A stretch of 64,000 nucleotides of DNA. Source: Perkinsus chesapeaki ATCC PRA-425. Its lineage: Eukaryota; Protista; Perkinsozoa. The notes under the pieces were generated by a model, which did not search any database, was not told where the DNA came from, and saw only the letters and a list, made by a program, of their open reading frames with translations. The stretch covers positions 23,035 to 87,034 of the forward strand of contig JAAPAO010000083.1 in assembly GCA_013115145.1 (NCBI GenBank). The letters run 5' to 3'. Of the stretch, positions 1 through 64,000 are shown one piece after another; position 1 is the first letter of the stretch, and each line of letters starts with the position of its first letter. A program made the position numbers and the translations under genes.

Positions 1-143
1 ATAGCAGTGTAATTTAGAGAGGAAATTTCATATAAGTGAGATTCGTACGTAATTTCCGCAATTCTGAAATATCTATTAATCACGTCACCTTTCAACACAT
101 CAAGGTTAATACGACCTCTGTGTTGTTTAGCTTCCATCACGTT

Positions 144-3100
144 TGGGAGAAGCCTCGGCTGTCCAAGAGTCAGAAGAAGAGAGCTCAGAAGGACGACTCG
201 ACAGACACGCCCGAATCAAGTGCTGAAAGTAGTAGACTTGCTATCCTTGTGTTCGGGGCTCGCTGGAGTATCTAGCTTTAGTCGCCTACGGGCAAGAGAA
301 ATCCTTGGAATTTTCTCCGTAGTTCCTGCAGAGCCATTCGGCTTGGTGGCTGAACTGAACAAGGCAGAGAGATAGTTAAGGTTTTCATTGATATTTGGCT
401 TTATGATCCACCCTGAGTTGGCGTATTATGTTGTTCGGTATCAGGCACTAGTGAGGAGCCATCGAGGAGTGGATGGTCAGCTAAGAAGAAGAAGGTTGTT
501 GGCGAACAGTTGAAGCTTAATAAGGTTTTGGATGGGTAATAGGGCGCTTGAGGGAAAAGGTGGGAATACGTGTAGAGATGTGTTGCTAGTGGGGATATTT
601 AATAGTGAATTGTGTTCATCGTGGAGGACACTCGGGGTTCATCACTTAGGGGTCCATCTCTATCTCGCGGTCTCTATGTGAAACCGAGTAGTCGACTCGG
701 TTGGGGATTTTTGCAACAGATAAAGAGCAAGTATAAAAATGTGTAAATAGCGTCGAGCTGATCATCCCAGCTCCGGTAGACACACTTAGAGTTCTATCTC
801 TACGGGAAAGATTCATGCCCAACGTTATTTGGGAAGTATGCCATGGGCGACGAGGCCGAGTAGTCGAGAAAATCTAAAGGAAAGGTCGCAAGAGATGAAG
901 AGCAAGTTTTGAAAATGTGTAAATAGCGTAGTGCTGATCATCCCAGCTCCGGTAGACCTTTGTATTGTGTAGTGGTAGTACTGTTTTCGACTGAGATGAT
1001 GGTAGCGAATGTTCATATTTGGTATCTTTAGGTTAAACCTGTATGATATCTTGAAGGTCAATCCGACTGCTACACAGGATCAAATTAAGAAGTCATACAG
1101 ACGTAATAGTGACTGTTGATATAGTTTTGTGGCACGTGAATATTTGTGGGTAGGTCTCGTTCTCGAGCATCATCCTGATAAGCAAAAGGGCAGTGCGAAG
1201 GAGGAAGAAGAAAAGCTAACATTCTTAAGAATACAGGTATCTTTAGGTTAAGCATGCAAGATGCAAAGTAGCTCTGTTTTATCAGGAAGCCTTTGAGGTG
1301 CTATCGGATGAGCGTCGTCGCAAGCAATATGATTCATCTCTGCCGTTCGACGAGACCGTTCCCACTGAACTCGAAGAAGATGAAGATTTTTTTGAGGTTG
1401 GAATGGGCCGGTTTGGTAATTTAAAAATAATAGAAAATTTAAACAAGGGATTTACTGACCGAGGCGACCGGAGCCTAATGGTAGAACGCCTGCATCTACA
1501 CTTGAGCTGCCCGTGGGGCTCCCGTGGGGCTTCGATGGGTTGGGAATTCTGATCGTCTGTCTTCTTCTTTTGATAAACGGCAACTTCAAGAAGAGTAATG
1601 CATCGAGTATTCGGAAGCTGGAGTAAAAACTCGTAGGTGGTATGAGATGCTCCGCTGAAAGATGAACGGTGTTAAAACGGGTAAATAGGATATTGTGTTC
1701 GGGAACAATGATATATAAATAACTCTTAATAGTATTATAGTACTAGAAACATTGCGGTGTGAACCACCAATGAATCGCGGAAGAGAGTAACTGAATGAAA
1801 AGAATTTAACAACTAACCGACTCAGTTACTCAGTTTAACTGAGTAATTGAATAGAGGAAGTGCGGAGGACTTTTACAAACGTAAGAGAAATTTGGATGGA
1901 AGCCTATGCACCTTTATGGGTGTACACATTAGTTTTTTATTCAAGTAGTAAATTCTACAAGTGTTGCTGATTTACAAGCTCTGATTAGCAGTGCTTGCGG
2001 AAATCTCGGATGCCACTTCTTCGTGTAGAAGTCGATAGGAACGGGAAATGACGTGTTAATAGAGCTATGTTGTAATCGATCACGTAATCGAATTGCAGGT
2101 ATTCGGTCCAGTGTTCGATGCTAATGCTAGATGGAGCAATCGTCGACCAGTGCCGAGCTTGGGGAATGATACTACCGACCTCAATAAGGTAACCATAAGG
2201 AATCTTTCGGGTGCGCATTGGGAATCTTTCGGGTAACCATAAGGAATCTTTCGGGTGCGCATTGGGAATCTTTCGGGTGAGCATTGGGAGTCTTTCGGGT
2301 GAGCATTGGGAATCTTTCGGATGCGCATTGGGAATCTTTCGGATGCGTATTAGGAATCTTCTGGGTGCGGTGGCTGGAGTAGGTTAGCTTATTACGAGAT
2401 GTTACGCAAAGCGTATACCTGTCGGGATATAGAAGTTATATTAATGGGCGCGCGGTCATTCAGGTTAAGCGATTTTATCATTTCTGGATGAACTTTGATT
2501 CATGGAGGGATTTCTCGCAACATGATGAGTATGATGTAGCAGACGCTAGCTGCCGAGAAGAGAGACGGTGGGTTGAAAGGCAGAATCAGAGGGTAGCATG
2601 TCAACCTGCTTTGCATCTTGCATGCTCCAACCTCAGATACGTCGTAAGTATGAAACTGCTGAAGCGTCAAGGATTAGGAAACTAGTGGAGTCTGCTATGC
2701 AGTAGGTTAATGGACATCTATGCGAATATTCATACCACTCTTCACTTCGATCACATCGTGACTTATACTGTTCTAACCGGTCCGCGTACGTTAACATCAT
2801 CATGCTTGTAAAGCATTGAAGAAAATGAATAATATTGTTATCGGCAAGAATGTGATTCGCTCCATGCAACGGGCGAATAGAGACATCCACATAAGAGCAC
2901 TACTGCTGCTGCTGTCTGTCGGTGAGATTGAGATAGTAGAGAATATGATATGAGTCATTCAGTACAGGTTTACTTACTACTACTATAATAGCCTTTTGAC
3001 AGTATAATAACTTGATTATTGTTATTCAAGTAATTGACAATATAACATTGCTATCTTCGTGTAGGTTGGATCCTAGATTGATACGGGAGAAGGAGGATGA

Positions 3101-6100
3101 GCGTCGAGTGAAGGAGCTTCAACAGAGGGAAAAGGAAGAGATTAGGAAAAGGAAAGAAGAGTAAGAATCATTCGCAGTTCATCGCCTTAGCCCAAAGCCC
3201 CTGAGTTACTGTGTCACTTCAGTGCGACATAATTTAGTTTAGGTGGACTTAGATTGCAGGTAGTGGTTTCGGATTGGTTCGGAATTGTTCTCCAACGGAA
3301 AATATGAAATTTTCGTTAGTTTGTCGTCTTTTGGGAAAGGCTGCTTTCACTATGGAATTTCGCTCGTTTTTGTTGTGGGGAGAACACAGTCTTTTCCTAA
3401 TAATATATGGTTATTAGTATTATATAATTAGAGTATTAGTATTATATACTTAGAGTATCAGAAGTGGTGGGGTTTACCTACAGTCAGGTGCATTTCAATG
3501 TTTTGGCGTATTTATAATTTTTTATTTTAGGGAGGAAGAAGCTGCGAGGAAACGGAAGATAGCTGAAGAAGAGGAAGCTGAACGACGGAAAGAAGAGGAG
3601 AAAAAACGGGAAAAAGAGGAACGCGAGCGTCTCAAGAAGATACGACAGGTATGCGTCGCTTCTTGGCCGGCATTGGTTCGTGGTTCCGGCGGAGGCGGTG
3701 GATCAGTTGTGCGATTTTGGTGTCTTCTTAGAACGTCCGTGGTACTTACAGGAGCAGATGTGATGTTGTGGATCAGGAGACACTTAAAAAGGTAAGGGAG
3801 AGGATACGCTTCAATGCTGTTCGATCTGTTTTGGTGGCAGAAATTTGCATTGTGATGAGAGGGAGCGAGGAGTTCAGATAGCAATGGTTAGATATAATTG
3901 TGAAGGATCAGAAATAGCGCAGGTTCAATGCAACAAAGTTACTAGATGAGTACTAGCGTAGTAGCATGCGCGGCGTCCCTTATGATGGTACAATATTTAC
4001 CAAAGTCGATACTTTTCGAATATTTACCAGACAGGATAAGAATTATTATTTATTCAAGAAGAGCCATGAATTGAACCTGGGTTAATCGATTTACAGTTAG
4101 TCGCTCTACCGTTGGACCATTTTGACTGCTCCTCAGTTGCTTTTGGAGCTCAAACCGGCCCAATTGGAGAAGTTCGCGTTGAAGACCGAAACGTTCTCTC
4201 AGGACAGCAGCAAATTGAAGGCTATGTAAGTTTTAGCGGAGCGAAGCGATTTTTGTATTCCCTTTTTAGGTTTGATTCTGCCCTTGATCACATTTTGCAA
4301 GCTAAAAAGAAGAGCGTGAAGCATGTTGCAAGTGCAGCGAAAACTAATAAGCATAGTAAGTTTAATTGAAGGGAATTCTGAGCGATGAAGGAGAAGAATT
4401 AATGCGACGGCTTAAGCTGGGAAATTTTTGAGTGCGGGTGGGGTAATGAAGAATATATGGGAATGTTGAGGTTGCCCAGAGATTTTGGAGGGTTTCTCCA
4501 TTCATTACTTTATACCACTTGACCATCTTTCTGTAAAATAAATAAGGATGTGTATTGATGTTTATTTTATATCTTAATTGTTCGTTTTGATTTCTAGATG
4601 TAGATTTAGAGGTGAAGCTAATTGAAGTGATAAGTATGCGAACCTTCCAAAAACCTTCCTCTCCGGGGCTATTATCCTGACCATCGAGCTGGTGATTCGG
4701 GAGCTGGTTAGGGTTAGCCGAACTTCGTTGATGCGAGGAAGAGTAGAACCCGCTTGTCTGACATAGACCGACGAACCTTTCATTTTTGGGATTATGGTTT
4801 TTCCATAGATGGATGTTATTTTACTTGTTTATTTCTCCAGGTTCGGCCGGTGCCCCTTGGTCACTTGATGAGGTTCATATGCTAGCTAAAGGACAGCAAA
4901 AATATAAAGTTGGATATGCCGGAAGATGGAGGGCAATCGCACAGTTCTTGCAGAGTGCTGGATTTGATAGGACTGCTGATGAGGTGAGACAAAGGGGACT
5001 ACTGTGTGGGAGATGGGACAGGAAGGAAGTTTTTATTGTGGTTCGAGAGGGAGAATGGAGCGCTTTCATTTCTGGAAGATGCTACGGTCGGGTATAACCA
5101 TGTTGAGCCTGCTTTATATGGTTCGGAGGAGCTTTAATGTTGAGATCGAATTAGACTTTGCAAAATCTCAACTAGCATCGGCCGAGTATGGGACAGCGCG
5201 AATGCCTCCCCGAACAACGTGGTGGCTTCTTGATTAGGTTATCGCCCAGACAAGACTCATGGCCACGCCGGAGTATTTGAAGAATCAAAAAACTGATGAA
5301 AAGCAAGTAGAAGAGGAGCAACAAACAGAGGTGGGAGTCGCCTTAGACGGATTCCGTTTTTGAGAATTTTAAATCTTCGGATTTCTCACCAACCCCATCG
5401 AATCTTATCACGACTCATATGCCAGTAGAATGCCACTCTCAAGAGCTCCCGATCGCCGTGCGTTTCACGGAAATATTCGCCCTTTGGGAAAATTGATCCA
5501 AAAAAGCGTTTTTTCTTGTGACACCTTGCACGCTTTTAGCGAGGAACAATGGTGAATATTTGGTAACATTCGTGGCTGCATTTTCAGTGATATATGTTGC
5601 ATTTTAGTAAAAATGGGACAAAATTTGTGAAAAAAAGTGAAGAAGGAATAGACGGTGGAGGCTATGGGATAGATGACACTAGTTTGTTACGAGAATGGGG
5701 AACGTTAGGATGCATAAGCCTTCTTGAGCGCCAATTTGTTGGAGTGAAATCTCAAGTTTTTCCGAGAGTTTGTCGCCCCCCTCGGATCGACTAATGGCCT
5801 TGTTTTCCGAGTATGTGTGTTCATACCGGACTTCTCTAAATTAACCTAACTTTTTTTAGAAGGCACCCTCTTCTCCACCTACCCCTCCGCCGGCTCCTGT
5901 AGCTGCTGAGCGCAAGGTGGAGCCAGCCAGTTCACCGGAAGACTGGACACCTGCGCAACAGAAGGTAACTTGTTCAACAGCATTATTCATTGTTGATAAG
6001 TTGTGGAAATCTCCTTACACACTTTGAAAAGTATAACATTAGCCGCTTTGAAATTTCTCAGTGTATTTTTATGATAGCAATATCAATTGCCGTGCGATGT

Positions 6101-6788
6101 GGACAGTTTTTTAAATGTACTTTTGGGTGTAAAATTGATGAGTAGGAATTGCGGCGCTGCCGGCTTGATGAACGCAGTGGGGAGGGAGAGTCACGTGTTA
6201 TGTAATGAAGTACCGAGAGCGTACTATCAATGATCCACGCGAACTGCATAACGCAATTATCGGATACGTTACCTTGTTGAGGAGCAAACGTATTACTCAT
6301 CACGGTGACAAATCTATAGGGAGTGATGGGATAGAGACAAGCTCGAGAGCGTTCAGAATCTTCTTGGGTATCTCAGTACGTTCTGTTCCCCGCATAATCT
6401 TCATACGTGCCAGGATTATACCTTTGTGGCATCGATTCCCCGATTTCGTGTAGCCGTCGAATTTGTGTGTTCATGTCAGGCTTTAGAGAAGGGATTGGCG
6501 ACTCATCCAGCATCATTAGGAGCTAATGAGAGATGGAAGAGGATCGCTGATGATGTAAGTTGTATAGGCGAAATGGGGGCGAATAAACTCAACAGGGGTT
6601 TGCTGGAATCTTAGAACCTTGAAGAGGTACAGGTGATTGGAATCAGCTTGCTTACCGAAAGCGAATAATATCAGCACTAATTGATTAGTAGCAACTCTTC
6701 TTCGTTTTAGGTGCCTGGCAAGACCAAGAAAGAATGTGTTGCCCGATTCAAGTACATCCGAGAGCTGGTTGCCAAGGGCCAGGCATGA
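144..6788 (+). CDS. DNAJC2: DnaJ homolog subfamily C member 2 (zuotin/MPP11-like; J domain + two SANT/Myb domains), multi-exon, 5' end uncertain
   Basis: Joined GT-AG exons give LNLYDILKVNPTATQDQIKKSYR / LVLEHHPDKQ (HPD) / EAFEVLSDERRRKQYDS / VFGPVFDANARWSNRRPVPSLG (2099-2188) / FYHFWMNFDSWRDFSQHDEYD..CREERRWVERQNQR / LDPRL / PWSLDEVHMLAKG..RWRAIA / WTPAQQK-ALEKGL..ERWKRIADD-VPGKTKKECVARFK; stop TGA 6786-6788. Exons before ~830 are tentative. Confidence 0.93.
723..957 (+). repeat. ~59-bp direct duplication (723-781 and 898-957) covering an exon end and splice donor of DNAJC2
   Basis: aagagcaagt..aaaatgtgtaaatagcgt..gctgatcatcccagctccggtagac occurs twice, 175 bp apart. Confidence 0.85.
2189..2369 (+). 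repeat. 22-bp minisatellite, 8 copies, intronic
   Basis: Units of the type gtgcgcattgggaatctttcgg / gtaaccataaggaatctttcgg at 2189, 2211, 2233, 2255, 2277, 2299, 2321, 2343. Confidence 0.95.
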
Positions 6789-7312
6789 GGTCGGCAGCCG
6801 CAGCTTAATGAGCCACTGTCAATGTTCCTCACCCCAACGTCTGTTAATAGTTTTCTATCCTGTTGCATTGAAAGAACTGAGTTAAGTTAGCTACGTGTTG
6901 AGGAAAAGTCGGTATGAGTTATAACGATCGTCGTCCTACGTTATATTTTCGATTGTTTTTTTTCAATACGAAGTGAACTTGTGAGTGTGCGATGATTCAG
7001 TCCATCATCGCCTGTGTATGGTAGCTCTTCAACTCCCGTTGAACTCGGGAGTATTTTCGAACCGGTTCCCTTTTAACATAATAAGTAATGCTTTATTTGT
7101 GCGCTTGAGCTTTAACCCCTTTGCATAAGAATATGCTTCATTATACTTTTTTCTAATATTCCTTTAATTTGTTAATTTAGTTTAATAATCTTTTTCGTCT
7201 GTTGGACTGTCTGAGAGGTTTAGTTGTTTATGCCGAGTTGCACACTGGTCAACTTTTACTAACTCATCAAAGCCAACATACACAAAACTTGAAATGTCAG
7301 TTTTCTCGTTTT

Positions 7313-8844
7313 ATGTGGCGGCCATCTTATGCGCCTGCGTATGATTCTGTATCGACCTCATCTGTGAGTGGTGATATTGAAGTGCATCCTGATCAGAGCA
7401 GATGTGATCCAAACCTCTCTTGGTTCGATCGACGGAAGTGCGAGGCCTTCAGCAAGAGGGCATTTGGGTAGGCATTGTTTTTGGATTAGCATCTCCGTTA
7501 ACCGCTCATCAACTTTAATTAACCTCCGTTAACCTATCATCTTTCTCTATCCAGAGGAAGATGATTTTTTCTTCATTACTCACCCGAGCCCCTCCTCCCG
7601 AGCGGTCGGGTGCAGAAAACCGAAATTGAAACCCGAAACCCGCGACCCGGAGGCCCGGTAGATATTCCAAAGCCGTGGTACTCAGCGCTTAGCCGGTCAG
7701 GCGAGTGGCGAGTATTTTACCGCGAGCAATAAACGTGTTTACTTCACGTTTCAAATAATCCTCTTTAGATGGTGGAAGGTCGATATCCTCTTGAATGCCC
7801 TCTCGGCCATGAATGCTCCAGTCGATCTCATCTGCGTAAGATGTCCCACAAACATAACGCACAGTACTTCATTGAGTGCCGTTAGGAAGCTGATGGTCTC
7901 CAATTAGGTGCTGGGTATTCACCTTCTAATAACGCAGTATGGATGTGTGCCAATCACTTCTGGAATCCTTTCCAGTTTCGCCGAATCTTGGCGCATGAGC
8001 TCGTTCATGCCTTCGACTTTGCCCGGGCTAAAATTGATACTGATAACGTTGACCATGTGGCGTGCACTGAAATACGGGCTGCTAATTTGAGTGGAGAATG
8101 CGAGGTGAGTCAAATGGGTAATCCGATACAAGGATACCCTTCGTTTGCTACAGCAATTTTTTTCAGCTCTGGACGAAATGGACCGAATACATAGGCGAAG
8201 ATCCCTTAGGTAAGCTCTTGTTCTCCTCTGGGTTGAAGTTCCTGAACGCAGCATACAAGTTGCTGGTGTGGGTGCAGTACTTTCAAAATATTCACTTTCA
8301 CCTCCAATTAGCAATACGGACTTAATCAACTACATTCATATAAGTCACGGTTTCTGGTCTCACGAGGGTTAGCAGGTAACCATATGTGGTCGAGGAAGCA
8401 GCGTTGCGTGAAAGACGCTGCATTACGTTCACTGAGCGCTCACGGGCGGAGCGAAAAAGAGTCGCGTGACAGCATTGAAAGGGTAGGAAGGGAATTGTGT
8501 TATTTTAGCACGCATGCGCACGTAGGTTTGGTCCCGATGCAGCAAGGATCATTGGCCATTCACAACTGATCCACAATTCGACACCAGGTAGTATTAAAGA
8601 AGTACTAGGTTAAGACTTAGAAGCTCTGAATTTGTCAAGTGCTCTTATTCTAGGTTAGATGACATTCTGTCGCCAATGGCGTGTATAATAATATCAGACT
8701 CGTTATTGATATGAATACTATTTACTAAATAGTGAAGCTCGAATTTCTTGCTTGTAATCTTTTTTTAATTTCACCTGCGCTCAACCCAGGAGCAATACCG
8801 TCTTGGGAGATATCTCACCGTTAGGTACCGAGATCCACCGATGA
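7313..8844 (+). CDS. ATP23: Mitochondrial inner membrane protease ATP23 (peptidase M76), multi-exon; last exon/stop uncertain
   Basis: Exons give ..WMCANHFWNPFQFRRILAHELVHAFDFARAKIDTDNVDHVACTEIRAANLSGECE (HExxH), KQRCVKDAALRSL, VWSRCSKDHWPF. Confidence 0.9.
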
Positions 8845-9062
8845 TAGATAGAAACTCTCAGAAGATGAGATGATCATATTCGGGCAACCGGAAGATAACG
8901 ATTTCTTGTACTGTTCCTAGACCCGTTTCTGCACTACACTAAACCAGTTATGCTTGTCAATATATCTATCTTGAGCGGAGAGAGATGGGGGCCCATATTG
9001 CATTTTAAACACAAATTACAAGTGTCTAAAAGCCTAGTCGAGCGCGAGACAGTGACCGTCGA

Positions 9063-9128
9063 CTCAACTATACTGTAAGGACATGTAGTATTAGTAATAC
9101 TACATGTCCTAACAGTAGTATAGTTGAG
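9063..9128. repeat. Long odd-centred palindrome (perfect 33-bp core 9078-9110)
   Basis: aggacatgtagtatta-g-taatactacatgtcct with imperfect outer arms ctcaactatactgt / acagtagtatagttgag. Confidence 0.95.
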
Positions 9129-9131
9129 CAG

Positions 9132-9153
9132 GCAATTAGTAATTGCCAATTAC
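9132..9153. other. 22-bp 7-8-7 inverted-duplication scar (T=gcaattac)
   Basis: gcaatta|gtaattgc|caattac. Confidence 0.9.
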
Positions 9154-9288
9154 TTACTACCTACAATCTCATTTCGGCGAATCTCGAAGTCCGCGAGGGG
9201 CCTACCGACACAGTTCCATCTGACTGCTAGACAGTGTCTAGCTGGAGATGGGCATTTAAGAAGCTTGCGAAGGGTAGGCGGACTCGTA

Positions 9289-9326
9289 TTGATAAGGCTT
9301 ATCCCCTAGGGGGATAAGCCTATCAA
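9289..9326. repeat. Near-perfect 38-bp palindrome
   Basis: ttgataaggcttatcccctagggggataagcctatcaa (two 1-nt indels between arms). Confidence 0.85.
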
Positions 9327-9431
9327 CTTAGAGCTTGCTTAATAAGCGGTTCTGTCATCCCCGAGATAACGAGTACTGCTACCCGAGCGATTCCATTCCA
9401 ATGAAGTTTCTTAGAAAAAGTAACCGCGACC

Positions 9432-9453
9432 GCATACACTGTATGCCATACAG
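9432..9453. other. 22-bp 7-8-7 scar (T=gcatacag); empty site in duplicate at 9964-9971
   Basis: gcataca|ctgtatgc|catacag. Confidence 0.92.
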
Positions 9454-10017
9454 TGACTGTATTACAGTATTGCGGCTGCCGTAGCCTATTGTGAGAATCG
9501 TGACTTGTGATTCACAAGTAAGACTAGCAAGATTGCGAGAATCTCTCGTGTAACACAAACATCTTTAAGCTAAGCCTAGTGTAGATATGATTGTCTAGTA
9601 GTAGACTCAAACTTTGCCGTATATATTTTTTATTCCACAAGTTCTATGCCAATGGGTTATCAATTCATTAACTATAAGTTCGACGAGAGCCAAGTACAGC
9701 AACATCTGGCTCCGGAGCAGCCCGTTGGACTTTTTGATGCTAATGATGATGTCAACAGCTTCCAGCAGAAATTATTATTGGTTCTGCAACCGTTCTGTTC
9801 ATCAAAATGGATTGATGAGTATAAGCTTTAACTTGAAGAGCAAGTTAAAGGAAGCGGTGACACTGTGGTAGTAAATTCGGTTTATTACTCTTTGGCTAAT
9901 GAGCTTATGTGGGAAGGTTACCTCGACTTTCAAAGAAGTTCCTTAGAAAAAGCGACCGCGACCGCATACAGTGACTGTATTACATAATGTAATTTACATT
10001 CTTGTGGCAATACACCT

Positions 10018-10039
10018 GCCGTAGGCTACGGCCCGTAGC
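10018..10039. other. 22-bp 7-8-7 scar (T=gccgtagc); empty site in duplicate at 9478-9485
   Basis: gccgtag|gctacggc|ccgtagc. Confidence 0.92.
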
Positions 10040-10099
10040 CTATGTATGCGAATATCTCCCCAAACCCAAGGATACTTGTTCGGCTTCGGTATTAGTGGA

Positions 10100-10121
10100 T
10101 CGCTAACTTAGCGACGCTAAG
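10100..10121. other. 22-bp 7-8-7 scar (T=tcgctaag)
   Basis: tcgctaa|cttagcga|cgctaag. Confidence 0.9.
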
Positions 10122-10179
10122 GAGAGCCTATCCGGGTTGTGCAAATACACCGCCAATCAGGTCACAAATGGGTTCCTCG

Positions 10180-11950
10180 CTACATGCCTGGGAGAAATGT
10201 TCTGCAGATTTGGATCCGGGGCGCATGATCATTTCGCTCCATCATGGAACGAAGAATATGCAATAAGGTAGTTTCCTCATGAGTGCCTCCTTGTTTAGGA
10301 AAGATTCTTCCAGAGAAAGGATGACCATGGTCTACGCTACACCACAGTACAACAAAGCCATGGAGAGTGTATTTGCGAAGTTTCACAGGGACTCTGTAGG
10401 AAGCTCGAGAGCTATTCCTCTCGGCGGACAGGAATTGCTGCCGCTGTGGTCCTTGAGTATATACGAGATGATGTAGATATATGGATGACTGGCAACTGCA
10501 TGCGATTCATTCCCAGTTATCCGGCATTCGCATGCTGCTTCCTGTCCTGGGTAGGCAGCTATGCTGGCATGGTTCCGGATGTAGCTAATGAGAGTATCAT
10601 TTGCAGTACCATCCTTGATTATATCGGTTCTACTCTTTGGGTTTGTTGTCGAATCATTTCGAATCGTGGTTGCAGAAGGCAGCCGATGGCCGACGGTTAC
10701 GTGTAAGCCACGGGTCACAGTGAGCGCAGTTTAAGCGAACCAGCTCTTCCTAGAAAAAGACAGTCTGGACACAAAGTTGTGTTAATAAGTTTCTCAATAA
10801 TCTGCATGTGTTTTCCGTTGTCATTCAATTCACTGGGTGATTCAGTATCAACTCCTTGTCAGGATTTTTAGTATCAATACAGTCCTGATCGATGGCTGCT
10901 ACTAACCGTTCGTTTGTCTACTTCCGAATACGGAAGCAATCCACTTGACATATAAGGGTTACAAGTACGAGAAGAAGACCCTCAAATAGGTCGGCGTCAT
11001 CCGGCAAGACCTATTGGTACTGCACCACGATGTACCTCAAGCTTAATCGAGTGTGAAAGGTGATATCACGTCCACATCATGATACTCTGCGCGGAAGAGC
11101 TTCTGCAGTGGAGTCACACGTGGCCATGCGACCGATCTTGGACTAGATCGTTTCATCGGCCCGTGAGGAGGTGATTGAGCAGTCGCCACCGACAAGGACG
11201 TTCTCGAATACGATCCATACATCGTAAAAGGGCTGATCCTAACCATATCGCTCCGCTGAGCCGTTTATTTTTCTTTGACCAACCAATCTCAAAAGACCAT
11301 CGCTGAGCCGTAGTACGGCTGCACTGCAGCCGCTGCAGTTCCCGTTTCTCTATTCCTGCCAAGTTCAAGACGGCAACTATCGGTAGACAAGGGTACACTA
11401 CTCTCGCCTAGGACACTGGTGCTCTTGAATCAAGAGCCTTGATCCTGATTTTCCTCGATCATTGATAAAGCAAGTAGTATCAGGAGCCCACGAGGCCTTT
11501 CTCCATATAGACATTCCGGGTACTCCCTTTCTTCATAGAAGTTATGATTGCCCGCGCTTGGCAGGTGAAGTCCCCAATATCCCTTTCAAGTGTCCGTCTG
11601 CGGTATGCCAGCGAGAGCGTACAGAAGCCCATAAAAATTGATAACTCTTCTCCTAGGCGGTTATCGTCGGAACCGTGGTCACCGTGCGCCACGGATATCA
11701 TCTACATCGACGGTCAACCGGTTCTAACCCTAATCGACGAGTATTCTAGATACGCCGACGCATTGGTGCTTAGCGCAGACCTTGCGCGGCAGAGACTACA
11801 GAGGTCATCTTTGCAGGCTTAATGTCTATGTTCGCTAAGGCCGCAATGAATATTATATGCAAAGAACCGTTCTTCATGAACGGACTCGAGTGTCTAGCTG
11901 ATTTTTTCACTTTCTGCGATCCGTCAAACGTTTTAAGGGCTCCTATACAC
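10180..11950 (+). mobile_element. Decayed Ty3/Gypsy-like pol relic (RT - RNase H - integrase order)
   Basis: Broken frames contain PQYNKAMESVF..YIRDDVDIW and MRFIPSYPAFA (RT-like), HRKRADPNHIAPLSRL (RNase H end, cf. GKENxxADxLSR), GAHEAFLH (integrase His) and PWSPCATDIIYIDGQPVLTLIDEYSRYADALVL (rve core). Judged by motif resemblance only. Confidence 0.6.
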
Positions 11951-12002
11951 TGACTCATGAGACTTGGGATCCTTCTAAGAGTGACCTCAGAGCATTAGCA
12001 GA

Positions 12003-12080
12003 GGCGAGCAATGCTCGCCGAGCACCCTTCCCGATTGAATCGGGAAGTACAATGACAATGACAATCCAAATTGGATTGTC
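12003..12080. repeat. Cluster of odd-centred palindromes
   Basis: ggcgagca-a-tgctcgcc (12003-12019) chained to tgctcg-c-cgagca; cttcccgatt-g-aatcgggaag (12027-12047); gacaatccaa-a-ttggattgtc (12060-12080). Confidence 0.93.
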
Positions 12081-13450
12081 TCCTACTAAGAAAACGATGT
12101 GCTTACGAGGATAATATCAATTCGAAAAGAAGTTAGATGCGATTTGAGGGTAACAAAAAATAACCGTTAGAATCGTTACTTTTATCAGATCTAAATGGCT
12201 GTTGCTTCGATGAAGTGAGTTTGCGTGAGCATTTTCTGCTCAAACGAGATTGTACAAGAGAACTTGCCACTGCGGCACACCTTTCTATGTGGAGAAATAT
12301 GCCCCGAGTATTCATATAAGGTGAGATCACCGTGTCTGGTCACTGGAGAGAATCGTGATTCGTATTCAGATGCGTTTTATGCATACCAGAAGTCGACCTA
12401 CTCGAACAACGCGATGTTCATTGCACAACAGGATGGCAAACAGATAACGTCGTGTATTTTACGTATACTTGTAGACATGATGCCGAGCAAGTATTCCTTA
12501 TGATAAGAGATTTGATGGATGAGCACCGTGGCTGTTTCCGTAAACGGACACACCTGTGCATTATCATGAGAAGATTCTGGAAGGGCTACTGACCAGTAGC
12601 TACTGTAGGAAACAGGATTTCCCAGATCGGCCAGTCGGCATGAATATTGCTTTTCGGAAAGTTTTAAAGACCAATTTGAAGTTCATTATTCACGTTCTCT
12701 TCTCTTGGAGGAGCACCACATCCACGTGAGCGGGCGACGGCGGGGCGGCCTCCGGCATAGGGGTGTTCTCCTTGAGCCCTATATCTCTTTCACGATAGAT
12801 AAGTCTTGGCGGCCGCATGCATGGGTTATAGCAATAACTCTCTAATAAGCCCTGAGATCAGATGGGCCCCATCTGTTGGGTCTTGAAAGATGTTACACCT
12901 GGATATTCCGATAACAAAAAACGTCTAAATTCGCAAAGAGTCCTGAGCATTCAAGGAAGGCATCATAGGGCGTTTGTTGCTGGGATAGCAGCCGAGGCGC
13001 ACGCTGTCATTCACATGTTCGGAGGAAAGTATTCGTACAGATAGACGGTTGGACACCTGGGCACCGATACATTCGGGATACAAGGTATTTCGAGGATACA
13101 AGACAGACATTTTCAAATGAATTTTTGTAGGTAATGCATAAGCGTCATTGCAATGGCGAACGTACCCCATAGTCGGGCGAGAGCTTCGTCCCAAGGAGAA
13201 GGAAAGCAGTGAAGAGCTTTCGCAACACATTTTTACTGAGGTACTGTCGCCTCTTATAGAAAAAAAGTACTGGTTGGTATGAGCTCTCCAAAATTGCAAG
13301 TCCATCGAGACTTAAACCTCAACTCGTATTTGGAAAATATTAACCTCAGTTCGCACGGGCGAATGAAATTGACGCTAAGACTCGCTGGGAACTTCAATGA
13401 TAAATATTTGGATACCGATTGTCGTGAAACTTCGAATTATTCGGTGTAGT

Positions 13451-13684
13451 CCAATTCGTCCACTGCCAACTGGTCCAGTGATCAGCTGGTCCACGGACCA
13501 GCTCATCCAAGGACCATCTCGTACAATGGACGAGATGAGGTACCGATTCGTCCACCGCCGACCAGCACCAACCCATCCAGTACCGATTCGGACACCAATT
13601 CGTCCAGTGCCAACTCGTCCACTTTTACACCCGCTCATATTAGCATTACTTTCGCGAGCGGCTCGCGAAAATAGTGCTAATATG
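13451..13684. repeat. Degenerate short-motif array (Y(C/G)GTCCA-like) followed by a 49-bp hairpin
   Basis: ccaattcgtcca(c/g)tgccaact(g/c)gtcca at 13451 and 13595 plus intervening tggtcca/catcca motifs; hairpin catattagca-ttac-tttcgcgagc-g-gctcgcgaaa-atag-tgctaatatg 13636-13684. Confidence 0.7.
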
Positions 13685-13686
13685 TA

Positions 13687-13766
13687 TCCCATCGACCGTC
13701 TAATCTCTCATATCTTTAAACTCACCTCTCGGGGGGTTCAAATGTCCGACTATGTATGACTATCTC
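13687..13766 (+). repeat. 80-bp dispersed direct repeat, copy 1
   Basis: 78/80 identical to 17043-17122. Confidence 0.95.
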
Positions 13767-14163
13767 CGCACTCGGGCGTGCGGGCTGAAGGTTTCCTATG
13801 TGGATATCGGGCTATTTTGCTGCGGAAACAGCTTACCACTTCGCGAAAACCGCCCGGAAAAGACAGGGAACTAAGGAAGACCGCTGCACGCGGTTTCTGC
13901 TTCACGAAGGTTATGACGATATCTAACCACTCTAGCACTAAAGTATATAAGATGGAGTCTAAGTGGATATGATAGATACCGAGATGATAGCTACCGATGA
14001 GTTGACAAGTTAGAATTGTGTGAGATAGCGATACGCAACCGTTCTGCTAAGCAATGAAGACCATCAGTTCGATATTGATGGAACAAACGAATATTCTTCA
14101 AGGCTTGGTAACCAACACAAACTGCACTGCAGCTCCTCATAAGGTAGTCAGGTAGTGCCGACT

Positions 14164-15010
14164 TCACTTATACAAGGCCATGTATATCTCACTGAGCTTA
14201 CTGAGGACTTCAATGAAACCCAATCCCTTTTATATAGCTTGATGGCTCCTAGGTTGTTATGGTCAACATACAAGACCATAGCAAGGAAGTTGGGAGTGCT
14301 CTTGCCCTGAAAGATCGCCAGAATCAATCGCTCTTAATCACCCCCACTGCCAAAAAAGTCCTCGGAACCACACTGTGTAAATTACACAACTCTTATTCTT
14401 ATCGAGGCGGCATCAGTTTAGTTCATCGTAGTAAAGCACTCAGTGGTGGGTATTCCTTCACTATGAGACGCAGATGCCTGCTGCTCTTACCAAATTTATC
14501 ATATAGTCAAGAAGACGAGTACCAATGCCTTTACCTTGACTGTCCTTGGCAACGGCAACCTGAATGTAAGTAGTCTCATCGAGAAACTCACTCCGCTTGC
14601 ACCTGGTGTATGAAACCGAAGATGCCTTTCGCTTTGGGCTTCTTCCTGATATGACATATCAATAGCAATCTATATCGTTAAATAAGCCAAAGTGAATCTC
14701 CCACATCTTTCTCCGGACTGCATTCTCCACTTCCTTTGAGAGCTGCTGATCTATAGTCACGACGATGAAGCCAATAACGGTCTGAAGCGCAGACACACTG
14801 AACAAAGGAAACGTATACGTTGTGTCACACATTAGGGTCACTGTCCGAGTTAACCGCCACATAGCAAGGGGGGTTGTTTCTAGTTTGGCATTGAATCGTG
14901 AGTACAGCTGGATTATCGGGATAATTGTCACCCTTCTCATAGTTTCGGTAATCAACCCTTCCCAAAGTGAGGCATGCCAGATAGGCAAATAGTGGAATGT
15001 AAGGTTTCAT
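14164..15010 (-). pseudogene. Secreted GNAT acetyltransferase paralog A, five exons, +2 frameshift in last exon
   Basis: Exons 15010-14831, 14781-14705, 14645-14603, 14559-14491, 14306-14164 (180/77/43/69/143 nt; paralog B 180/77/43/69/138). VAVAKDSQGKGIGTRLL (motif A), LYVDHNNLGAIKLYK then frame break before LGFIEV. Confidence 0.8.
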
Positions 15011-15173
15011 GGGGCGAATCAACAAAGCCAAGATCTAAAGAGTGGAGCCGAGCCAGTAGGCTGCACGGCACAAGGACCCTGCGGTTTCCTGGTCAATCCA
15101 GGTGTAGTTTCGGTTGCCAATACCTACAAGGGAGCTGAGCCGCTCGTAACCATCACGACACCAAAACCTCATC

Positions 15174-16505
15174 AATCCAAGATGAAACAGCCACAAGGCG
15201 CCAGATGGTTACGCCGTTGGTACAGCTGATGCACAAATGTACTTAAACGCCGTGCAACAAGTAATATGAAACTCCCATAACACGCAGGAAGAGCGTCGAA
15301 AGTTTCGATAGCTTCGTAGGGCGCTAGTCCTTGAAGGGTCTCCGTGAAGCGTTCCATGAGCCCGCATTGTGAATTTCACTCCCGGAGCGAGATTCTTCCT
15401 GAAAAAACCCACGACGTGAAGGAAGGGTTGTTGGAAATCCCGGAGTGAGGCTTTTGGTTTCTTGTGTCCGAACAGACTGTGTCGTAGTCCCGGTCCTCAT
15501 TAAAACCCTGCTCGTGGAGCTTATTCGTCAACTGAGCCATAGTGCTGGGCGAAAGGACGAACTGCCGCGGAAGTTCCCCGAGTTGCATTCTAGCTCCTTC
15601 CTTCGGTCATATTCATAATTCCACCGTAACAAAAAGGCGAGATTACGTCGTATGCTGTTAAGTGTGCGTGCGTTGAACCGGTCAACATTTTCGCGCTGTC
15701 ACTGCTGTGGACTGTGCAAAGCCTCAAACGGAGGGTGTCACGCCATGATGGTATCCTCATCACAACCTTGGTGTTTCCCCGCCCACACTCGAGGAGCCTT
15801 GCCTGCGCTGCAAACATGTCCACCGACCTTGCACAATTTCATCTCCCCATATCTAGGTCACAGTGCTATATCTCCTGCTAGTGGTGAACACCAGGATGGA
15901 AAATGGCAACAGTAAGGTGGTCAAGTATGAATAGTGGAGTCACTAGCTCCACGGAGAACACACACACCGCCGGGCGCGGTCATCTCGCAGCCTACGATCG
16001 ACCCCTGCGGTTCACCATCGACCCGTACTGCTGGTTCGCCTAGGAGATTACTCTCATCGGTAGGCGAGTCTGTTTCCAATCTCGGAATTTCAATCACATT
16101 TCGAAGCAGAGCAGAAAAAATAGATGAAAAGTAGGATGGACAGAAATGATTCAATTGAACCAGTCAGACTGGTCCAGTCTACAAGGTGAGACCTGAAAGG
16201 TTCATCTGTGTGAAATATCGAGGGTAGTTGTAAACGAACTGGAAAGGTCTAAGTTGACAAAGGGGTGGTTCTGGATGCTCAGATCCCTTGTCGGCGTTTA
16301 TTGCCAATGCCATCATGAGACCAGAAGCTCGTGGAAAATCCAGGATGAAACAACCACAAGGCGCCAGATCGTTATTTTTTAGGTGCTGGTCCAGCTGTTG
16401 CACAACAGCTGTTGCTGTTGCCGAGTTGCAGTTGTTACTTAACCGCCGTGCAACGAGTAATATGTAATTCCCATAACATGCAGGAAGATTATCGAGGGTC
16501 TCTAT
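15174..16505 (-). repeat. Two diverged copies (~15174-15330 and ~16339-16505) of an unidentified coding-like segment
   Basis: Translate as ETFDALPACYGSFILLVARRLS..LAPCGCFILD and ETLDNLPACYGNYILLVARRLS..LAPCGCFILD. Confidence 0.75.
16159..16180. other. 22-bp 7-8-7 scar (T=accagtct)
   Basis: accagtc|agactggt|ccagtct. Confidence 0.9.
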
Positions 16506-16685
16506 ACTATGCGTATCATACTTACAAATATGCTTTTCGAACGTAGAAAATATCGAATAAAGATCGAAGTGATGGTAGGGTGGAGAACTACACTTCTCCA
16601 GTCCCAAGACTTTTCAAAGATCACCTTTGCAGAGGTTTGATGTTGGTGGAGTTACTGATGAGCTGCTGAGGGTGTCCATCAAGTG

Positions 16686-16707
16686 GTGTTGAATCAACAC
16701 TGTTGAT
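16686..16707. other. 22-bp 7-8-7 scar (T=gtgttgat)
   Basis: gtgttga|atcaacac|tgttgat. Confidence 0.9.
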
Positions 16708-16853
16708 TTCATCATTGGGTTTCAGTGCAAGGTGACCCCCATCTTACCTTGCTAAAGATCAAAGTAGCACGTCAACGGGAACCGAGACATGTGTGAGGTC
16801 CAGAAAGACAGTTGGTAAACCAGGAATTGATTTCAATAATGGAGAGTAGATCT

Positions 16854-16889
16854 CGCGAATTATTCGCGGCGAATGGCATTCGCCGAATG
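16854..16889. other. Two stacked near-perfect 7-8-7 scars
   Basis: cgcgaat|tattcgcg|gcgaat(g) overlapping gcgaatg|gcattcgc|cgaatg(t); each mismatched only at the last base. Confidence 0.8.
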
Positions 16890-17042
16890 TGATTTCTATT
16901 ATTGATATGTCGCCGTTATGCGTCGTTCGAAACGTAAGTTACTTGTGATAAGTGGAACCGGCTAATCGTTTTCGCAGACTGCGACTAAAGACTCTAGATC
17001 GCTCCTCCCTATCAATTAGTTTTCAAGTCTGGTTTCTATAGG

Positions 17043-17122
17043 TCCCATCGACCGTCTAATCTCTCATATCTTTAAACTCACCTCTCGGGAGCTTCAAATG
17101 TCCGACTATGTATGACTATCTC
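17043..17122 (+). repeat. 80-bp dispersed direct repeat, copy 2
   Basis: 78/80 identical to 13687-13766. Confidence 0.95.
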
Positions 17123-17482
17123 TGAGCAATCTCGCTAATGGGGCTAATCTATAGCAAGTGTGCTATCCTTGTGCCCGAATTGCTTCATCGTGAACAACTT
17201 GTCAGTGACAAGTTACTACAAGAAAAGCGGCGTAAAACACACCGCTCGAATTAAGTCTTCAGCTACAAAGGCTTCAGTAGAGCGGTGAGCCTGTGCGCGA
17301 TCTACATATCGGGCCGCTGTGGAGGCTTTTTATTAAGACGGCACGACACCCCAGGCTACCCAGAACATGCTCAAAACAGTAATTCCGATGCTCCACCTGC
17401 TTAAAATGATGATTGCACGATTGTCATCATGGAAGCGGTTGGCAAGGTGGCGACGATATACGTGGTTCCGTGATTCCTAACG

Positions 17483-17563
17483 CAAACTTGACAGGTTTTA
17501 ACCTGTAGCCAGTGGCTACAGGTTAAAACCTGTCAAGTTTGTCAAGGTGGCTACTAGCCACCT
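17483..17563. repeat. Perfect 59-bp odd-centred palindrome with nested hairpins, followed by a 19-bp palindrome
   Basis: caaacttgacaggttttaacctgtagcca-g-tggctacaggttaaaacctgtcaagtttg (17483-17541); aggtggcta-c-tagccacct (17545-17563). Confidence 0.97.
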
Positions 17564-17652
17564 GTACAGTTGGCTTAGAATCCGCCGCTATCTCAGTGAC
17601 GGAGACTCTAGCCTTGACTTTATTTTTCCTGTGTAGCGTATCGCTCTGTAAC

Positions 17653-17674
17653 AGAGTAAGTTACTCTGAGTAAC
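17653..17674. other. 22-bp 7-8-7 scar (T=agagtaac)
   Basis: agagtaa|gttactct|gagtaac. Confidence 0.9.
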
Positions 17675-18438
17675 GAGCCTCTGTTAGTTGAACTTGCGTA
17701 AGTCTCTGACACAATCACTTATGCTGCTTGTATTAATACCGTAAATTGCGGTCCGTAATGCGGTAACCGTATTAATAAGTTATTAATAATACGTTATGAG
17801 TCATAAACTCGTAACTTATGACGACCACCCAAAACGACTTCCGTTGAGTCTTTAATCTACAGTGGGTCGTTTGGAATGAAAGTCAGACTTTCAACCGAAG
17901 ACTCTTCGGTTGGCTTTGTCCCGCTAGAGGCGGCCGAATAGGCTGCTGGCTTTACGATGCAGAATGTGGGAGCTGGGAAGGAGTTCTCACTAAGAAAAAG
18001 ACTTCAGGGGTCTCCGTGAGTTCCTCATAGCACCTGTCAAATTGAAAGCGTCAGTTGTCTATCCTAGCCAAATTGGAATAATCAACTCAACACGTCGGCA
18101 GCTCGTCCCTCATTCGAGAAGTTGCCTAGAAATAGTTGCCTGAGCTGCCTTCTGTCGGAATTTACCAATTGAAGCGAGCAAGGACAGCATACTCGCATAC
18201 TTGAGGACGTCAATTAGGCGACAGTTGTTGCCGACAACTTGCCGGAAAGCTAAAGCAATTTCGCGGACATCATTGATGTCACAATGACAGTCACATCATG
18301 GCACTTCAAATATATAGTCCAATTGATACCGTGGTCCATGGTGCACCGTTTCTATATGATGAGCAGTAGTTAAGTTGGTCAGTTGAATCATAGTAGGGAA
18401 ACCTGTTACCGTGGGCAGTTGAAAGCTTGTTGAACAAG

Positions 18439-21400
18439 ATGGATCTTGATGAAGTACGTCTGGAGAACGAACAGAAACAACCGGACAGGCAGACCGAAAA
18501 CGCTGAAGAGCGTGGGGGTGACGTTCACGAACAGGAATCGGCAATCGTAGAAAGGGAGGAACCTGTCGAGGACGAGAGAGACTCAACCGAGGGGGCGAAG
18601 GCAGAAATTGAAGGGGAGGAAGAAGGAACCGAGGGAGAAAGAAAAGGGGAGGGGGAAATTGAAAGAGAGAAAGAAGCGGTCGAAGGAGAGGAAAAAGAAA
18701 TAGGAGGCAAAGAACTCGCCGAGAAGAAGAGCGAGGAAGTACAGATAGAACATCCACTAAAAATTACTATCAATCCAGGTGCTTTCTGTATCTGAGGGAG
18801 GAGCAGACGATAATAGTGGCAAAGTGAGAAATATGACGCCAGCCTGACAAGCTACCACTGAAAATATTGTAACATTGCCAATGTCAGGTTATAAGTGAAG
18901 AAGCGAATGAATTTGATGAGGTGGGAAATATGAGTGTCGTGATATGAAGGTTACATTTGACAGGCCGTCTCGGAGGAGAGGCATTCCTTAGAGGAGGTAG
19001 ATACCGGAGAGGTAAGCAAGGTGAAGGAACGATAAACGTGGTATGGAACTTAACTATTGTGGGGATTAAGCTATCTGGATGGGGCCAGTAGTATGAACAG
19101 TTATATAGATGAGCTAAGCAGTGGAACGCCGAGCACAGACATACCGGCACTTAGTATCTGAGTCTAGTTTAATACACATTTGCGCCCTTGCGTGCCGAAT
19201 TGACCAATGCTTCCTGTTCATTTCCGAAAAGCTCGGAACTGGTGTGGTTTGTTATCAAATTGAAGAAACGGTTTACTAATTCAAGAGAGAGAAATGTTAG
19301 CTTTTGGTGTCTCAGCAGCAGAAGTCCGGAGAGTCTCTACGAGAAGAGGATGAACTCGCAATTGAGGTCTGGGATTCTACTTTTAAATATGCAGCTGTTT
19401 TATCAGACCATCGAGAATGGAGAAGAGATCGCTGTAGTGGATGAAACAGAAGAGTACGAGCAAGAAGACGTTGAAGCGGTAGGTTTGTAGGATGGTCAAT
19501 ATGCGAGCGCAATCGTTCCGGTCATGCGGTATGACAGGAATTTATTCGTTGACATATGACTCATACTGTGAACCGCTTCATGGAACCGCTCGGCTATAAG
19601 GGAGAATTCCATGGAATTGCTATGAGAAGGGTTACTTGAATTGACTCTTATTCCCATCTTGACGCCTGCTCTGGAGATTGCGGGAAAGGGCCGTAGCCCG
19701 GGCATCAATAATGCACAGGTCTGCCGATCAAGTCTAGATTCTGAAGCCCGGGCAAACGCACTTGTCGCAAGGTTCAATACCTCTCCATGCGCTACCTCTG
19801 CAAACAGTGCCAGCGGTCTGGAAGCACTCTCATTTGCCAAGAATTGGGTCTACTGAAACGCTCTTCGCTTCACAATGACACTTTGTTGTGATCCGAAGAT
19901 TTCTAAAACAGAGAGCATGTTTTACATCGCATGAGCTCCTCCTCAATTGGCAACATACATACACTGCCACTGGACGTATTCTTACGAAATCGACTTTCAG
20001 ATAAGGCAACAGCAAGAGCTTGCGGAACTGACAGAGCAACGTAGCCGACTCGTCGATTTACTTGAGCAAGCGAAAGAACAGAAAGCAAGACTATTAAAGT
20101 TGAGACATAATCGTCACTTTCTGTTGTTTGAGAATCCGTACTTCTCAGAGATCGCGAACTACTGCTGGCCAGGGCGGCAAAATGGAAAGATTCTGAAGAG
20201 AAGAGAAATGGTGAGAATTCCTTCGCGCTCATGCCTCGATAGAACACTTTGACTGCTTAGAGGAAGATGGCAAAAGGGAAGGAGGGAGGGAGGCGTCGAG
20301 ACCGGAAGTGAAGGTGAGCGTGAAGGTGTAATCTCGACAATATACACCTTTGGCAGATTACTGACCACAAGTATCTGACCCTACTTAGTAACGTTCACTC
20401 GGTACGTCTAAGACTGAGAGACCAAGAAGTGAGCTGCGAGTTGGAGAAGAAAGAATACCTTCGTTGTCAGGATCGAAGCACCAAAGCTGCCGATGACCTT
20501 CGGGCGGTCTTAGACGACAAACGAGCCAAGGTTGCAGAATGCAGGGATGCGTTAAGGTAGGGTCGAGCGCACGCTATTAAGGATGGTATCATTGTTGTTA
20601 GGGAATTCAAACGTCAAGTGGCAAGGAACAGCGAGTATATGGTTAGCGGGAGAAAAATGCCTCTGAAAATCATCCAGGTGAGGTGCTGGTGAATGTCAGG
20701 GGAATGAAAATAATAAGTGACCAATAGGCAGCAACAAGTTGGCGATCGACTCGAGCAGCTAGAAACCTTTCAATCAATTGAGACAACACTGCCACACTGT
20801 TACAGCGCAGCCACTGCGTTGGACAGTGTCACTGTCCAATGCAAACTTCTCTACGCCCGACTTTCAATCAGAAGTACGCCGAGAACATTCCTATTAGTCA
20901 GAGAAGTTAGTTTGAAATGAGATCTTACGTGCAGGAAGTCGAGGACTTTGAACTCGATAAAGATTCCGAGGTTGAGGAGGCCAGAGGGACTCATATATCT
21001 CTGAAGAACCGTTTGGCCAAGTTAGAGGAAGAACTGAGGAAGAAAGAACAGCTCGCTGAGGGGCTACATCTCATAGGTGCAGCGGTGATAGGGCTTGTAC
21101 AATAACCGCCTCTAGCACAGATTTCGAACAACTCAAGATAGAAAACCAAACACTAAGTGAGAAAATAGAAGAAAGGCAGGAACAGCTGCAGAGACTTAAG
21201 AAGAAGACAGTCGGCACAATACAGGCAATTGCTATCGCTAGTGCGTGCGAAGCCACTGTGTGCCCCAGGTTTCGGCCCATGTGAGAGAGAAGCTAGATTT
21301 CTTGGAGAAGAGAGGGGAGAGTATACGGGCTTCGTTAGCGGAACTTGACAAAGTCGCAGACATACGCAAAGTGGTTCAATTTGTCGGTGTAGGAGTTGGT

Positions 21401-21657
21401 GGAAGAGCGAGATCTGATTGCCAGAGCAAAACGTGACAGAGATGAGTACCGAAATGAGAATGCCAGACTCCGTCAGGAGGCTGGAATTGTGGATTCAAAG
21501 TTAATCGCGCGAGATCACGACAAAAGGTTACAAGTCTGGCCGATCGAAGTACCGACTCCATGCTTTCAGAAAAGAGAGGGTGGAAGAGCTCCTCGATACG
21601 GTCAATATCTTGCAGGAGAGGCACGAGGCTGTTATTAAATACATGTCCATGAGATAA
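18439..21657 (+). CDS. CCDC96: Coiled-coil domain-containing protein 96 (CFAP184-like, DUF4201), multi-exon
   Basis: Glu-rich N-terminus, then KKEQLAEGLHLI|DFEQLKIENQTLSEKIEERQEQLQRLKKK, characteristic of CCDC96; last exon ends ..VIKYMSMR* at 21657. Confidence 0.85.
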
Positions 21658-22071
21658 GACCCAATCTCTATAGCGTTGCTGTTTTCTCGCTAGAGTTCTT
21701 GAGACTTGAGTTATGGACTTCTCAACAGCTTTGTTAACCAAAGGAGCCCCAGAGCCGCATGGATGCAGCTGAAATGGCCATGATAATAATTACCATAACA
21801 ATCTCAGTAAGATGTTAACGAACAGGAGTCATTGACTCTAAACTTGTGTATCTCATCAATATAGTCTCACAAACGACGCTACTGTATTCGATAATAGACT
21901 TGCTCACGTGATGAAAGACATTGGAAAGTAATCGGCCCCAAGTCTCATGTACCCGGTACCAAATTCGGGATAAACAGGCAATCGGAGTCAGACAGGAAAC
22001 TCGACACTATCGGTGCAACATACATCGTCATTTCAAATGACTCCTTTGCAACTTGGTGGAAGTTTAAATCG

Positions 22072-22093
22072 CCCCAGTCACTGGGGCCCAGTG
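22072..22093. other. 22-bp 7-8-7 scar (T=ccccagtg)
   Basis: ccccagt|cactgggg|cccagtg. Confidence 0.9.
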
Positions 22094-22117
22094 TGACTGC
22101 TTTCTCGGGAAGATCTC

Positions 22118-22139
22118 ATACTAAGTTAGTATTACTAAC
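22118..22139. other. 22-bp 7-8-7 scar (T=atactaac)
   Basis: atactaa|gttagtat|tactaac. Confidence 0.9.
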
Positions 22140-22378
22140 TCAACATTGCCTCCTCGACCGATAATGACGATGAAAAATGGAGCGGTATCAATGCTCTTTA
22201 CTCTATAACAAACTCATTTTGGACTTGCGTGCTTCGATTGGGATCTCGCAAGCCAGTACAAATGAACATGCTGGCTTCCTCGAACAGCAAAGCAATAGTC
22301 TAAATTGCTCAATGCTGCTGAGGTGCTCAATGCTTATAGATTAAAGCGAAGAAGAAGAAAGGCCAGTCATCTGATAAA

Positions 22379-23337
22379 TCAACAGTATGCCACATACAAC
22401 TGTCGGCGTTTACCCATGACATGTTGGAAACCCAGGCTCTTATAGAGTTTGATGGCACCTGGATTATCTTGCCTAACTCGTAGGGTCATAGCAAGGCAGT
22501 CTGACTTCTCCTGACCCTGAAGTGCAAACCTCGAGACAGATGGCTGAAGTGCAATCATGAGCTTCGAACAACAAATTCAAACCTCGAGACAGATGACAGA
22601 TGGTTCTGGAAACCGGATTCCCAATCAGTATTAAGTGCTTGTTACATCCCTAAGTTCAAAGTCACATTGAAGGCCTTAGTTTCAGAGCTTCCCAACGGGG
22701 AGCCAAGTTAAGAGTTTCCTTAGAGAAGGAGCGAGGCTGTAATCATTACAAGCTTGATGGCATGATTCATAAGTGTGGTACCAATACCCTTTCCTCGATG
22801 ACCATCGGAAACATAAACCTAAAGTACGAAAAACATCAAAAAGAGTCCAATTTCAGTCCCCCTATAATTGCATTGTGAGGTCGAGACTATTGCACCCGTT
22901 GTTTAACCACCTCGTTTATATAGCCGAAGATCCCTTTCTTCTCTGGATCGGGCCTGATACAATAAAGGTCGGTGACGAGAAGATTCGGCGCCGGAACTGC
23001 AAAGTGGAATTCGCTCACAGTTTAGCTCTAACAGCTGCTTCTTCCTTTTTGCTTAACTTACGGGGCATGGTCATCACGATGAAACCAGCAACCACCTGAC
23101 ACAACGATTACAGATCGACTCCACGGGAGTTACTCCGGGCAGCAAGCTCCATCTTACATGTCCCTCTTTTGGGCCGTTGACTGCTACGTAACATGGGATT
23201 CCCTCCCTGTCATCGCAGTCTTTCTTAATGTCAGCACCGGCACACTGGTCGCCATCCTCGTAGTTGCGGTATGTGTATGATGCTCCTGGCACCGTAAATA
23301 CCAGAAGAACCGATGAAAGAAGGAGATAGGGCTTCAT
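22379..23337 (-). CDS. Secreted GNAT-family N-acetyltransferase paralog B (168 aa, five exons)
   Basis: Exons 23337-23158, 23095-23019, 22953-22911, 22818-22750, 22516-22379, all GT-AG and in phase. MKPYLLLSSVLLVFTVPGAS (signal-peptide-like)..VYVSDGHRGKGIGTTLM (motif A)..LRVRQDNPGAIKLYKSLGF (motif B). Confidence 0.88.
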
Positions 23338-24550
23338 TTTATCAAGTTGGATGGGTTGTGCAATATATACCACACTGCATGACATCCTGTCAACTTAGGT
23401 CAAATGATATGAACCCGTATGTGAATTGGTTCGGAAAGGATTATTCCACCATGCATGTATCAGCTATAAACTTGCTGATAGGCAATTCTCTATTACCAGA
23501 AACGGTCATATGTGCCCATAACGATTGTTGTATTCCTATGCTGATGCTATTCTGTGACAGCATCTCTGTCACGACTGAATCGTGACAGAAAAATTCTCTC
23601 AGAAAAATTGTACTGAATGGTCCATCCTTCATGGCAACGACACCTGACCACCCTCGTTCAAATCGACAAATTTACAGTACATCGTCTTGCTCTCCCATAG
23701 TCGACGGATTGTCGATACGTGCACTGTTACGGTGGCAGTGTTACCCATCCGACAGCACAACCACTATAATTTTGTCTCGATGTGCACTTGTCTCCTCTGG
23801 CATCGACTAGTCGGATGAACTATGCTGCATCGTTCAATTATACTTTGCGCCAACTGGCGTCATGTTGAAGCTGCCCCATTATTCTCATGAGAGTCTCATC
23901 CTGCTTGCACACTACGCCCATTCGTTAGTCATCCCTTGAAACAGTGTAATTGTAGTAACTACTACTAGTAAGTAGATGAACGAATGTTTAGTCGAAGTGC
24001 CACTGTAGTACTGCCACTGTGGCAGTGCCAGTGCCACATACTGTTACAAAACCCACATAGCCTAAAACGGGCTGTATAGCTTTCTTCAGTGGGGAGAGAT
24101 GGAAACACGAATAGTAAGTCCTGCGTTGGCGTAGTTTCAGCGGCTGAGGTTCAGCTCTGCGCCAGGGCCCCTGACTAGTAGCACGCGAGAGGGTTTGAAT
24201 GATGTACGCGGTTGCGTTATGATGGTTACCATTGAACTGCTCTGGTATTGCTCTATCATCCCAGTTCGATCATCGTGAGTTGTTCCCAAATCACGTTTTA
24301 CGATTATCCGACAATCACGTGTACTCGAATGATTGCGGTTCGGTCATGCCTACTAACAAAACCCAACTCCTCTAGTAAGTGGTGTGAGACATAAATATCG
24401 GGCAACCCCGTAGGTGGGAGGCCTAAGCCTGTTTATGTGAAGTGGAGTTCAACATATAGCGTATTGTTAGACAGATTCGAAGTTGCGCAAACTGAGCTCG
24501 CTGAGCCAAGGGTACTGCAACGGCCTGTCCAAACTACAGAGGATTAGGCC

Positions 24551-24778
24551 CTAAGCCTTGGGGCGACACTCGAAGTCGACGCAGAGGCATTGGCCTCCTT
24601 CTGGGCAACTTTTCTTATCGAGGACGTTGCAGTGGCGGACAGGGCCGCTGCACAGACCAGCGGCGCACTGACATTCCATACCAGGAGCGCAATCTCCTTG
24701 ATGCTGACACTTCTTCCCGGCATAAACGGCCACGATGATGAAGATGAGAACCTTGCTTAGACGAGAGATCGAATTCAT
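24551..24778 (-). CDS. Small secreted cysteine-rich peptide (75 aa, 10 Cys in two repeats)
   Basis: MNSISRLSKVLIFIIVAVYAG-KKCQHQGDCAPGMECQCAAGLC-SGPVRH-CNVLDKKSCPEGGQCLCVDFEC-RPKA*. Confidence 0.75.
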   Translation of the reverse strand: MNSISRLSKVLIFIIVAVYAGKKCQHQGDCAPGMECQCAAGLCSGPVRHCNVLDKKSCPEGGQCLCVDFECRPKA

Positions 24779-26550
24779 CGATGTGAAAAAGCTAAAGACA
24801 TCACAAAGACACTTGCAAGCACGATCCAAGGGGCTCGGTATATCGTTGACGGTAGAAGTAGTCTGTGGCGTTCCCAGCTAGTCGGTGTTTCCTAGCAGTA
24901 AACTCTGGTACACTATCTGACAGGCTTCATTCAAAGGTTAATACAACATAGTAAGGATTAGCGAGGTGCGTTCATATTGCGCATGACAAGAGATCGCTGG
25001 GATACGTGTAATCCAAGAAGTAGATACCGTATATATTAGTAAAGTGGTATTTAGTAGCACGCATGCGCGTGACATCACGCGTACACAGTTTCCGGGGGTA
25101 ACTTGACTTAGCTAAACAATGAGAGTAGAATGAGAGGGCTACTTTCCTTCTTTTGGAAAGCTGGCCGGCAAGGCAGTGTTATGCACGATCGGCCCGGATC
25201 GGTAAAGTGCTCTTATCTTTCTACCATACCTAGTTCGTTCACCTCTCACGAACGACTTCAGCTGTTTGGACCGGATGTATATGATCTCTGGGTTGGAGTT
25301 CCCGAAACACTGCAATGTGCTCGCATTGTGTACACAAAAAGTAACATTTGCTTCTTCGACAAATCTTCGTGATTCTTCAAAAGGGTCTGTATGTTTTGTG
25401 CTTCATTAGGCTTATTTGCTAACGTGCATGTTCATAGTTGTAGTTGCACGCATACACATAGAATAGCTAAGTCGGTGCAAATGGATGTCCCGACGGTTGT
25501 CGCGGTATCAGCTGATGGACTCCGAAGAATAACACAACAAAGGAGCTTGAGCCAGAATACCAATACTACGACCCTGGGACAATAGGTATAAACGCAATAA
25601 CTGCACTTAAGTTCTGCACCAATCTATGTGTACGCAAACACAATTACTCTGCGGAACTAAGCGATATTGGGCTCGACAGCCATAAAGCAGAAAGCAAAGG
25701 TTTAATCCATCAGACCAACCTCCAGGATGTAGTAATATCCTTCGGGACATAATAAGTTGTGGGGAAAGCAGTAGTATATCCAAATAGTAATCATTCTGGG
25801 GTCCAGATTGATTAGGCCAGATTCTGGACCCACAACACGGTCAAGGCCCGCCTCCATGTACGATATATCATTGACTTGGGTTGCACCAATGCCGACTCAA
25901 ATGCAAATTGATTCATTTGTTTAGCTATGCCGATTCCGGCGTTGGACTACAGCAGAATCCACTGGGGGTTTCAAAACGTGATCGTTGAGGGCAGAGGTAC
26001 GCAGTGCGTACGTTCGGATATTTGTATGCGGTTTCTCCGATCTTCTACGTGACCGAGTCGGATAGTCGAATGTGGGTCGTAAGAACGGTAGGCGAATGCC
26101 ATTCACCGAATGAAGAGAGGGTGATTTATTGGACAGAAAGTGAGTTGAAATTGGTTCGAAGCCAGCGCAAACCCTCGTTCTGCTTGGTCGTTAGTCGATC
26201 ACTCTTCATTGCCTCATGTACCACCCACCGGTCAAAGGCGATAGTAGTCTCGGCATCAGAACTTTCAACCCGTGAGATGATACAACTTGGACCTCCTCAA
26301 CTGTCATCTGGTCGAAACGAATCTCATGCAAGCTGCGGCGCACCAGTCCCGATAGCAGCCGATGGTGATGTGCCAGTTGCTAGTTCCTACCTTCCATCCC
26401 GTGCAGTCGTAATGACGTTATAATGTCAACAGGAAGGGACCATAGATGCTGTTGTTGTGGATTTCACAATAACTGGAAGTATAGAATGTGGAGGTTCATC
26501 GTAGCTCGTTATCGCGTGCTAGTTGTGCAGAGTACTGTGCATGACAGCAT

Positions 26551-26612
26551 TGGTATAAGTATTACATCTGAGCCTGCACGCATGCACACTGCGCAGGTTC
26601 GAACCCCAGCTC
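26551..26612 (+). other. Degenerate tRNA-like/Pol III box A-box B remnant
   Basis: tggtataagt ... tgcacgc ... gcgcaggttcgaacccc (tRNA-Ser-like T arm); no complete cloverleaf. Confidence 0.3.
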
Positions 26613-26864
26613 ATATATTTCTTCTGCCTTGTCCGTATTCGTAATTTAAACTCGGGCCATCGGTTCTACTACAAAGATAAGCCTCTGTGGCATTTCCTAT
26701 GATCGGGAACACTTTGCGTTGAGCCCCGGTGGACAATCAATCGGGGGCCTTCTTGACAGTATTGGCCGATACTTTCACTTAACCACCTTGAAGATGCTTA
26801 ACTCACATGGGAAGGCTATGAACGATCGGCAAATGAGTTTTGTTGGGAAGTTACTTTTTTGGAA

Positions 26865-29800
26865 ATGATTCGAAGCCCGTCGTGTGGCGTATTACGTACG
26901 TTATCATCATCGATAAGCCATTCCTGTCGAGCTATTGCCGCACCAGTTACTGGGCAAAGATTCTTTTCGAGGTAGAATACGACCCTTCAGAGAGTGAGAC
27001 TTATTTTATTCAGCGAGTCTGATGAGTCCCTGAAATACGATCTTGTCGTAGTTGGTGGTGGGCCCGCTGGGCTATCGGCTGCCATCCGAGCCAAACAGGT
27101 ATAATTAGTCTCATAACATTCTTTTTCCGACTCTCCCCGTTTCAGTTGGATTCGAGCCTTTCAGTCTGCATTCTAGAAAAGGGCTCCGAGATAGGAGCCC
27201 ATATCCTCTCCGGCAACATATTCGAACCTCGGGCTTTGGATGAACTTCTGCCAGACTGGCGAGAGGTAGGCAGTCGGTGACGTAATCTGGGATGTAAGTT
27301 CTATCAGCAAAAGCCTGGCTGGGCGCAGACTCCTGTGACCCATGATGACTTCGTTTATCTTCCTACTGCAAAGCATGCCATAAAATCGCCGATACTGCCT
27401 TCAGCGATGAGTAATGATGGCAATTATATCATCTCACTGGGAGACCTATGCCGATGGATGAGCCAGAAGGCAGAGGAGGAAGGTAATATGGTGAAGTTGA
27501 ATCGGCTGGGTGATGTTAAAAGTATTACTGAATACAAGAACTGCTTCGATATCCGGGATTTATCTGCCGCCTGTATTTACCACTAATTGTCTACTCGTCG
27601 TTAGGTTTATTATTAGTGTGAGGTATCATATGAATGCTGATAGATCTTGAAAAGCTAGTATTAGTGTTTAGCCCAACATCAGTCCGACAAAGCAATTGAG
27701 TTTGATTGAGAATTAGTTGCTTGTAAGACTTACACATTCGTTTCCCACATGGATCGCTCTATATGTTTATATTTCCAGGAAACCTAAGGAGGCAACATCC
27801 TATCACCAATATCGCGTTCTTAGTTCTTTACAGCTCCACCGCTATGGTGGACCACCATATGGTCAAAATACCATTTTTAGGTGTTGAGGTATATCCTGGA
27901 TTTGCCGTATCTGAGGACCCAGTTATTGATGATAAAGGGCGGATGGTTGGAGTTAGAATACGGGATCAAGGGATTGCCAAAGATGGTCATCACAAGCCTA
28001 ACTATGAGCCGGGGGTGAAGATATATGGTAATAATATCTTATATTAACTATTGTATGTATTATAATGATAGCTGTCAGAGTATCACTTATAGCTCAATTG
28101 AAAGGGAGTGGTACTTGTAGTATGGGTGTTTGAGTGGCGCTGGTCAGTTGGGGTCTCGAAGTTGAATATGAGCTTTGGCATGTAGCTGTGTCATAGGGTA
28201 GGGGTAGAGTGAGGCGATCACGATGATGATGGTGATGCAATCGGGTTATATTCTCTGGCATGGTAGCATCATTTTTAGAAAGCAATGAGATGAATCTCAG
28301 AAATGGAGAAATGTGGTATATACCAAAATCTAGCATAATCTTTGATAGTAGAATGACAAGTAGGGCTAAGTTTCCCTTGTATTTTAGGTCGTCAAGTGAT
28401 ACTTGCGGAAGGGGCCAGAGGTTCACTATCACTTGCCACGGTAAATCGTTATAATCTCCGAGCTGGCAGATGCCCACCTAAATACTCTCTGGGAGTTAAA
28501 GAGGTTTGGCAGGTCGATCCTAAGGTACGGAAATTGGTGGTACGGTGAGTTTGATATGCTTGGTGTAGATGAGCATGCCTGGTCATGTAACACATACTGT
28601 GGGGTATCCTTTGGATTATTTTACGTATGGTGGTGGATTCATATACCATATGAATAGTAATAGTGGGGCGCGGGTTCGAATCCCACGGGTGTCATTTTTC
28701 TGTGGAAATATATGTTGGAGTCGGTCATAGAAGTCCATTATAGCGGAGTTCTAATCATTTCTCAACGATCCCAGGCGGGGGGCTATGAAGAACAGCAATT
28801 AAGGTCTCGTGCATTTTCATCAGATAATCTGGTTCATCTGGGATTCGTGACAGGTCTGGGTTACACCAATACTAATAGGTCGCCCTATATGGAGTTACAA
28901 AAGTAAGTTGTGTTGGCTGATCCCTATAATGTACTCGATGAACTATAGACTGCTGTTGTCCTAGTTGTTGTATATGAAAAACTATCTTTCGAATAGATAG
29001 CATTTATATTACAAGACCCGAGACTGGCCCGTCTGGTTACTTGATTAGCGTACTGTATATAGCGAGGCTGCTGCTTTCAGGTATAAAACTCACAGTATGT
29101 TGAAAGAGCTGCTGGATGGGGGTAAATGTGTTGGCTATGGTGCTAGGGTTATTAATACTGGTAATAAGTGGGAAGCGGTTAATATGATATACAAACGTAT
29201 TTTTATTTAGCATACAGTACGTGCAATTACTGTGCGTTGGGATTCCCAATATACTCATCCCACCTTGGGATGATTACCTGTTCGTTTGTCAAGTTCACTG
29301 AATATCTAGAATGAGAAAAACTGAGAGTGACTCAAATTGCAGGAGGGAGAATTATGGTTCGTTTTTCCCGCTTTGCCACCGATCCTCCTGGTGTAAAAGT
29401 TTTGGAGTTTTATCCTCGTAAAACAGTTTACGAACTTATATGGATACCAGTGTATCAAGTGCCTCAGTGTAGCAATAATAATCAGTTCCTCCTGCCAACT
29501 AGCATCTACTCCGGTCATCTTGAAGTAAGACTGTTGATCCTTGTTGACTTTCCCGAGAAAGGAATGAGGCCCTGTATGTTATATTAAGATGTCTACGTTA
29601 TTGTTGTGTATAGGTGGTTATCAATCCTTACCATCGGTATCGTTCCCAGGAGGAATGTTGATAGGGGATGCGGCTGGATTCTTGAATGCTCAGAAAATTA
29701 AGGTAGTAGCAGGAGGGAAGGTTTTACATATGATTTGCGGCGTCTTTCGTGTGCGGTAAAGTCGGGAGGAGTGGCTGTGCTGGCGAGCATAGAAGGTGAA

Positions 29801-32036
29801 GTTCCAATTGGGAAGTCATTTAGCTCAAGATGCGTCCCTCGAGGATGAAAGAAATCTTGCTGGAAAATGCAGGAAGTCCATTCCTCGATCCGAGTCGCTC
29901 AAAAATGATTGCTTTTTCAAGGTGTTTCGAGTGGTATACTTTAGGGCACTCACACGGCGATGAAAACAGGGATGTTAGCGGCCGAAGCAGCTGTTGCTGA
30001 TATAAATGATGGTGCAGAGGAGGGGCATGTATGCAGTAGATATGAGCATGCTGTTAAGGACAGCTGGGCTTATAAGGAGTTATATGTAGTTAAGGGAAGA
30101 GGGATGGGGGGATACTGAGGGGTAGGAAATGATTTATTAATGCTGGATGATACTTAGTTTTTATTGGATATAATTTATATACATCGTAGGAAGATTATTG
30201 TATTGGAGATATCCGGCGAACTACTGGATATATTATATGATACATGTCGGAGCTATTGAGACAATTGTGATGGAATGAGCTAGGCGTTTCCTTTCTGAGG
30301 GTATCTTTTCCAGAATCATCTCCTGATGTTGACAGGACCGGCTTAGATAATTAGTATACAGCTTCAATTTGAGCTTCCTGAATACTACCTAGATAGATTT
30401 GCTTTTGGAAGCTCACATAACTCACTGAAAAATATTAATTATAGTATCAGTGTGTCTCTCTGTTGATAAAATCTATCGCATAACGTCCACATGGTTTACT
30501 TATTAGTTGCTCCTGTTATAGCAACTGCTCCTGTTATAGCAACTGCTCCTGTTATAGCAACTGCTCCTGTTATAGCAACTGCTCCTGTTATAGCAACTGC
30601 TCNNNNNNNNNNNNNNNNNNNNNNNNNNNNNNNNNNNNNNNNNNNNNNNNNNNNNNNNNNNNNNNNNNNNNNNNNNNNNNNNNNNNNNNNNNNNNNNNGC
30701 TCCTGTTAAAGCAACTGCTCCTGTTATAGCAACTGCTCCTGTTAAAGCAACTGCTCCTGTTATAGCAAGTGCTCCTGTTATAGCAAGTGCTCCTGTTATA
30801 TTAGTGCTTATTATGCACTCCTGTGGTTCTTTTTGTTGATATAATTATCATTGCTATTCAGGGTGTCCGTAATATCCATCCGGCATTCAAGACAGGTCTG
30901 TTCTCGGGTTTGGGTTACGGTGCGTTCTGGTTGATGAGTAAAGGTAGAGAGCCATGGACCTTTAAGTAGAGATGATTGGGGGAAATACGGTATGAAACTG
31001 GGTGGGTGAATTAGGTGGTCTAAGGATGATGCAGCAAGAACTAAGAAGGCATCTAAATGTAGAGAGATTGAATATCCTAAAGCTGATGGTAATACTGGGT
31101 ATAGGCGGGGGTGTAGACAGCTTGTTAAAAGTAGGCATTTCCTTAGTAAGGTGATCGGTGCGGTTTCTCGGAAAATCGGACGAGCGAGGTGACATAGTTT
31201 TGTATCATATATCTTCGGCAGGTAAACTAACGTTCGAGCTGCTGGACCAATTACCATTAACTGGAGTTGATCATGAGCCGGATCAGCCATCACATCTGAA
31301 GATTAAGCCGGGGATGGAGGAGGTGCCGAAAAAGGTTATAATGCGGGACGTTGGGGGACGGGAGTGCTCTTAATAGTTTTGTGTTGATGCGATGCTCGGC
31401 AATTTATGGGCAGTTAATCCTGCAGATTAACTGTTTTTCAAAGGTTTAATAATTTCGTTGACGGTCGCTGGGCTCTATGCTTGACTTTCAGACATATGTG
31501 TAATTCTGGGAAGTAAAAGGGGAAATCCTTTAATCCCCTTTAAGAGAGGGTTTTGTTACTGGGATGGGAAGTGTGCAATCGACAACATAGGACATTCGTT
31601 ATAGTTATGAAGAAAGGTTGTTGTGGAGGAGGTGGAGGAGGCTTTTCCGATGATAAGATGGTCTGGTGGTATTGTGTTTCTGCGCCATAAACGTGAATCT
31701 ACAAGTAAATTTACGGAATTTGGTATAAAATGTTTCTCCAACGAGGACGATCGATGATAATAATATATTTTAACGTCCTTTGATCGATGCTGGCTGCGGA
31801 GTTTCGGCAGGAATCACCCCTACTGTTTTTTTGGGCAGGTGTCGTTCGGCGAGTACGATGGCCCAGAGCAGCGATTCTGCCCGGCTAAAGTTTACGAATA
31901 CGACGATAAGGGAAATCTGACGATTCACGCTCAAAATTGCATACACTGCAAAACATGCAGTATTAAGACACCGGGGCACTTTATCGATTGGACGGTCCCC
32001 GAGGGGGGAGGAGGACCGCAGTATGGCAGTATGTAA
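26865..32036 (+). CDS. ETFDH: Electron transfer flavoprotein-ubiquinone oxidoreductase, mitochondrial, multi-exon
   Basis: Transit-peptide-like exon 1; [131 protein letters not shown] (4Fe-4S). Confidence 0.97.
28665..28699 (+). pseudogene. tRNA 3'-half fragment (Leu-like) with T5 run, at the 5' end of an ETFDH intron
   Basis: Donor GT at 28657; ggggcgcgggttcgaatcccacgggtgtca-ttttt; no 5' half nearby. Confidence 0.75.
30509..30800 (+). repeat. 18-bp minisatellite (gctcctgttatagcaact)n spanning a 96-N assembly gap (30603-30698), intronic
   Basis: Tandem units on both sides of the gap. Confidence 0.97.
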
Positions 32037-32108
32037 GAAGCGCACGCCCTGGTGATCGATTATAGTTTGGCGGCCTCGGAAAGAGGCATACCTGCTGAAT
32101 TTGTTCTT

Positions 32109-32140
32109 AAAAATGGCATATGCCGGGATAGAACCGGGTT
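32109..32140 (-). pseudogene. Degenerate tRNA 3'-end-like fragment with T5
   Basis: Minus strand aacccggttctatcccggcatatgcca-ttttt resembles a tRNA-Gly-type 3' end. Confidence 0.3.
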
Positions 32141-32659
32141 ATGCCTTGGTTAGAGTTTGTACTTGGTTTATTTGTTGGCCAATCGAGTGTTTATGGTTTC
32201 GTTGAGCAATTGTTTTGATGAGTTGGAAGTGTTTATAGGGGAGGGGTCCTGAGGAGGGGGACAGGAATTGTGTGGGAAGGCAATGAGGGATTCTGCGAAG
32301 ACAAGTCGCAGGTGGACGGGGCTGAAATGGGATTTAATGTAATGATTCCTTTACGAAGGGTTTGGCAGAAAATATGAGTTTGTATTCTCTATAAAGTGAT
32401 GAGTTTCGGGAATCATAGCTGCAAGGATTGGAGGATTGGAGGAGGAGATAATTGGAAGGACTGCAGTGGAGTGGATTCCCAGCAATTTGTTTTGGAAAGC
32501 ACTGGTGCTTGGAGGTACAGTTCGAGCCGGAGTCGGTTCCTTGTCCTGTCCCATTGTGTTATAGTCACACAGTGCTAGTGCAAGCCAATCTAGCTAGTGA
32601 GTGAGTGCTTCAACTGTAGCGTGGAGGCAGTTCACTTTGCTGTATTTGCTCGTTATCAT

Positions 32660-32675
32660 GTAGTCTTGGCTCAAG
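32660..32675 (+). other. Relict spliced-leader fragment
   Basis: gtag-tcttggctcaag vs Perkinsus/dinoflagellate SL DCCGTAGCCATYTTGGCTCAAG (last 12 nt exact, 3-nt gap); not followed by GT. Confidence 0.55.
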
Positions 32676-32748
32676 TTGAGGCATCTCTGCTGATTTTTTT
32701 TCTTCTGGTTTGTTCTGGCACATTTTCTGCTGTCGACTATTGACTGGA

Positions 32749-32891
32749 TATGTATATATATACTCATGATACTACTGTTGTATGTATGTATATACTCATG
32801 ATACTACTGTTGTATGTATATATATACTCATGATACTACTGTTGTATGTATATATATACTCATGATACTACTGTTGTATGTATATATATAC
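32749..32891 (+). repeat. 32-bp minisatellite, ~4.5 copies
   Basis: tatgtatatatatactcatgatactactgttg units at 32749, 32781, 32813, 32845, partial 32877. Confidence 0.97.
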
Positions 32892-33375
32892 ATTCATTTA
32901 GATGTCTATTCGGCACTGCACGGTATCTGTGCCGCACATTGTGTGGCGGTGGTCCGCTATCGGTACCAACTGCAGAAAAGCCAGATGATTAGCCCATGAG
33001 TGTATTAATTGTTGTGTTACAAGGATCGGCTCGCGAAGGCGAAGATACTGTATTATATATAGGAGATTCACCATCCGGGGTTTGCGGGTGAGAATCCATA
33101 GTAGTGAAATATTGGTAGGCGAGCGCATGGAGAGGATGAGATATAATTTCTACCTACACAGTGGGTGTTCCCGAGATTGATTTACCGTCTGATTAGTGCT
33201 TCTATCCGCGAACGCGCTCCCGCTTCTCGCGCGAAAAGATTCCTGGGAGGTCTAGATTTTGTGTGTGTATGAGGTTCTCAACGACGATGCTGAGAGATTT
33301 AGGGATTTTTTCTGTCCGGGAGTGCCGGGAATTGAGATGATCGGACCGATTTCTTCTTGAAAATGTATTCGGAGC

Positions 33376-34123
33376 ATGGAAAATGAAGTTCTGTCAGAGT
33401 TGATTGTATTAATTATGGTTATGCATTATATAGAAGGATTGTACCAGGGCATGTCAGTGAAGGTGGACGAGGTGAAGGAACGTTTGGCGAGTAATTGCTC
33501 CTTCTGTCGAGGGGTAAGCTATCGATCGCCTGATCGATTTGGAAGTGATTTAACGAGAGTATGGAGAAGTTGGGAATTGAATTCATAGGGGACGTGGATT
33601 TTGATTCCATCCAGGGTTATAGTCAACGGACTAGTATCAGTTCGTTGTCACTATTGAGCGGTCTATCGTCCATGTTTCATTGATGTTGTTACCTCACTAA
33701 CTATATTATTATCCTATAGTGGATCAATGCCTTGTGAAGATGCATCACCGTTCATTAATTATCTTATCTTTGAAATGCATTACTTCAGCCGCATTGAAGG
33801 TCAGGGCGGATCTTGGGCTTTCAAGAACAGGAGGAACACCTGGGTGGAAATAAGACGGAATTTTCTTAGTATGTTCCTTTTATTAGGATATATTGTCCTT
33901 CCTCCGTCCTTCCACGGATAAGGCCAAAGATTGGTATAAAGATACAGCTGGAGGGCTGCGGCATTCACCGGTTACCTTTACTGAGGAGGAAGCTAATGTT
34001 GTTAATAATAATGGTGGAGATTGTTATACTTGTCGAATGGTAAGCTTCAGGGGTCCTTCGTTGTGGTCGTGTTAATAGAAATGCAGGGAAATGATCGACG
34101 CACTTTTCTTCGGAATTCCATGA
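33376..34123 (+). CDS. Possible small multi-exon hypothetical protein
   Basis: Exon-like blocks bounded by AG/GT (..KERLASNCSFCRG, ..FINYLIFEMHYFSRIE, ..DWYKDTAGGLRHSPVTF..CYTCRM, KCREMIDALFFGIP*); phases not fully verified, no family recognised. Confidence 0.35.
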
Positions 34124-35893
34124 GTATAGGCGAGCTGTGGGTTTTCAATCTCCTTCCCTAAAGCCATGCTGGGCCGACCCACGGAGGTTCTTCAATTTGT
34201 TGTTCAGTAATAAACTTGACAAAATTGACGTGTTCATTTTTGTCTCACTCAAACTGAGGTCGATGAGTGGTATTTTCGCTTGCTAAGTTTTTATTCGTAT
34301 CAGTTTATAACGGCTACGGTCGGGATTAGGTTAAATAGAGATTAGGTATGACTTCCCCCTGCGAGGAATTGCATCAATTTGCACAACGTGAATGTCCAGC
34401 CGTTTTCCGTGGTGGTTTAGCGATGTGGGGATAAATCGATTACCTGATCGATTTACAGTTTGGCTATCAGGTTGGGTTCATAACCTTTGCGGCGACATCA
34501 GCGTATTGTTTAGCAGAGTCCAAGAGAAATGCCGGTGCTGGAAGTAAGGCCCCGAGGGGGAGGGTTCAAATGTCACTAAATCCTAAACGGATTGATCTAC
34601 GCATTTCTATATAATTCTAAATATCTTTACTGTGTGAAAGTTGAGATGTCTTCTTCAAAGTAGATTATGCCTTCGTTGGTGTATTAGACATAATCTTAAT
34701 CGCCACTCGTCCACTAAAGATACGACGGAGTTATTATGAACAACATGAAGAAGTATGTTATAATTAGTGATTAAATATTGCTTTGAGCGTCCACTATGCT
34801 GTGATCCGTAGCCACCGTATTGGTATAATGGCGTTGATAATGCATACAGTACAGAGTGTAATATAATTATCGGGCTTTCAGTTATCACGTTACTTGTTGT
34901 GGTCTAAGAACTTCCTCCGCAGAATCATGGGCGGCATCGGCAGGGTGAAATTGGCGTAAAAGTATCAATTCGATGAAGGAATATTCATAACAAGTACAAT
35001 TGACCGATACATTTCACCAACGGAACGAGCGCTCATTTCGTGGCGTGCAGTCGATACTGGTACATGTTGTTGATGACGAATAAACACTTCGTTATTGAAG
35101 TCCGTCGTTTGTTGGATAAGGGCTCCGACAGGGATGGTTAGATTATTTGGGTATGTTGTCAGGGAAAGTGTTTCAAGGTTTGAGTGGCCTCTTCGGAGGT
35201 TTGGCGGTGGTGAGAGCGCTGACGCCGGCAAGGCCGATAGATATATCGACTTTAAATGTAGAGAAACCGCAGCCAAACTTCATAGTCCCTCCACCTGGTG
35301 TGAATAAGTAGAAGGATGTTATCCTGGAATGTTTTGAGTTTTGGGGAGAGAGCGGTATGAGATTGTTATTGGAGCGCGTTGGTCGAGTGTGATGATTGGC
35401 TTGATTGGTTTTCTGCTGGCCTTGCATGACACTAACTGATTGGCGGATCCCTCGAGCTCTCTACCACACGTTTTATATAAGTTATAATATTTCTTACGTT
35501 AGCCCCACCAAAGCATGCCGAGAAGGGAGGGATAGGATATGAACCATAGAAACGAGGTCGGAATAGGTTAATAGGATTCCCGATAAGATCGGATGTTCGT
35601 ATTAAATATTCCTATCTTATTGTTATTATCCATCGAAAAGAGGGATGTCTCTTCTTGTGGTGAAATGATTCCCAAGCTCCGAAAATTTGTGGTGTGAGTA
35701 AATGTGTTACAGGTCTGATATCTGTGAATTGTTTACTACTGGATTTAGGTCGATTGCTAAGGCAATGTTGTGAGCGGCATACAGTTATTTCGTCGGCCCC
35801 GGGGTCATTTTTGAGGACCATTTCGGAGGGCTTTGAGACTTTGACTTTTCCGGGGATTTCGAGGACATTTTCCGCGTGCGTTAGTTCCTTTCC

Positions 35894-37633
35894 ATGTTTC
35901 GAGTTTGTCTTGATAAATGTCGTAAAATTCATTTAAAGAGAGGGCTGAGCGGACGAGCATTGACGGTCGAGTTGTCAGCGTGCAGAAGTTCGGAGGAAAT
36001 AAGCGAAATAATTAAAAACAAGACTGACCGTTTCGAAGATACCCACTGGATCATCGCACTGCGAAGATTTGCCCACTTCAATTCCGAGGTCAAAACTCCA
36101 GACACTCGATTGGCGTTGAAGGTGTGCTTGTCTCTCCCGATCCGATCGCTCGATTTCCGAGCCGTTTCGGATATCATCTGGGCATTGGGGACGCTGGGCG
36201 TATCGAGGACGACAGCGCAACCATTCATCGACCAAGCAGTTCGCTTGGTGAGATTGTCAACGAGTCAGCCTCCACTGCAAAGGCTTGCGGCTTTACTGGT
36301 CGGGGTGGCTCGGGGGAAGTTCGAACGAGGGTGTCTCATGAGCGCGCTTGAAGGGAAAATGCGCATTGATAGGGATTGGTCCGGTAGAGATGTGAGTCTG
36401 TGCCTGTGGGCGTTGGGAAGATTCTCATACGAAGGACCTCTGGTCGACCTGTTCGCTGAATGGGTATCTAAGGTTGATGCGTGCAACATGAGTGAGCAAG
36501 ATTGGAGCTTGATACTTTTTAATTTGGGTCGGCTGGGACGGTTTGATTTGTCTCTGGTACCGTTGGCGAGTACTCGAATGAACGACTCTCGAAATGTTGC
36601 AACACTCCTCTGGTCCGCGGGCCAAGCCCAAGGCGGTGCGAAGATTCTCCAACGCGTTCTGAAGGACCATTACGAAGCCTTGTCAGATCGTTTGCTCCCA
36701 GCCGACATTCCGCAAGTGATGTGGGCGCTTGCTCGAGTAGACGGGTCGATGAGGTTGGGTTCCTTGGCGGTTCGGTTGGCTCAGAAATTAAGGGACGAGA
36801 ATTGGGTACCGATGAACAGACTTGAAGTCAACAACGTTGCGTATGGTCTCCACTGGTCGAGGGTAATGACAATGGACTGGTATGAGTGGCTGCATGGCTT
36901 GCTTAAACGCCATCTGGTCAAGTTGCCCACCAGAGATGTCGGCCCTGGGGTTGTCAGGGTAATTCCAGAATCGATTGTCGACGGAGCGAAGGAGCCTGTG
37001 ATGGTTTACACCTCCCTCGGCGGTGTTAGTATCGTCTACAAGCCCAACGCTTGGACTACAGAAATGACTCAAGAGTTCTTGGGAGAATCTTTGGTGCTTG
37101 CGCACCGTATAGATTTTGGGACGTCGGGTCCGCTGATGGGCACGGTGACTGAGGGAGAGGAGGCTGTCTTGGCCTTGCAGCAACAAGCTGGTTTGGTTGG
37201 TAAAAAATACCGATGCCTGGTCGAAGGGATTCTGATGGAAAAAGTGGGAGAGATTAATGCCCGCATTGAAAACCTGGAGACGTGGTGCGTGGTCTCGAGC
37301 GAAGGGAAGCCAGCGGTTACTCAGTACCGAGTTATTGAGGAGTTCCCCGGGGTCGGGGTGTCGCTGGTTCAATGTGAGCTGTTGAGTGGCAGGAAGCACC
37401 AAATTCGAGTGCATATGGCTTCGTTGGGCCACCCGCTCGTCGGCGATCCATGGTACAATTCAGAAACGAAATTGAAGCTGGAGGTGGGGAGAATTTTTTT
37501 ACACTGTCGCAGATTGGAGTGGATGGACCTGTATTCCACCAAAGAGCGGTATGGCGTTGAGGTGCCGCTACCGAGAGACCTCAGAGATATCTACGAGCAA
37601 GTTACGAAGGCTGAGATTGAAAGTCTGCAATGA
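35894..37633 (+). CDS. Helical-repeat (FAST/OPR/HPR-like) protein fused to RluA-family pseudouridine synthase, single exon, 579 aa
   Basis: Repeats SDIIWALGTLG, SLCLWALGRF, SLILFNLGRL, ATLLWSAGQ, PQVMWALARV; C-terminal HRIDFGTSG, GRKHQIRVHMASLGHPLVGDPWY, FLHCRRL. Confidence 0.88.
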   Translation: MFRVCLDKCRKIHLKRGLSGRALTVELSACRSSEEISEIIKNKTDRFEDTHWIIALRRFAHFNSEVKTPDTRLALKVCLSLPIRSLDFRAVSDIIWALGTLGVSRTTAQPFIDQAVRLVRLSTSQPPLQRLAALLVGVARGKFERGCLMSALEGKMRIDRDWSGRDVSLCLWALGRFSYEGPLVDLFAEWVSKVDACNMSEQDWSLILFNLGRLGRFDLSLVPLASTRMNDSRNVATLLWSAGQAQGGAKILQRVLKDHYEALSDRLLPADIPQVMWALARVDGSMRLGSLAVRLAQKLRDENWVPMNRLEVNNVAYGLHWSRVMTMDWYEWLHGLLKRHLVKLPTRDVGPGVVRVIPESIVDGAKEPVMVYTSLGGVSIVYKPNAWTTEMTQEFLGESLVLAHRIDFGTSGPLMGTVTEGEEAVLALQQQAGLVGKKYRCLVEGILMEKVGEINARIENLETWCVVSSEGKPAVTQYRVIEEFPGVGVSLVQCELLSGRKHQIRVHMASLGHPLVGDPWYNSETKLKLEVGRIFLHCRRLEWMDLYSTKERYGVEVPLPRDLRDIYEQVTKAEIESLQ

Positions 37634-38256
37634 CATGCCCTGTTTCTGGATGATGGCTTACTGTGTTCACAAGTGGGAGGATGATGTACATGGCACCTGA
37701 TGGCAAGGGGAGGGAGACAAATCTCACAAGAATCCGCTCGAGACACGTTGGACCACTAACAATGGTATACATCTCGCCCGTGAAAATTTTAGGGCTGAGG
37801 AGTTTAAGTTGGAATTAGTTGATGATATGGAAATGGTTTATAATAGAAGTGGCATTAAAGTGTTGAGAATGTCACTTATAAGTGCAATTTCCAACACTGT
37901 TATTAAGAGTACGTCCGCTGCTGTAAAAGAAGTATATTTTACTGACTGGAGTTGAGTCCCTTGTTACCTCATGTCGCTGTGTGATGGTAGGAGCATCGTT
38001 GGCGAGTGAGTGCATCATTTGTCAAGATGGATAGCGCACTTGTATGACCAAAGAAACATCGCCTATCGTTAGGGCTATCTTCGGCAATGTTTTAAGTACT
38101 GGTTAATCAAGGGCCTTGATTCAAGGCTGTGGAGATATGCACCACAGTGAAATGTTGAGGATCCTTACCCTCAGTCTGGGTTCTGTTATCATCGCGAATC
38201 ACACTGCTGGAGGGTAGATGGTATTGTTATCAGCCCCCCCTTTATTCTTCCCTAAT

Positions 38257-41200
38257 ATGACTGAGCGTAAGGTTATGAATAAATACTACCCTCCGGACTT
38301 CGATCCGTCCAAGCTCTTACCGATGAGAATGGTCAAGAAACCGAGAGTGGAACAGAAAGGTGAGGGAACTTTCTGACACCTCTAGCTGCTGAGTTGAGCA
38401 TCAGGCCCGAAGTGCATGAATATCCGAATGATGCTGCCGTTCTCAATGTGTTGCAGTCACTGCGGAGAGTATCTTTACATTGCAACCAAGTTCAACAGCC
38501 GGTAATCGGAAGGTCTCTGGTTCGATTCCTGGTAAGGACATCTTTTTAGGTGCCAAAAACTGCCAGAGAAGAGCTCTCTAGGATTAAACGTTTATAGATT
38601 CTATGGGAAATGCAAGCATTGTTTAGGTGAGAATATACCAGTTTTGGAATATACGTATGAAGTCCTTTAGGAAGACGACGAAAAATTAGGGAAGTTTCAC
38701 AAAAATTGAGGAAATTTCGCGAAGGAAATTCCCCTAAAACTAGGAATTTTTTTGGTATCACAAGGCCATGATTTAGACGGAGCAAGAAAATCGCTGTTCT
38801 TCGCTAATGAGGTATATCGGATACACTGACGATGCATGGTTCAAGCTAAGATACATTTTTGTTATTTCTCAGGCGAATTCACCTTTCGCACTGATCCCGA
38901 GCACTCTGATTACGTCCTGGAGACCGGCGGCACACGAACGTGAGTTTCATGCGTATTGTGCGAATTGTTACATTTAATAGAATGAACAAGAACGACTGCA
39001 GGTGTTGCTATTAACAAAAGTATCCGGGTTGGCGAGTCAAAACGTAGCTCTGAGTAGCGGACAAGAAATTCAGCTTTTTTGCAACGGAAAACGAGGATTG
39101 TACGCAGTTGATAAGGAGCCATGAGAAAGGGAATATTCAAGCTAGTGAGAAATGGCGCTGTGCAGTGTGCAAGCACACGGTAACTTATGCTGCCGACGTG
39201 AGGCGAGTCAGGAGAAAACTCAGTGTCTTGGGGAGCAACTTGGAACCGTTTAGAGACGTTTCCGTACTCGGATCTCAACGAAGAGATTTTGCCCGTCAGG
39301 TACGAAGGCTTCAAGGATGCCGACTTCGCCGAGGCTGAGGTGTCCCATAGGAAAACTGGAGAAGAGAATGGTAGGTTTGAGGGTGTTGACAGTGGGTGTA
39401 GCTAGAGGTGTCAGAATCCGAAACTAAGGCCATGGAGAATAGGATTTATGATACAGCGGAGGAAATGCGACGGTTGGATGAATTGGATGAACTGAAGGCA
39501 GTTAATCGAAGGTGAGGGATAGTAGGGACGTGAAATGTTAACAAATACACTTCATTTTGCGTTCTTATTTTACCTATAGTAAAAAAAGAAAATCATTATT
39601 GGTAACCACTTTAAACGCTTCAAAACGCCACGGCACAAGAAGCCTGTAGGGTTGGAGGAATTGTCAGGGGGGGCAGAAGCGGTAGTGAAGGAAGCCACGG
39701 GAGGATGAGCTCCGCGTCACGACATGTATAAAAAGACTGGGGGGATATCTGAGCGGTTAGTGCAAATTTGTGCATGCCTCAGGCAAGCTCAGCGGGATGA
39801 TTTAATCTCCACAGCGTTGGACAAGCTCTTTGATGGTGACGTGTCGGGTCCTGGCGGCAGCAGTTCATCGGGTGTTAAGGGGGAGAAGAAGGAGGAGGAT
39901 GGTGTGAAGAAGGAGGAAGGAGATACAGAGGAGGAGGAGGCAAAGGCGAATGATAAAGGTGAGAATGGCGCAGATCATTATCTAATCTCAGGAACAAAAG
40001 TAGGGGCTGATGTGGTCGATTTCTTGTGTCATGAAACGTTTACGAGTCTCTTATGCCTACACAACATCAATTTTCGATTTTCTCAATTTTCGATTCCTTC
40101 AATTATAGCGTTTTCTCGCATTTGCCTGATAAACTTGGACGCGCAATGTGCTACTCGGGGATCAGAATTTCTTCGTAGAGCAGAGATATGAAGACCATTA
40201 TAGGAGATAATCATGTTACTAAGAAACTTAAAAAATATCCCCCTTGGAACGTTCGGTGGTCCTCTGTGGCTTCTTGCAAGTAACCATTTGAAAAGATTTG
40301 GTGGGCGATACTGGAATCGCTATTAAGGGGGATATTTCTGGTTTAAATTATAAGAATATGCGTTAATGAATATGCAATACACATATGAACAATGGCCTTG
40401 TGTTGCTTTAACTTTTCAACAACTACCATTCATTTACAACATCCTCTAACTAACTTTTGATCAATCGTGTCATTAATAGCATTTACATCCTTAGTGATCG
40501 ATGTTGGTATCAAATGTAATAATTTAGTAACGTACATAGTTTATTTGCCAATGCTCATACAGTATGAGTCATACTGATGGATGGACTGACGGTGCCTCCA
40601 ATGGATCTTCTGCGATTACCAAGGAAGGCAGTATCTGAGAATTTCGAACGGCGTCGCATGGTTTCGATTTGACACGTCATACGTTGGAACAGGAAATGTT
40701 TTTATTGGCTTAGATGCCGCTGTGGCCGAGGCAGTGTTCAAGGGTGACATAGAATGGGAACGGGTCGAAGTTATATCTGATTCGGAGGATGAGGATAAGG
40801 AAGAGGAGAAATCGTCGGCAAAGGAGGTGGGAAATATCGAATAACCTGGCATCTACTCTGTATCACATGAAGTGCTGGGCATCGTCTGTCATCATTATGT
40901 TATTACTCTCTCCTTAGCCCACGCCTCCACCAGTTCATATAGCCGATGAGATTGAGGCAGCAGCTGCTAAACGGAAAGCATCTATGCCACATATGGTATT
41001 CAAGGCAAAGCCTAAAAAGAAGGCAAAGGTTGCGACACCGACTGCTGAAGGTAAGGGGATCGCAGGTTCGAATCCCGGCTGGAGAACCTCGATATTAGTG
41101 CTTTCCATACTCGTTTCGAATGTCATTGATAGCACAGTCATCCGAAGTGAAGTATCTGGTGACCACTGGGCACTGCCCTGGATTCATACCTCTGTCAGTT

Positions 41201-41519
41201 TGATCTGTTATGCTTTCACTGCTAGGAAGTATCAAGCACCCCCCCCAATTGAATGGAGACTTTATCTTTTCCTTGGTATCTCTTTCACTAGCTGGGCATC
41301 GAAAAACACTTTCCGATCACGTTCCCGAATCACAATTTTTATCTTGGTATCCGGAGAAAATTCCCGTACTGCATGTCCGCATCATTCGTAATACGCAAGG
41401 AAGTTGTCGGAAAGTTGGGATCACTATTGTTGTTTTCAGCGCCTCCTGTGAGCCTGGGAGCAGCCTTGGGTGGGTACGGCTCGTCGAGTAGTGACAGTGG
41501 CTCGAGCGGTGGTGATTGA
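38257..41519 (+). CDS. YJU2: Splicing factor YJU2 (CCDC94/Cwc16), multi-exon
   Basis: MTERKVMNKYYPPDFDPSKL, IRMMLPFSMCCSHCGEYLYIATKFNSR, LGLNVYRFYGKCKHC, FTFRTDPEHSDYVLETGGTR, KAMENRIYD..LDELDELK; ends SLGAALGGYGSSSSDSGSSGGD*. Confidence 0.96.
38502..38549 (+). pseudogene. 48-nt YJU2 intron consisting of a tRNA 3' half + T-run + AG
   Basis: gtaatcggaaggtctctggttcgattcctggtaaggaca-tcttttt-ag; removing it restores KFNSR|CQKLPE..LGLNVYRFY. Confidence 0.8.
41057..41086 (+). pseudogene. tRNA 3'-half-like fragment at the 5' end of the last YJU2 intron
   Basis: Donor GT at 41051; ggatcgcaggttcgaatcccggctggagaa; T stem imperfect, no T-run. Confidence 0.55.
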
Positions 41520-42798
41520 TAAATCATTATTTATGACGATCAGTACCATATGGACGTTTCATTTTGTGATACACAATTACAGTGTTAGTTAATTTGTCCT
41601 TTGTCCATACACGTGTAATCTTTCCCCGAAGAAGACGTTCCGATTGAGAGGTATTGTTTGCCAAGTGTGATGCACTTCCTCTGTTGGGCAAAGGGACAAC
41701 AATCGCTCATCACTTGCCCAGTCTTAAACATGCAAGGCGTTTGTCATAGGGCAATGAAAATTCCGAAGCTTAACTCGCAAAATTCGGTGCGTGCCGCCCG
41801 CCAAGGTAAATACAGTCTTTACGACTTCAAAAGTCGAATGCAATGCGCAAAAAGGACTGCGAAGTAGTTTTCAATGTAACTCGCTGAATGTTGTTTTGCT
41901 GGCCGAAAACTGTTGGTGGGCGAGGCTAGCACTCCCACGTCAGTCATAGTGAGTACGAGGCGACGTGGTGAGTCTTTCAATGTGTTCCTTTATGCACAAC
42001 TTGTGTGGCAGATGGAACATAGTAACGAAACTTCATAGAGCATTTCATTTTCTTTGCGCCTGGCATTTGCGCAGATGCTGTTTCCTGCCTGAAGTGAGCG
42101 CCGGCATACACATATTTGATCGTAACCGTGATCGATGCTATGGCTCGACAATCGCCGACTCTAGTGACACTATCGCAACGGCATTCCACGGAGAGGTGCT
42201 CAATGTAGAGGCAAAACAGCTCGGAGCTTGAGACTCGGAATGTTGCGAAGCATGATTTGCGCGGCCCTAAATCACCGTACGCGTGCGCACGTGGCTGGTC
42301 CACGAATGGCCAGAAATACTTGATAGTGTTGATACCCGTAGCCGAGGCGAGCTACATACGAGAGGTGTATAGATAGATATACGACGTGAGCTGAAGATGA
42401 AGGTACGTCAGATGATGGGATATAGGAAAGAGCTTTTTAGCATGTCAGGCTTCTATTTCAATGCGCACGCGTGCAGGGCTGGCCACAGAAGCTAAGGAGA
42501 ATCCATTACGGAGTTCATAGCTTGCTTGAGTTCTCACAGCAGCTCGCAGTTTATGTCTCCCTACGGAGTTTTTTGATGAGCTTTGCTGCATACACGCTTT
42601 TCTAAATAGTAAATAGTTTATTTTCCTTTGCGGCTGTTCTCTCAACGCTGTGGTAAATGTATGGAGGCAGGAATCTTCACGTTGCGCAAGATGCTTGTCT
42701 CTCAATCAGATTACTGTCCCTTAGGATACTTTTCCACGCTGAAGCTGAAGCTAGATTTAACAGCAGTTATCACTCCACTCACAGTTCTCTAAAGCAGC

Positions 42799-44746
42799 AT
42801 GATGTTTCCTCGTGCCTACCTAGCCCTAGCAGTGGTCATCGCCGCCTCCGCTGCCCCGATGGCCGAGGGGTCCTTCCCAGAGGAGAACCCTATGTATTAC
42901 TGCCACACTGATATGAGCTGGGGAGAGATACCGAAGCGTATTGATAACCCATGCGCGAAGCCGGTAAGTTGGTGCTCGAGTTTGATTGGTCAGAAGACTC
43001 TCATCCCAGAAAAAAGTGATGGTATTTGGTCGACATGGCGCTAGAGTCCTCACTAGAGACCTCAAATGTTGGGAGGGTGATGATACTGAGTGAGCCTCCT
43101 CGGTATCTAGACTGCCATTCCATTTGCCCTTCTCAGGTATATGTGTCCAGTCGCCACGTATTATGGGTTTATTAATAGTCCGTCCGAGGGCACCGGCCCT
43201 GGATGGACTAGACTGGCAGGAAAGCGAATGATGTTGAAGGGGAACTGCACATACGGTGAGGAATCTTAGGTTGATTAGCGCATAGCACTAGTGCGTCAGG
43301 GCAAGTTGTTGAGCCTGGCATCCAGCAGCACTTTTTGAATGGCCAGGAACTGAGAAAGGCTTATGCCGAACCGCTTCGCCTTGGAGAGGTAGATCGGTTA
43401 GTTTTAAGCCTTCTCCTAAAATTATGGACTTCATTTAGGCACCCTTGGAGCCTAAAGTTATGTTTCGATCGACTGAGTTCACCAGAACTATTCACAGTGC
43501 GCAAGCATTGGCAATGGGGCTCTTCCCAAATGTTCACAAATGTACGTATTTGGAGACCATCTCCTGCTGGAGTAGTTTTATTTGTCTTCAGATGGACCCG
43601 ACAAGCTTAACATAGTCATTAACGACTTGGATGTTGATTCCATGACTCCCAAGCCGAGAGTGAGTCGTTAAGTTAGTATGGTGTTGTTGCACCCCTTATA
43701 GGTCTGCCCTCGGCTTGGAAACTCTCTGGAGGATTTTCTCAAGTCTCCTGAAGCCATAAACCGGACGGATAGCACTCGAATTGAGCGTCAATTCATCGGC
43801 CTTACCAGCGGTCGTTATAATGAGTTCAACACCAACGACCCGACTAAGATGGACGGTCTTTATTCGGGAATGCTGGTAAGGTGCTCATCCGCTAGCTGGG
43901 CTCGCCTCTCTGTGAGTTTATAATGTATACAGAGCTTGGTTAGACTGTCCAATCTGTGAAGATGGGGATCCAATCTGGTTTCATGCTTCCACTGTGACGT
44001 TCATTTCCCTGTTCTGCATTCAGGACTGTCTTATGAGCCACATCTGTTCTACAGTCCCGAGCACTTCCCGAACTGTTCCTTATGGACTGGGTGAGGGCAG
44101 CTATCTTCTCAAGAGCATATCTGATGATGCGACGTAAGAGCATTTCCTCTGCCCGAATATGATGTTATCAAATTAGCTACTGGGACCTATTGCAGTATAA
44201 CTCTTCAGCCGAAACTCGCCGTCTAGCATTTGGCCCGTTGATCCAAGTACCTGCACTTCATCGCTCCACTATTGACTATCCTATTTTAGGATGTTCTCGA
44301 GGACCTTGACCTTCGAGAAAGACGTCTATCTGTTTACATTGGCCACGACACTGGTCCGACTAGCGTCTTCACCTCCGCTCTGGACCTGACATGTACATTT
44401 ATAGGTACACTTTATGTGACACTCTCTTTTCTTAGGGCTGGATTCTCGCCATAAATGCGCCAATTATTGGCCACCATTCGCCACGATGCTCATTCTTGAA
44501 GTCTACGACGACAGGCAAGTTCGCTGGCTGTATAATGGTAGAGTCGCATCAGTTGATGCCATCGACGAGTGCCGCGGGAAGTGAGTCGCACTTGAATGGA
44601 ATCTTGGAGTAATTCACAAACTTAGGGAGACCTGCAGTTTCGACTCGATGTATGAGTACTTGGCAAGGATGATTCCGAGCGAGGCCGAATGCAACGGACC
44701 TCCTGTTCTGGGACATGGCCATTTGAGGTCATCTTCTACCAACTGA
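42799..44746 (+). CDS. Secreted histidine acid phosphatase (clade 2), multi-exon
   Basis: Signal-like MFPRAYLALAVVIAASA; KKVMVFGRHGARVL (RHGxR), KGNCTYGQVVEPGIQQHFLNGQELRKAY, LSVYIGHDT (HD), WPPFATMLILEVY..VRWLYNG. Confidence 0.92.
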
Positions 44747-45199
44747 GTTTATTACATTCCAGTTTTGCTGCTCAAGTAGCGATCTATGTTTGACTTTCCC
44801 AATCAAGTTTATCGTTCAATCCTCGAATCCTTGAGTTGGTAAATCTACCAAACCCAACGCGGTTGCTGAGGACTTGGCAGTGTCAGTTGTTAAAGTCTCT
44901 ACTATTGTCAAGTACCCAATTGTTAAAGTTCTATTGTCAAATTACAAGCAAACTTGGATTCACAGGCCAACAGCCCAATACATGACCCCATTTACTGCTC
45001 AAGAAGACTGAACTGGACTGAAGCTCGATCTCGAAGTCGGGGACCAAAAAAATGCCGTCAAATCATGTCTCTAGAGAAGACTAGCATCGCTACCAAAGAA
45101 CCGAAAAAATAGTAAAATAGCAAGACCTGGTAACTATACCGAATGTCCAACGACTATGCTAGACTCATTTGGAAGATATTCCATAGGTTAGATGACGTA

Positions 45200-46950
45200 C
45201 ATACAGGCCTTGCCAGTCTCACCGAAAGCCGAGTAGCTAATACAGACGGCACCCGGAGCACAGGGCTGAAGAGAAATATCAATAAGCGGCTTCATCGGAG
45301 ATATTCTTGTATCACCTCGCTACTGCAGTCCAGCAGGCATCGATGTAGGATATCACTACAGAAGGGAGTAGTTGCAGTGCCTTGTGGCGCAGCAGGGCTT
45401 GTTGGGTCACAGAGCGGCGCACAAACCATGTAACCGACGTCAGGGCTCTGTTCAATGTTGATGAATATGAGCTCACGATTGTCTGTGTATTACATATTGA
45501 GCAAACTTATTCTGCCCATCAGGGCAGAAGCAAGGTCCCACGAACTTTTCATGACGTCTATCATAACCACATATATCCTCTGGTCTCCCATAGTAAGACA
45601 CACCTGTTGATAGGAATGACGACACTTAACAGTCAGGTTACCCTTACCGTCGACCATCTCCGTATTGTTAATATGATCTACAGCATTATATCTGAAAGGA
45701 ACACCTTCATGAGCCATTGGGCCAGTGAATCTTACAAGGAGGCATTCCTCAGAAATCCGATTTCGTCGGAAAGGGCCCCGAGGGTGACCATCATCAGCGA
45801 ATTGATGCGAATCAGAGCCATTACACGAAATAAGTGAAAAATGCCTTCTAGTTCATCGATGCTGCTACGATAGGCTGCCTGGCTTCCCCGCGGTGACATA
45901 GCGCTTCACTGGAGCGGCGCTGAGCGCCGCGCTTCATACAGGGTCAAATTCCCCTTCCGATGGGAGGGGAATACCCTCCGACCATCTGGCCTGCCCCTTC
46001 CTGTAGAAGAAGGGTTTGTAGAACAAGCCTGGTATGTTAGTGTCTCGAAGCGAAAAGCTTTGTACAGAGCTCGTAAGATATTGATTACTCATGTTAACTC
46101 TTCAGCAATCGGCTACTCGATAAACTTTTTGGCACACAATAGCCTAGACTCCAAACTATAGAGTAAAACCTATACATGGAGCGAATATACATCAATCGAC
46201 GATCGAAACTACCAGCGGAAACTTCCCGGTGAGTCAGCCCACCATAGTGGTAGGCTGAGTATGAGCTCACAGTACCAGCCCATACGCCCCCCTCCGAAGA
46301 AACCTGGACCCCTCCCGAACATAGAATCCTGTACTGTATAAAACCCTGGAGCGACTCCAGGGACAGTCTACGATGGGGTGTATTGAGGCTTTGAAGATGT
46401 GCTCGGCCATGGAGTATCAGTTGTACCTCAATCCGATGACTCAATTGTGAACCCTGCCGGGCGTAACTGTGACTCAGCAATTCTGGGTCAAGTTTCTGCG
46501 CGTGACTAATAGCGGTAGTGACCCCGCCAAGGAGCGATTCTGCGGAGTGACGTGGGACACTTTGGCAGCGTCGCGTTGTGGTTGTTTGGATGAGATATAA
46601 CTGATTCCAACCGTTGGCTTATTCCCCTTGTGGCTTAGCAAAAGGACGAGTAGTAGTCTGGTTACTCTCCGAGCCTCCTTCTGCGAGTACACGGTCAAAG
46701 GCATTCCACACGAAATTAAAGTCCACAAATTTGGGACAAGCATTGACTTGGGAAACTGGCGCCACTTGAGAAACTACTGCCAATACTCTCAGTGGAAGCG
46801 AATTCCAGCAAGGCTTTCACTCCGGCTCTTGAGAGCCCGGACACCTAACTCGGTTTCGATGTCTTATTCGATTATCTCGAGAAATACTGTAATTGCCAAG
46901 GGCAGTTCAAGCCCTGGCGGCATAAGTAGTCAGTTACGTTGGCAAAAGCA
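45200..46950 (-). mobile_element. Decayed Ty3/Gypsy-like RNase H-integrase relic
   Basis: Broken frames: ESLAGIRFH*EYWQ*FL, ISYISSKQPQRDAAKVS (RNase H-like), PFRYNAVDHI..YVVMIDVMKS (rve-like). Motif resemblance only. Confidence 0.4.
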
Positions 46951-47752
46951 GTACTGCTTTGCGTAAAGAACCTAGTACATACTCATAAATAGTTCTCGAA
47001 TGTATATACAAAATTTGACTCGCTGGAGTCATATACCCGAAAGTTCTAATGAAACCCTTATTGATACATTATGTGGTAGTTCGCTTTCCCTAATGCAGTA
47101 TTGATAGCACTGCACACATTTACCGACTATGCTTCCATAGCCTTCGCCACCCACTAGGTGGGCTATATGATATTATGGGTCGTGAGGATTCCTGGGATGC
47201 TGGCAAATTTGAACTGTTTTGGCTGAACTACAACCTCCTCAGCCCTGTCGCATCTTCAGCACCCCGAACTGAAGTGGTGACACGCTGAGGAGCGTAATAG
47301 TTCATGTAGCACCACTAAAACTCTGAAAAATATGCACAGGTTACTCGAGCTAAAGTAAAAAAAACTATGAAAACTCGCCGAGGCTCTTCGTGGACTACGC
47401 ATGTGAAGGTCCAGCCTGGCCGCTGATAAAAGAAATGTTCGCCCCAAAGATGTTCGAGGCGGGAAAGTGCCCGACTCTAATCATCTAATCTCGTCAATGT
47501 ACCATGTTTCGAAGCCTAAGGGCTTACCCCCTGACTTGGAGGTTTACCCTGACGAACACTACTCGCATTACGAGTCGGAAACGCTATTAGAGTCAAGTAC
47601 TATAATAGCGAAATTGGATGATCTCTTACACAATCTTGACCCCAATCCAAAGACATAAGAAGCTTCGTAAAAAGGCGGCCTGTTTAGCCAAAAAAAGGTC
47701 AACTAATCATTATTCTCATTAAGCATGACCAAGTGGGAGATGACTACGTAGA

Positions 47753-48736
47753 TTAGCTATGGTAGAGCTCATTCAGCTGATGTCTTTTCTCTGTGATAGT
47801 GAATACTGAGTCCTTAGATGTGGAGACACCTTCATGCGTAGCACTCACGAACGTCGGATGATTCTTATTTAATAGGAACGCGCCTTGCGAATCATACTGA
47901 AAAATATACCACGGTTCAGAATAATATTGTGCAAAGCGTGATAGATAATTAGCTCCATACTGATGAACGAAAACAGAGACATTGTTGGGCGGCTGTACAT
48001 CCACCTTACCGACTCCTAGAGAGTTGATACTGATAGGGCCAGGGGTATGGTAGGAATAGATAATATTCAAGGGTTCAGGTAAAGAAGGATTGATTTGAAC
48101 TTGGTCAACTACACCAGATCCATCAAGCGTATTAACGGCGATGTAGAGGAAGGTGTCGTAGTACTCTACACCGACCACTGTACCTCTCCTTGGGTAAGGA
48201 ATAGTACGATACTTAGTACCGTCGTAGGGCACCCTGAGAAGCTCTAGAGATCCTTTCTGTGACCTGGGCCGTACAGCATATATCACACTTGTCGCCGGAT
48301 CCCAGGCCATAGCAGCTACTGGCTTTGGTCGAGTTATTCCATCGTTCATAACTAACTGTCTGGTAGTGTTCCCATTCAACCTTACGTATATATTGCCGGT
48401 ATTACCACCATAGCAATACAGGAGTGCATCATTTGGGCCTTTTGCAATTGGTCCAACCTCAGCCAGTGACACAAGGTCCGCGGACGATCTGGTGTGTAGA
48501 CCATATTCTCTAACATAACCCTTAGCTGCCAATGACGTATATACCATAGAGATCTTCGTCAAATCGTGAACGTCTTTAAGGTAAAATTGGTTCACTTCCC
48601 TCGGAGGAGATTTAGCAATCCCCATTGACCACCAGTAAGCCAGCTGGGGAGTAAAAGACCGGTGTACACTTTCACTCCGCACGAGCTCAGATGACAACAG
48701 GATCATGGTCGCCCCGATGATTAGTGAAGGAGTCAT
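47753..48736 (-). CDS. Intronless secreted hypothetical protein, beta-rich (beta-propeller-like)
   Basis: Uninterrupted ORF (343 aa from first Met); MTPSLIIGATMILLSSELVRS signal-like; AMAWDPATSVIYAV resembles a YWTD/propeller blade. Confidence 0.7.
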   Translation of the reverse strand: MTPSLIIGATMILLSSELVRSESVHRSFTPQLAYWWSMGIAKSPPREVNQFYLKDVHDLTKISMVYTSLAAKGYVREYGLHTRSSADLVSLAEVGPIAKGPNDALLYCYGGNTGNIYVRLNGNTTRQLVMNDGITRPKPVAAMAWDPATSVIYAVRPRSQKGSLELLRVPYDGTKYRTIPYPRRGTVVGVEYYDTFLYIAVNTLDGSGVVDQVQINPSLPEPLNIIYSYHTPGPISINSLGVGKVDVQPPNNVSVFVHQYGANYLSRFAQYYSEPWYIFQYDSQGAFLLNKNHPTFVSATHEGVSTSKDSVFTITEKRHQLNELYHS

Positions 48737-49772
48737 TGATGCGAAGTAATTGAAAAAAGGTCGATGCACCTGAATCCAATTCAATCAAGCCCACCCTAAA
48801 CCATCAAACTGAATCGGGCAACCACAGAGTCAGAAAAACAAGTGTTCGATAGCTTTTGAAAATGGGTTTTTAACTTTGCTGCCCACCAGGGGTTCCGTCC
48901 GTTTTTTCGTCTGTTAATACGTAGCAAAAATGCACGCATGCGCACTGTGACAACCAAACGGTCACAACCGCGCTGGTGTCACAGAAAAAAACAACATACA
49001 AATGAAAAGACAGAAAAAAAACCGGGTCGCTCGCACAACGGACCAGAATATCAACCAGTTGACCATAAAGTCCTTAAAAGATGAACGTGCAACTCTTCCG
49101 CAGCATTTTCTGCCTCTTCCACTGCACAGAAACATTTGTACTATACTGTAGTTGTAAGGAAGTGGATTATGTCTATTTATTAGCATAGGCTGTGTCACTC
49201 GATGTGCACTAGTTTGAGATTAGCTGTACTAGGATTTCAGTATAACTTAGTCAGTGTAGGTAGCTGAGAATGGTTATCTTTTCACTCTCCTTTATATGGT
49301 TATCCTTTTGCGCAGTTTGCTATCAGCTATGTGGTGCACACAGTTGCACGCATACGCTAGAGTTTTCTGCGTACTTAATAAGCCTTGGGTTCGAAGTTCT
49401 TGCTGGCACTCGACATAGTATACCAATTATAATACAATGTAATATCATAATAATTATTTTTATTCACGCCTGTAGCCTTTAGACTGGGGGTAATAATTGG
49501 TGGTAACTGTTAAATCTGGTGAAACTTGTCCTAGGCCATGCGCGCTATCCTTCCCGTCTTGAGCGATGCGCATCGACCGGTATCTGCGTGCGCACTTGGC
49601 ACATTCCACGGTTACAGTGAACGCTTGTTTCACATGTTGTAGTAGTAAATGATGTATAGTCTCTTGGAGCACTGAATGGTACTCCTGACCAAAGTTCTTA
49701 TACAACTTCTGCACAGTTATCTGACAGCAAGGATTCACGCCGTATCCGCCCCACGCTACCGTCGCGTACAGT

Positions 49773-49794
49773 TACCATGTCATGGTAACCATGA
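49773..49794. other. 22-bp 7-8-7 scar (T=taccatga)
   Basis: taccatg|tcatggta|accatga. Confidence 0.9.
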
Positions 49795-49974
49795 TGGATA
49801 TGCCAAATATGGGTCAGGTAGACCATATTTGTGGCATTTAGAGTAGGTTTGAAGCCTGTACTGATATTGCCACTGTATGGTGATCCGTAAGAATGATGTA
49901 TGAGGGAACACTTTCGCGGGGTAACTCAACAGTAACACAAATCTCCAAACTCTGAAACTCTTCGCCATTCAACT

Positions 49975-50634
49975 TTAATCAAGCATTCCCATGATCTCTC
50001 TCTTCATTGAAGGAATCCCTCCTTGGGTGGCTAACCTCGAACTCCGACGGACTGTGGAGCTCCTAGGTTCGTCTTTTATCATGACAACCTCTGCCTCGGC
50101 CGATGGTGATGATGCAGATTTCTTATTTGTCAGTTTAGCTTTACCATTGCCGTCTCCTTCCTTTTTGGTTTTGCTTTTTTCATTAGAAGACTTCGCTGCT
50201 GCCTTCTTAGGACCGGGGGCACTCTTGCCGCGCTTTGCATGTGAATCCTTCCTCTCATCCAGGGGCCGCTTAGGCGCGCTTTCTAATCCTCCAGAAAGAT
50301 TTACCACTCCACTGCTTTCGCTTACCTTAACCGGCTCACCTTCAAATGTATCAACGAATACATTAACAGTGGGGAACTTCAACGTCCCTATGACGCCGCG
50401 TCTGGCAAGTTCAACAGCATCCCTCCATGCATCTCTGTGGAACAGGCACTTATCACCGACATCGTCCAGATATGTAAATTCAAGGTTCAGCTGCCCACGT
50501 GCCAACTCTGGCCATTGATCTCTTACTATCTCAGCTAGTCTTTTATAATTATCAGGCGAGTCGTTCTGCATGAGCCTTCTACTCTTTTGGCCTTTGTAGT
50601 GGAATTTGAATACGATTTCTACCATTCTCTGCAA
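49975..50634 (-). CDS. Intronless hypothetical protein with PB1-like N-terminal domain and Lys-rich tail
   Basis: IVFKFHYKGQKSRR..LEFTYLDDVGDKC (OPCA-like acidic motif); low-complexity basic C-terminus. Confidence 0.65.
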   Translation of the reverse strand: MQRMVEIVFKFHYKGQKSRRLMQNDSPDNYKRLAEIVRDQWPELARGQLNLEFTYLDDVGDKCLFHRDAWRDAVELARRGVIGTLKFPTVNVFVDTFEGEPVKVSESSGVVNLSGGLESAPKRPLDERKDSHAKRGKSAPGPKKAAAKSSNEKSKTKKEGDGNGKAKLTNKKSASSPSAEAEVVMIKDEPRSSTVRRSSRLATQGGIPSMKREIMGMLD

Positions 50635-51406
50635 AACCGAAAAAGTCTAGGATGCGGAACATTCTCAGCGTAACTTTTGGTCTTCTTTACACTACTGCAA
50701 GTTACCCGAGGCGTTGGCTTCAGAACTTTGCGCGCCTAGTTCCCTCCACTTCAATCGCCGCCAACGATTCGTTGGACTTTAAGAACGAAGTAGTTCAATT
50801 GTGTCACCGTGCGGGGCGTTACAGTGACAACTATACAATCCTTTATTACAAACTCTCTCTTCCCTCGAGCAGATGTTCAATAGGCTTTTTGGGGTAGAGA
50901 AATACGATAGTGGGCACCTTATTACGCAAGTTGGGGAGTGACTGAAATTACATATAAAACTTTCTTGCCTCATTTGTCGGTGTTTGGATCAAATATTCGC
51001 TTCACGCTTCTTACAAACTGTAAACGAGCAATATGTAGAAGCGGATTGACTTACTGTAGTATAGATACGCCCAGGGGAATCATCTGGGGTGCAACATATA
51101 TACAGTGTAACTTAAAGACATAAGCAAGTCTTATAAGAGCACTCCCTCACACACATTCAAAGCCTTCAGGGTTCGGGAAAGGCCAGTGAGTGCGACGGAT
51201 AACACTCTAACTCAAGCACTTACGCGCGAAGGTAAGACATGGCTTTAATAAACATGCAATAATTTCACTGACCGTACAATCAAAGCTAGCCAGAGATTCA
51301 ACAGCATAGGTACGTTAAGTACACCACAGCAACCATACACGGGTAATGCTAAGGGAACAGACACTTGAGATATCCACTGCGATTTGCGAGCTGCTTTTCC
51401 CAATCT

Positions 51407-52200
51407 CTAAGGTCTCAAATTTCGGCGATGACCGGATAGAACATGAGAGAGCGCATACGCAAGCATACTATCGCGAAAGCTCTCGCAAAAGTCTGAGGCC
51501 ACCTTGGTTTCTGTTAGTGTGTCCAAGTCGTCTATGAGGTCGACTGCCACTATAACTTCCTTTCGAGAGGCACTGTCTCCCGCATCTTCGGGATCGTATC
51601 CATATTCTAACGTGTCAATGAAGCTGTCATCCTGATCCATTAGTCCAGCACCATGTAAGAATTGGTTCAGCTCCTTGCCCCCTATTGCTTCGGTATTCTC
51701 ATCCCACAGAAGATGGATTAAACATTCTTCAATGAATGTACCATTCAGGCCGTCTCGAGAGAAGTGTCTTCGTATTTCAGATCTGTAGGGCACCACCGCT
51801 CTTATAGTGTTGCCTCCTGGCCCTGCAAACACCAGTTCTGCTTCATTTTCACCATTTATATCGCAGAATGAAACGAGTGCTTTCCAGTCAACTGCCTCAA
51901 CGGTGAACACTTTCCCAGGTAGGGACCAAGGATTGGGAATAGATCGCGGAGGCAGAGTGCTGTGTACCACACTGATTAAGATGCCAACGAGCGCTGCCGA
52001 AACCATTTCACAAGCTGAGAAGAGAGCATTCGTTTTGGTCGCCGAATCAGGGGAATATCCTATCCTGTTGAGGATCCAAAGATGGGCGTCGAGTGTTCCT
52101 CGAGGAATCAACGCATTTCGGAGACGGCTCAGTCGGGCTAAGGAACGGAGTCTCTTAGGGTTGGGCGGAGCGGTGTTGGCAAGGATGTCTCTTTCATACG
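51407..52200 (-). CDS. Hypothetical protein, long terminal exon (>=234 aa); upstream exons likely
   Basis: Open frame from ~52200 to stop at 51407 with no in-frame ATG; AG acceptor-like site at its start. Confidence 0.6.
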
Positions 52201-53209
52201 CTCAAAATACGGAAATACCCACCGCCTGTGGGCCTACATCTAGCAGTGCTGTCGCTGCGCTGAACCGTTTTTCCCGTTTTTCTCTCGGCCGTTACCCTGA
52301 TGTCAGAGTGGAGCTCAGCTACATGAACGGTTAACGGCCTTAGAGGCAAGAATGTGTGCATCGCATTGAATATACCAATGTACAACACCTACTCAGAATA
52401 ACGCTAGAAATGTTCGTATAATAAAAGATATTACGTGTAGCGTCGGGTACTGTTGCGTTCAACACAGGTTGAATGCGTAGGTCATGACTGGATCAATACA
52501 CCATGTGGACTAGCGGAATGTATATCTGGAAGCTCCACTATGCAGCCGAACTCTCTGGCTCTCCCAGTGCAATGAAGAAGGCAACGGTGGAATTTACATG
52601 GTAATGTAGTCCAGCTGTCGATGTGCGCGCAGCAGGGGGCAATACCCGACGCCAGGCGTAGAAGGTTCCACACAAACCAAGGGACCAGGTATATCCTGCC
52701 GAGATGAGCTCGCCGAGAAACGTATGGAAACTTGCAGATGTCGCTCTTTCAACAACTGTTTACCGTAATGTAAAACCCCTGGTTCACAAGCCCCCTTTCC
52801 TCAACGACCAGAGGCTGGGGGAAGGACAATGGGAATGGATATGTTCTGTAAAATTCTATCAAGCACGTGCCTAACCGTGACTTTCCTAGACCTTGACTCG
52901 CAAATGACCCGCGCAACCCGTCTCTGGGGTACATCATGTTCCAGTTCTTTATGCTTTTTTCAGCCTGCATTCTCCCCCAAAGCAATACAAAGGTGTACTC
53001 GGTGGCACAGAGGCCTATTTTATGGGTAGAGATCTTGCCTCCTTCGGTCACAAAATGCTTAGACTTCGGAGAGGATCCACCAGCCTTCGCAATGAGGAAG
53101 TGGTTGAGTTATTTTTCTTCACTTTGCCGGTTCGGAGGGTTTCTTTCAAGAATATTACTACTACAACAACTCAGCACATCTATATGGTAGAAACAGTACG
53201 TAAAGCTCT

Positions 53210-54484
53210 CTATTCTCGTCTTGCTTTTTTACAACACCTTTCGCATTGGCATGTAAACCCGTAGGCATCAAGCTGTTTCTGCCTCTCCTCGGCAGAATCT
53301 TCTTCGACATCACAATAGCTAATCGTCAGTTCATCGCCTTTCCCGATGGAGCCGGCCTCCGACACATTAGCCACTAAAGTGGCACCGTCACCGGAGAACT
53401 CTGTCTCCACGTTTGGGCGACAAGAATGGTTAACACATGACAGTAGGGGGAAGACGGCCCATCCTCGATAATGGGGGCAGAGGGACCGACTATCAACCAC
53501 AACACCTTCGCCCAAATCAACTTCAACGAAATCATCTGCCTCATCGTCACCTTCCTCCTCAACGGGTTTTACATCTCGGACAAGATCGCGCAAGGAAGTA
53601 ACATCGGCGTCGACCTGTGATATAGCCAAAAGATATTCTGTAAGGGGATTCGGGTAAGTGACCATTATAGCGTTACGGCAAAGTTTGCCGAGCAAGCCAT
53701 TGAGGCCGTCGAAGGTAGCCAACTTCTTCGTTTCAGCATCACCGTTATTCGCAACCAACTCTGTCATCGCCTCGGCACCCTTCTTCAATGTGCATTTGCA
53801 ATCCTCTACGAACCTGTTAGCCTCCTCGGAATCATCCGGCATGTCCACACAATCCCAGTAGCTCTGGTCACCACCACAAAGCCGTCGGACACCCTCTCTT
53901 AGATCGTCATCGGCACCGAAGAAACCGAGTACCACTTTAGCGGCCAGAAGAAGATATTCCATGTCGTGTTCCCGAGCAACCTGACGGATCTTCCGGCCGG
54001 CATCAGTTGCCCATAGAGGACGATGGACATTTTCAAAACCATCTCGACAATGTACGGAACAGAACAGCAATATGTCATTATCAACTTTGATAACGCATGG
54101 CGTCTCTTCAGTAAGTCGTGCGCCTTCTTTGGGGACTTTGGGCAACTCGGGAGTGAACAGCCATTCCTCAACAGCAGCCTCTTCCTCACCCTCGAACACT
54201 TCTGCCATCTTCTCAAGATCAACCGAACCGAGACCGAACTTCAGTTGCAGTTGAAGTGACCCAACAAACCGACCGCACGTTTCGCAAACGCACAACGGCC
54301 TGTCATATGATCTCACCAAGGCGCCGAGTAGAGGGCGTTCAGCCCACAGAGTCTCGCCGGCTTCTAGCGTTTCAGTTGCATACAGACCCACACCACGATC
54401 ATCAGTATTTCGGGCTTCCAGATGAAGATCTTCGCTGCCGATGGCAGAGATAAGCTTCGTATAGTAATCGAGCGAGGGTGACAT
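53210..54484 (-). CDS. SET and MYND domain lysine methyltransferase (SMYD5-like), single exon
   Basis: RGVGLYATETLEAGETLWAERPL, CETCGRF..FCSVHC, FPLLSCVNHSCRPN, ELTISYCD, YGFTCQCERC. Start taken at MSPSLDYY (alternative 54556). Confidence 0.9.
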   Translation of the reverse strand: MSPSLDYYTKLISAIGSEDLHLEARNTDDRGVGLYATETLEAGETLWAERPLLGALVRSYDRPLCVCETCGRFVGSLQLQLKFGLGSVDLEKMAEVFEGEEEAAVEEWLFTPELPKVPKEGARLTEETPCVIKVDNDILLFCSVHCRDGFENVHRPLWATDAGRKIRQVAREHDMEYLLLAAKVVLGFFGADDDLREGVRRLCGGDQSYWDCVDMPDDSEEANRFVEDCKCTLKKGAEAMTELVANNGDAETKKLATFDGLNGLLGKLCRNAIMVTYPNPLTEYLLAISQVDADVTSLRDLVRDVKPVEEEGDDEADDFVEVDLGEGVVVDSRSLCPHYRGWAVFPLLSCVNHSCRPNVETEFSGDGATLVANVSEAGSIGKGDELTISYCDVEEDSAEERQKQLDAYGFTCQCERCCKKARRE

Positions 54485-55321
54485 TCGCACTGCAAAGATT
54501 TTACTCGACTTTTTCCAACACAATAGGGAGCTTGAAAAAGTCATGAAACACGCCACACTTCATCAGAAACCATCTCAGCTATTCACTCGACTTTTTGCAT
54601 CCTCTCCACCTCTGGCGTGCCGGCGTGATTGAAGATGCCAGGCCTGACGGATTGTGTAACGTTGCGGTTGGACGACAGACTCACCAGAAACCGGCATATC
54701 TGAACCGCGGCTTGGCCTCCTCGGGGAAAAAATCCGATGCGACCAGTTGCCTGAACGAGACGAATGCTACGGCAAGGATATCTGGATCTCGTTCTACCAC
54801 AAACGCATGTTTGCCGGTCGCATGACCGAACTTATTCAAAAGGCAAGACCGTAGCAAAGGACTCATCTGCCCTCAGAGAAGTTAATTCCTTGGGGAACAC
54901 AGAACGTTACTAGTGCGGATGAGATATGGTAAAAAGGTTGCTAGGAAAGACCCCCAGAGGAGAGAGGAATGCATCCTTTCTTATTTGGTGGTCATGTATA
55001 GTTCTCATTAGCGGCCCACGACGACCCAGCTCGGACACCAATCTTCCCACCTTCGTTCGTAGTGCTGATGTCTTATCCGATACCTCCATCTGTGATCATA
55101 TCGAAATGTTAACACTCGACGACGATGAACTGTTCGCCTGTTCGAAAATATTATGTCATCATTCGACACAATGTCAAAGCTACCAAGTTGTCTTCTTTTT
55201 TGGTGCGGCCAAATCGACCAACAAAATTCGACCGAGTGATAACATTTACAATGACGACAAAACTGATAGAAAAAACGCCAACAAAACAGCCAACAAAACC
55301 CATTTGCCCTTCAATGGTAAA

Positions 55322-58300
55322 TCACGTTGCAGGTTCATCTTCATCACCGCTAATGCTCGGACATACTGACGAAGCGTCAGGAGACGACACCACTGACGGG
55401 CTCGGTGTCGGGGCGACCGAAGGTGGCGCATCTTTCTTTGATCGCTTCCGCCTACCGCTGCTCTCTTTGCCACTTTTGCTGCTCTTGCGTTTGGAGGCTT
55501 TGCTCGAGCTGGCCTAAATCACACAAAGCTGGCTCAGCAAGTGAGACAGGAATGAATTCTTCGCTGACCGTATTTCATCTCCTTTGGTTGGTCGTACCAA
55601 AAAAGTACCTTTTCTATGATTTTACCGCGGGTCTTATTTCGCGCACAAGTAAGAGTTCCTCCTAGTACCAAGAACTACCGCACCAGCTGCATAAGCTGTG
55701 TGGTTTGAAGAGCCCGAAAGTGGGAAGGCATCTTCAGTAGCGCTACACCTCAATAAAGCCAAATAGAGGGATTGGTGAAGAAGGCAGCTTCAGCCACCCA
55801 GGCATCCACATACTGTACAACGGTACAGCTCTCCCCTCTTTGCCCTCTCGTGAAATTCAATGCTCAAATACACGGCCGCTTTCATGTATGAGCGAAGATC
55901 CCCAACTGTAGCGAGTTTTAAAACCCAATCAATTCCGACATTGAAGAATTGTGCTCCCTACGATAAGGCCTTGATGAATTGCCTAGCCCAGCGGACCAGT
56001 GCCGGCACTGGCGGTTGAGATATCTTACCCGCGATTCCTCTCCTGCCAACGTTCGCAGTCTGGTCCTTTCAAACTTCTGCCTGTATTTAACAAGCTGCAT
56101 CATCAACGTCGGGTCAAACATGATCGGGTCAGATCTGTTTTTCTCAAAGTCGTCGAACAGTACGGATATCTGATGAAAACAACACCACCACTCGATAAAA
56201 TAATTGTTCACAAAAGCTCCACGTTAGAGTGGCAACTTGACGATGCCCTCCCCGCAACTCAGTCTTATCTCCTCAAAAGTTCGGCGAAATCAAGGTAACG
56301 TATGGAGTGCGGCAACAGCATGAAAATTCATCTCTGTTTTGGGTATTGAATTCTCTATCATTGCCCTCTCCAATATTCATTATTTCGCATCCCTCCTGCT
56401 CCGCGGAGAACTGGTGCGGTCGTGCTGATCTCAGTCGAGCTGATGATGTCACACGGAAGCGTATAATCGCTGAGAAAGTGGGCGAATATTTCCGCTCGTC
56501 GTTGAATTTCGGCTTGAACATAATCTAATAATTACATAATCATCGCAGTTTTTCCAGCGTCTTTCAAAAACCGCCAACCACCTTGCTTTCCCTTTACCTG
56601 TCTCAACGAAGATTCCAACTCCTCCGGTGTGGCTCCCTCCTCAGCACCCATCTCACTAATTATCTTACACACAACCTCGATACCCTTCCCGGCCGTCGAG
56701 TTTGCTACAACGGTCGACCACACGCTCGCGATCGAGCAGGCTGCCAAAGTCCCAGCTGGGAAAGTCGCCACAGCATCACAGTACCTGCTGAACGAGCATC
56801 AAATAATTGTGAGAGAGCTCATCGAGATGCATTCAAGACGGGCTTGGATCAGAAGTAGCAACCAGCAATAATTCTAGTTTTGTAAGCATACGTTCAAAGC
56901 AATACTTTCATCTCTACATCCATGCACACCGTAGGATCTAAAGTGATGTATAACTATGACTTCACTTCGGTCATCTCATGCCATCTAAATCTGATTGATC
57001 TGTTAAATGGTCGCAATTTATGAGTGTGCCCACAAGAACGATTCTGGTCGTTCTGTCATACCTACTTTTTATCACGTCAATATATCTCCCCGCTGCCTAA
57101 ATTCTCGCGCGCCACGAAATCCCCAAACTACTTACGACCACTTTAACGTGAGCAACTCCGAAGCATGTCGGAAGATCCTCTCTGAGGTGGGCCGATCGAG
57201 CTGAGCACTCGCCACCAACTTCCGACATATCAACAACAAAGGAGGCCACGGCTGCTCGACGACCAGGTCGTAATCAAGCCCGCTGAGCAAATCCAATTCG
57301 ACCTGACCAATAGGATCTCATCTCATCAGATCCGATCCCTCACCTCGGCCAGAATCTTTGGATCCACCACATACTTGCTGCTCCCGTCATTCGCACTACC
57401 AGGTGGAACATCAGCCATGAGCATGATTCCGCGAACGTCAGTGTCGTGAAATTCTTCCGTCTTGCACGCCAGCGATACGCAGGAGAATATTACGACCAAA
57501 GGGTCGAACTCCAACACCGAATGCCTGGAGAACGAAACAGTATTATTTTTGGTTTAATGTAGAGCGAATTTCCGGGCGCGCAAGAAAAATATAGAGAATC
57601 TAAGCCAACTCCTACAATTTGACAGTTGGAAAAATTGCGAAAATTCCAGTTTTTTTCCGAAAATATTTCGAAAAAAACCTTACTCATTTCTCACGAAACC
57701 GCCAACACTCATCAAAAAATCTACTGCGTTCCATTTCCACAGCGAACCATCTTACCGAGTGAAGAACCTTCTGAAGAAAACATTTGCCGAAAAGATGACT
57801 TCGGGCTCGATACGTGTTCGGAGGGTCGGGGATGACATGCCCACATACTGCTTCCGAAGTAGATCAGCTACATGGTCCAAAACCTGACATCAGATTTGTT
57901 CATCGTTTTCCGTAATGCGCCCTCATACACCACGAGTTAAGCAACATAACTCTAGCAAGGCATGTTTTTTTGCGATTTTTCGCTCGAGTATTCACAATAT
58001 CATTAATTCCCTTTTAAACAACTATTAGACACTTACGGTCCGTCACCTCGTGCAAAAGCATCGTGAAATATAAGCGACACGAACTCTTGCTCGGAACACA
58101 AGTTAAGCATTTTTTCATTATAGCATCTCAATGAGTAACGAATAAGTTATTTCGTCGAGGGGAGCCTGGGGATAATGGAGCAGTGATGATTAAGGCCAGT
58201 AGCAAACTTAAAGTAGGCAAACGTTGCTTGCTATTAAGGAACGTTTCAATCGAGATATTCAGTTATAAGCCTTTGCCTGTTGGGTTACAAAACACGCTGA

Positions 58301-59045
58301 AAAGTAGAGCACAATTCATCATCAGACACCAAAGCACTTACGTATGTTTCGTGAATGGGCTCGAGCAATATACCTGGATGAGCGGAAGTGCTGGCAGACT
58401 TCTTTTTGGACTGAACAACAAGCCGACATGGGATGATGTGCGGAAGGAACGCCTCAGTGTGATACGAACAATGTTATACGGCAAGACACAACCCGCGGAA
58501 CGCAGGGTTAACACATAGTCAGAGAGACTGACTCAGGAAAAGGGCAAACGGTGCACGGCAGAGCAACGCTAATTACGACAAGCTATGAAGGAAAAGCAAA
58601 CTGGTTGTGGATACGACCAGCGGGAGCTCTCAATAGATAATGTCATCGGAGATGTCCCCATTACACAGAGAGCGACACATGAGTTTGCCAGGGGCGAACT
58701 GACATATGCGACCATAAACGTATCGAGTAACGTAGCGTAAATACAGCATGCTGTTGGCGACCGTGAATTCCTCAGCCGCTGAAATTGACGTAATTATGTT
58801 GTTTGAATGTCTGCAGGTAAAAACCGACTCAGAATCGATTCTGAAATTGGCGTATCTTTCTGATCCCTGAGATGCTCGAATCGACCTCTGCTTGCCTGTG
58901 ACTTTATTATAACAGCGGTTGCACGTTGATTTGCCGCTGCCCGCTTCGCTCGAAGTTCGTCGACTGTCATCGGGAACAGGAGCGCCTCGTGATGATGGTG
59001 GTGGTGACCATGCTGCTCCGGCTTGACATCCTCTTCGGTCGCCAT
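55322..59045 (-). CDS. CCNH: Cyclin H-like protein, multi-exon; 3' exons tentative
   Basis: LLFPMTVDELRAKRAAANQRA, HSVLEFDPLVVIFSCVSLACKTEEFH, VELDLLSGLDYDLVVEQPWPPL, WYCDAVATFPAGTLAACSI; tentative basic/acidic end ..DEDEPAT*. Confidence 0.72.
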
Positions 59046-59145
59046 CAGAAAACTGAAAAAATTCCCGAAAAGATTGCGCAACAGGAAATTACAGAGAAAC
59101 ACACCGTTTTTTTGCAGTGATTTAAGCCGCGTCACGGGAGCCGCG

Positions 59146-62100
59146 TCACGGAGAGTCGTCACACTCGTCGTTGGCAGCAGTAGCCTTTTGATCAGTCATA
59201 TCCTTCAACACGGTCTCGAACTCATCGATTGTGTCTGCCTCCAGAACTCCATTCGAGTTCGCTGAACTCACAAGTGAGAGGAAATATCTCCAAAGATACT
59301 TACCTATACACCGACTCAGATTTCCCGATGACCGAAGCTTCTTCAGATCCGATAGACACCGTGAAACTGACAGTGTCATCAGGTGGTGATGAGAATACCA
59401 GTCTTACTTTGCCGCCTGCTGCTCGGTCCGTTTGCATCTAGTGTCGTTGAAACCGATAAGAATTGGTCTCCTTCAGAGAGGCCCAGGTGGGCCCGTGGGA
59501 AAGCCTCCGGCAAATGAACCTGTCCAAGATGCCAGATATCGATTAAAATATCCAGTTCGATAGCAAATGCACGAAATTTAATATCTTCCCAAACCACCGA
59601 ATTTAGGATACCACTGACCACTCTTCAAGCTATTCCACTATTTCAACGCAGACGCGCCTCTTCGGAGAGATATTATATTTTTACCAGTCTGGTAATGTAT
59701 ACTGTACATTTTGCCCGAGGAAGTTGTCAATGGTAGATTATCTCTAATCGACCATTGCCAATATCAGTTCCCGGGGCTCAAGCATGAGCCCCACCACCAC
59801 CAAAAAGGATACGGCTGATTTACCGACCACCCCTACAGTCCAAAAAGCCGCTGATACTCTGCATAATAACGACTGATTCAATGGCCCGTCTCATTTTGTG
59901 ATATCCTACCAAGCCAAGTCAATCACTCGTCACTCAGGAGAATGGAGCAACTCTTACTTTTCTCCTCACCTTGTCAATGTGATACTCCCATTGATGATCC
60001 CCGGGTGGAGCTAAGATACCCCAATCCGCCAGATGTGCATTGATGCTCTTATAGCTCCGATGATGACCATTTCCGACTCGATCAGGATACGTCAACGCAT
60101 GTAAGGACAGTGCTATCGGAGAGGTACGCCTGAGAGAGGCATCCAGCAGAGGTGCGGCGGGGAGCCGATAAAATTCTTAGTAGGGAAAAGTTGCCTAGAT
60201 TAAGCCCATGCCACCTGCATGACGTAGGTGACTCATTTTCGAGTGCTCCCACTAACAATTATGACAGTTATATGGGTTTAGGATTGAGCCCAAGAAAATG
60301 CTAACATTTGTTTCGATACATCAATAAGAATTCACGGAGCCAATAATAATATTGCTATTAAGTTACACCAATAACATTGACTTTCGATTAGTGCATTATA
60401 ATCGAGCCAGTTCATAATAAAAACCCACCAGTGCATTGATATTTTACGACACCCTTCTTACGGGTATCAAGGTATGACGACCCCATCCATTTTGACAGAA
60501 TATATCCTACAGAGAAGACCATCACATGTTATCAATAAGACGATACGTTTCCTCCCAATTCTATCTCCGCATTAGGAAAGCTTTTCGATGAAGATATTTG
60601 TGTAACTCTCTAATCCCACCGCTCACTTGTATAGCCGTTCGTTATCGATAATCGACCCGAGGGCCTCCAGCCCACTAGGGATGCATCCAAGCACTTTAAG
60701 TGAAGTGCTGTCACTCGCCACACATTGACAAATGGAATAAGCGAAATTGAGACCTGCAAAGATGATCAAACGAAAAGGCGGTACGAGATCTTACACCACT
60801 CAGCGGCGTCGCTGCCCTGGCCCAAAGTCTCCAAAGGCACGAAAATGACGTCTTTTTTCGGCACCTCATCGCCGAGCCATTCGATCGCCGATACGCAATC
60901 TCCGGTAAAGGACGTCGACACATCAAACAGGCTCTGAGATGCTCATATTAGAGTCACGCGCCACGAAATTACTTGTATGGTATCCAGCCTATCGCAAGAT
61001 TCCAAGAGCCTTCTCAAGGCTGTTTCTGACCAATCCAAATCGTCACGCGCCGCATAATAATAACCATCTCGATTCATACCATAGTCACCCGGAACGAAAT
61101 GCGTGCCTGATGCATATGCTTGCCGATTTCACAATTTAGTTAATCTCGTGAATTTGCATTTCTCGTTCGGCGGGGAGACGCTCGGGAAGTTCTGGTAGTT
61201 TTTCAAATGTTCGAGTAGGCAATAACCTCCTTATTATTATGTAGACTGATGATGCAGTATGACAGCCAGTCAACATAGTACCACAACACATATGAAACCT
61301 ATTAAGCGGGCGATTAGAGGACCAATCAACGCCGTACATGGTAGGTGATCCAGTGGAGTCAACAGCAGCAGCAGCAGCCGGCAGGTATTCAAGCAAAATA
61401 AAACAATTTTATAGAATGACGAGCAATCTGAGCAATCGACATAATTTCAAGATTTGCCCGAAATGATAGTTTCGAGGGAGCTCTCAAGAGAATGGTCCCC
61501 GATTTCCGGCCCCCACGGAAACAATAATCACACTTTCGAGAGGCAAGGAAGGCTAATATCAAATTTGTAAAAGGCTCCCACCATTCCCCCCCCAACCCTC
61601 TTCATTACAACAGTTATCCAAATCAATGTTGATGTAATCTGTCCAGTACATAGTTTTATTAGTATCATCATCTCTCTTATATACGTTTACTCTCTCACCA
61701 CCATAGAGCTGGTTAACCTTTTCAGCTTCATCCTTTGTATCCATTTTACGTGTTCTAACTGAACCTATTATCACAGACGTTATTAAAATGCCTCAACCGG
61801 GGGTCGAACCCCAGACCTCCATTCTCCGCGGCTTTATGACGACTTTCCCAGACACCGAGAATCGATCTCCGAAAGCCAGAATAGAGTCCATAGAAGACTG
61901 ATACACTTTATATTTAATTTCATCATTTCTTCCTCGCCGGCAGCTGGTTAGGAACAATATGAACAACAAACCTTCACATCTACCCTCTGAAACTTTTGTG
62001 GAATGATTGAATGTAGTAATTCCGAAATTTTAATATTCCAAATACTTCAATCGTAATTATAATAATGATCTATTTGATAATTATAATAATACTTGACTAT

Positions 62101-62681
62101 TATTGACTTTATGATAGTTGTGCGTGAAAAAGCTACTGCCAGTTTGCTACAAGAAAAGCGGCACTTTAAACCGACATAAATTCCTGGAAACGATTGTCTC
62201 CTACTAGAGTTAGTTGTTTTCTCAATCTACGTGTGATTCAAGTCCGAGACGGTGTCTACTGAATTCCTATTCATCCTCCAGACTTTGCCTAAATTTCAGA
62301 TTTCTTTCCCGTAACACCATCAACGTGGAGACTATTATTTATTCCAGTTTCATCACTCCTCATTTCGTATCATAACAATGACACTCCCGGCGGTTTTTTT
62401 CGAGCTGATACACGCCAAAGCATTCCTTAAACTTTCATCATTATACCATATCGTTCTCATCACCTCACGACCCCCCCCCCTTTTCCCCTATTACCAACAG
62501 CCTTGTTGAAGTCACACATCAGTGCCCTCGGCTTCTTGCCCCTATAAAGCGGTTTGGTGGCCATCTCATCGGCCTCGCAGGCCTCTTCTATATTCCAATA
62601 GTGACTGCCCACATGGTTGGATGCTCTGCCGAACTGTAATGTTATTATATCATTCGGATGATCTTGATACTCAATTGACAT
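59146..62681 (-). CDS. Misato/Dml1 tubulin-like protein, multi-exon; 3' end uncertain
   Basis: DIITLQFGRASNHVGSHYWNIEE..LYRGKKPRALMCDF, MYWTDYINID, LFDVSTSFTGDCVSAIEWLGDEVP; tentative end ..DTIDEFETVLKDM..DSP*. Confidence 0.7.
61785..61819 (-). pseudogene. tRNA 3'-half fragment with T4 at the 5' end of a probable 52-nt Misato intron (61816-61765)
   Basis: Minus strand gag|gtctggggttcgacccccggttgaggca-tttt...ataatag. Confidence 0.6.
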
Positions 62682-62686
62682 TATAA

Positions 62687-62803
62687 GGTTAAACCTACAC
62701 AGTGCGAAGATATCTTTATGGGGTTGAATCTACACAGTGCGAAGATATCTTTTTGGGGTTGAATCTACACAGTGCGAAGATATCTTTTTGGGGTTGAACC
62801 TAC
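62687..62803. repeat. 35-bp tandem repeat, 3 copies, immediately upstream of the Misato ATG
   Basis: ctacacagtgcgaagatatcttt(a/t)tggggttgaa(t/c) at 62695, 62730, 62765. Confidence 0.95.
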
Positions 62804-62972
62804 CGAAGAACGAGAGCATTCTGAATGGACATTCGATGAACTCGCAACACAATACAAAAACAATGATATAAACTTGTAAAGCAATCATGTACACCCTGGT
62901 TCAATTCCCAGTTATTCCATTTTCAACCCAATATCATTCGTCTTCACATGCAGCAGTAACATAGAAACATTA

Positions 62973-64000
62973 TTATCTACCTCTACGTGCTGCCCTCCCG
63001 CCCTTCCCTCTTCTATAAAACCCCTTGCCCCCACCACCACCACCGCGTCGCGCGCCACGAAATGGTCTTCTCCCTCCTCCCTTCGGTGGCCCTCCTCCTC
63101 CTCTGGGTTGACCCCTCTGAGCTGGTTGCCCTCCTCCGCCTTTCCTATGGCCTGGATTCGCTGCCAAGTAAGCTTGTTGTTGTCGTTCCAAATCTCTTAT
63201 TTCCCTATCGATCGGTTGCGGCCCATCACTTATCATTATAAATATCTCCTTCATAGTTGACAAGCACGCTTCAACCATAGATTCCTTTGTTTTCATTCCT
63301 CTTGCCACCAAATCCATATCAGCTTCCATTTGTGCTCGCAAACGTGGTGCTGCCAAATGCAGCCTAAAATCGCCATCTAAAAAACAGCTTCGCTCCGCCT
63401 TTTTGCACTCTATTGCAAAGCCCAACGTATGGTCTATGGTAAGAAATCACAAAGTTGGTAAATTTCATCGAAATGCATCCGAATCCATCCGGACTATAAT
63501 CAAACACGTTGAAACATCATAGTAATCCCTTCAATGAAGCTTCAAACGAAAGACACAAGATATTAACTTAATATCGTTGACGGGAAACCAACATCACAAC
63601 ACTCATCGGAAATAAACGTTACTTCCAAATCCCGACAGATCGAAGTATTTAATTTCATACGGAAAAAATTCAAGTATGCTCCTTTGAATAGTTGTTATAG
63701 AGTAGTTTCAAGGTTTCTTCTCAACATATAAAAATACCTTCAATGCTTACCTCGACCATGTAGGTTCTGGAATGCCCCAAATCCCTTCACCAGGGCCACC
63801 CCAAGCTCAGATGGGCTGAACCGGCCGTTAGGTGTTCGGTGGGCGTAGCCGCGATTCTCTATGGTAGCGATGTGCTCATGCATTGTAGCATCAGTACCTT
63901 GAAAAATATCATTTGACCAGGAGTATCTTGTAGATGCATGACGTTTGTATATCTGTGATACTTCGCTTCGCTCATGCGAGCGCGGTTTCATTTCCGTTTC
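62973..64000 (-). CDS. TOP3: DNA topoisomerase III, 3' part (5' truncated by window)
   Basis: GTDATMHEHIATIENRGYA..RFSPSELGVALVKGF, PRLRAQMEADMDLVARGMKTKE; Gly/Arg-rich tail. Confidence 0.88.

What the first reader, a model, noticed from the sequence alone, without database searches (positions are those of the whole stretch)
38502..38549. A whole spliceosomal intron made from a tRNA 3' half
The intron boundaries are fixed by YJU2 conservation. The 48 nt read GT-AA-TCGGA-AGGTC (anticodon 3' side, stem strand, variable loop), a T arm (GGTTCGATTCC), TAAGGAC-A (acceptor strand and discriminator), TCTTTTT (terminator-like) and AG. The donor GT coincides with the last two bases of an NGT (Thr-type) anticodon, and the U-trailer serves as the polypyrimidine tract. 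Hypothesis: cleaved pre-tRNA 3' halves are captured into genes (retroposition or RNA-templated break repair) and survive because they arrive with splice signals. That would be a route of intron gain from tRNA, which I have not seen described. The alternative is that excised introns release functional tRNA fragments.
Basis: partly seen in the sequence, partly recalled or inferred. Interest (0 to 1): 0.85.

Follow-up and report, generated by a model that had tools for sequence, protein, structure and literature searches.

The report
tRNA-tail intron in Perkinsus YJU2
A 48-letter intron in a splicing-factor gene of the shellfish parasite Perkinsus chesapeaki is a worn copy of the back half of a tRNA gene. 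It is one of dozens of introns built this way, and its tRNA promoter motif has been kept across three deeply diverged species, which points to a source and use of introns that I found described nowhere.

Summary
Confirmed. window:38502-38549 is a real 48-nt GT..AG intron (intron 2) of YJU2 in Perkinsus chesapeaki. Spliced-leader-capped mRNA contigs skip exactly these bases.

It reads as a tRNA gene from position 35 to the oligo-T terminator. It is the best match in the window to a profile of this genome's own tRNA 3' halves.

It is not a recent capture. The same intron, with homologous sequence, is present in P. marinus and P. olseni. Their four-fold sites are saturated, yet intron positions 7-29 (variable loop and B box) are 16-21/23 identical, against 2-10/23 in five control introns. 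The acceptor and trailer part has drifted.

Genome-wide, at least 38 non-tRNA elements carry GTAA in exactly this register; shifted registers give 1 and 3. A mirror class forms whole introns in antisense orientation, one of them proven inside a DnaJ domain.

A Thr origin is not supported. The mechanism of origin and the reason the B box is kept remain inferred; I think TFIIIC binding most likely.

This scan has noted the same phenomenon on other pieces of this genome. I found no publication describing it.

The parts
38257..38501 (+). YJU2 exons 1 (38257-38359) and 2 (38405-38501), with intron 1 (38360-38404) between them
   Evidence: Exon mapping against the P. marinus model gives AG/GT at every border. 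Transcript contigs skip intron 1.
38502..38549 (+). Intron 2, the finding: 48 nt, GT..AG, phase 2, made of a tRNA-gene 3' part
38502..38505 (+). Donor GTAA, at tRNA positions 35-38
   Evidence: Register test: GTAA placed 9 nt before AGGTC gives 71 genome hits (38 non-tRNA). Placed 8 nt before it gives 1 hit, and 10 nt before it gives 3.
38510..38529 (+). Core conserved between species: AAGGTC (variable loop) plus the B box GGTTCGATTCC (38519-38529)
   Evidence: These positions are invariant or nearly so in P. chesapeaki, P. marinus and two P. olseni haplotypes.
38530..38547 (+). Rest of the T-stem 3' strand, acceptor-like 7-mer, A73 and the T-rich trailer. Not conserved beyond being T-rich at its end.
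   Evidence: 3'-anchored identity is 6/17 in all species pairs, the same as control introns.
38548..38549 (+). Acceptor AG
38550..38626 (+). YJU2 exon 3
41051..41098 (+). Candidate last intron of the same gene (48 nt if the first AG is used). It is also a tRNA 3' part in the same register; B box at 41065-41075.
   Evidence: HMM score 13.4 bits. The orthologous introns in P. marinus (L065:5876-5960) and P. olseni (L062:6978-7053) carry the same element. The 3' border in P. chesapeaki is not fixed.

Best explanation
Intron 2 of YJU2 is an old mini-intron whose entire sequence descends from the 3' part of a tRNA gene, from the anticodon loop to the Pol III terminator. It belongs to a dispersed family that is no longer mobile: about 300 non-tRNA elements under a strict motif.

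Members of this family entered genes as DNA in either orientation. They survive where the spliceosome can remove them from their own ends. In sense orientation, GT at tRNA positions 35-36 is the donor, and the oligo-T trailer followed by AG is the acceptor region. In antisense orientation, the reverse complement of the anticodon loop (TTGTTAG) supplies the acceptor.

Shown here: the splicing, the tRNA likeness, the register, the family, both orientations, the age, and purifying selection on the variable-loop and B-box core.

Inferred: insertion as the origin, and the reason for the constraint. I take the most likely reason to be that the B box is still bound by TFIIIC, as an intragenic extra-TFIIIC-like site. 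I put that at about 0.4. A role on the RNA as a splicing element is the runner-up.
For: Splicing: contigs of runs X1 and X2 skip exactly 48 nt, and one X1 contig carries the spliced-leader tail. Sister-species gene models agree.

tRNA likeness: and the B-box pattern gives 14 matches against 5.5 expected.

Family: the motif AGGTC-N3-GGTTCGA-N2-CC gives 380 hits against 1 in reversed controls. About four fifths of the listed hits are unique sequences. Of about 57 unique ones that I fetched, ARAGORN calls about one a tRNA.

Register: 71 hits against 1 and 3.

The 38 in-register elements: distance to the first AG is 44-60 nt in 32 of them; C72 in 24; A73 in 27; at least 3 T in the next 4 bases in 28.

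Antisense whole introns: seven candidates of 47-53 nt. One splits a DnaJ domain exactly, with the flanking exons matching profile positions 4-33 and 36-63. GC skew puts the CTAAC class on the antisense strand in 6 of 6 cases.

Age and selection: four-fold sites are 34-42% identical between species. Intron 2 positions 7-29 are 21/23, 16/23 and 18/23 identical, against 2-10/23 in introns 1, 3, 4, 5 and 6; the binomial p runs from 1e-6 to 2e-3. All six orthologous copies of introns 2 and 9 keep GG(T/A)TCGANNCC.

RNA T-stem pairing is not kept, and the MFE is not below shuffles.
Against: - No TFIIIC occupancy data exist.
- AAGGTC, outside the B box, is also conserved, which a B-box reading does not explain.
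- All four strong elements in this window are sense-oriented and sit at the intron's 5' end. That also fits a role on the RNA.
- I could not test conservation of antisense elements. The one antisense piece I saw in a long P. olseni intron has no counterpart in P. chesapeaki.
- Outgroup sampling for a gain is thin: Vitrella and one unnamed relative.
- No target-site duplications, terminal repeats or near-identical copies were seen, so the mode of insertion is open.
Confidence: 0.55

Rival explanations
1. Pre-tRNA 3' halves, cut in the anticodon loop, were copied into DNA (by retroposition or RNA-templated break repair) many times independently. They persisted because they arrived with splice signals.
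For: The elements start in the anticodon loop (position 35 in the sense class, position 32 in the antisense class) and end at the T-run. C72 and A73 are kept better than positions 66-71. Both orientations occur, as expected for captured double-stranded filler.
Against: The AG (sense class) and the GT (antisense class) lie beyond the T-run, outside a Pol III transcript. Positions 39-43 share a strong consensus (N-CGAA) that no sampled real tRNA carries, and the T-stem shares a recurrent 51:63 mismatch. This points to one source family rather than many tRNAs. No poly(A) or duplications were seen.
Confidence: 0.2
2. The conserved core works on the pre-mRNA. It would be an intronic splicing element next to the 5' splice site, or its A58 would be the branch point of these 44-48 nt introns. 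On this view the B-box match is only a legacy of origin.
For: The copies in this window are in sense orientation, in fixed register with the donor. AAGGTC is conserved too. A58 lies 24 nt from the acceptor, a normal branch-point distance.
Against: The last intron keeps the core in P. marinus and P. olseni although it is 85 and 76 nt long there, so a branch-point role is not general. TTCGA does not fit yUnAy. Antisense whole introns exist with the same core.
Confidence: 0.2
3. A founder tRNA-like intron multiplied by reverse splicing (intron transposition).
For: Complete GT..AG units of nearly constant length with a shared consensus sit in unrelated genes.
Against: Reverse splicing gives sense copies only, yet an antisense class with the same core forms whole introns. 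Copies also lie outside open frames and in mixed-strand clusters.
Confidence: 0.07
4. An older intron already stood here, and a tRNA fragment later landed in it. Alternatively the core is kept similar by conversion from the many tRNA genes rather than by selection.
For: Perkinsus has hundreds of tRNA genes (PMC3706591). The outgroup data are thin.
Against: The tRNA register starts at base 1 of the intron and fills it to the acceptor. The register is fixed genome-wide. An 11-20 nt core is very short for conversion.
Confidence: 0.08

Closest known systems
Introner elements of Micromonas and Aureococcus, and introner-like elements of fungi (from my own knowledge: Worden 2009, van der Burgt 2012, Huff 2016, Gozashti 2022; reviewed in PMC11282704, seen only as a title and abstract)
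   Same: A family of related sequences that each make up a whole intron in unrelated genes and bring their own splice signals. Both orientations can be spliced.
   Different: Here the unit is only about 45 nt. It derives from a tRNA gene 3' part and has no terminal repeats or target duplications that I could see. It is ancient, with no near-identical copies (the nearest matches 29/35). It also carries a Pol III promoter box under selection.
Extra-TFIIIC (ETC) sites: isolated B boxes that bind TFIIIC without Pol III (PMC3395662, seen only as a title and abstract)
   Same: A B box without an A box, conserved between species.
   Different: Known ETC sites are few and mostly intergenic. Here there would be hundreds, inside introns, and binding is untested.
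tRNA-derived SINEs
   Same: Dispersed copies of tRNA-like sequence with a B box.
   Different: SINEs keep the 5' part with the A box, a body and a LINE-type tail. These elements lack all three.
Introns created from captured filler DNA, for example organelle DNA at repaired breaks (from my own knowledge: Curtis and Archibald 2010)
   Same: Foreign DNA inserted into an exon and removed by splicing.
   Different: Those are single events from random fragments, not a family in a fixed register.

Membership tests
U2-type spliceosomal intron | GT..AG ends, and removal restores the reading frame | tested here: met
U2-type spliceosomal intron | Absent from mature mRNA | tested here: met
   Contigs from runs X1 and X2 skip 48 nt, and one X1 contig carries the spliced-leader tail. 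Their exons are 90-95% identical to the window, so they come from a close relative or another strain.
U2-type spliceosomal intron | Mapped branch point | not testable with these tools
   No raw RNA reads or lariat reads were available.
Functional tRNA gene | Full cloverleaf with a 5' half and an A box | tested here: not met
   ARAGORN and Rfam find nothing. The sequence upstream is conserved coding exon.
tRNA-derived SINE | A box plus B box, a body and a tail, and target duplications | tested here: not met
   The element is only positions 35-73 plus the T-run. No duplications appear in 38 copies.
Introner / introner-like element | Related sequences that each form a whole intron in unrelated genes | tested here: met
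Introner / introner-like element | Near-identical copies, or gains that differ between relatives (recent mobility) | tested here: not met
   Only one other place lies within 3 mismatches of 29 nt. The intron is shared by three species.
Extra-TFIIIC (ETC) site | B-box consensus without an A box, conserved between species | tested here: met
Extra-TFIIIC (ETC) site | TFIIIC occupancy without Pol III | not testable with these tools
   No ChIP data.
Locus producing tRNA halves or tRNA fragments | A stable small RNA from the excised intron | not testable with these tools
   No small-RNA run was listed. T-stem pairing is not conserved.

The most novel reading that the evidence does not exclude
The Perkinsus lineage gained hundreds of introns from a roughly 45-nt element derived from the tail of a tRNA gene. 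The element can be spliced out in either orientation, and its B boxes are now kept as functional intragenic TFIIIC sites. This would link the Pol III machinery to the architecture of Pol II genes.
Probability: 0.3. Interest if true: 0.9.

Novelty: new variant of a known kind. Interest (0 to 1): 0.78.

Why it matters
Where new spliceosomal introns come from is a long-standing question. The well-documented bulk source is transposon-like introners.

Here a very short piece of a tRNA gene makes complete, minimal introns in both orientations. It uses the anticodon loop and the Pol III terminator as raw material for splice sites.

The second point may matter more. A Pol III promoter box has been under purifying selection inside Pol II introns across species whose silent sites are saturated. 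That makes a concrete hypothesis testable in a transfectable parasite, P. marinus: intragenic TFIIIC sites, or a new kind of splicing element.

Tried and rejected
- Rfam and ARAGORN found no tRNA in the window or in L002. This says little for a half gene.
- Thr cognate: rejected. The sampled tRNA-Thr genes (AGT, CGT, TGT) have T73 and different anticodon and acceptor stems. Every sampled real tRNA matches the intron at only 16-23 of 35 positions, less than other elements do (median 24, best 29).
- Val(AAC) cognate: CTAACAA-CCGAA elements exist, but none is a tRNA gene and there are only 8 places.
- Dada transposons, which target tRNA genes in P. marinus, insert in the A box. They do not explain pieces that start in the anticodon loop.
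- tRNA-like RNA structure: rejected.
- An open-frame test around candidate introns did not discriminate.
- The nearest copy, L002, is not in an evident reading frame.
- A second copy of the last-intron element in P. olseni is part of a 302-nt local duplication, not a sign of mobility.
The Centaurea gene has no intron in this region.
- The look-up of sequencing runs listed no run on record as RNA that holds the stretch. The two small runs it added by species label nevertheless held spliced contigs.
- Conservation of an antisense whole intron (the DnaJ gene) could not be tested, because every exon is too short to fetch orthologues by reference.

Full report
WHAT IS THERE

The window is G000:C3315:23035-87034 of Perkinsus chesapeaki. 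The neighbouring pseudouridine-synthase ORF is 100% identical to NCBI FOL47_010582, on a contig of the right length.

The finding lies in YJU2/CWC16 (PF04502). I mapped the P. marinus gene model onto the window. That gave exons 38257-38359, 38405-38501, 38550-38626, 38873-38939, 39300-39370 and 39415-39511, each bordered by AG and GT.

Intron 2 is 38502-38549: 48 nt, phase 2. Read-through meets TAA in the second codon. After removal, the 170 residues encoded by exons 1-6 differ by at most two residues among P. chesapeaki, P. marinus and two P. olseni haplotypes. They are colinear with Vitrella YJU2. The NCBI models XP_002778870 (P0008) and the P. olseni model P0004 splice at the same point.

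Contigs of two small runs filed under the same species label have exons 90-95% identical to the window. They skip exactly introns 1 (45 nt), 2 (48 nt, GT..AG) and 5 (44 nt), and join exon 3 to exon 5 through a diverged exon 4. The loose 5' end of one contig starts with CCATCTTGGCTCAAG. These are the last 15 nt of the Perkinsus spliced leader PmaSL1 given in PMC3101222. The contigs are therefore trans-spliced mRNA, and splicing of the 48 nt is shown.

IS IT tRNA-LIKE BEYOND CHANCE?

A profile HMM built from 19 distinct 3' halves of real tRNA genes of this genome scores the intron 15.2 bits (E 0.001), the best hit in the 64 kb. Four hits reach 10 bits or more, against none in 20 Markov shuffles, whose best was 8.4 bits. 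B-box-like 11-mers number 14 against 5.5 expected.

Two of the four strong hits are introns of YJU2 itself: intron 2 and the last intron, from 41051. The other two lie at the start of an ETF-dehydrogenase intron (28657) and in a Misato-like gene on the minus strand (about 61800). All four are in sense orientation.

A GENOME-WIDE FAMILY IN A FIXED REGISTER AND IN BOTH ORIENTATIONS

The strict motif AGGTC-N3-GGTTCGA-N2-CC occurs 380 times, against once in reversed controls. By my reading of the 200 listed rows, about one fifth are multicopy real tRNA genes (Thr, Asn, Ile) and the rest are unique sequences. Of about 57 unique ones that I fetched, ARAGORN called about one a tRNA.

GTAA placed 9 nt before AGGTC, at tRNA positions 35-38, occurs 71 times. 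About half of these are tRNA-Thr genes and 38 are not tRNA genes. GTAA placed 8 nt before occurs once, and 10 nt before three times.

The 38 have exon-like sequence upstream and no 5' half. In 32 of them the first AG comes 44-60 nt after the GT, and 15 are 44-48 nt long. C72 is present in 24, A73 in 27, and at least 3 T in the next 4 bases in 28.

A hand tally of positions 35-36 in listed non-tRNA elements that have AA at 37-38 gave GT 17, AC 9, GC 7 and all others 5 or fewer (n = 64; approximate).

Elements with the loop CTAACAA turned out to lie on the strand of negative GC skew in 6 of 6 loci. In-register GTAA elements lie on the positive strand in 9 of 13. In this window the coding strand has positive skew.

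Read in reverse complement, seven such elements are bounded by GT(A/G)...TTGTTAG (or, in one, TTCTCAG) with lengths of 47-53 nt. Removing one of them (L147:1501-1548, minus strand) joins two exons that match the DnaJ profile at positions 4-33 and 36-63.

The same tRNA tail therefore makes whole introns in both orientations. The anticodon loop supplies the donor in sense orientation (xGTAA). Its complement supplies the acceptor in antisense orientation. This argues for insertion as double-stranded DNA and against pure reverse splicing. It also means that the apparent anticodon is shaped by splice-site selection.

AGE AND SELECTION

The orthologous intron is present in P. marinus (L065:3687-3734, 48 nt, with a GC donor) and in P. 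olseni (L062:4742-4788 and L063:2846-2892, 47 nt).

| Comparison between species | Identity |
|---|---|
| Four-fold degenerate sites, YJU2 exons 1-6 | 34-42% (24/57, 21/62, 22/59) |
| Intron 2, positions 7-29 | 21/23, 16/23, 18/23 |
| Introns 1, 3, 4, 5 and 6, positions 7-29 | 2-10/23 |
| Intron 2, 3' part | 6/17, the same as controls |

The binomial p for intron 2 runs from 1e-6 to 2e-3. The invariant columns spell AAGGTC.C.GG.TCGAT.CC.

The last intron behaves alike: 19/23 between P. marinus and P. olseni. P. chesapeaki has lost three bases of AGGTC but keeps the B box. All six copies fit GG(T/A)TCGANNCC.

T-stem pairing is lost in P. marinus. Predicted folds differ between species, and MFE values are within about one SD of shuffles. 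A tRNA-like RNA is therefore unlikely.

COGNATE tRNA

None was found. All sampled tRNA-Thr genes have T73 and other stems. Real tRNAs match the intron at 16-23 of 35 positions. Other elements match better: median 24, best 29 for the copy at G000:C876 (L002/L084), which shares the acceptor-like 7-mer. That copy lies outside any evident reading frame, in a 3-kb cluster of eight tRNA-like pieces on both strands.

The elements share N-CGAA at positions 39-43 and a recurrent 51:63 mismatch. This suggests one source family.

ORIGIN

Vitrella YJU2 has no intron at this site, and an unnamed relative with 64% identity is intronless. Dinoflagellate DNA was not obtainable. A gain in the Perkinsus lineage is therefore likely but not proven. 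I saw no target duplications, terminal repeats or near-identical copies.

FUNCTION

The conserved core coincides with the TFIIIC recognition box, and RNA pairing is not kept. The core is also kept where the intron is 76-85 nt long. For these reasons I favour a DNA-level role of the ETC kind, at about 0.4. A pre-mRNA element is next, at about 0.2. Conservation of AAGGTC and the sense orientation of the local copies keep the RNA reading alive.

LITERATURE

Six full-text searches and two papers read in part gave no description of tRNA-derived introns or intronic B boxes in Perkinsus. The library does not hold most subscription papers.

Other agents of this scan have reported the same class on other pieces of this genome. 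I used their notes only as leads and tested the claims on this locus.

VERDICT

This is a new variant of the introner idea, with an unexpected selected Pol III motif.

Noticed in passing
window:38371-38387 (+) and window:39400-39416 (reverse complement): The 17-mer TTCTGACACCTCTAGCT lies in YJU2 intron 1. Its reverse complement forms the 3' end of intron 5 and supplies the acceptor AG. Both copies are kept in P. olseni. Genome-wide there are 400 places with at most 1 mismatch, against 1 in the control, on both strands. This looks like a second abundant short intron-associated element.
   Followed up: partly
L065:3687-3734 (P. marinus): The orthologous intron uses a GC donor (GCAAG). It is in frame without a stop, so retention would add 16 residues.
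   Followed up: no
window:28657-28699 (+): An intron of the ETF-dehydrogenase-like gene starts with a tRNA 3' part in the same register (GTAAT...), including A73 and TTTTT. This intron is longer, at least 87 nt.
   Followed up: partly
window:61765-61819 (-): A tRNA 3' part (HMM 15.0 bits) lies in the Misato-like gene. There the only in-frame GT near its start is the one in the variable loop (AG|GTC).
   Followed up: no
L002 = G000:C876:9056-12084: Eight tRNA-3'-half-like pieces on both strands lie within 3 kb, without an evident reading frame. One of them is the closest relative of the YJU2 intron.
   Followed up: partly
L062:6956-7257 and L062:9247-9548 (P. olseni): A 302-nt local duplication (96.7% identical) covers the YJU2 3' end, including the tRNA-like last intron. 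The duplicate has a T-to-C change in the B box.
   Followed up: partly
L066, L067 (metagenome and Logan contigs): An intronless YJU2 that is 64% identical to the Perkinsus protein sits on very gene-dense contigs, with about 60-nt spacers.
   Followed up: no
L062:1671-1697 (-): An antisense tRNA-like piece (13.5 bits) lies in a roughly 340-nt intron of the P. olseni pseudouridine-synthase gene. It has no counterpart in the P. chesapeaki intron.
   Followed up: partly
L065:3104-3589 and L064 (3' end of the contig): Intron 1 of P. marinus YJU2 begins with a long (GTA)n microsatellite, so the donor GT is part of the repeat.
   Followed up: no
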